Of a stretch of DNA of 28,160 nt, positions 1-28,160 are shown piece after piece. This stretch comes from Candidatus Peribacteria bacterium. Its GTDB lineage: Bacteria > Patescibacteriota > Gracilibacteria > Peribacterales > Peribacteraceae. The stretch spans positions 1 through 28,160 of the forward strand of contig JAAYXY010000012.1 of the NCBI GenBank assembly GCA_012515645.1. The letters are read 5' to 3'. Both the position numbers and the translations under genes were made by a program. Each line of letters starts with the position of its first letter. Position 1 is the first letter of the stretch. The notes under the pieces were generated by a model that saw nothing but the letters and a program-made list of their open reading frames with translations, ran no database searches and was not told the DNA's origin.

Positions 1-2
1 AA

Positions 3-1058
3 CTGCGCGCCAGGGGAAAGAAGGTTATAGGCGGCACGCAGTACACAGATCGTCTGGAAAATGACCGGTCGTTCGGACAGGAGGAATTGCGCCGTCATGG
101 CGTGCGTATTCTGCATTACCAGGAGTTCACGGAATTCAGTGTTGCCATCGAATATGTTCGGCAGCATCCCGGTAAGTACGTCATCAAACCTTCCGGTGGA
201 ATACAGGATTTCAAACAGCTGATTTTTGTAGGCAACGAGGATGATGGCAGCGATGTGATACGCGTGCTCCGCGCATATGAACGCACCTGGGGCGATGACA
301 TCAAAATTTTCCAGCTCCAGAAGAGGGTGACGGGCGTCGAGATATCGATTGCGGCCTTCTTTAACGGCAGCAAATTCCTGATGCCGATCAATGTGACGTT
401 CGAGCATAAGAAGTTATTCCCTGGAGAGCTGGGCGTCTCAACCGGTGAGATGGGAACGAGTATGTTCTGGACGAATCGCAGTCCTATCTTCGAAGCCACG
501 TTGCGGAAAATGGAGGGAACGCTGGCGCAGGAGGGATACGTGGGATGCATAGATATTAATTGTATTGTGAATGGCAACGGTATCTACCCCCTGGAGTTCA
601 CCTGCCGTTTCGGTTATCCACAGGTAAGCATTCAGCGCGCGGGCATCATCGATCCCATCAGTACGGTGCTCATCGGCATCGCGCATGGCAGGGATTTCGC
701 CATACGAACCAAGCGCGGATTCCAGGTGGGAGCGTTAGTTGTCGTGCCGCCCTTCCCGTACGAAGACCTTCCGACGTTCCAGGCGTTTTCGGAAAACGCA
801 GTCATCGTGTTCAAAAAAGAGTCACGGGAGGGTGTGCACGTGCAGGATATCCAACTGGTGAATGGTGAATGGCTCATCACCGGGAGCATGGGGATCGCTC
901 TGGTCATCACCGGAACCGGTAGCACGATGCGCGACGCACAGAAGCAGATGTATTCCCGTATCCAGAACGTTCTCATTCCGAATATGTACTATCGTACGGA
1001 CATCGGTGATCGTTGGACGGAAGACAGCGACAAGCTATGGGCTTGGGGATACCTCTGA
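3..1058 (+). CDS. PurD-like (phosphoribosylamine-glycine ligase-like) ATP-grasp protein, 5' truncated by window edge
   Basis: Frame is open from base 3 (LRARGKKVIGGTQYTDRLENDRSFGQEEL...). ATP-grasp motifs: YVIKPSGG, GVEISI, GYVGCIDIN, PLEFTCRFGYP. The PurD GPNTGGMG loop reads GVSTGEMGT, so I do not call it purD. Confidence 0.8.
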   Translation: MRARGKKVIGGTQYTDRLENDRSFGQEELRRHGVRILHYQEFTEFSVAIEYVRQHPGKYVIKPSGGIQDFKQLIFVGNEDDGSDVIRVLRAYERTWGDDIKIFQLQKRVTGVEISIAAFFNGSKFLMPINVTFEHKKLFPGELGVSTGEMGTSMFWTNRSPIFEATLRKMEGTLAQEGYVGCIDINCIVNGNGIYPLEFTCRFGYPQVSIQRAGIIDPISTVLIGIAHGRDFAIRTKRGFQVGALVVVPPFPYEDLPTFQAFSENAVIVFKKESREGVHVQDIQLVNGEWLITGSMGIALVITGTGSTMRDAQKQMYSRIQNVLIPNMYYRTDIGDRWTEDSDKLWAWGYL

Positions 1059-1073
1059 CGTACACTCGCCTGT

Positions 1074-1976
1074 ATGGCTCTCTACATTGCGAAAGACATC
1101 ACGGAATGCCAGGAGCTCTGGAATGTGTTTAGCCCCAAACAGAGCCTGCACGATCTGTGGGAATTTCGATACCCGTTCTGGGAAGTGTTCCGCTTTGAGC
1201 CGGCCTTCATTGTGCTGGACGGCGAAGCCCTGCTTCCGCTCTGGTTCCATACGCAGCAGCAGCAGTACCTCTGGTTCGGCGATATCGGGGATGAGTGGAA
1301 TTGGCAGGAGGACACGGCGTTTTGGGTGCGCGATCCCTCACAAATCGCGCAGTTGCTGGCGGCGGTGCCGGGCAAGCTCTTCCTGACGGCAGTCCAGCAG
1401 GAATCGGCGCGCCATGTCACACCGCCCGCAGTTGTAACGCCCATGCTACCTAAATCGCTGCTCTCTCTGCGGGGACTGGATTCCGTAGATGCCTATTTAA
1501 TGAGTCTTCCTAAAAAACTGCGGAGCAATGTCCGTCGCGATCAGCGGAGAATAGAAGCGCTGAAGCCAGAGCTCTCTACTGACCGGTTGGAAGATTTTTT
1601 GCATCTTGTGCGCCTCAGCCGCGCTACGTTTAACGATTCGCCTTTCTGTGATGAAAAACTACAGGAAGTGTTTCTGCGCATTACGCAGTGTGGTGCGGAG
1701 GCTTGCCCATTTGAGACACACATACTCACCGCGCGCATCGGCGGCGACGTGGCGGCGGTAGACTGCCTTTTCCTCTGGAACAGCACGCTCTATCCGTTGC
1801 TTACAGGATCAGCGAAAGACCGGTATCCGGGCATCGGGCACTATATGAATCTCCGCGACATCGCGTTTGCGCTGAGCCGGGGCATGCAGCGTATCGATTT
1901 CGCAGAGGTGGAATTGGGGACAGTGAAGGAGAAACTCTTTCCGACCGTTCCGCAATTCACGGTACAACGCACCTGA
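1074..1976 (+). CDS. GNAT-fold acyltransferase (CelD/BcsL, FemAB-like)
   Basis: 300-aa ORF with family-like segments YLMSLPKKLRSNVRRDQRR, RIGGDVAAV, YPGIGHYM, GMQRIDF. TACACT -10 box lies 7 nt upstream of the ATG. Confidence 0.75.
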   Translation: MALYIAKDITECQELWNVFSPKQSLHDLWEFRYPFWEVFRFEPAFIVLDGEALLPLWFHTQQQQYLWFGDIGDEWNWQEDTAFWVRDPSQIAQLLAAVPGKLFLTAVQQESARHVTPPAVVTPMLPKSLLSLRGLDSVDAYLMSLPKKLRSNVRRDQRRIEALKPELSTDRLEDFLHLVRLSRATFNDSPFCDEKLQEVFLRITQCGAEACPFETHILTARIGGDVAAVDCLFLWNSTLYPLLTGSAKDRYPGIGHYMNLRDIAFALSRGMQRIDFAEVELGTVKEKLFPTVPQFTVQRT

Positions 1977-1977
1977 T

Positions 1978-2415
1978 ATGGCTTTGCTTCTACGTTGCAT
2001 CACTCGGGAGGATTTGCAGGCCATCGCGCGTCTGGAGGTGCTTTTTGAACAAGATAGCCTCAGTACGCGGACACTGGCGAATATCATTCGTTCCAACCCT
2101 GAGTGCATGATGGTTGCGGAGGAAGAGGGCGAAGTTGTGGGATACATCCTCGTGCGCCGGGCTAAGCGTACCGGCCGCCTGCACATAGATAGCATCATCG
2201 TAGACCCGGCACAGCGGGGCAAAGGCATTGGCAGGGCGATGATGGAACACGTAGTGAAACAACACGGACATGAGGAGTTGCGATTGGTTGTGGCACAGGG
2301 CAATCATGCCGCACTCCGGCTGTACCAAAGCCTGGGGTTTGCCGTCACAAAGAAGCTTGCGGAGTACTACGGCGATGGCAGCGATGCGTATCGCATGGTG
2401 CGGCCGGGAGATTGA
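1978..2415 (+). CDS. RimI-like GNAT N-acetyltransferase
   Basis: Acetyl-CoA motif VDPAQRGKGIG, plus NHAALRLYQSLGF and YYGDGSDAYRM typical of RimI-like proteins. Starts 1 nt after the previous stop. Confidence 0.85.
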   Translation: MALLLRCITREDLQAIARLEVLFEQDSLSTRTLANIIRSNPECMMVAEEEGEVVGYILVRRAKRTGRLHIDSIIVDPAQRGKGIGRAMMEHVVKQHGHEELRLVVAQGNHAALRLYQSLGFAVTKKLAEYYGDGSDAYRMVRPGD

Positions 2416-2519
2416 TGTACAGAGATGTTCTCGTAAAATCGGTAATTGCATTCCAGTGGGATTGTCGGTTCTTTGTAAGGAGGAGGGTATGTGGGTGGCT
2501 TTACATGTTCAGATATTGG

Positions 2520-2551
2520 CCAGCCACGTCAGATTTATCTGACGTGGCTGG
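2520..2551. repeat. Perfect 15-bp inverted repeat overlapping tRNA-Gln 3' end
   Basis: ccagccacgtcagat-tt-atctgacgtggctgg. The right arm includes the tRNA CCA end. Confidence 0.95.
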
Positions 2552-2619
2552 GGAGGAGGGACTCGAACCCCCGAATGCCTGCTCCAGAGGCAGGTGCCTT
2601 ACCACTTGGCTACTCCCCA
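2545..2619 (-). tRNA. tRNA-Gln(CTG)
   Basis: TGGGGAG/CTCCCCA acceptor, D arm, CCTGC-CTCTGGA-GCAGG anticodon arm, GGTTCGAGTCC T arm, encoded CCA. 75 nt. Confidence 0.97.
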
Positions 2620-2720
2620 ACGATGAATGAACGAATGAACGGCTTATCGGTGTGCCATCTGCCACGTTAGCTTCAGCTGACCGTGGCTTGGCTACTCCCC
2701 AACGATGAATGAACGGCTTA
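2605..2720. repeat. Direct repeat of tRNA-Gln 5' end plus leader
   Basis: cttggctactccccaacgatgaatgaacg (29 bp) is identical at 2605-2633 and 2687-2715. Both copies end in ggctta; copy 1 carries an extra tandem gaatgaac. Confidence 0.95.
2661..2687. repeat. Imperfect third copy of the CCACGTCAGCT-NN-AGCTGACGTGG palindrome
   Basis: gccacgttagct-tc-agctgaccgtggc, located between the two direct-repeat copies. Confidence 0.85.
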
Positions 2721-2773
2721 CTGGTTCGCACCCATCATAGCAATAGGGAGCCGTGAGAGAAGGGGAAAGGCAT

Positions 2774-2806
2774 AAAAAAGCGCACCCGTATCCGGGTGCG
2801 CTTTTT
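2774..2806. terminator. Bidirectional rho-independent terminator
   Basis: A6-gcgcacccg-tatc-cgggtgcgc-T5, downstream of the minus-strand lipoprotein gene. Confidence 0.9.
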
Positions 2807-2855
2807 AAGACCGCACTGCGTGCGGATACAAGCCTGTTCATGGCTTGCCTGGTGC

Positions 2856-3314
2856 TTAGAAAAGATCCTCGATATCCATTTCAGCTTCAGCTTCTGCATC
2901 TGCCTCTGCTTCCGCATCAGCCTCCAGGTCTTCTTCTTCTTCTGCCACGTCTTCCTCGTCAGATACAGAGAAGACGTCGACAACTACTTCGCCGTCTGCA
3001 TTAACGTATGCCACCACATCCGCCGTGACGGCAATATGCCCGTCTTCGTACTCTACAACGGCAACATCGTCGTCGGTCCATCGGATTCCGGTGACGTAGA
3101 ACGTACCGCCGAGAACGGCGTCAATAGTGGAGAGATCACTGATATTCGCGGTAATATACGCTTCAATAAGATCTTTGTCGGTTTCCGTCAGGCGGTCATA
3201 CTGTTCCTCTTCCGCAGGTGGGGGCGGAGGGGGTGTGTCTTCCTGTTCGGCGGGTGGTTGCGAACAAGCGGGAAGCACAAGGAGGGTTGCCAAGAGGATA
3301 GAAAGTTTTCGCAT
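2856..3314 (-). CDS. Hypothetical lipoprotein with Pro-rich linker and acidic tail
   Basis: Start reassigned to MRKLSILLATLLVLPAC (signal peptide plus lipobox Cys). Core is LGGTFYVT...VEYEDGH; the C-terminus is D/E/A-rich. Confidence 0.8.
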   Translation of the reverse strand: MRKLSILLATLLVLPACSQPPAEQEDTPPPPPPAEEEQYDRLTETDKDLIEAYITANISDLSTIDAVLGGTFYVTGIRWTDDDVAVVEYEDGHIAVTADVVAYVNADGEVVVDVFSVSDEEDVAEEEEDLEADAEAEADAEAEAEMDIEDLF

Positions 3315-3410
3315 CGATGAAGAGGGGAAGAAAGTAGGGACACATGATAGTGGGATATATTTATTTTGTACAGGGTGCGCTCTCTGTCTGTGGACGGTAC
3401 ACTCCTCGCC

Positions 3411-5264
3411 GTGAACGGATACATGTATGCCATAGTGCCCAAGAGCATGGAGCGAAAATATCGCAAGCTCCATGAGTTGTTTTGCATCATGGGAGTGCGA
3501 TTCCATCAGCTGGCCATACCTATAGTTCTGTCTTTCACTGCTGCAATGTGTGCAGTCGCTGGGTTTGGGCTCCTTATTCCTTTGGCGCGCAGCCTGGCGG
3601 CAAGAGATATCAGTCAAATGCTAGATACCCCATTCTTGGGGAATGTGCTCACGATATTCGCACGATCACCAACAGAGGCCTTGAGTGAAACAGCACTACT
3701 CGTTATTGCCGCAGGTCTCTTTGTGGCGCTGCAATTATTACGTATTAGCCTAGAATATGCGTCTTTTGCATTTGCGCACTACTGGGGGGGGCGGTATGCC
3801 AGGAATATCACCTTGGCCATGCTGCGCAGGTACCTGCGATTCGGAAAGCTCTTCTTCGATCGTGAGAGCCAGGGGGAAATGCGCACGACCATTATGTACT
3901 CGCAGGAGGTGCTGCAGCTCCTCATATCACTAAGGACTCTGTTGAATGCGGGTCTGCAGCTATTGGCGCGTTTGTGTATCATGCTGGTCATTTCATGGAA
4001 GCTCACGCTGATTATGGCGTGCGCCTTTCCTCTGTTGTTCGTATGTATGCGCAGGATCGCAGTTGCGATGCGGCGCCTCTCTTTGCACTTCCGCCAGAAG
4101 CAGATGGAATTCGGGCGCAAATTGTTCAACGTGTTCAGTGCCATGACGCTCGTGAAAACCTATACCAGAGAACAGGCCATGCTCGAGCACTTTGGAGCAT
4201 TGCAGACAGAGATACGCAGTACGTGGTTCCGCATGCTTCTGTTGGAAGAAAGTACCAAGCCCATACAGGAGGTGATTATAGTGTGCTTCGTGACAGCGAT
4301 GCTGTTTGCGGGGACGTTTATGCAGCAAGCGGTGCTGGATGCGGAGCAAATCGCCGTACTGGTGGTATTTCTGTACGTTGTTATTGGGACCATGCCGCTC
4401 TATGCACAGATGGGGCGCATGTTCGGTCTGGCGGTGGAAACAACTGGTCCGGTGCTGCAGGTGCTCAGTGTGTTCAACGATGAAGAAAAATTTATTGTGC
4501 CGGAGGGGCAGGAAGAATTTGGTGGTCTGCGTAGCGGCATTGCGTTCCGTGATGTGTGGTTCTCGTATACCGAAGACGTGCCGGTGTTGCAGGGGGTGAC
4601 GTTTGACGTACCAAAGGGGAGCACGGTAGCTATCGTTGGTCCGAGTGGCAGCGGCAAGACGACATTGGTAAATTTGCTCTTGCGGTTATACGACTGCGCT
4701 CCATCGGCGATACAGCTGGATGGCAGGGATATTCGCACTCTGACGCACGCGTCGCTCCAGAAACACATTGCATACGTAACCCAAGAACCGCTGCTCTTCA
4801 ATGAGAGCCTGCGTGAAAACCTCCTATTTGGCATGGATAATCACCTGGAGGATGCTACGTTGCACAGCGTGCTGCAGCAAGCGCGTCTGGATGATTTGAT
4901 ATCACGTCTGCCGGCCGGTATGGAGACGGTAGTCGGGGATCGCGGCATCCAGCTTTCCGGTGGGGAGAAACAACGTCTCTCTATCGCGCGTGCGATTCTG
5001 AAGGATGCGGAGATCATCGTGCTCGACGAGGCCACAAGTTCCCTGGATTCCCAGACCGAACGGCGGATCCAGGAGGCGCTGGAGCTCATCTTGCAGGATA
5101 GGACGGCGATCATTATCGCGCATCGCCTCTCCACCATCCGCAATGCGGATAAGATCGTGGTCATACACGCGGGGCAGGTGGCGGAGGAGGGGACACTCAG
5201 TGCTTTACTGGCCGATGAAGATGGCATGTTCCATCGCCTGTGGAAGGCACAGCAGTTCTATTGA
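3411..5264 (+). CDS. ABC exporter, fused permease/ATPase (MsbA/HetA-like)
   Basis: N-terminal TM helices, Walker A GPSGSGKT, signature LSGGEKQR, Walker B IIVLDE, H-loop IAHRLS. Start is uncertain: GTG 3411 sits 7 nt after TACACT; ATG 3447 is an alternative. Confidence 0.9.
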   Translation: MNGYMYAIVPKSMERKYRKLHELFCIMGVRFHQLAIPIVLSFTAAMCAVAGFGLLIPLARSLAARDISQMLDTPFLGNVLTIFARSPTEALSETALLVIAAGLFVALQLLRISLEYASFAFAHYWGGRYARNITLAMLRRYLRFGKLFFDRESQGEMRTTIMYSQEVLQLLISLRTLLNAGLQLLARLCIMLVISWKLTLIMACAFPLLFVCMRRIAVAMRRLSLHFRQKQMEFGRKLFNVFSAMTLVKTYTREQAMLEHFGALQTEIRSTWFRMLLLEESTKPIQEVIIVCFVTAMLFAGTFMQQAVLDAEQIAVLVVFLYVVIGTMPLYAQMGRMFGLAVETTGPVLQVLSVFNDEEKFIVPEGQEEFGGLRSGIAFRDVWFSYTEDVPVLQGVTFDVPKGSTVAIVGPSGSGKTTLVNLLLRLYDCAPSAIQLDGRDIRTLTHASLQKHIAYVTQEPLLFNESLRENLLFGMDNHLEDATLHSVLQQARLDDLISRLPAGMETVVGDRGIQLSGGEKQRLSIARAILKDAEIIVLDEATSSLDSQTERRIQEALELILQDRTAIIIAHRLSTIRNADKIVVIHAGQVAEEGTLSALLADEDGMFHRLWKAQQFY

Positions 5265-5692
5265 TTCCCCGTCGGTCAGTTGTTTTCTCTGCATCAGACG
5301 GGAAAATCAACCAACGATGTGACACGTTGTTCTATTGCCGTGCGGATCTGTGCGCATCGATCACATTCTTCCTGCATCTCGCTTGTATGCATGGAATAAA
5401 TGGGGACAAGCTGTCCTGCTTGGCGCATCATGGTGCGTTCTTGTGCGCCGAAGCGCCAGGAATCCGATACGTCGATTGTTGGGGTAAACATGAGGGAAAG
5501 GGGAAAGAGAATATAAAAACACCTCCGCTGCGTGGGAGGGGAGCTCGTGCGTCGTACAGGAATATTTACTTATGCACGCAACTGCCCTCCCGCCGTAAGG
5601 AGGAGAAGTTCCAGGCCGAGTCCGAGGGACAAGGCGTGCATTGCGTGCAGCATAATGCGATTTATGCGTATGTCAAGATGTGCCCGCATGGT

Positions 5693-6544
5693 TTATGCGA
5701 CAGGGGACACGCGACCGTGCCGCAGTGGCGGAATATCGAGGGATTCCATGGAATCCGCAGATGCGATGGCGTAACTGCCTTGTAACAGGAATTTGGATGC
5801 AGCGGTATCGTACTTGGGAGGCACGTATCGGGAGATGCCGTATCCGGGAATGATGCTCATGGGCACGGTATGATCGTACAGTTGTACTGCGCGTTCCAGA
5901 CGCCCTTCCCATACGGTTACTTGGTTGCATTGTTCGATAAGCAGGAACGTTTGTGCTCCGATACGGCAGGAAGCCAGTTGGTGCCAGGGGTGCCGCAGCC
6001 GCTCTTGCGGCTGCTGTGGCCAGATAGAAATGAGGTACATCGGTATGCCGCGCGCGTGCAGTAGCTCGCAGGCGCGATTGGCGTGGTCGTTGCAATCGCG
6101 GTGCTCATCCGGTACACATGTTTGTTGTGCCTTCGAAAGGCGGTAATTGCCCAGGTATTCGGCAGATACGGAGAGTGTGCGACCGATACTGTTCCATGTA
6201 TCCGTTGGCTTTTTCGTCATATTGTTCAAAGTATTGCCCAGTCGTTGCGCCGCTTCCTGGCTCATGGTTCCTATGGCCAGTGTGGATGTCGAATCGCCGT
6301 CTGCGTCCCCGGCACGACCGTATCGGATCGAAAGATCGTATCCCAGACTCGCATGCAGTGTCTGCAGCAGTTCCGGCATGGTGCGCGGTGGTGTAGATGG
6401 AGGGACGCATTCTGTGGCCGGTTGCGTAAGCTCTGTGAGCAGTATCCCAAAACTGCTTTGCAGAGCAGTGAGGGTTTGCAGACCGGATCGCATGAAGGAT
6501 CGTCTGTTGACGTTGCGCGGGCAGTGGTGCGGGCGCTCCTCCAT
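5693..6544 (-). CDS. Hypothetical protein, possible transglutaminase-like Cys-His-Glu enzyme
   Basis: 283-aa ORF with TAGCAT -10 box 6 nt upstream. Motifs: RDCNDHA...L...GIP, PWHQ, LLIEQ; N-terminal NRRSFMR. Confidence 0.65.
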   Translation of the reverse strand: MEERPHHCPRNVNRRSFMRSGLQTLTALQSSFGILLTELTQPATECVPPSTPPRTMPELLQTLHASLGYDLSIRYGRAGDADGDSTSTLAIGTMSQEAAQRLGNTLNNMTKKPTDTWNSIGRTLSVSAEYLGNYRLSKAQQTCVPDEHRDCNDHANRACELLHARGIPMYLISIWPQQPQERLRHPWHQLASCRIGAQTFLLIEQCNQVTVWEGRLERAVQLYDHTVPMSIIPGYGISRYVPPKYDTAASKFLLQGSYAIASADSMESLDIPPLRHGRVSPVA

Positions 6545-6580
6545 GGCGCAATGCTACCCCTGTGGCGTGGGTGGCGACAA

Positions 6581-7648
6581 CTATGCAGTACATCGCAGGT
6601 CGCCGCTCGCGTGTGTGATAGTGATCGTCGGATCATCGGTGACGGTACCTGCTTGCTGTGCTTCTATGCCTTCGTCTGCCAGAATGCGCACGCTCTCTTC
6701 GGCGTACTCCTGCGGCACGATCACCAGCATGCCGTTGCCCATGTTCCATGTGCGGTACGCTTCTTCCGCTGGTACCTTGCCCAGTGCGGCGATGTCGGCG
6801 ATCGCCTGGTGCGGCGGCCACAGATCCGTCAAATGCGCTCCCGTGCCGGTGCGTTTGAGCACGCGGCGCAATTTGGATGGGATGCCGCCGCCGGTGACGT
6901 GCGCGATTCCCTGTACAGGAATGCGCCGTTCTTGCCCGTAGCGTCCTGTTAGTGTGAGGATTGCTCTGTGGTACACGATACTGGGGGTTAGGAATGCATT
7001 TCCCCAAGTAATGTCATCGTTCCACTGTTTTTCCCACCATGTATCTCCGTGGTGATCCGTGAGAATTTTTCGGATCAGCGAGAATCCGTTGGAACGGGCA
7101 ACGGCGGAACGCAGCGACAGTATCGCGCTGCCGGACTGCACGGCGCTACCGTCGATCACACGGTCTTTGGCGACGATGCCGATTGCAGTGGCACTCCATA
7201 CGCCGCGCGAGACGGCACCCGGCACCTCGGCGATTTCCCCTGCAGGAATGACAATGCATTGTTCTCTGCAGGCGCTTGCCAGACCGCTCAGAAGTGCATC
7301 GATCATTACAGGATCGATGGAGGGGACATCCAGGCAGTTGCTCACGCTGAGCACTTCAGCGCCTATACATACGGCGTCGTCTGCCACCATGGCCAGAAGG
7401 TCGAAACCGAGCGTTCGAAAATCCTGCATTGCCGCAGCCAGATCCATTTTTGTGCCTGTTCCGTCGCTGGTCTGGACCAGGTAGTACTCGCCCATATCCA
7501 GCAGGCCGGCAAATCCGCCGCCGTCGAATACCGGAGCGCCGATCATATCTTTGCGAATAGGGAAGGTGGACGCTGCATGAGCGTATGCGGATCGCGATGC
7601 CGCATCGCCGGCCGTGACGTCCACGCCAGCATCTCTGTAGGTTGTCAT
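6581..7648 (-). CDS. purM: Phosphoribosylformylglycinamidine cyclo-ligase (AIR synthetase)
   Basis: TYRDAGVD, DGTGTK, DLLAMVADD, GEIAEVPG, SNGFSL, AHVTGGG, RTWNMGNGM. Confidence 0.95.
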   Translation of the reverse strand: MTTYRDAGVDVTAGDAASRSAYAHAASTFPIRKDMIGAPVFDGGGFAGLLDMGEYYLVQTSDGTGTKMDLAAAMQDFRTLGFDLLAMVADDAVCIGAEVLSVSNCLDVPSIDPVMIDALLSGLASACREQCIVIPAGEIAEVPGAVSRGVWSATAIGIVAKDRVIDGSAVQSGSAILSLRSAVARSNGFSLIRKILTDHHGDTWWEKQWNDDITWGNAFLTPSIVYHRAILTLTGRYGQERRIPVQGIAHVTGGGIPSKLRRVLKRTGTGAHLTDLWPPHQAIADIAALGKVPAEEAYRTWNMGNGMLVIVPQEYAEESVRILADEGIEAQQAGTVTDDPTITITHASGDLRCTA

Positions 7649-7693
7649 GCGTGCAGCATAGCAGGTGAAATGCCGAAGGTGTATGCTTGCGTC

Positions 7694-8224
7694 ATGTCAA
7701 CGCACTCTCATATGCCGCTCCGTGTCACTCTTCTCATTATTGCAGGTGTACTGCTGAGTATGGCTTGGTTCTGTATGGCATATCCGAGTTTCTTCACGCG
7801 GTTTTACCAGGTCACCGCATTTCCGGATAGTGCGCACAGTCATTTACTCATTATCCTGGGTACGCTGCTACTCGTGTATGCAGCGGGAGCAATTTTCGCG
7901 GCAATGCGCCCTGTTCGCAATAATGGCATCGTCCTACTGCTCATTGTGCTGCATTTTGCTCTTTTTGTGGTAGATATTGTCCTTCTGGCGCGGGGTGCGG
8001 CGCTTCCGCTCCGTTACGTATTGCCGGAAATGTTGTATGTGCTGCTCATGTGCACGTTGCTTATCCGGTACTATCCTGTGCGTGATCATGGTGAGGAGCT
8101 GCGCGAGACAGCGGATGTGCTGGTACAGACGTTCCAGGATCGTTTGCGGAAAGACAGGAAAGACGAAGAGAAAACCAAGCGCAATGCAGAGCCCGAGAAG
8201 GCAGAGCCCGAGACTACGCAGTAA
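7694..8224 (+). CDS. Hypothetical membrane protein (about 4 TM) with charged tail
   Basis: The hydrophobic C-terminal part of track ORF 7049..8224. ATG 7694 lies 6 nt after TATGCT. Divergent from purM. Confidence 0.7.
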   Translation: MSTHSHMPLRVTLLIIAGVLLSMAWFCMAYPSFFTRFYQVTAFPDSAHSHLLIILGTLLLVYAAGAIFAAMRPVRNNGIVLLLIVLHFALFVVDIVLLARGAALPLRYVLPEMLYVLLMCTLLIRYYPVRDHGEELRETADVLVQTFQDRLRKDRKDEEKTKRNAEPEKAEPETTQ

Positions 8225-8230
8225 GCTCCG

Positions 8231-9001
8231 TTACCGCGAGGTAGAAACGATTTTTACAGAGGAGTGTTTTCTGGATGACTTGTGGGGTGCGGGTGCGTTT
8301 TTTTTAGTAGGGCGCTCATTCTTGCGTTCCGGAGCGTACGAACCCACGCTGTCACGCGCCACGCGTCCCGCTTCCAGGCGGATAACGCGTGTTTGCAGAG
8401 CATCGACGATGGTTGTGTCATGTGTGGCGAGTATCACCGTGGCGCCGTGCTGGTGCATTGCCCGGAAGAGGTCCAGGATCCGCATGGATTCTTGGGGATC
8501 TAAGTTCCCCGTCGGTTCGTCGGCAAGCACGATCATGGGCTTGTGGACGATCGCTCGACCTATTGCAGTACGCGCTTTCTCTCCACCAGAGAGCGCGTGG
8601 CAGAGCACATTGCACCGGGATGCCATGTCCAGTGCTTCCAGTACCTCCCCGACGCGCTTGGTGATGGTGGTCATGCTGGCGCCGCATATTTCCAATGGGA
8701 AGGCGACGTTCTCTGCAACGGTCCTGTTCCAGAGGAGTTTGTAGTCCTGGAATACCACGCCGATGCGCCTGCGGTACATCTGCAGCGCGCGCGGCGGAAC
8801 GCGGCGCAAATCCACGCCGTCCACATGCACACTGCCGGCTGTCACGGTCTCCGCGCCAATGAGCACATGCATGAGTGTGGTCTTGCCGGCGCCGCTGGGC
8901 CCCGTGATGCAGACAAACTCTCCCGGCCGGATATCAAAGCCGATATCCGTGAGGACGGCGCGCTGGCCGATACGACGGGATACATCCTGGAGCGAGATCA
9001 T
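8231..9001 (-). CDS. ftsE: Cell division ATP-binding protein FtsE
   Basis: GPSGAGKT, RRRIGVVFQDYKLL, LSGGE, IVLADEPTGNLD, GATVILATHD. Confidence 0.88.
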   Translation of the reverse strand: MISLQDVSRRIGQRAVLTDIGFDIRPGEFVCITGPSGAGKTTLMHVLIGAETVTAGSVHVDGVDLRRVPPRALQMYRRRIGVVFQDYKLLWNRTVAENVAFPLEICGASMTTITKRVGEVLEALDMASRCNVLCHALSGGEKARTAIGRAIVHKPMIVLADEPTGNLDPQESMRILDLFRAMHQHGATVILATHDTTIVDALQTRVIRLEAGRVARDSVGSYAPERKNERPTKKNAPAPHKSSRKHSSVKIVSTSR

Positions 9002-9054
9002 GGTGCTCAGTATACGGATGCGTGTGCCATTGCCACATTGTGGGATTCCAAGAA

Positions 9055-9699
9055 TTATTCACTGGTTTCATTGTGGCCATGGCGGGATTTGCCACTTTTA
9101 CGTGCATTTCTCTGTTGCAGAATGAGGTAAATTTCGCGGCTCCTGTCCCTGCTGGCCTGTGCGATGTACGTTCGAACGGATTGCCACTCACGCTTGAGCT
9201 CACAGAGGAATGTATCGAAATCCGCTCCGCGGAGGACTTTCATGACGCACGTTCCCCCCGGGACCAATATCGCTTGCGCAATGCGTGCCACAGCCTGATT
9301 GAGTTCGATGGAACGCCATTGATCTATATCCTTGATGCCGCTGGTATTGGGTGCGATATCCGAAAGCACCAGATCGACAGTGTGGATGCCTTGTTCCCGA
9401 AGGGTGCCCAGGAATGCCTCGTAGTCCGTAATATCTTGTTCGATTGTGCGCACATTTGCCGCCACAGGATCAATTGGTTGCAGATCTGCTCCGATCACGA
9501 GTCCTTTTTCGCCCACTTCCTGTGCGGCGATTTGCAGCCAACTGCCAGGTGCGGCGCCTATATCCAGGACGGTGTATCCGGGCTGGAAGAGCTGGAATTT
9601 CTCGTTGAGTTCCAGCAGCTTGTACGCCGAGCGCGCACGGTACCCTTCGCGCGCTGCGCGCTGCGACCATCGGTCGTTGGGTTGGTACGGCTTGGGCAT
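9055..9699 (-). CDS. rlmE: 23S rRNA Um2552 2'-O-methyltransferase RlmE (FtsJ/RrmJ)
   Basis: GYRARSAYKL, LDIGAAPGSW, VLSDIAP, ASRDRSREIY. Confidence 0.93.
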   Translation of the reverse strand: MPKPYQPNDRWSQRAAREGYRARSAYKLLELNEKFQLFQPGYTVLDIGAAPGSWLQIAAQEVGEKGLVIGADLQPIDPVAANVRTIEQDITDYEAFLGTLREQGIHTVDLVLSDIAPNTSGIKDIDQWRSIELNQAVARIAQAILVPGGTCVMKVLRGADFDTFLCELKREWQSVRTYIAQASRDRSREIYLILQQRNARKSGKSRHGHNETSE

Positions 9700-9772
9700 G
9701 GGGGCAGTATGGAGGAGGGGAAAGGGAGAGGGGAGTGCGAAGAGAAGAAAAATGTTTCCTCTGTTCGATGTT

Positions 9773-10456
9773 TCACATCACAGGTTTCTTCTTCGCTTCG
9801 CCGACTGCGCGGGGAAAACGTTCCGGGGTCTTCGCCATTTTTTCGAATACGAGTATCTGTCTCCTTCCGAATCCGTCTGCGAGTTCGTATTCGTGTTTCT
9901 GTACCAGGTGGCAGCTAAGTTCCGCGCGGGCGAGCAGGGAATCCTGCAATTCTTGTTCAATGTGTGTGCTCTTCCAGGCGAGCAAACAGCCGCCGATACG
10001 CAGGAACGGCGCAGCGTATTCCAGGAGGGTGTGGAGCGGTGCCACGGCGCGCGCAGTGACGGCGTCGTACTGCGCGCGATGTTCTGTGTTGCGCCCCAGA
10101 ATTTCCGTGCGCTCGCAGAGGAGTGTGATGTTTTGCAAATTCAGTGCATGGACAATGCGTTGCACGGCATCGATCTTCTTCCTCGTCGCATCCAGCCCCG
10201 TATGGTGTGCACCGGGCAGGCAAATAGCCAGTGGCAAAAGGGGGAAACCGCCGCCGGTACCGAGATCGAGCCACCGGTTGGCGCGGCGCTGGGGGTTTTG
10301 CGTCATGTATTCCACGGCCGCCAGGCTGTCGAGTACGTTGCCAGTCCAGCACTGTTCCGGCGTCCGGAATGCAGAGAGGTTGAGTTTTTGGTTTTCTGCA
10401 AGAAAGACTTTCATAAGGTGCCGGAGTCGCTCTTCGCAGCCGGGAGGAATGTGCAT
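9773..10456 (-). CDS. rsmG: 16S rRNA m7G527 methyltransferase RsmG (GidB)
   Basis: LNLSAFR, VLDS, LDLGTGGGFP, TARAVA, LAWKS. Confidence 0.93.
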   Translation of the reverse strand: MHIPPGCEERLRHLMKVFLAENQKLNLSAFRTPEQCWTGNVLDSLAAVEYMTQNPQRRANRWLDLGTGGGFPLLPLAICLPGAHHTGLDATRKKIDAVQRIVHALNLQNITLLCERTEILGRNTEHRAQYDAVTARAVAPLHTLLEYAAPFLRIGGCLLAWKSTHIEQELQDSLLARAELSCHLVQKHEYELADGFGRRQILVFEKMAKTPERFPRAVGEAKKKPVM

Positions 10457-10581
10457 GGAAAAAAGTGTAGTGAAGTGCGTAGCGAGTAGCGAGTAGCAAC
10501 AGTACAGAAAAACAATTCGCTACACGCTTTTCAGCTGCAGCAATATTGTGGAGCAGACCTCACTGCAGGTACACTTCTATC

Positions 10582-11211
10582 ATGCCGCAGAGCAAACGCA
10601 TCGCCGAACTTCTCATCAATATCGGTGCCGTCCGCTTGTCGGTGGATCCGCCGTTCACATGGACCAGCGGCATCCAGAGCCCCATATACTGCGATAATCG
10701 CATGCTCTATACCCATCCGGAGGCGCGGAACTTCGTCGTGGATGCGCTCACCGAGCGTGTGCGTACGCTACATGTGCAGCCGGACGCCATTGCCGGCACG
10801 GCTACGGCGGCAATCGGCTGGGCTGCGCTGGTCGCGGACAGGTTAGACCTGCCGTTCGTGTATGTGCGCAGCAAGGCAAAGGAACACGGCGCCAAAAAAC
10901 GCATCGAAGGCGACAGTGTGGAAGGGAGGCACGTTGTACTCATCGAAGATTTGCTCTCCACTGGGGGCAGTGCCATATCTTCCGTAGAAGCGCTGCGCGA
11001 GGAGGGCAAGGCGACAGTGACCGATGTCGTTGCAATTTTCACCTATGAGTTGCTCATAGCGATAGAGAAAGCGCAGGATATGCAGCTCATGCTCCATCCG
11101 CTCTCCACGTTTGGGGTGTTGCTCGATGTAGCTGCGGAGCAGGGGAGGCTATCGCCGGACGATGTCCGGATAGCTGGAAAATTTGCCCAGAACCCCGAGA
11201 GCTGGCAGTAG
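10582..11211 (+). CDS. pyrE: Orotate phosphoribosyltransferase
   Basis: WTSGIQSPIYCDNR, YVRSKAKEHG, PRPP loop VLIEDLLSTGGS. ATG lies 6 nt after TACACT. Confidence 0.95.
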   Translation: MPQSKRIAELLINIGAVRLSVDPPFTWTSGIQSPIYCDNRMLYTHPEARNFVVDALTERVRTLHVQPDAIAGTATAAIGWAALVADRLDLPFVYVRSKAKEHGAKKRIEGDSVEGRHVVLIEDLLSTGGSAISSVEALREEGKATVTDVVAIFTYELLIAIEKAQDMQLMLHPLSTFGVLLDVAAEQGRLSPDDVRIAGKFAQNPESWQ

Positions 11212-11220
11212 TAGAGAATA

Positions 11221-11249
11221 TTGACAGAAACAGTTATTTATTATATAAA
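11221..11249 (+). promoter_or_regulatory. Sigma70 promoter for small zinc-finger gene
   Basis: TTGACA (11221-11226), 17-bp spacer, TATAAA (11244-11249). SD TAAGGAGG at 11281-11288. Confidence 0.85.
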
Positions 11250-11292
11250 TTATAATATCGTTCATTCTGACCACTTGTTCTAAGGAGGAAAT

Positions 11293-11463
11293 ATGAAGAA
11301 GCCTGAGAAAAACGTACCAACCATACCTTGTTCGTTTTGCGAAGGTACGGGAAGACGGTTTGTGCAAAAGACAGGAAAACCGAAGCCGAAACAGAAGGAA
11401 GAATGTCCGGACTGTTTCGGATCGGGCCGCCGCCCGAAAGACGGCCGTACTTTCTTCCATTGA
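11293..11463 (+). CDS. 56-aa small protein with two CxxCxGxG (DnaJ-type zinc finger) motifs
   Basis: Translated by hand: MKKPEKNVPTIPCSFCEGTGRRFVQKTGKPKPKQKEECPDCFGSGRRPKDGRTFFH. It has a promoter, SD and terminator, and is absent from the ORF track. Confidence 0.88.
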   Translation: MKKPEKNVPTIPCSFCEGTGRRFVQKTGKPKPKQKEECPDCFGSGRRPKDGRTFFH

Positions 11464-11488
11464 TCGCTACTGCGAGGTCAGAACATCC

Positions 11489-11520
11489 GCCGTCAGTCCC
11501 TTGGGATTGGCGGCTTTTTT
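11489..11520 (+). terminator. Rho-independent terminator between small gene and convergent pheS
   Basis: gccgtcagtccc-tt-gggattggcggc followed by T6. Confidence 0.85.
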
Positions 11521-12559
11521 AAAACTGCCGCAAAAACCGCATATCTCCCTCAAAGAGCATTTTGATGCTGGGAATCTGATGCTTGATCATTACCAGCCGA
11601 TCAATACCGAAGCCAAAGGCGAATCCCTGCCACGTCGGATTAAGCTGACGTGGCGTGACACCATCGCCTTCTTCGACGTCAATGCCACAATTCTTCAGTA
11701 CGTTTGGGTGCACCATGCCGCAGCCCACCACCTCCAGCCAGTTCCCTTCGCGTGTCTGCTCGTCGCCCTGCCACCGGATGTCCATTTCCAGACCCGGTTC
11801 CACGAACGGGAAGTAGCCAGTCCGAAAACGGTACTCTACGTCTCTGCCCAGCAGTTCCCGCACGGCGTTCACCATGACCGCCTTCATGTTTGCCAGTGAA
11901 ACGTCCTTGCCGATCATCAGACCTTCCAGCTGGTGGAATACGGGCGAATGCGTCGCATCGGCATCTTTGCGGTATACCTTGCCCATGCAGATCATGCGCA
12001 GCGGCGGCTTGTGCTCGCGCATGTAGCGGATTTGCACAGGGGACGTGTGCGTCCGCAGAACGCGTTTGTCCTTGCCCTGCACCCAGAATGTATCCTGCGC
12101 GTCCCGGGCGGGATGGTCCGGCGGAATATTGAGCATGTCGAAGTTCATTTCCTCGGATTCCACTTCGGGGCCGGTTGCCACATCAAAACCCATGCGGCCG
12201 AACACATCGGCGGCATGTTCCATGAACGATGGGATTAAATGCAGGCTCCCGCGTTCCCGAGGAGGCAGCGAGAGTGTTATGTCCATGGCATCGCTGCTGG
12301 CCAAAGCATCATCCGAAGGATGCAGCAGAGCGGTTCGTTGCTCCGCAATAGTTTCCGTCAGCTGTTTCTTCCATGTATTCAATTCTTGTGCTTGCTGCTT
12401 CTTCCCTTCCGCATCCAGATCTTTAAGCGCCTTCATGGCGAGTGTCATGGCGCCTTCTTTGCGGCCAAACAGCTCATGTTCCAGGGTATCAAGTGCTTCC
12501 GGAGTGTGCGCTTCCCGTATGCGATCGATGTATGCCGACCATGGGTTTGCTTGTGCCAC
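11519..12559 (-). CDS. pheS: Phenylalanine--tRNA ligase alpha subunit
   Basis: HPARDAQDTF, LRTHTSPVQ, THSPVFHQLEG, YFPFVEP, GFAFGFGIDRL. GTG start lies 6 nt after TAGGAT. Confidence 0.97.
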   Translation of the reverse strand: MAQANPWSAYIDRIREAHTPEALDTLEHELFGRKEGAMTLAMKALKDLDAEGKKQQAQELNTWKKQLTETIAEQRTALLHPSDDALASSDAMDITLSLPPRERGSLHLIPSFMEHAADVFGRMGFDVATGPEVESEEMNFDMLNIPPDHPARDAQDTFWVQGKDKRVLRTHTSPVQIRYMREHKPPLRMICMGKVYRKDADATHSPVFHQLEGLMIGKDVSLANMKAVMVNAVRELLGRDVEYRFRTGYFPFVEPGLEMDIRWQGDEQTREGNWLEVVGCGMVHPNVLKNCGIDVEEGDGVTPRQLNPTWQGFAFGFGIDRLVMIKHQIPSIKMLFEGDMRFLRQF

Positions 12560-12627
12560 GACGGTATCCTAATAGAAATCCTTGTGTTATGTAAGGAGAG
12601 AATCAAGGTTCTGCATGGTGCCCAGCA

Positions 12628-12990
12628 TCACTGCTGCAGTGCAAGCTCCACAAGCAGAAAAACACCGTAGATCATGAGCGCAATCCACCATGTGAGCAGG
12701 TTGTATGTATGGAATAGGATCACAATGACCGTACCACTGCCCAGGAAGATCGCCTGACGCATGGAAACACGCACCAGCGTAGCTGTATCCCATGAATGAT
12801 GGGGAACGCGTTGCCATAGCAGAATCAAGAGCAGCATGCTCACGGTGGTGACCGAGAGGAATACGCTAGCAAAAAACGCGGCAATGGCTTGTACCGGGGT
12901 CAAGAGCGGACTCACGCGGAGTAGCACGACTGTCAGGGATGTGATGGAGAGGAGTGCCGAGAGCGCGATGCCGAAGAGGAGGGTGGGCAT
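12628..12990 (-). CDS. Hypothetical small membrane protein (about 4 TM)
   Basis: 120-aa hydrophobic ORF, co-oriented between udg and pheS. Confidence 0.7.
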   Translation of the reverse strand: MPTLLFGIALSALLSITSLTVVLLRVSPLLTPVQAIAAFFASVFLSVTTVSMLLLILLWQRVPHHSWDTATLVRVSMRQAIFLGSGTVIVILFHTYNLLTWWIALMIYGVFLLVELALQQ

Positions 12991-13020
12991 GGGGGATTGA
13001 GATTGGGATTAGGGGCGGTA

Positions 13021-13626
13021 TTAGGATGAGGATTGGGAATCGGGAGTTGGGAGTGGGGAGTGGGAATCGAGGAATTGTTTGAGGGCCGCAAAGTCGTCGA
13101 AAAGCGTTTGGCGAAGGTTGCCGTTGTGTAGTGCAGCTGCGGGATGGTAGATGGGAAAAATCGTGATGCTCTTGGCATCATCCTGCTGTGGAGCCAGTAC
13201 ATGTGGCTTGCCGTGGGCGGCGGTCATGCCGAGACGGGGGAGGAAATGCCCCAGGGCATGGCGCCCCAGAGGCACGATGATTTCTGGTTGAATGATGGCG
13301 ATTTCCAGCTGGAGCCATGGCATGCACTGCTGTTTTTCCTCATCGGTGGGATCGCGATTATCCGGTGGCCGATATTTGACCACGTTGCTGATGTATACTT
13401 CGTTGCGCTTCAGTCCAATAGACTGCAGAAGTTCATCCAGCAGCTTGCCGGCCGGTCCAACAAACGGTCGTTTGAGTTCATCTTCCTTCTTGCCGGGTGC
13501 TTCCCCTATGAACATGACCCGCGCGTGCGGATCGCCTTCGCCAAGGACAGGATTCGCGTGCTCTGCAAGCGCGCAGCCGTTCCACTGTTGCAGTTGTTCC
13601 TGGAGTTCCGTCAGTGTGAGTTGCAT
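13021..13626 (-). CDS. Uracil-DNA glycosylase, family 4-like
   Basis: GEGDPHA, FIGEAPG, PFVGPAG, PPDNRDP, YHPAA. ATG 13626 lies 6 nt after TG-G-TAGGAT. Confidence 0.92.
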
Positions 13627-13693
13627 GAGCAAATCCTACCACAGGGTGCGCGGGACGCTTAGGGCACATGTGATACAGAATTCTTCGGCACTC

Positions 13694-14035
13694 TTACGGC
13701 GTCATGATGTTCAACAGTTGCGCTCGTGTATGCAATTGTTGCATCAAAGCGGGATTGCATGGCCTGCGTACATGGATCTGGTCCAGTGCGTTCCATAAAA
13801 ACGATTCCAATTCTGCTATGTCACTTTCTGCTAGAGCGTGCTGCTGCATGCTTGTAGCATGCCATTCAGATAGGGCGCACAAGAGGTCGAAAACCGCTTC
13901 GCGCGCGTCGACTCTCGCGAGGTGCAGCACAAGGGGGTGCACGTTCGACTGCGATTCCAGCGAACCCACGCGTGCGATTGCAGGAAGGAGTTTTTTGTCG
14001 ATGCCAGTGCGCAGAGCATGCAGCCCGGTGGGCAT
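13694..14035 (-). CDS. Hypothetical protein
   Basis: 113-aa helical-looking ORF filling the gap between purE and udg, same strand. No recognised motif. Confidence 0.5.
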
Positions 14036-14046
14036 AGCATACCTTT

Positions 14047-14496
14047 TTAATACTGCGCTTTCACATTGGCAATCCGTTCTTCCACTTTCTTGCGCAGGTC
14101 GGCATTGTTTTCCGCCAGGATGCGCACGGCTGCAAGCGCGGCGTTCTTGGGATGCAGGACTGTCATGAGTGGTACATCGGAAGGCATGCGCAGACTGGAG
14201 TGGATATCGACTGAGTACTCGTCGTAGCTGGTGATGGGGGGGCAGTTCACCACGGGGTGCACGCAGCTTGCAGCGGCTACACCGCCCAGACCGTTGCTCA
14301 TACCTACGACCGTGATGACCACCTGAGGCTCTGGATCGGCATTGAGCGTATTGATGATCTCGATGACTTTTTCCGGGACCTTATGCGCGGAAGCAACGAT
14401 GATATCGTTGGCAATGCCAAATTCGGCAAGTACGGCGGTGATTTTTTCCGCAAATTCCGTATCGCTCTTGGAACCGAGTAGCAGGGTGACGTGCAT
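14047..14496 (-). CDS. purE: AIR carboxylase PurE, class II-like
   Basis: LLGSKSD, VASAHK, VVGMSNGLGG, SSLRMPSDVP, NAALAA. Start is ATG 14496 or 14505. Confidence 0.9.
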   Translation of the reverse strand: MHVTLLLGSKSDTEFAEKITAVLAEFGIANDIIVASAHKVPEKVIEIINTLNADPEPQVVITVVGMSNGLGGVAAASCVHPVVNCPPITSYDEYSVDIHSSLRMPSDVPLMTVLHPKNAALAAVRILAENNADLRKKVEERIANVKAQY

Positions 14497-14527
14497 AGTG
14501 CCCATAGAATATCTATGTATGGAGAAG

Positions 14528-14557
14528 GCGGCAACCTCCATGTGTGGAGATTGCCGC
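14528..14557 (-). other. 13-bp hairpin immediately downstream of tRNA-like element
   Basis: On the minus strand gcggcaatctcca-caca-tggaggttgccgc (one G.U pair). The U-tract is weak, so this is a processing or attenuation hairpin rather than a clear terminator. Confidence 0.6.
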
Positions 14558-14562
14558 ATCAA

Positions 14563-14641
14563 GTGTAGTGGAGGGAGTTGAACCCCGATCTTCCCTCACG
14601 CGCGGCGAGGGACGCATTTCCCGACTATGCTATCCACCACA
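14563..14641 (-). ncRNA. tRNA-like RNA with non-canonical (9/3 or 8/4) cloverleaf
   Basis: TGTGGTGGA-TA-GCAT-AGTCGGGAA-ATGC-G-TCCCTCG-CCGCGCG-TGAGGGA-AGATCG-GGG-TTCAACT-CCC-TCCACTACA-C. The fold is clear; expression and function are not shown. Confidence 0.6.
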
Positions 14642-14699
14642 TGCGGGCATTGTGCTGGCGCATTGTTGCACGTCAAACATTTGTCGGAGTTGTTGGTGT

Positions 14700-14798
<99 letters not shown>

Positions 14799-15012
14799 AC
14801 GGTGATGACAAAGATACAGTATCGATGCGGATGGCTAGAGCACAGCAAGTGCAATACATTTTTATTGCTCGGATTCTCAAGAGAATCCTCGACTCCACTG
14901 GAGCTCTTACCTCCACAGTGATGATGAAAGAACGAGGACGATAGATACATCGATTTTGTGTCGCGAAGCGCGGGTTTCCCGCGCTGGAGCGACTCCTTGT
15001 AAAGGGAGGGGG

Positions 15013-15045
15013 GCACGTGGGGGAAACCGTAGGTTTCCCACGCGC
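15013..15045. repeat. Imperfect palindrome downstream of tRNA-Arg
   Basis: gcacgtgggggaaacc-gta-ggtttcccacgcgc. Confidence 0.6.
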
Positions 15046-15049
15046 AGGA

Positions 15050-15127
15050 TGGTGCGCCCGGCAGGATTCGAACCTGCGGCCTCCTGGACCGCAACCAGAC
15101 GCTCTATCCGGGCTGAGCTACGGGCGC
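15050..15127 (-). tRNA. tRNA-Arg(GCG)
   Basis: GCGCCCG/CGGGCGC acceptor, TCTGG-TTGCGGT-CCAGG anticodon arm, GGTTCGAATCC, encoded CCA. 78 nt. Confidence 0.95.
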
Positions 15128-15209
15128 ACGAGTGATGAAAAGAACGCGATTCCTTCTGTTGCGGCAAGAGAAGCGAAGCCCGCAGAGCGAAGGATGAAGC
15201 TACGGGCGC
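15116..15209. repeat. 12-bp direct repeat of tRNA-Arg 5' end
   Basis: agctacgggcgc at 15116-15127 and 15198-15209 (82-bp offset). Confidence 0.8.
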
Positions 15210-15343
15210 TAAAGAGCGGATGCAGGGTATCATCCTGCTCAATGGCAGGCAATCTGGTTACATGGATTTCAATGCAAAGAAAATTCGCATCCGCATCGGA
15301 AAATTGTTATCATATTTTTCCTTCTTTCGTTCCCCCTCACGTT

Positions 15344-15835
15344 ATGGGTACACGCGGCAACGCACTCATTTCTCTCGATATAAACGCACTCGTCACACTG
15401 CTCAATAAGGCTCTGGCCGATGAGTGGCTTGCGTACTACCAGTACTGGATGGGTGCCAAGGTAGCGCGCGGTATAATGCGGGAAGCGGTCGTTGCTGAGC
15501 TCGATGAGCATGCGGCAGATGAATTGCGTCATGCGCAGATGCTCACGGAGCGCATTTTGCAGCTGGATGGCACGCCATTGCTCGATCCCAAGCAGTGGTA
15601 CGAGATGAGCAACTGCGGTTACGATCCTCCGACGGATCCTTCGGTCCACAAACTCCTGGAGCAGAATATTAAAGGGGAGCAGTGTGCGATCGATGTCTAC
15701 AAGAGCCTCATGGATTTCACGAAGGACAAAGACGAGATCACGTACCAGATGGCACTGGAGATTCTCACGGATGAGATCGAACATGAAGATGATTTGCAGA
15801 CCGTGCAGGAAGACCTGGCGAAAATCGTCAGGTAA
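15344..15835 (+). CDS. Ferritin-like DpsL (thioferritin-type) protein
   Basis: Diiron ligands ADEWLAYYQY, DELRH, GEQCAI, DEIEHE. The two Cys (SNCGY, EQCAI) are characteristic of DPS-like proteins. Start reassigned to MGTRG. Confidence 0.85.
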   Translation: MGTRGNALISLDINALVTLLNKALADEWLAYYQYWMGAKVARGIMREAVVAELDEHAADELRHAQMLTERILQLDGTPLLDPKQWYEMSNCGYDPPTDPSVHKLLEQNIKGEQCAIDVYKSLMDFTKDKDEITYQMALEILTDEIEHEDDLQTVQEDLAKIVR

Positions 15836-15905
15836 TTCTTGGCATATCTGTTTGTTGCGTTTTGCATGGTGACAAATACAGGTGTTTCCTGTACAACAGG
15901 AGCGC

Positions 15906-16592
15906 ATGCTGTGGTTCACACAACAGAAGCCTGCATTTTTCCAGGCAACAAAACAGGAGCAGGTCGAGACGATTGACCGGCTTATCTCACAGGGGACGGT
16001 ACGTAGCGGTTACTATTTGATTTTGCTCCTGGCGACGCTCATTGTGACGCCTGGGCTCTTCCTGAACAATATGCCGATCGTTATCGGTGGCATGATTCTT
16101 GCGCCGCTTCTCATCCCGGTGCTGTCCCTTTCTCTGTCGCTTGTCACAGGTACCTGGCGTGGAGCGCTGCGTTCTCTGCGTATTCTCGTGCTCTCTTTCC
16201 TCATGGTGGTGGGAACGGCGGCTGTACTCGCTATTATCATAGGGCATGCAATGCACGAGGTGCCGTGGTATCCGCAGGACATGAATCCTGGCATTTATAT
16301 TTTCGTGGCATTCTGTTCGGGGATTGCCGGTGCGTTCGCATGGATCAAAGAAGACATGTCGCCAGCAATTGCCGGAGTCGCTACTGCGGTATCACTCCTG
16401 CCGCCTTTATGCATAGCCGGCATCAGTGCTGCAGGTTTGCAGTGGCAGCTCATGCAGGCATCCCTCATTGTCTTCGTCGCAAATTTTCTGGGTATTTGTA
16501 TGGCAGCTTTCCTGGTGTTCTGGCTTCTGGGTTTCCTGCGTGCAGGAAAGACGGAAGAGAAAATTTTAGATCGACATGCGGTGAAAGCGTAG
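15906..16592 (+). CDS. DUF389 / TIGR00341-like membrane protein
   Basis: IVIGGMILAPLL, GIAGAFA, IAGVATAVSLLPPL, FVANFLGI. Start is ATG 15906 or GTG 15882. Confidence 0.85.
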   Translation: MLWFTQQKPAFFQATKQEQVETIDRLISQGTVRSGYYLILLLATLIVTPGLFLNNMPIVIGGMILAPLLIPVLSLSLSLVTGTWRGALRSLRILVLSFLMVVGTAAVLAIIIGHAMHEVPWYPQDMNPGIYIFVAFCSGIAGAFAWIKEDMSPAIAGVATAVSLLPPLCIAGISAAGLQWQLMQASLIVFVANFLGICMAAFLVFWLLGFLRAGKTEEKILDRHAVKA

Positions 16593-16596
16593 ACAG

Positions 16597-16631
16597 AAAA
16601 ATGGGCGTCTGTCCGCTAGGGGCAGACGCCC
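16597..16631 (-). terminator. Rho-independent terminator on the minus strand
   Basis: 12-bp stem (16603-16614/16620-16631) followed on the minus strand by ATTTTT. It could also stop DUF389 transcription on the plus strand. Confidence 0.65.
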
Positions 16632-16985
16632 GACCTCCCTACGTGTGGCGCGATTGCATGAGCGCGCCGCTCTATTGGTGTTTGATGGGTTGCCCTTTGG
16701 TGAGCCCGGGCCGGCTTCCCGTTTCCGGGAGGTGTGTGTTTGGATGTCTGTATCCGGCAGCCAGTGGCTGCCGGATAAAGGCAGGGAGGGAGGAGAAGTG
16801 GCTTTTCAACCCGCACTTTCGGAGGTTAGACCCCCGAAAGTGCGGGAGCCTGGACTGCGTCCAGGTGTAGAACCGGGCTCCGGCGAGAGCACGAAGCGCG
16901 AGGCCGCGTGCACCGCAAGATTGCCTGGTGCCACTCCTCCTCTCTCCCCGCAGGAGGAGGTTGCGATGATCAAAAGGAACGAAAT
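16597..16985 (-). ncRNA. Candidate ~390-nt structured non-coding RNA (unknown family)
   Basis: At least seven hairpins (two perfect 13-bp), a ~22-bp long-range helix, extended -10 TGgTAGAAT at 17000-16992 and a terminal hairpin with U-tract. Strand and ends are inferred. Confidence 0.5.
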
Positions 16986-17028
16986 CTATTCATTCTACCA
17001 CAAACACGGTTGGTGGACAATCCTATGA
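16966..17028 (+). CDS. Possible 20-aa peptide MIKRNEIYSFYHKHGWWTIL
   Basis: AGGAGGAGG SD (16952-16960) lies 5 nt before the ATG. No other coding evidence. Confidence 0.35.
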   Translation: MIKRNEIYSFYHKHGWWTIL

Positions 17029-17045
17029 TCGGTTACCATGGTTCC

Positions 17046-17633
17046 ATGGGAAATACGCAACTCGGCAAGCTTGTGCTCATCATCGGTCCAAGCGGTGTTG
17101 GGAAGAGCGTGGTGCTGCACCGCCTGCGTCAATTGCATCCAGAAATGGTGTTTCCACGTTCGGCAACCACCCGCGAACGCAGAAAAGGGGAGGGGAGCGA
17201 CCTATACCATTTTGTGACGGAAGAGGAATTCGATGCGCTTGTGGAGCGCGGTGGTGTGCTGGAATGGGCGGTAGTGCATGGGGGTGCACGGTATGGCACG
17301 CTGCGCGAAGAGATTATTCCGGCAATCGAAGAGGGCAAAACAGTGGTGCGGGAAGTGGATGTGCAGGGATTTGATAGCATTCGCAACCACGCGTTCTTCC
17401 GGGGGCAGGATGCGCCGTATCTTCTGCAGTCGGTCTTCATCCTGCCCGAGAGCACAGATCAGCTCGTCGAGCGCATTCGCAACCGTGCCCCCATCGACGC
17501 GGACGAACTGGCCAGACGTATCGCCAGCATGGAGCAAGAGCTCACCTATGCCGATCTCTGCGATCACCGTATCGTGAATCGCCAGGGTGCACTGGAACAG
17601 ACGATTGCGCAGGTTGAGGCAGCAATAAAGTAA
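17046..17633 (+). CDS. gmk: Guanylate kinase
   Basis: GPSGVGKS, SATTRERRKGE, LEWAVVHG, YGT, DVQG. ATG lies 6 nt after TACCAT. Confidence 0.95.
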   Translation: MGNTQLGKLVLIIGPSGVGKSVVLHRLRQLHPEMVFPRSATTRERRKGEGSDLYHFVTEEEFDALVERGGVLEWAVVHGGARYGTLREEIIPAIEEGKTVVREVDVQGFDSIRNHAFFRGQDAPYLLQSVFILPESTDQLVERIRNRAPIDADELARRIASMEQELTYADLCDHRIVNRQGALEQTIAQVEAAIK

Positions 17634-17677
17634 GCGCTTTTGCGTGCATGCTCATTACAGGTCAGTAGAATGCTTGC

Positions 17678-18670
17678 ATGCCGCGTCCGAATATCGCTCT
17701 CCTGTATGTTGGCGGGTCCATCGGCATGAAAATGAATCAGAAAACTGGACGGATTGAACCGATCGAATCTCTCATTGAAATTCACAGGTTCCTCCCGGAA
17801 CTGCAGCGTGAGGTTGCTCTCAAGTTCTTCTCGCTCACGAACGTGGGTTCTTCTGAAGTGATGCCCGAACACTGGGCAGAGGTAGCACGCACTATTGAAT
17901 CGATCTATGACGAATTCGACGGTTTTGTCGTTGTGCACGGTACCAATACGATGAGTTACACGGCAGCAGCACTGAGTTTTGCGCTGCAGGGACTCAGCAA
18001 GCCGATCGTGATGACCGGGGCGATACTACCCATCAATGATATTGCAGGCGATGGTCGCATGAATTTGATCTACGCTATTCGCACAGCGCAACTCGATATT
18101 GCGGAAGTCTGTGTAGTTCTGGGACCGCAGGCACTCCGCGGTACGCGCATAAAGAAGGTGGACCAGTCGCTTTTCCGGACATTCGATACGCCCTCAATGG
18201 CCCCGCTAGCGCAGTTCAATTCCCGGGTGCATCTCTCCCCGGAACGCATGGTACGCCGCAAGCGGACGATGCACTGTCACCCGCACTTCGACGACAATGT
18301 CGTGCTCATAACCCTACATCCCGGTATGAGTGCCACGTACCTCGATGCCATTCTTGCGGCCAGACCACACGGCATCGTACTGCGCACATTCGGGCCCGGT
18401 ATGATCCCAAAGAACCTCTTCCCATGGATTAAAAAAGTGGCGCATGCGGACATACCGTTACTCATCACATCGCAGGCGTTGCGGGGGAAAGTAGATCTCT
18501 CGCGCTACCGCAAGCAGATGGCGTTCGAAAAACTGGGGGTGATCTCTGGCAAGAACATGACCTATGAATGTGCTATCGTAAAGCTGATGTGGGCGCTAAA
18601 GCAGTCAAAGAACCTGCGCCGCATCCGCATGCTCATGGAAGAAAACCTGGCAGGGGAATTAGATCCGTAG
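17678..18670 (+). CDS. ansA: L-asparaginase type I-like protein (variant active site)
   Basis: YVGGSIGM, HGTNTMSY, KPIVMTGA, C-terminal GIVLRTFGPG and MTYECAIVKL. Confidence 0.8.
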   Translation: MPRPNIALLYVGGSIGMKMNQKTGRIEPIESLIEIHRFLPELQREVALKFFSLTNVGSSEVMPEHWAEVARTIESIYDEFDGFVVVHGTNTMSYTAAALSFALQGLSKPIVMTGAILPINDIAGDGRMNLIYAIRTAQLDIAEVCVVLGPQALRGTRIKKVDQSLFRTFDTPSMAPLAQFNSRVHLSPERMVRRKRTMHCHPHFDDNVVLITLHPGMSATYLDAILAARPHGIVLRTFGPGMIPKNLFPWIKKVAHADIPLLITSQALRGKVDLSRYRKQMAFEKLGVISGKNMTYECAIVKLMWALKQSKNLRRIRMLMEENLAGELDP

Positions 18671-18687
18671 GGAACAGCGTGGCGCAG

Positions 18688-18825
18688 TCAGGTACTGCCC
18701 TTATCCTCATCCTTATCCTCATCGCTGTCGCCATTTTCCTCCTTGTGCACTTTTTCTAGAACCTTACTGCCGATGATGGAACCGACAGCACTGCCGATGA
18801 CGAGACCGGCGATGAGCCGACGCAT
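18688..18825 (-). CDS. Small single-TM protein (YtxH-like N-terminus)
   Basis: MRRLIAGLVIGSAVGSIIGSKVLEK plus acidic tail. Alternative start at 18870. Confidence 0.6.
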   Translation of the reverse strand: MRRLIAGLVIGSAVGSIIGSKVLEKVHKEENGDSDEDKDEDKGST

Positions 18826-18902
18826 GGCGTGCCGTGGTTTAGGGACCGTAGCGCGCTTGGGAAACCACATCGGAAAGATAGTACCAGAAAAGCAAAGAAT
18901 AT

Positions 18903-20288
18903 TCAGCGGTTGAAATCCACTTCTTCGTAGGTTCTCATATGGTCGAGAACCAGAGCCTCCGCATCTGCCAGTTGCTCTGGATTCCGTGCCTCGATCACGA
19001 TGGAGAGGCGCGGGCTTGTGTTGCTCTGCCGGATGCCTGCCCACGCGTCATTGCCCAGGTCAATGCGTGCGCCGTCGAGCGTATTCACTGCAAAGCCCTG
19101 TTCCTGGAAATACTTCGTGGCGCTTTCGACAACGGCGGTTTTGCGGTCATCCGGGCAGAACGGCCGCTGCTCCGGCATCTGGTATACTGTGGGGAACGCA
19201 GCGAAACTTTGGGAGAACGGTTTTCTGCTGTGCGAGAGAATCGTCAAGACGCGTAGGGCTGCAACGAGCGCATCATCGAAGCCAAAGTATCCTTCTCCAC
19301 AGAAGAAGTGCCCCGACTGTTCGCCGCCAAGCTGCGCCTTGTGTTCCCGCATCGTATGTTCCACGAAAGAATGCCCTACGGCGCACATGACGGGCTTGCC
19401 GCCCCATGCGGCAATCTCGCTCTGGAGCACGCCGGAGTTGCTGACTGTAAAGACAACGGGTGCGCCGGTATGGCGGGAGAGGTGGTCTTTGGCGAGCAGA
19501 AGCAGTATTTCATCTGCCGTGCGGATGTCGCCGTGCTCATCGACTATACCCAGCCTGTCTCCGTCACCATCGAATGCTAGGCCGCAGCTGGCGCCCACAG
19601 CATGCACTTCCGCCTGTAAGTCAGCGAGTGTTTCGCGCTTGCTCGGGTCTGCCGGATGGTTGGGGAACGTACCGTCGGGTTCCGTGTAGAGTTCGGTAAC
19701 GCGGCATCCGGCTTGTCGGAGCGCCTGTACATACACAGGGCCTGCAACACCGTTGCCTGTATCGATGACGACGTGCAAATTTTCACCTATAGATCCAAAG
19801 AGATCATGTATACGTGCCAGATAGGGCGGTATGGAATCAAAAGGCGCCACCGATCCCTTTCCATGCAAAAACCGCTGTTCTGCAATTCGTTGCTTGAGTT
19901 GCTGCAGGTCTTCGCCGGCGAATGCCTCTGCATCGCGTATCTGCAGTTTGAGACCGTTATCCTGGGGTGGATTATGGCTTGCAGTTACCTGGACGCCGCC
20001 ATCCAATGCTTGTGTACAGATGGTGCAGTAGTTCACAGGGCTCGGCGTTTGTCCGATGTGCAGAACGTCGCAGCCTGCAGCCTGCAGCCCCGCAATCAGC
20101 GCCTGCTCGAATGCGGGGCTGTGTGTACGCGCATCGCGGCCCACGGCGATGCGCGGGGACTCAATGCCAAATCGTTCGCGCAGTTCCGAACCGAAGGCGT
20201 GGCCGATGAGTCGGCATGCCTCTTCCGTGATCTGATCGTGCACAATGCCACGAATGTCGTACGCTCTAACAATGGTTGGATCAATCAT
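18903..20288 (-). CDS. manB: Phosphomannomutase/phosphoglucomutase
   Basis: RAYDIRG, catalytic TASHNP, metal loop FDGDGDR, GEQSGH. Confidence 0.93.
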   Translation of the reverse strand: MIDPTIVRAYDIRGIVHDQITEEACRLIGHAFGSELRERFGIESPRIAVGRDARTHSPAFEQALIAGLQAAGCDVLHIGQTPSPVNYCTICTQALDGGVQVTASHNPPQDNGLKLQIRDAEAFAGEDLQQLKQRIAEQRFLHGKGSVAPFDSIPPYLARIHDLFGSIGENLHVVIDTGNGVAGPVYVQALRQAGCRVTELYTEPDGTFPNHPADPSKRETLADLQAEVHAVGASCGLAFDGDGDRLGIVDEHGDIRTADEILLLLAKDHLSRHTGAPVVFTVSNSGVLQSEIAAWGGKPVMCAVGHSFVEHTMREHKAQLGGEQSGHFFCGEGYFGFDDALVAALRVLTILSHSRKPFSQSFAAFPTVYQMPEQRPFCPDDRKTAVVESATKYFQEQGFAVNTLDGARIDLGNDAWAGIRQSNTSPRLSIVIEARNPEQLADAEALVLDHMRTYEEVDFNR

Positions 20289-20393
20289 GTGTTATGAGCG
20301 GAATATCCATACGGTATCATACACACGCGTGCAGGCCTGCAAACGCACAAACGAACATTTCATATTCTCATAAATATGGTATAATAGTACGAA

Positions 20394-22055
20394 ATGCACA
20401 CAAAGCTCACCACTGCGTACTTCACGATGGAAATCGGGATTGATGCGCGCATGCCAACATATGCTGGTGGTTTGGGCATTCTTGCCGCAGACATCATGCG
20501 ATCATGCGCGGATCTCCGGGTGAATGCAGCGTGCGTGACGATTGGGTGGAGGCACGGATACCTGGCTCAACATATTCGGGCAGATGGCACGCAGGAGTAC
20601 GAGCAGTTTGCATGGAAGAAAGAGGAATTTCTCAAAAAATTGCCACAAACCGTTACTGTGGAGGTGGAGGGGAGGACGGTCACTATCGGCTGCTGGCTCT
20701 ATACCGTGCAATCCGGTGATCATAGCGTTCCGGTATACTTCCTCGATACCGATTTGGAAGGCAACGATCCTGCGGATCGCGGAATCACAGGCCAGCTCTA
20801 CGGTGGCGACGGAGCCATGCGGCTGCGCCAGGAAATCGTCTTGGGCATCGGAGGTGTGCGGATGCTGCGCGCGTTGGGATACCGCGATATCGGCACGTTC
20901 CATATGAATGAAGGTCACGCGGCATTCCTCACACTCGAACTCCTGCGCGAGCGCGACTACAAAGACGATGCCGTGCGTGCATCGTGCGCTTTTACCACGC
21001 ACACGCCGGTGAAAGCGGGGCACGATGTATTTCCGTACGACCTCGCACATCGCATCGTAGGCGATATGCTCCCGTGGCACATTCGAAAAATCGCCGGGAA
21101 CGATGCACTCTCCATGACCGAGCTCGCGCTGAATATGAGCAGGTACACCTGTGGCGTTTCACAGATCCATGGTGAGGTATCCCGCAAAATGTTCCCCGGG
21201 CATGCGGTCGATTCCATTACGAATGGCGTACACCATATCTATTGGGCATGCCCGGAAATGCAGGAACTCTTCGACAGGCGGGCCAGTGGATGGCGCGAAG
21301 ATCCTGCGGTGCTCGAGATGGTCTCGCGTAGTTTTGATGACGAAGAGCTCTGGAACGCACACATGGCTGCCAAGCAGCGTTTGATTGATGAAGTGAACAG
21401 ACAAACAGGCAAGCAATTTTCGGCACAGTGCCTTACTATTGCCTCTGCGCGCCGCGTGGTGCCGTATAAGCGCCCGGAACTCCTGTATACCAATCTTGAG
21501 CGCCTCAAAGAAGTGTGCAGTGGCAGCGTGCAGATTATTCATGCCGGCAACGCGCACCCGAGCGATCCGTACTCACAGGAAGTCATCCAGCGTATGGTCC
21601 AGCGTGGCAAAGAATTGGAGGGTTCCGTGCAGATTGCGTACCTGGAAAACTACAATCCGGATCTGGCGCGTATACTCGTTGCCGGTACCGATGTCTGGCT
21701 CAATACGCCAATGCGTCTGCATGAGGCATCGGGCACATCCGGTATGAAAGCGTGTCTCAATGGCGTACTCAATCTCTCGTCGCTCGATGGCTGGTGGGCG
21801 GAGGCGTACGGGCGTGATCCGGAGGCAGGATGGCGGATCGGGCCGCTGGTCAAGGCTATAGACGATCCGGAAGAGCACCGCAAAGTGGATGCGGAAGACC
21901 TGTATACGCAGATGCAGTATGAGGTGGTGCACGAGTACTACTACAGCGAGCGACGCCGATGGATACGCCGCATGAAGCGTGCCATCGGTCTCATGGGGTA
22001 TTTCAGTTCCCAGAGGTGCGTACAGGAATACTGTAGGAAAGCGTGGAATGTGTAG
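20394..22055 (+). CDS. glgP: Alpha-glucan (glycogen) phosphorylase
   Basis: YAGGLGILAAD, HMNEGH, FTTHTP, ITNGVH, PLP-lysine motif EASGTSGMK, LDGWW. Confidence 0.95.
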   Translation: MHTKLTTAYFTMEIGIDARMPTYAGGLGILAADIMRSCADLRVNAACVTIGWRHGYLAQHIRADGTQEYEQFAWKKEEFLKKLPQTVTVEVEGRTVTIGCWLYTVQSGDHSVPVYFLDTDLEGNDPADRGITGQLYGGDGAMRLRQEIVLGIGGVRMLRALGYRDIGTFHMNEGHAAFLTLELLRERDYKDDAVRASCAFTTHTPVKAGHDVFPYDLAHRIVGDMLPWHIRKIAGNDALSMTELALNMSRYTCGVSQIHGEVSRKMFPGHAVDSITNGVHHIYWACPEMQELFDRRASGWREDPAVLEMVSRSFDDEELWNAHMAAKQRLIDEVNRQTGKQFSAQCLTIASARRVVPYKRPELLYTNLERLKEVCSGSVQIIHAGNAHPSDPYSQEVIQRMVQRGKELEGSVQIAYLENYNPDLARILVAGTDVWLNTPMRLHEASGTSGMKACLNGVLNLSSLDGWWAEAYGRDPEAGWRIGPLVKAIDDPEEHRKVDAEDLYTQMQYEVVHEYYYSERRRWIRRMKRAIGLMGYFSSQRCVQEYCRKAWNV

Positions 22056-22064
22056 AATGGTTGC

Positions 22065-23447
22065 GTGTTGCACTACAAAACCAGCGCATTCCTGTTCCGC
22101 CGCGATTTGCGTCTGCACGACAATACAGGTTTGATCCAGGCGCTGCGCCAGTCCGAAAGAGTCATCGCGTGTTTCATAGCAAGCCCTAAGCAGCTCAAGA
22201 CAAATGTATACTGCAGTGAACGCGCAGTGCAGTGTATGGCGGAATGCCTGGATGACCTGGCGATGCAGCTGCGCCAGCGCGGCGCACGGCTCTCCCTGTT
22301 TCAGGGGCATGAGCCTACCATTATTCGTGCTCTCGTGAAGGCGCAGGGGATTGATGCGATCTTCTGTAACCGCGACTACACACCGTTCGCCCGCCAGCGT
22401 GATGCAGAAATAGAGCGTACCTGTAAAAATGCAGGCATCGGATTCCACAGCGCAACTGATGCTCTTCTGCACGAACCCGAGGAGCTCCGCAAAGACGACG
22501 GTGCTCCGTACAGGGTGTTCACGCCGTTTTTCCGCAGGGCCATAGCGCTGGATGTGCGCATGCCCACGCAGGCGCGCGGCGTGTTCTTTGCAGACCGTGT
22601 GCCCGGAGCCAAAGCACACGTATCATCCGTGCTTTCGTGGCAACCGAGCAAGGAAGCTGCAGTCCATGGAGGCCGAACACATGCGCTCGCAATCCTGCGG
22701 CGCATGGATGCATTTCGGCAGTACGCGTGTGATCGTGATATCCCATCAAAGGATGCAACCACGCATCTGTCTGTGCATCTCACATTCGGTACCATTTCCG
22801 TTCGGGAAGCGTATGGTGCCATTGTGGGCACGCTCGGGGAAGATCATCCGCTCATCCGCCAACTGTATTGGCGGGAATTCTTTACGCATGTTGCCTGGCA
22901 TTTTCCGCATGTGTTTGGTCACGCATTCCGTACAGAATTTCAGAAATTGCAGTGGAGCCGAAGCCAACGGAATTTTCAGGCCTGGTGTAAGGGCAAAACC
23001 GGAGTACCGATTGTGGATGCGGGCATGCGGCAGCTCAATGCAACGGGATACATGCATAATCGCGTACGCATGATTGCAAGCTCGTTTCTCGTCAAAGATT
23101 TGCACATAGACTGGCGGAAAGGCGAACAGTATTTTGCACAGAGACTGCTGGATTACGATCCGTCCGTGAACAATGGCAATTGGCAGTGGTCAGCTTCCAC
23201 CGGGTGCGATGCACAACCGTGGTTCCGTATTTTTAATCCCTGGTTGCAACAGAAGCGCTACGATCCGGCATATGCATACATCAAAAAATGGATTCCCGAA
23301 CTGGCAGAGTGGAGCGTACAGGCAATTCAGGGGTGGGGCGTGGGAATGCAGGAGCAAAAGAGGGGAACGTACCCCAGACCTATCGTGGATCATGCAAGAG
23401 AATCTGCGTTTGCCAAAGATATGTATGCGCGTATTACACGCATGTAG
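22065..23447 (+). CDS. phrB: Deoxyribodipyrimidine photolyase (class I CPD)
   Basis: FRRDLRLHDN, YRVFTPF, QLYWREF, MHNRVRM, DYDPSVNNGNWQW, FRIFNP. Confidence 0.93.
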   Translation: MLHYKTSAFLFRRDLRLHDNTGLIQALRQSERVIACFIASPKQLKTNVYCSERAVQCMAECLDDLAMQLRQRGARLSLFQGHEPTIIRALVKAQGIDAIFCNRDYTPFARQRDAEIERTCKNAGIGFHSATDALLHEPEELRKDDGAPYRVFTPFFRRAIALDVRMPTQARGVFFADRVPGAKAHVSSVLSWQPSKEAAVHGGRTHALAILRRMDAFRQYACDRDIPSKDATTHLSVHLTFGTISVREAYGAIVGTLGEDHPLIRQLYWREFFTHVAWHFPHVFGHAFRTEFQKLQWSRSQRNFQAWCKGKTGVPIVDAGMRQLNATGYMHNRVRMIASSFLVKDLHIDWRKGEQYFAQRLLDYDPSVNNGNWQWSASTGCDAQPWFRIFNPWLQQKRYDPAYAYIKKWIPELAEWSVQAIQGWGVGMQEQKRGTYPRPIVDHARESAFAKDMYARITRM

Positions 23448-23458
23448 TGCTTGGTTGC

Positions 23459-24301
23459 TTACACTGCGTTATAGATCACGTTCACAATGCCGGCGCTTGC
23501 CAGAATAACGAGGAGCCCGATTACAACCCGGATGATGAGTGATTTTGCACGGCCGTACTGGTTATCGTCCCCGATATTGATAACCATCATGATGCCTGCG
23601 ATGACAATCATGATGACGGCAAAGAGACCCATGAATCCAACAACGATGTTCATCGCACGCACGATTTCGCTGGTGATGCCTCCAGGGGAACCTGTTTCGG
23701 TGATGGATTCTGCAATGATCAGGCGCACACCGATGAGGGTGAATCCTGCGACGACAGAAATGACGGTCCGTCGCAATTGTGCCAGGCCTTCTTCACTGCC
23801 CCAGGTAATGACGGCACGAATACCGCTCACAATGATCATGAGTACGGCGACTGTGGCCGCGGCGGATGTAAGCCACCTTGCCACACCGAGAATTTCCACA
23901 GACAAGCCGGATTCAAAACTGATGCCACCGCTGCCTATGGAGACATAGCTGGAGCCGAAGAATCCGCTGCGTATGGCATTGGTTGCGTTCACCAGCATGA
24001 TGGCGACAACAGAACCGATAATCGTCCGTCGTGCCGTAGTGGCGTGTTCTTCGCTTTGGCTGAATGCCATCGCGATCGCCGATGCCACGATGGCCAGCGC
24101 AGCAACGGAATTGATGATTGGCACAAAAAGAAGCGCTAGTCCTTCTGCAATAGAACCGACTTCGTTACCGAACCAGTTGGTGAGCACGCCGCCTGCATCA
24201 GCGATGCCGGATTGCGCGTCCTGCGCCATGGCGGCAAGAGGCAAGCACAGTCCTGCGGTCAGCGCGATGATTCCGATAGTGTATACGCGATGCAGGTTCA
24301 T
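23459..24301 (-). CDS. Membrane protein with three TrbC/VirB2 pilin-like repeats
   Basis: Signal peptide followed by three TM-charged loop (A/LR/K)-TM units. The ATG overlaps the upstream TGA (TGATG). Confidence 0.75.
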   Translation of the reverse strand: MNLHRVYTIGIIALTAGLCLPLAAMAQDAQSGIADAGGVLTNWFGNEVGSIAEGLALLFVPIINSVAALAIVASAIAMAFSQSEEHATTARRTIIGSVVAIMLVNATNAIRSGFFGSSYVSIGSGGISFESGLSVEILGVARWLTSAAATVAVLMIIVSGIRAVITWGSEEGLAQLRRTVISVVAGFTLIGVRLIIAESITETGSPGGITSEIVRAMNIVVGFMGLFAVIMIVIAGIMMVINIGDDNQYGRAKSLIIRVVIGLLVILASAGIVNVIYNAV

Positions 24302-25083
24302 CAGGAGGGGAGAAGAATGCGGACGATACCCAGCGAACTCATGACGACCACGATGGCGATAAGTGCGGTGATGATGAGTGTTTTGGCACGGTCCTTCAGG
24401 CTTTCGTTCACGGATACGACCAGCATGATGCCCGCTACAATCACGGTGAGAACGGCGAGGAGCCCGAAGAGCGTAGCCAAGAAATTGGCGATGCCGACGA
24501 TTTCGGCGTTGATGCCGCTGCTAAAAGCCCCCGGCTGAATGAGGTTGATGATTGGTACAGTGAGCATAACAATCGCAGCACCAATGAGGCTCTGTAGCAG
24601 ATTTTTGCGTGCGGAATCCGTGTCGCCTTCGCTCATGGCTGCAATCAGGCGGAAGCCCTGGATAACGATATTAAGAATGAGCACTGCCCCAACGAGTTGT
24701 ACGACGAATGTGATGATAGGGATGATAATGCCGGTTTCCGTAGCTGCGGGGGCAATCACATTCACGGTGCCGAAACTGCTCGCAAAGATATAGGCGCCCA
24801 GAACGACAACGGAACCGATGAATGCATTTAAGTATGCTTGAGTGGCATTCTGCATACCACTGTCGCTGCGGCTTTCTACGGCGAGCTTGAAGCCGTAGAA
24901 GACGAGTGCCGCAAAGAGCACGCCGACGAATGCGGTACCCAGTGCCGGCAGGATGCCAGCGACATACGTTGCCAGGTCCGCGTTGCATGTCAGGCTTCCG
25001 CTAATACAGGGGTCCACCTGGGCGGCAGCGGCAGCGGGCATGCCGCAGAGCACGGAGGCCAATACCAGTTTCAGGAAGCGCAT
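24301..25083 (-). CDS. Membrane protein with three TrbC/VirB2 pilin-like repeats
   Basis: MRFLKLVLASVLCGMPAAAAAQ signal, then three units such as IVAGIMLVVSVNESLKDRAKTLIITALIA. Start is 25083 or 25089. Confidence 0.75.
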   Translation of the reverse strand: MRFLKLVLASVLCGMPAAAAAQVDPCISGSLTCNADLATYVAGILPALGTAFVGVLFAALVFYGFKLAVESRSDSGMQNATQAYLNAFIGSVVVLGAYIFASSFGTVNVIAPAATETGIIIPIITFVVQLVGAVLILNIVIQGFRLIAAMSEGDTDSARKNLLQSLIGAAIVMLTVPIINLIQPGAFSSGINAEIVGIANFLATLFGLLAVLTVIVAGIMLVVSVNESLKDRAKTLIITALIAIVVVMSSLGIVRILLPS

Positions 25084-25195
25084 AATCATATAATTATACA
25101 CTAAATGCCATTTCTATACCAGTTTTCGTGATGCACCACACAGCATGGTATCTCTTCTGCATTGAATTTGCGCGTGGTATTCGTATACTCAAAGC

Positions 25196-25888
25196 ATGCA
25201 ATTCGATCGTACCGTTCAGAGCCGCCCCATCACGCTTTCTGCCTCCACAGAATCGCAAGCGTATGCCCTCTTTGCCATGGCCATGGCGCTCACGGTGATC
25301 GGTGCATATATAGGGGCGCAGTTCGCCACTGCTATTTTTAGCGCAGGACTGCATTTTATCCTGCTCTTCGCGCAGATCGGTCTGGTAATTACAGCGCGCT
25401 GGTGGATGGAAAAAACACCGCTCAATTACCTTCTTTTTGGTCTTTTTCCTGTGTTTTCCGGCATCGTGATCACGCCGTTTCTCTCCGCGGTGATTATTGG
25501 ATACAGCAATGGTCCGACCATCCTCATTAATGCGCTTGCCGCGACAGGCTTTATGGCTGGGGCGGCTGCGGTGTTTGCGCGTACGACGTCCTGGAATCTT
25601 GGCATAATGGCAAAGGGACTTTTTCTGGCTCTGCTCGGGCTGATTGCTTTTGCGCTGCTGCAGATATTCATCCCGGCGTTGCGCACACAACAGTTTGAAC
25701 TGCTCATTTCAGGTGGCGGTGTCATCATTTTTGCCCTCTTTACGGCGTACGATATGCAGAGGGTGCAGCGCATGGGTCAGATGGGTGCCAATCCGTTTAT
25801 GCTGGCACTCAGCTTATACCTGGATATCTTCAACATGTTTTTGTACCTGCTTCGTTTCATGTTGGTGCTTTCTGGGCAGCGGAGGTAA
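25196..25888 (+). CDS. Bax inhibitor-1/YccA family membrane protein
   Basis: About 7 TM helices, FTAYDMQR, C-terminal ALSLYLDIFNMFLYLLR. Confidence 0.92.
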   Translation: MQFDRTVQSRPITLSASTESQAYALFAMAMALTVIGAYIGAQFATAIFSAGLHFILLFAQIGLVITARWWMEKTPLNYLLFGLFPVFSGIVITPFLSAVIIGYSNGPTILINALAATGFMAGAAAVFARTTSWNLGIMAKGLFLALLGLIAFALLQIFIPALRTQQFELLISGGGVIIFALFTAYDMQRVQRMGQMGANPFMLALSLYLDIFNMFLYLLRFMLVLSGQRR

Positions 25889-25936
25889 AGGAAGAGTGCA
25901 ACCAGGAGCGGAAGTGTGCCACCGCAGTATGATGTT

Positions 25937-25965
25937 TTGACATAAATAAATTATAATTGTATAAT
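25937..25965 (+). promoter_or_regulatory. Perfect-consensus sigma70 promoter of vanW-like gene
   Basis: TTGACA (25937-25942), 17 bp, TATAAT (25960-25965). Confidence 0.9.
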
Positions 25966-25988
25966 ATACATATTAAAACACAATACAT

Positions 25989-27347
25989 ATGAAACACAAA
26001 TCCACCTCCATCGTACGCAGATTGCTGCGTGCGAAACGAACATTCGGCGCTGTCGCAGCCATCATTGTCTCTGCATCTGTCATGGGTGCTGCCTTGAGTG
26101 CTTCTTTGCTTCAGGAGGAACAGAAGGCAGCTCAGCCGCTTTTGGTAGAGCACATTGCTGATCGCCTGGAGGCGCGGTTGCACAAGCGTGGATTGCCGTT
26201 TCCGAGTAGGCAAGCGTTGGTTGCCGCGGTGGCGCAGAGGCAGCAGCTTCTCAGAGGCGCAGTGACAGCGCATTTTACTGATGCTGATGGCATAGTGCGA
26301 ACGGTAGCATTCAGTGTGCCAGAAGACCCACAGTGGATTCTTCCGGTATTCACGCAACAGGAGGCCGCATTCGTGATCGACCGGTCCCGGATCACAGATG
26401 CGTTGCAAGTACACATTGCCGAGCATCTGCATCCGCCCCGGCATGTGGTAATCGCAGATCTGGAGAGGCAGGGCAACATCATGCGTGCACGCACCGATGG
26501 GGCGGCACGGTCGGGTGATGTATTCCATAGTACCGGAGCGGTCACCGCGATCGCGGCGGCACTGGAAAATGGAGAAACTGAACTCACAATCCCGATTGAA
26601 CGGCAGGTGGGTACCGTCATCAATAGCACGGGTACCGGCTTGGGGCAGTTAACACTCCTGGCCACCGGTCGTTCAGATTTCCGCGGTTCCACGTGGGCGC
26701 GCATGCAGAATGTGCGAAAAGCGCTCAATGAGCATGTGCATAACGTGCTGGTGCCGCCGGGAGAGAAATTCTCCTTCAATGCAACATTGCAGGGCCCTGT
26801 GACAACAGGTAATGGTTGGCACATGGCCAAAGTGATCGTGAACGGCGTGGATTTGGTATACGCACCTGGTGGAGGGATTTGCCAGGTATCCACTACGACG
26901 TTTCGGGCGATTGTTAATGCAGGACTCGTTGCCAGGGATTGGAAAGCGCATAGCCTGTACGTTTCGTACTACGAGCACCATGGCGTTGGTCTGGATGCAA
27001 CCGTATTCCCGGGCGCGCAGGATCTCACCTTTGTGAATGATACGGGTGATTACCTGCTCTTGCAGGCGTATGACGATGGATACGATGCGTACGTGCACAT
27101 CTATGGCACGCCCGATGGGCGAAACGTGCAGATGGACGGTCCCTATTTCACCAGTGCGGCTCCTCCGGGACTCACGGTGAATGGCCGGGGACTGCGTTCA
27201 AATGAAATCGCCTGGATCCAGCGCATTATTCGTCCAGGTGGAGAGCAGGAAGAGCACATGCTCGTTGCGCGTTACCGCGCAATGCCGCAGAATCTGGCGC
27301 AGAAGTACTCACCAGTGCATGCGAGCGCAGGTGAACCGAATGGCTAA
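25989..27347 (+). CDS. VanW family protein with N-terminal membrane anchor
   Basis: VPPGEKFSFN, GGGICQVSTT, HSLYVSYY, GLDATVF, FVNDTG. Confidence 0.9.
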   Translation: MKHKSTSIVRRLLRAKRTFGAVAAIIVSASVMGAALSASLLQEEQKAAQPLLVEHIADRLEARLHKRGLPFPSRQALVAAVAQRQQLLRGAVTAHFTDADGIVRTVAFSVPEDPQWILPVFTQQEAAFVIDRSRITDALQVHIAEHLHPPRHVVIADLERQGNIMRARTDGAARSGDVFHSTGAVTAIAAALENGETELTIPIERQVGTVINSTGTGLGQLTLLATGRSDFRGSTWARMQNVRKALNEHVHNVLVPPGEKFSFNATLQGPVTTGNGWHMAKVIVNGVDLVYAPGGGICQVSTTTFRAIVNAGLVARDWKAHSLYVSYYEHHGVGLDATVFPGAQDLTFVNDTGDYLLLQAYDDGYDAYVHIYGTPDGRNVQMDGPYFTSAAPPGLTVNGRGLRSNEIAWIQRIIRPGGEQEEHMLVARYRAMPQNLAQKYSPVHASAGEPNG

Positions 27348-27418
27348 AGCATTCGCTGCCGGCGAAAGGCAGTATTTTCTTTGCTTCTGCCCGTCTGTCC
27401 CTTTACTATCAGTGTGAA

Positions 27419-27604
27419 ATGTCCAAGCGACCGACACCCAAGAAGCGGCGTGCCAAGAGCACAGGAAATACACAGTACTCTGTGTATGTCCAAAAACAGC
27501 AAAAACGTTTAACGGACGTGCAGGCATCGCCGTACGCTGTTATCGCTCCGCCGAAGAATGGTGAAGAGAAGGCATTGAAGGGGATTACAAAGATCAAGGC
27601 GTAA
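27419..27604 (+). CDS. rpmF: 50S ribosomal protein L32 (Cys-free variant)
   Basis: Basic N-terminus MSKRPTPKKRRAKS, C-terminus ITKIKA, located directly upstream of nusB and rnc. Confidence 0.75.
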   Translation: MSKRPTPKKRRAKSTGNTQYSVYVQKQQKRLTDVQASPYAVIAPPKNGEEKALKGITKIKA

Positions 27605-27608
27605 GGGT

Positions 27609-28034
27609 ATGGCACGCAAACGCCATCTCTCCCGGATTGCTGTAATGCAGGTTCTCTTCGAGCACCTGTCGCGCGGAGTGAATATGCAGGATTCGTTGCA
27701 GCGCAATGTGCGGGAGCTGGGGGAAGCGGATAGTGCGTTTGCGGAAGCACTGCTTTCTGGTGTTCTGGATCACGAAGAGGAGTTGCAGAAGGCCATTGTG
27801 GAACATGCACCCGGATGGACGCTCGAACGTATGGATCCGATTGCGAGGTGTGTATTGTTCGTTGGAACATTCGAACTCTTGTTTGCGAATGATGCGCCGC
27901 CAGCCGTAGCCATGAATGAGGCGATCGATATCGCAAAGGAGTATGGAACGGATGAGAGTGGAAAATTCGTCAATGGCGTACTCAATGCCATTGCGCACGA
28001 TCCGGCGATTGCTGTGAATCACGTGGCGAAATAA
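27609..28034 (+). CDS. nusB: Transcription antitermination factor NusB
   Basis: RHLSRIAVMQVLF, WTLERMDPI, NEAIDIAKEYG, FVNGVLNAI. Confidence 0.95.
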   Translation: MARKRHLSRIAVMQVLFEHLSRGVNMQDSLQRNVRELGEADSAFAEALLSGVLDHEEELQKAIVEHAPGWTLERMDPIARCVLFVGTFELLFANDAPPAVAMNEAIDIAKEYGTDESGKFVNGVLNAIAHDPAIAVNHVAK

Positions 28035-28094
28035 GAGGTGCAACAGGGGAAATGGGTATTTCCCATTGGCCGTTACGGCTCTACACTACGAAGG

Positions 28095-28160
28095 ATGAAA
28101 CAGCCGTCTTCCAGCGTCATTCTGGAGAAAGCAATCAGTGTGCATTTTCGCAAGAAAGAG
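28095..28160 (+). CDS. rnc: Ribonuclease III, N-terminus (truncated by window edge)
   Basis: MKQPSSSVILEKAISVHFRKKE resembles the RNase III start (LEKxIGxxF). Follows nusB; ATG lies 7 nt after TACACT. Confidence 0.65.
   Translation, partial: MKQPSSSVILEKAISVHFRKKE

Follow-up and report, generated by a model that had tools for sequence, protein, structure and literature searches.

A putative non-decoding tRNA look-alike with alanine-identity elements, encoded beside purE in Peribacteraceae

In staphylococci, non-proteinogenic tRNA-Gly species with a normal anticodon arm are known donors that are used by FemXAB. The tRNA-like domain of tmRNA (RF00023) is an alanine-identity acceptor/T-arm module without anticodon decoding, in a molecule that has pseudoknots and a tag frame and no D stem. 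For CPR organisms, the non-coding RNA repertoire is, to our knowledge, almost unknown. Allo-tRNAs are non-canonical bacterial tRNA-like genes, some of them with G3:U70, that have a 12-bp acceptor–T branch arranged as 8/4 or 9/3, a long variable arm and a working anticodon loop (Mukai et al., 2017, PMC5389517; PMC7609411). tRNA-Other of B. cereus is reported to be a chromosomal tRNA-like gene with a lysine-related identity and a retained tRNA-like anticodon arm, which is kept outside translation (PMC3399842). For alanine identity, G3·U70 is established as the major determinant for alanyl-tRNA synthetase (AlaRS), an enzyme that charges acceptor minihelices and ignores the anticodon (Hou and Schimmel 1988; PMC7609411).

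In this study, a tRNA-like RNA was analyzed in a stretch of DNA of 28,160 nucleotides, hereafter the window. The RNA resembles tRNA-Ala, is 77 nt long and lies at 14564–14640 on the minus strand, with G1 at 14640 and the discriminator A73 at 14564, as placed by the Rfam score, by two covariance models (R1 and R2, see below) and by covariation; the sequence at 14641–14563 on the minus strand is UGUGGUGGAUAGCAUAGUCGGGAAAUGCGUCCCUCGCCGCGCGUGAGGGAAGAUCGGGGUUCAACUCCCUCCACUACAC. An earlier note on this DNA had drawn a tRNA-like cloverleaf at 14563–14641, and it is present, with U8, A9, the D arm GCAU/AUGC, G18-G19 and the T loop UUCAACU all found in the sequence, as were the 7-bp anticodon stem, its loop CCGCGCG lacking U33 and the missing CCA. 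ARAGORN, from which an undetermined or pseudogene call had been expected, leaves the element uncalled and reports three tRNAs in the window (Gln, Ala-GGC and Arg-GCG). The same three are returned by Rfam RF00005 with default filters and gathering thresholds, under which the element has no match. Once the filters are relaxed, a match of 29.7 bits to the tRNA model appears at 14565–14639 (gathering score 29), in an alignment that inserts 10 nt into the anticodon loop and breaks pairs of the T stem, so a canonical 7/5 refolding scores poorly; real tRNAs in the whole assembly score 49.7–77.7 bits. This assembly (G000) amounts to 0.75 Mb in 123 contigs and is 78% complete. The models for tmRNA give the element just 18 bits, and a separate standard ssrA (tmRNA) gene with a tag peptide is found elsewhere in the genome. 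The source organism is a CPR bacterium with tmRNA, and the purE of the window is closest to Candidatus Peregrinibacteria/Peribacteraceae. Folded as a single sequence, the element forms a cloverleaf at −31.6 kcal/mol (z = −2.24, equalled by 3 of 200 shuffles), a modest gain over chance; that it is more than a chance structure follows from the comparative evidence of covariation rather than from this fold. No published description of such an RNA was found in full-text literature searches.

At least 14 copies make up the family; they come from about 11 of 200 Peribacteraceae genomes and from two metagenome contigs (members G000, the window copy, and L004, G129, G168, G107, G088, G115, G160, G026, L178, G218, G215a, G215b and G066). 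The closest relative is on the Logan contig L004, where PurE is 95% identical and the element stands at the same place. The two elements differ by a change of U2-A71 to G2-C71, a 1-nt indel in the D loop and a change of A57 to G57, and their anticodon arms are identical; their flanks differ by large indels. A covariance model made from these two copies (R1) picked up G129, G168, G107 and G088, which belong to other genera, and a second model (R2) added G115, G160 and G026; R1 and R2 score the window element at 108 and 92.6 bits, respectively. A survey of 109 purE upstream regions contributed G218, G215a, G215b and G066, and a pattern scan of metagenomes returned one true member (L178) and two chance matches. 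A loose pattern scan of the genome contigs gave chance matches only. Among 135 genomes from other families of the class no member was found, the matches there being of canonical size and below 50 bits, as judged by size and score. A phage origin was considered and rejected, 50,697 phage records being without a match. ARAGORN, when run on family members, assigns Lys, Ser, Ile or '???' to some of them. The distribution is patchy, with the element missing from congeners of G129 and G115, and the RNA is therefore dispensable. Among DNA contigs of the locus, the copies seen were all identical, apart from one weak read joint that lacks the element.

In the family consensus, the acceptor stem has 7 bp and the T stem 4 bp, U8 is preceded by an additional base, the D arm and elbow are normal and the variable loop has 5 nt. 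In the window copy, the acceptor 5' strand GUGGUGG (14634–14640, G7 at 14634 and G3 at 14638) pairs with the 3' strand CCACUAC (14565–14571, U70 at 14567), all of these features being on the minus strand. Between acceptor position 7 and U8 stands the extra base A (14633), which is A or C in 9 of the 14 members, so that their junction reads AUA, AGA or CGA where UA is normal. The D arm, GCAU-AGUCGGGAA-AUGC with G18 and G19, occupies 14614–14630, and three of its four stem pairs change on both sides within the family. The variable loop is AGAUC (5 nt), and the T arm GGGG-UUCAACU-CCCU (14572–14586) has 4 bp with an outer G·U pair; UUCAACU-like T loops occur throughout the family. The T stem, in which position 49 has no partner, thus has 4 bp and the junction (AUA) 3 nt, against the canonical 5 bp and 2 nt, and the acceptor and T stems of the window copy stack to 11 bp. 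A14633 could alternatively pair with U14572, which corresponds to the eighth or ninth pair of the earlier note.

That note had read the acceptor stem as 9/3 or 8/4, with the canonical 12-bp acceptor–T helix preserved. Neither proposal survives comparison with the homologues: L004 has C·U in place of the outermost U:A pair (14641/14564), the family alignment puts 14564 at the discriminator N73, and the consensus is 7+4, with or without a mismatch, which in the window copy gives the 11-bp stack described above. The argument from a conserved 12-bp helix therefore fails, and with it falls the suggested kinship with allo-tRNA folds, as the 9/3 or 8/4 helix is not kept among homologues. The fold that is kept is the consensus one. 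Among 12 members, 99.6% of alignment cells hold standard pairs and all four helices covary, both partners having changed in 16 of the 22 pairs (70 cells); the alignment was fitted to the model and hence leans to the structure, and agreement comes from an independent parse and from controls in which the 3' partners were slid by 1–3 columns, where pairing falls to 44–62%. None of 500 shuffles reached the real alignment on any of five measures. MAFFT alignments, in which the acceptor strands were misaligned, were left out of the counting. At the level of sequence comparison, these compensatory changes show that purifying selection maintains the acceptor stem, the D arm, the elbow and the T arm. 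The view that random decay would not leave such an object is thus borne out by homologues in several genera and by compensatory changes in all four helices.

Two acceptor pairs never change. G1-C72 and G3·U70 (14638/14567 in the window copy) are invariant in 14 of 14 members, and pairs 2, 4, 5, 6 and 7 covary around them: in the 14 members, pair 2-71 occurs as five types (GC, CG, UA, AU and UG), pairs 5-68 and 6-67 as four types each, 7-66 as three and 4-69 as two. The outer G·U pair of the T stem serves as an internal control for G3·U70, and it drifts (GU in 7 members, GC in 4 and AU in 1); a G·U that needed merely to pair would be expected to drift likewise, whereas G3·U70 does not. The search models contain G3·U70, which biases weak matches slightly towards it, and the strong members score 54–79 bits, far above the contribution of one pair. 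The discriminator N73 is A in 9 of the 14 members, including the window copy (A73, 14564), and U, G, G, C and G in the other five. The invariant G3·U70 and G1-C72, the mostly conserved A73 and the free variation of the anticodon arm are all absent from the earlier note.

The arm at the anticodon position is the sole part of the molecule that varies freely, and it always pairs with itself. In the window copy it covers 14592–14612 of the minus strand, with a stem of 7–8 bp and a loop that reads CCGCGCG or CGCGC accordingly, as in L004; there is no U33 and no purine at position 37. Across the family the arm ranges from 15 to 51 nt, with loops of 3–11 nt, and no anticodon is held in common, although all seven modelled pairs of its stem covary. 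Stems of 11 bp carry the loops CUCUAA in G129 and UCAC in L178, with compensatory changes between the two stems; G107 has 8 bp and the loop CUCG; and G160 and G218 have arms of 15 nt with a 6-bp stem and the loops GCU and UUU, respectively. G168 has 8–9 bp closed by UUGUACA (7 nt, with U33) or UGUAC (5 nt), G026 has 7 bp and an 8-nt loop, and the arms of G088 and G115 are bulged, with totals of 38 and 51 nt. With no common anticodon, and with the arm kept merely as a stable hairpin, the RNA would be unable to decode codons. An intron or insertion in a normal anticodon loop was rejected, as the 15-nt arms of G160 and G218 fall short of the normal length and no common hidden Ala anticodon exists. 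Likewise rejected was tRNA-His, which has an 8-bp acceptor with G-1:C73 and is absent from the assembly: the frame misfits, there is no usable GUG loop and the canonical tRNA-His of a relative merely cross-scores. Within ±700 nt of 15 elements, the best stretches complementary to the arm were no better than those for shuffled arms, and for eight elements the duplex energies with sequence within ±400 nt fell inside the shuffle range. An antisense partner RNA, whether to the arm or to the element as a whole, was therefore not found in these neighbourhoods.

The look-alike has the surroundings of a separate gene. A promoter-like site, TTGACG-16-CACAAT (14649–14676, minus strand), ends 8 nt before G1 and may drive its transcription; in most members a TTGAC-type −35 is visible, with a −10 that stands a few bases upstream of the 5' end. 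Directly 3' of the RNA, a hairpin was found as the earlier note had reported, with 12 bp rather than the claimed 13 (GCGGCAAUCUCC/GGAGGUUGCCGC, 14528–14557, minus strand). In the window copy it is followed by the weak U-tract CUUCUCC and a terminator scan finds none, whereas a clear U run follows the equivalent hairpin in G160, G066, G026, G168, G115, G088 and the g97 arrays and a short one in G129 and L178. The alternative pairing of 14642–14646 with 14554–14558 exists in the window sequence; however, it is not kept in L004, where the 3' flank differs, and its 5' side lies upstream of the likely transcription start.

Upstream of the element on the same strand lie canonical tRNA-Ala(GGC) (14722–14798, Rfam 66.1 bits) and tRNA-Arg(GCG) (15050–15127), both identified by ARAGORN and Rfam, and the position downstream of tRNA-Ala that had been claimed is thus correct. 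The next gene downstream is purE (14047–14496, minus strand, 149 aa), whose PF00731 homologues are best matched in Peregrinibacteria/Peribacteraceae. The pair of tRNA-Arg(GCG) and tRNA-Ala(GGC) beside purE is a family-wide synteny, and purE follows the look-alike on the same strand at a distance of 47–230 nt in 9 of the 14 copies. In a tenth copy, G215b, the array is the same and purE is not adjacent. The remaining four of the 14 copies lie away from the purE array; they include G168 and G026, near tRNA-Met and divIC, and G088 at another locus. Some 100 purE genes in the family lack a look-alike, most of them with only tRNA-Arg(GCG) and tRNA-Ala(GGC) nearby. A −10-like box stands just before the purE ATG in G000, G129 and G115, from which purE would be transcribed separately, from a promoter of its own.

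The 3' end differs from those of the host's own tRNAs. At the place where the canonical tRNAs of the genome have CCA, the window copy has the trailer CUU (14561–14563, minus strand); none of the 14 members encodes CCA, although 12 of them have C at position 74. Of the 37 canonical tRNAs that ARAGORN calls in G000, 36 end in an encoded CCA. All host tRNA-Ala genes have the acceptor GGGGCUG/CAGCUCC and an encoded CCA, against acceptors of GNGGAGG type in most look-alikes. Canonical tRNA-Ala genes for UGC, GGC and CGC are retained in the host genomes, which excludes the look-alike as a replacement for tRNA-Ala(UGC); it is a gene additional to a full canonical tRNA-Ala set. AlaRS, a CCA-adding enzyme and RNase P RNA are present in five host genomes, in which searches for RNase Z, for the NFACT_N domain of RqcH-type alanine tailing and for aminoacyl-phosphatidylglycerol synthase (aaPGS) found none. 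As CCA is not encoded and RNase Z was not found, a free acceptor end is an assumption, and the terminator hairpin might stay attached. FemAB-type transferases (PF02388 above cut-off) are encoded in G000, G129, G168, G115 and G088, apparently as two or three genes per genome by contig position. They are present in 199 of 200 family genomes, with or without the look-alike RNA, and their co-occurrence with the element is therefore uninformative.

The reading that we favor, with moderate confidence, is that the element is a stand-alone small-RNA gene whose product would be a non-decoding tRNA look-alike with alanine identity, its charging and function being extrapolated from the conserved features. 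The functional tRNA mimic that had been proposed earlier stands in this form as the best reading, given its homologues and their compensatory changes. The transcript would start at G1 or 1–2 nt before it and be trimmed at its 3' end, the trimmed RNA would receive CCA from the CCA-adding enzyme, and AlaRS would recognize and probably alanylate the completed molecule. Without an anticodon, such an RNA would hold alanine outside decoding. The alanyl look-alike could then donate to a non-ribosomal alanyl transfer, for which FemAB-type enzymes are the sole tested candidate class present; alternatively, it could be a buffer or decoy for AlaRS. Both uses, donor and decoy, are speculative. A narrower version of the donor use is a tentative proposal, more probably wrong than right: a tRNA-Ala paralogue that shed its anticodon and changed its acceptor may have become a dedicated alanine carrier invisible to the ribosome, with its alanine reserved for non-ribosomal transfer, for example in FemX-type synthesis of peptidoglycan bridges. 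Loss of the anticodon would be possible for such a carrier only because AlaRS ignores it.

The simplest rival is a tRNA-Ala duplicate without function that is slowly decaying, in which copies with a destroyed arm survive since any copy that kept a functional anticodon for another amino acid would cause mistranslation and be lost. The patchy distribution, with congeners lacking the element, fits this explanation, as do the unencoded CCA, an Rfam score at threshold and the weak read joint, which suggests a relative without the element. Furthermore, broken copies of tRNA-Ala, truncated or insertion-bearing, stand at the same locus in L249 (232–294) and L225 (328–441), so that duplication and decay of tRNA-Ala do occur there. 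However, the body without the anticodon arm is ~93% identical between G000 and G129, members of different genera (hand count, not tool output), close to the ~95% of their tRNA-Ala(GGC) genes (also a hand count), whereas the neutral flanks of the look-alike fail to align. Neither the double changes in 16 of 22 pairs, nor G3·U70 staying fixed while another G·U drifts, nor the retention of promoter and terminator is expected of a relic, and 1-Mb genomes hold little junk. A plain pseudogene is therefore judged unlikely in view of the covariation, and it is still weighed here on account of the patchy distribution and the broken tRNA-Ala copies. Comparably unlikely is an RNA that proteins bind but do not charge, a tRNA-shaped decoy or regulator in which G3·U70 would be retained just for protein binding; it could titrate AlaRS or RNase P or simply be a stable structured RNA. 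With CCA unencoded and RNase Z not found in the hosts, such an RNA may never gain a free CCA end, and a strong hairpin lies directly at its 3' end; a precedent is B. cereus tRNA-Other, reported as a non-translating pseudo-tRNA with a cellular phenotype (PMC3399842). Against this, a CCA-adding enzyme is present even though nearly all canonical tRNAs encode their CCA, the prevalence of C74 fits an end that is trimmed and then completed, and no regulatory target is evident.

The remaining rivals give the element a role in the neighbouring gene or in translation. In one of these, it would act in cis as a leader or processing module of purE: a joint transcript would be cleaved by RNase P and other nucleases, and this would fix how much purE mRNA there is or where its 5' end lies. 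Its frequent position shortly upstream of purE on the same strand, the window hairpin without a U-tract, at which read-through is conceivable, and the presence of RNase P RNA agree with this. We nevertheless consider it quite improbable, and the regulation of purE in cis that had been suggested is weakened accordingly: a U-tract terminator precedes purE in most copies, the −10-like boxes before the purE ATG fit a separate promoter, the copies in G168, G026 and G088 and one other stand elsewhere, most purE genes of the family lack the element, and RNase P has no need of G3·U70. Far less probable still is that the element decodes, as a tRNA whose anticodon arm is unusually extended, for example in recoding or quadruplet reading. 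This idea can draw on the 7-nt loop with U33 in G168, on the 8-nt loop in G026 and on the anticodons that ARAGORN forces on some members; however, the loops are 3 nt in G160 and G218, 4 nt in G107 and L178, 5 nt in G000 and 6 nt in G129, the arms extend to 38–51 nt in G088 and G115, the members share no anticodon and the window copy lacks both U33 and the purine at position 37.

On the favored reading of a non-decoding, alanine-identity look-alike, charging would make this RNA a natural case of a full-size tRNA body retained for nothing but its acceptor end, the cellular equivalent of the alanine minihelix experiments, and would reveal a new way to split the aminoacyl-tRNA pool between translation and other chemistry. 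More modestly, a conserved tRNA-like small RNA that does not decode would still add a new RNA family for 1-Mb CPR genomes. For annotation, tRNA finders score such genes right at their detection limit and either overlook them or assign them spurious anticodons.

Compared with known systems, the look-alike is closest to canonical bacterial tRNA-Ala, with which it shares the identity pair G3·U70, G1-C72 and, in the window copy, A73, as well as a full cloverleaf with a D/T elbow; it also adjoins tRNA-Ala(GGC) and was probably derived from a tRNA-Ala gene. It differs in having no anticodon loop, an extra base before U8, a 4-bp T stem, an unencoded CCA and a GNGGAGG-type acceptor instead of the family-wide GGGGCUG, and in scoring 29.7 rather than 66 bits with Rfam; where a normal anticodon arm has 5 bp and a 7-nt loop containing U33, it has 7–8 bp, and the loops vary. 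With the tRNA-like domain of tmRNA it has in common an alanine-identity acceptor and T arm that work apart from anticodon decoding, but it is a 77-nt cloverleaf with a covarying 4-bp D stem and a simple hairpin. Allo-tRNAs are likewise non-canonical bacterial tRNA-like genes in which G3:U70 can occur; unlike them, the look-alike combines a 7-bp acceptor with a 4-bp T stem, has a 5-nt variable loop and lacks an anticodon. Like staphylococcal tRNA-Gly, it supplements a complete decoding set with one more isoacceptor-like gene, and its hosts too encode Fem-type transferases; the look-alike, however, has lost its anticodon arm, and its link to FemAB, which is universal in Peribacteraceae, is that of a candidate. 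It resembles B. cereus tRNA-Other (PMC3399842) as a retained chromosomal gene outside translation, and differs from it in organism, in having an alanine rather than a lysine-related identity and in having given up the tRNA-like anticodon arm.

The pairing of tRNA-Arg(GCG) with tRNA-Ala(GGC) next to purE, which lies at window positions 14722-15127 in the source genome and at loci L180-L279 in relatives, is a family-wide synteny in which the pair occurs facing either way beside purE. In the source genome, the tRNA with a GCG anticodon reads Arg, and no ACG tRNA was found in the assembly.

At L249:232-294 (-), a locus of genome G028 upstream of purE, a 63-nt fragment of tRNA-Ala(GGC) without a D arm is a plain pseudogene remnant occupying the same locus as the alanine-type look-alike. 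One contig of run X5 fuses window position 14497 to 14722, omitting the look-alike and spacer of 14497-14722; this weakly supported joint, the shorter side of which comprises 23 letters, may represent a relative with tRNA-Ala abutting purE. Elsewhere, a canonical tRNA-His in genome G022 (L013:1501-1664, +) is followed after 12 nt by a second copy with a broken 5' acceptor strand.

Other odd tRNA-like genes lie near alanine-type look-alikes. In genome G107, a second gene (L012:1152-1233, -) is located 184 nt downstream of the alanine-type gene and is labelled tRNA-Lys(ttt) by ARAGORN. It is flanked by a TTGACA promoter and a terminator of its own, and its anticodon stem of 9 bp closes a 5-nt loop; its acceptor pairs (G1-C72, C2-G71 and G3-C70) and U73 are not of the alanine type. 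In genus g97, odd tRNA genes occur upstream of purE in arrays of two or three (L246:158-415, -; L224:241-418, +) under one shared promoter and terminator. In these arrays, alanine-type look-alikes precede a tRNA whose anticodon is AAU, with one copy having C33, an unusual feature in bacteria.

Outside the window, the source genome contains a gene resembling tRNA-Leu(CAA) (contig C63:10517-10611, -), the D loop of which holds an inserted GC-rich hairpin of ∼20 nt. It has an acceptor mismatch, G3·G70, and scored 26.8 bits against the Rfam tRNA model with no ARAGORN call. Comparable D-region insertions occur at L025:1501-1585 (G136) and in a tRNA-Ala(GGC) at L225:328-441 (G008), where the insert is 52 nt.

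The 300-aa protein encoded at 1074-1976 (+) had been labelled CelD/FemAB-like in the earlier note; its sole match was PF13480 (GNAT; 38.7 bits). Clear FemAB (PF02388) genes of the source genome are located on other contigs (C79, C34 and C121).

Maturation and charging enzymes were surveyed in the source genome and four others (G129, G168, G115 and G088). RNase Z was not found in these five genomes, and CCA is encoded by nearly all of their tRNA genes. Their AlaRS open frames span only 576-663 aa, below the length of Escherichia coli AlaRS (∼875 aa).

Follow-up and report, generated by a model that had tools for sequence, protein, structure and literature searches.

A Single-Copy Minus-Strand Gene in the Peribacterales, Very Likely Encoding a Highly Structured Non-Coding RNA

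Introduction

Positions 16597-17020 of a stretch of Candidatus Peribacteria DNA, analysed here at its full length of 28,160 nucleotides and referred to as the window, very likely constitute a minus-strand gene that is independent, occurs in one copy, and specifies a highly structured non-coding RNA. Its promoter is of the sigma-70 type, close to consensus and with an extended -10 box; the gene is ended by an intrinsic terminator and is conserved, in the genomes searched, across the order Peribacterales and its family Peribacteraceae of the Candidate Phyla Radiation (CPR). A sequence-only reading that preceded this analysis had proposed an undescribed structured RNA forming a minus-strand unit, and this proposal is supported by the conserved promoter and terminator, by covariation, and by the absence of an Rfam match. 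What is new is the RNA family, with its fold and its host group; the general category to which it belongs, that of orphan large structured non-coding RNAs, is a familiar one. Our confidence in this identity does not extend to function, which no evidence presented here shows.

Large and intricate bacterial RNAs are rare, and nearly all of those that are understood are ribozymes, cores of ribonucleoproteins (RNPs), or self-assembling particles. The hosts of the present RNA are ultra-small, uncultured organisms that keep a single copy across their whole order; because approximately 400 non-coding bases are retained in genomes of approximately 1.2 Mb, in one copy and order-wide, strong selection is implied. 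The RNA has a defined promoter, defined ends, and a secondary structure, and its natural variants number more than 150; it is therefore tractable for structural and biochemical study.

Genomic Location and Distribution

The element lies in a 432-base gap between the gene for a DUF389 membrane protein (15882-16592, plus strand) and gmk, the guanylate kinase gene (17025-17633, plus strand), and this gap holds every stem that had earlier been listed as part of an intergenic element. It is present as a single copy in its own genome, for which the assembly comprises 754 kb in 123 contigs and is 78% complete. The -35 box of the RNA gene is separated by only 5 bases from the gmk ATG on the opposite strand, and in most genera the element adjoins the gmk start codon. 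Inversions of the block with respect to an asparaginase gene do not break up the divergent gmk-RNA pair. In four genera the orientation of the element relative to gmk is reversed, or another gene stands between the two; the element is therefore not a gmk leader. The genes downstream of the RNA vary between genomes; in some genera the asparaginase gene follows it on the same strand, and even there a full terminator lies in between. In the window no co-oriented gene lies downstream, and on the promoter-bearing strand the end of the RNA faces the DUF389 gene in antisense.

Homologs were sought by iterated nhmmer searches of the regions upstream of gmk in 57 genera of the same GTDB family, and full-length or near-full-length homologs were found beside gmk in approximately 50 of them. 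BLAST-level DNA searches in relatives detected the terminator hairpin only, at the syntenic place in two genomes. Both kinds of search had been proposed in the sequence-only reading; nhmmer revealed the homologs and BLAST recovered no more than this hairpin. A covariance model of the 3′ domain only (R1) matched once in 13 of 15 genomes of the family. The order contains this family alone, and among 150 further genomes from it 120 had one match each; 135 genomes from elsewhere in the class had none. Approximately 20% of the genomes of the order are without an R1 match under strict filters, and some of these hold divergent copies that are visible to nhmmer. A second, weak R1 match in one relative (G011:C7) is not a paralog and lies in a different CA-rich hairpin region.

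Promoter, Leader, and Terminator

A consensus scan of 1.9 kb located only one promoter-like site, on the minus strand, with the form TTGTCC-17-TAGAAT and a TG extension. The -35 box, TTGTCC, lies at 17015-17020, and the extended -10, TGgTAGAAT, at 16992-17000, the two being separated by a 17-base spacer and both being supported by a 44-sequence alignment (A1). In A1 the family promoter is nearly invariant on the minus strand as TTG, a fixed 17-base spacer, and TGnTAnAnT (n = 44): the three bases of the -35 TTG are kept in 44/44, 38/44, and 40/44 sequences, the T, A, A, and T of the -10 in 44/44, 44/44, 41/44, and 44/44, and the T and G upstream of the -10 in 33/44 and 36/44. The start of the RNA, at approximately 16986, has not been mapped and is inferred from the distance to the -10 alone. 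From this start a single-stranded 5′ leader runs over 16962-16986 on the minus strand and precedes the closing helix P1; it is nearly invariant in A1, reading GAUUUCGUUCCUUUU in the window with the family consensus GAUUUGCUCUUU.

The intrinsic terminator occupies 16597-16631 on the minus strand and consists of a hairpin (16631-16603) followed by an A and UUUUU (16601-16597). The U tract follows the hairpin on the minus strand only; read on the plus strand, the hairpin is not followed by a T tract. In 41 of the 44 homologs, a stable hairpin with a T-rich tract lies 32-163 bases past the 3′ strand of P1. The primary transcript would thus be approximately 390 nt long (~16986 to ~16597), with the reservation that its start rests on the promoter only. 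Two signals had been recognised earlier as bracketing a minus-strand unit, the extended -10 at 17000-16992 and a hairpin with five U residues at the other end; both held, the hairpin and U5 at 16631-16597, and the consensus scan adds the -35 box TTGTCC at 17020-17015.

Overall Architecture of the RNA

The minus strand of the element folds at -205.9 kcal/mol against a shuffle mean of approximately -147 (z = -9.5), and the plus strand at -217.3 kcal/mol against approximately -163 (z = -9.3); none of 100 shuffles was as stable as 16597-17020 on either strand. The minus-strand minimum free energy (MFE) structure contains the terminator hairpin 16631-16603, the helices 16670-16645 and 16730-16717 (with a GAAA loop), helices of 14 bp at 16780-16748, 17 bp at 16846-16810, and 7 bp at 16865-16849, and a long-range helix of 21 bp between 16951-16930 and 16802-16781. 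In the structure, P1 is the closing helix and surrounds P2, on which a variable apical domain sits; within P1 there also lie an H-type pseudoknot and the hairpins P3-P5. These elements are set apart by two single strands that are conserved, (A-N)n sequences of the ACAAACACA type, and these junction strands are invariant in sequence while the helices covary. Every helix tested has covariation support, with the caveat that no phylogeny-aware test such as R-scape stands behind any of the covariation statistics given here.

All of the stems named in the sequence-only reading are present at the coordinates it gave for them. Its helix of 22 positions, 16781-16802 with 16930-16951, described as closing a multi-hairpin domain, held and is the covariation-supported P2. 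Its hairpin at 16934-16959 represents another way of pairing these strands and is unused in the family-supported fold. P1 and the base of P2 have an AGGGAG/CUCCCU core in common, with the strands swapped, and because of this shared core the 16934-16959 pairing is always possible. It can be imagined as a folding intermediate or a switch, which is an inference only.

P1, P2, and the Apical Domain

The 5′ strand of P1, ACCUCCU, lies at 16955-16961 (minus strand; family consensus CUCCCUACCC), and its 3′ strand, AGGGAGGU, at 16633-16640 (minus strand; family consensus GGGUAGGGAG), both having been identified by the fold together with a duplex search. P1 duplexes in 44 homologs have a median energy of -16 kcal/mol, and the partner strand precedes P2 by 4.5 bases in the median; exchanges of the kind UAG/CUA to UGG/CCA are seen among the homologs.

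P2 pairs a purine-rich 5′ strand, GCGGGGAGAGAGGAGGAGUGGC (16930-16951, minus strand), with a pyrimidine-rich 3′ strand, GCCACUUCUCCUCCCUCCCUGC (16781-16802, minus strand), as established by a pairing test on A1 and by RNAalifold; its base, GCAGGGAG/CUCCCUGC, is invariant. On the structure-blind A1, 86.3% of the P2 cells pair, compared with 74.5% in shuffled columns (0/500 shuffles reaching the observed value) and at most 56% when the partners are slid, and changes on both sides occur at 17 of the 22 positions, in agreement with RNAalifold. Position 9 of P2 is a conserved A.C mismatch in 31 of 44 homologs, which equals a G.U pair on the opposite strand, and in P2 taken alone A.C combinations outnumber G.U (68 against 53). 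The mismatch at position 9 argues for the plus strand; we read it as a functional irregularity of the helix.

The apical domain (16803-16929, minus strand) is variable. In the window it forms three hairpins, 16929-16872, 16865-16849, and 16846-16810, and it is large in the window's subtype and much shorter in the others. When 14 homologs belonging to the window's subtype were aligned with plain MAFFT, RNAalifold predicted 44 pairs in this domain; compensatory changes occur in 25 of these, and a single G.U pair is invariant in all 14 homologs.

The 3′ Domain and the Pseudoknot

The 3′ domain comprises, from 5′ to 3′ on the minus strand, P3, CA1, P4, P5, CA2, and the pseudoknot. P3 (16748-16780) is a hairpin of 14 bp that is taken from the fold and is variable across the family. 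CA1 (16733-16747) is a conserved single strand with invariant or near-invariant columns in the alignments A1 and A3; its family sequence, ACAAACACACA, has A at every second position, and the window's copy, CCAAACACACA, is degenerate. P4 (16715-16732) bears a GAAA loop in the window and a variable loop in the family, with changes on both sides in 5/5 pairs. P5 (16692-16711) has the family consensus GCCCGA-N4-UCGGGC and is weaker in the window; pairing is seen in 100% of cells for its four outer pairs and in 90.6% for its two inner ones, and both-side changes are found in 6/6 pairs. CA2 (16674-16687), the second conserved CA-rich single strand, is likewise supported by A1 and A3 and reads CAUCAAACACCAAU in the window. 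Both CA strands have A at alternate positions over approximately 11 bases.

The H-type pseudoknot (16647-16672, minus strand) is built from two stems, S1 and S2, in which the 5′ strand of S2 is the loop of S1. S1 joins 16672-16670 with 16662-16660 (GAG/CUC) and has 3-4 bp in the family; S2 joins 16668-16663 with 16652-16647 (GGCGCG/CGCGCC) and has 5-6 bp. All six pairs of S2 covary, with 90% of cells paired. S1 is paired in 76% of cells in columns that were not fitted by the model, its middle pair being GC in 19 sequences, AU in 13, and GU in 6, and it takes the form GCGG/CCGC in the most divergent genera.

When 46 sequences are aligned under the guidance of the model, both-side changes appear at each of the 17 nested pairs of the 3′ domain, 90.2% of cells pair compared with 66.1% after shuffling, and 165 cells carry a both-side change against 45 in shuffles (0/500). 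This signal is sharp at slide 0 and is lost when the partners slide by one column. Among the wobbles, G.U exceeds A.C by 36 to 22, in favour of the minus strand. The alignment was fitted to the structure, and the pair counts are inflated accordingly. A plain MAFFT alignment of the 3′ domain gave no pairs with RNAalifold because the hairpins were misaligned, a problem that the covariance model solved.

Comparison with Known RNA Families

At gathering score, Rfam 15 finds three tRNAs in the window and nothing on the element, and at E-values of up to 5-10 the element and two divergent homologs return only miRNA-like hairpin noise. OLE, ROOL, GOLLD, raiA, HEARO, and all other Rfam 15 families are without a match in the window and in the two divergent homologs. 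A cmscan comparison with Rfam had been proposed earlier as the check by which a strong hit would remove the novelty of the element, and no such hit was obtained. No relevant described structured RNA of Peribacteria or CPR was found in the literature searched.

Several further assignments were considered and rejected. Hfq is the obvious reader of (A-N)n strands, and a role as an Hfq sponge was suggested by the (A-N)6 strands of this RNA; a search of 41 family genomes did not find the Hfq domain PF17209. As a base-pairing seed, neither the CA motif nor the 5′ leader has complements that are enriched in the window's own genome, in which exact ACAAACACA sites number 9 against approximately 6 expected from genome size. 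The RNA does not qualify as a riboswitch or other cis leader, which would occupy the 5′ untranslated region of a co-oriented gene and form its expression platform; on the promoter-bearing strand it ends in its own terminator. The element is also not a REP, a MITE, or another repeated palindrome, with one copy in its own genome (G000) and one hit per genome in 120 genomes.

Among known systems, the closest in general character are OLE, ROOL, GOLLD, the raiA motif, and HEARO, which share with the Peribacterales RNA a length of several hundred nucleotides, many covarying helices, invariant junction nucleotides, stand-alone transcription, restriction to a lineage, and discovery by comparison before function. 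OLE, ROOL, and GOLLD form homo-oligomers (PMC12286853). In contrast to the OLE-type RNAs, the Peribacterales RNA has different helices, motifs, and host group (CPR), occurs once per genome in a fixed synteny with gmk, and is not found on phages or mobile elements. The CrcZ and CrcY RNAs of Pseudomonas are approximately 400 nt long and carry repeated A-rich "CA motifs" that bind Hfq. They resemble the present RNA in size, in having their own promoter and terminator, and in their repeated conserved A-rich single strands between hairpins, whereas the Peribacterales RNA has only two such strands, of the (A-N)n rather than the AAnAAnAA type, and a core that is made far more complex by its pseudoknot and closing helix; no Hfq was found in the 41 family genomes searched.

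The RNA polymerase-binding 6S RNA and Ms1 are similar in their abundant-type promoter, paired ends, single copy, and housekeeping-like conservation, but the Peribacterales RNA is not a rod with a central bubble, the form that 6S RNA takes over approximately 180 nt, and does not match the 6S model. T-box leaders are alike as long multi-helix RNAs with a pseudoknot before a conserved G-rich strand (GGGUAGGGAG here, GGGUGGNACC in the T-box). Unlike them, the present RNA has no Rfam T-box match, no specifier-loop architecture could be identified in it, and no co-oriented gene lies downstream in the window; its constitutive terminator lies well past the structure, and any gene that follows has its own promoter.

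Alternative Explanations

One rival explanation is that the element acts on the plus strand as a gmk leader, riboswitch-like or an attenuator, with transcription coming from DUF389 or starting at a promoter within the element. It is favoured by the contact of the element with the gmk start codon in most genera, by a plus-strand fold that is equally good (z = -9.3), and by position 9 of P2, where the A.C would be a G.U on the plus strand; moreover, the scan showed no sigma-70 promoter for gmk, so that gmk mRNA probably crosses the element. Against it, four genera have the element set apart from gmk by another gene or inverted with respect to it, the invariant promoter and the T-tract terminator point the opposite way in 41-44 of 44 homologs, the plus strand lacks a T tract after the hairpin, and many G.U pairs in P1 and the apical domain, one of them invariant, would become A.C on the plus strand. 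We regard this explanation as very unlikely.

A second explanation holds that the gene acts mainly in cis, by transcriptional interference or by antisense pairing with the gmk mRNA leader, and it too has very little likelihood. In such a mechanism the promoter would fire away from gmk, and gmk transcripts started upstream would have to cross the gene in antisense. The -35 box placed 5 bases from the gmk ATG, the failure of the scan to show a separate gmk promoter, and the persistence of the divergent gmk-RNA pair even with the block inverted relative to the asparaginase gene speak for it. It leaves the covarying structure, the pseudoknot, and the invariant junction strands unexplained, however, and the arrangement differs in four genera. 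It remains possible that divergent or convergent transcription affects gmk as a side effect.

A third explanation, that the element is a very divergent version or analog of a housekeeping RNA (SRP, 6S, RNase P, or tmRNA), had been left as an option in the sequence-only reading and is not supported; it is very unlikely. The single copy, strong promoter, paired ends, and order-wide conservation are habits of housekeeping RNAs, neither small nor large SRP RNA was found in the window's genome or its relatives, and 6S had no match at any curated cut-off. The individual candidates nevertheless fail. The element has no match to RNase P RNA (RF00010) at E-values of up to 10, and RNase P RNA lies elsewhere: the window's genome has it at G000:C75:3694-4131 (95 bits), and 5/5 relatives have it at other loci (116-166 bits). 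Neither ARAGORN nor Rfam finds tmRNA (RF00023) on the element, and a tmRNA gene is present at G000:C116:2546-2943 (80.9 bits). The SRP RNA models (RF00169, RF01854) do not match it; it has no GNRA-capped helix-8 motif, and the loops of P4 and P5 vary in length and sequence. The Ffh M domain (PF02978) was not found in 5 genomes, the SRP54 GTPase domain (PF00448) did not rise above noise in 81 genomes of the class, and the FtsY domain was likewise missing in the same searches. The loss of SRP subunits in this CPR group has been published (PMC8080830), and with these domains unfound an SRP RNA would be left without a binding partner. SRP RNA is, in addition, missing class-wide, whereas the element is confined to one order. 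For 6S RNA (RF00013) there is no match on the element, the fold of which is a multi-branched junction with a pseudoknot, and full-length 6S-like hits, although weak (32-34 bits), occur at other loci in 3/5 relatives. The earlier failure to recognise the cores of RNase P, tmRNA, and SRP in the element is thus borne out by Rfam, and the check whether such RNAs are accounted for elsewhere places rnpB and ssrA at other loci and 6S-like candidates at other loci in relatives, with an ffs-type gene unfound.

That the element has no RNA function and is only a set of clustered palindromes at the DNA level, or a non-autonomous mobile element in decay, the latter also an option raised earlier, is all but excluded. 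Several perfect palindromes of 13-17 bp and the equally good folding of both strands agree with it, but the element is single in its genome and in each relative and has kept its place beside gmk over approximately 50 genera, no extra copies at unrelated loci with target-site duplications were seen, the helices change sequence and keep their pairing, the long-range P1 and P2 and the pseudoknot are not explained by DNA palindromes, and the promoter and terminator are conserved. Virtually ruled out as well is a small protein gene, either an ORF of 94 aa (~16744-17028, plus strand), which gene callers report in several assemblies, with a 127-codon frame open at 16645-17028, or a peptide of 20 aa, MIKRNEIYSFYHKHGWWTIL: conservation has no codon periodicity (entropy 1.02, 1.14, and 1.18 by codon position), open stretches on the opposite strand are equally long, frames on that strand are preserved just as well as that of the 94-aa ORF, a frame is kept over 80% of the element in only 10/44 homologs, gap lengths in the alignment are not divisible by three, the 20-aa peptide has no conserved ATG, and the translation is of low complexity and overlies perfect hairpins. 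The annotation can be corrected in this respect, the 94-aa ORF being spurious here.

Possible Function

Invariant junctions beside covarying helices, a pseudoknot together with a closing helix, and duplicated motifs form a combination typical of RNAs whose action depends on a compact tertiary fold. From the invariant junctions, the covarying helices, and the duplication of both the AGGGAG/CUCCCU core and the CA strands, a stable trans-acting RNA is inferred, in which a compact junction core would present two similar binding surfaces. Our favoured guess, which is itself inferred and which we would expect to fail rather more readily than to hold, is that this RNA serves as the scaffold of an RNA-protein particle; no candidate for a protein partner has been identified. 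Less likely than such a scaffold, and each unlikely in its own right, are a self-assembling ornate RNA like OLE, ROOL, and GOLLD, a ribozyme, and a base-pairing regulator. In a bolder reading, which is possible, the RNA may be the founding member of a new, Peribacterales-specific class of large RNAs that act through tertiary structure as a ribozyme or an RNP core. If true, this would mean a previously unknown ribonucleoprotein or ribozyme in a lineage that lacks the otherwise universal SRP.

Occurrence in Metagenomes and Transcription

The same species is represented in 10 metagenome contigs, with 0-3 substitutions over the 601 bases compared (16500-17100). DNA runs that hold the sequence come mainly from landfill and also from bioreactor, groundwater, soil, farm, biogas-fermenter, and biofilm samples.

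Part of the sequence was also recovered from a single metatranscriptome run. The sole contig from it on a stretch of 1.1 kb covers 16635-16775 at a word depth of 12.9 and 100% identity; it covers neither flanking gene, and the 5′ half of the element was not recovered. At 16635, right past the conserved GGGAG of P1, the contig runs into Illumina adaptor. On the basis of this contig end, a processed 3′ end at 16635 is likely, and the mature RNA, ending at approximately 16635, would probably be approximately 350 nt long. The contig could fit an abundant RNA that is trimmed back to P1, a possibility that rests on one contig without strand information and for which carry-over of DNA is not excluded. 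At its other end the contig breaks within the perfect palindrome of P3, which we take to be an effect of assembly.

Genomic Context of the RNA Gene

The minus-strand structured RNA gene (16597-17020) and gmk form a divergent pair, and the gene beside this pair in each of two arrangements encodes a type I asparaginase (window 17025-18670; loci L058, L073, L087, L050, and L063 of relatives). The gene order in the window is the RNA gene on the minus strand, gmk, and asparaginase, and in several other genera it is gmk on the minus strand, the RNA gene, and asparaginase. The two orders appear to be related by an inversion of the gmk-RNA block. On the plus strand, gene callers have annotated a 94-aa open reading frame (16744-17028) in at least seven public assemblies. 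This reading frame overlaps the start of gmk and sits on top of the RNA gene, and it is very probably spurious.

Sequence Sites and Model Matches Elsewhere

In the scan for complements of the single strands of the RNA gene, ACAAACACA had nine exact sites in the genome of the window (G000). Two of these are located on contig C112, at 12773 and 13194, on the same strand with a spacing of 421 bases. The covariance model of the 3' domain of the RNA gene also gave a weak second match of 32 bits in the relative G011, at 13580-13701 in locus L226 (G011:C7:12900-14400). This region, in which a long helix encloses GC-rich hairpins with CA-rich strands between them, looks unrelated; it was rejected as a paralog of the RNA gene, as no paralogy was detected by nhmmer.

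SRP Machinery, 6S RNA, and RNase P RNA

Neither SRP RNA (small or large model), nor the Ffh M domain, nor an SRP54-type GTPase domain (Ffh or FtsY) was found in the family Peribacteraceae or in the 81-101 genomes of the class Gracilibacteria that were searched (G000 and up to 100 relatives). Many CPR bacteria are reported, in a paper on Vampirococcus, to be without two SRP subunits (PMC8080830).

The 6S RNA model matched at full length in three of the five near-complete relatives (G023:C2:3448-3601, G024:C1:1028077-1028232, and G013:C18:18824-18980), with scores of 32-34 bits that are below the cut-off of 46.4 bits; these matches are likely to represent the divergent 6S RNA of the family. The RNase P RNA of G000 is located at G000:C75:3694-4131. 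Its score of 95.1 bits falls narrowly below the Rfam gathering score of 100, and it exceeds the model length by approximately 70 bases; it would therefore be missed by gathering-score annotation.

Palindromes and a Direct Repeat in the Window

The window also contains a palindrome family, CCACGTCAG...CTGACGTGG, at 2520-2548, 11626-11654, and 14697-14725, and two of the three copies immediately follow a tRNA gene, tRNA-Gln in one case and tRNA-Ala in the other. An exact 29-base direct repeat (2605-2633 and 2687-2715), the copies of which are 82 bases apart, is located at the 5' end of tRNA-Gln.
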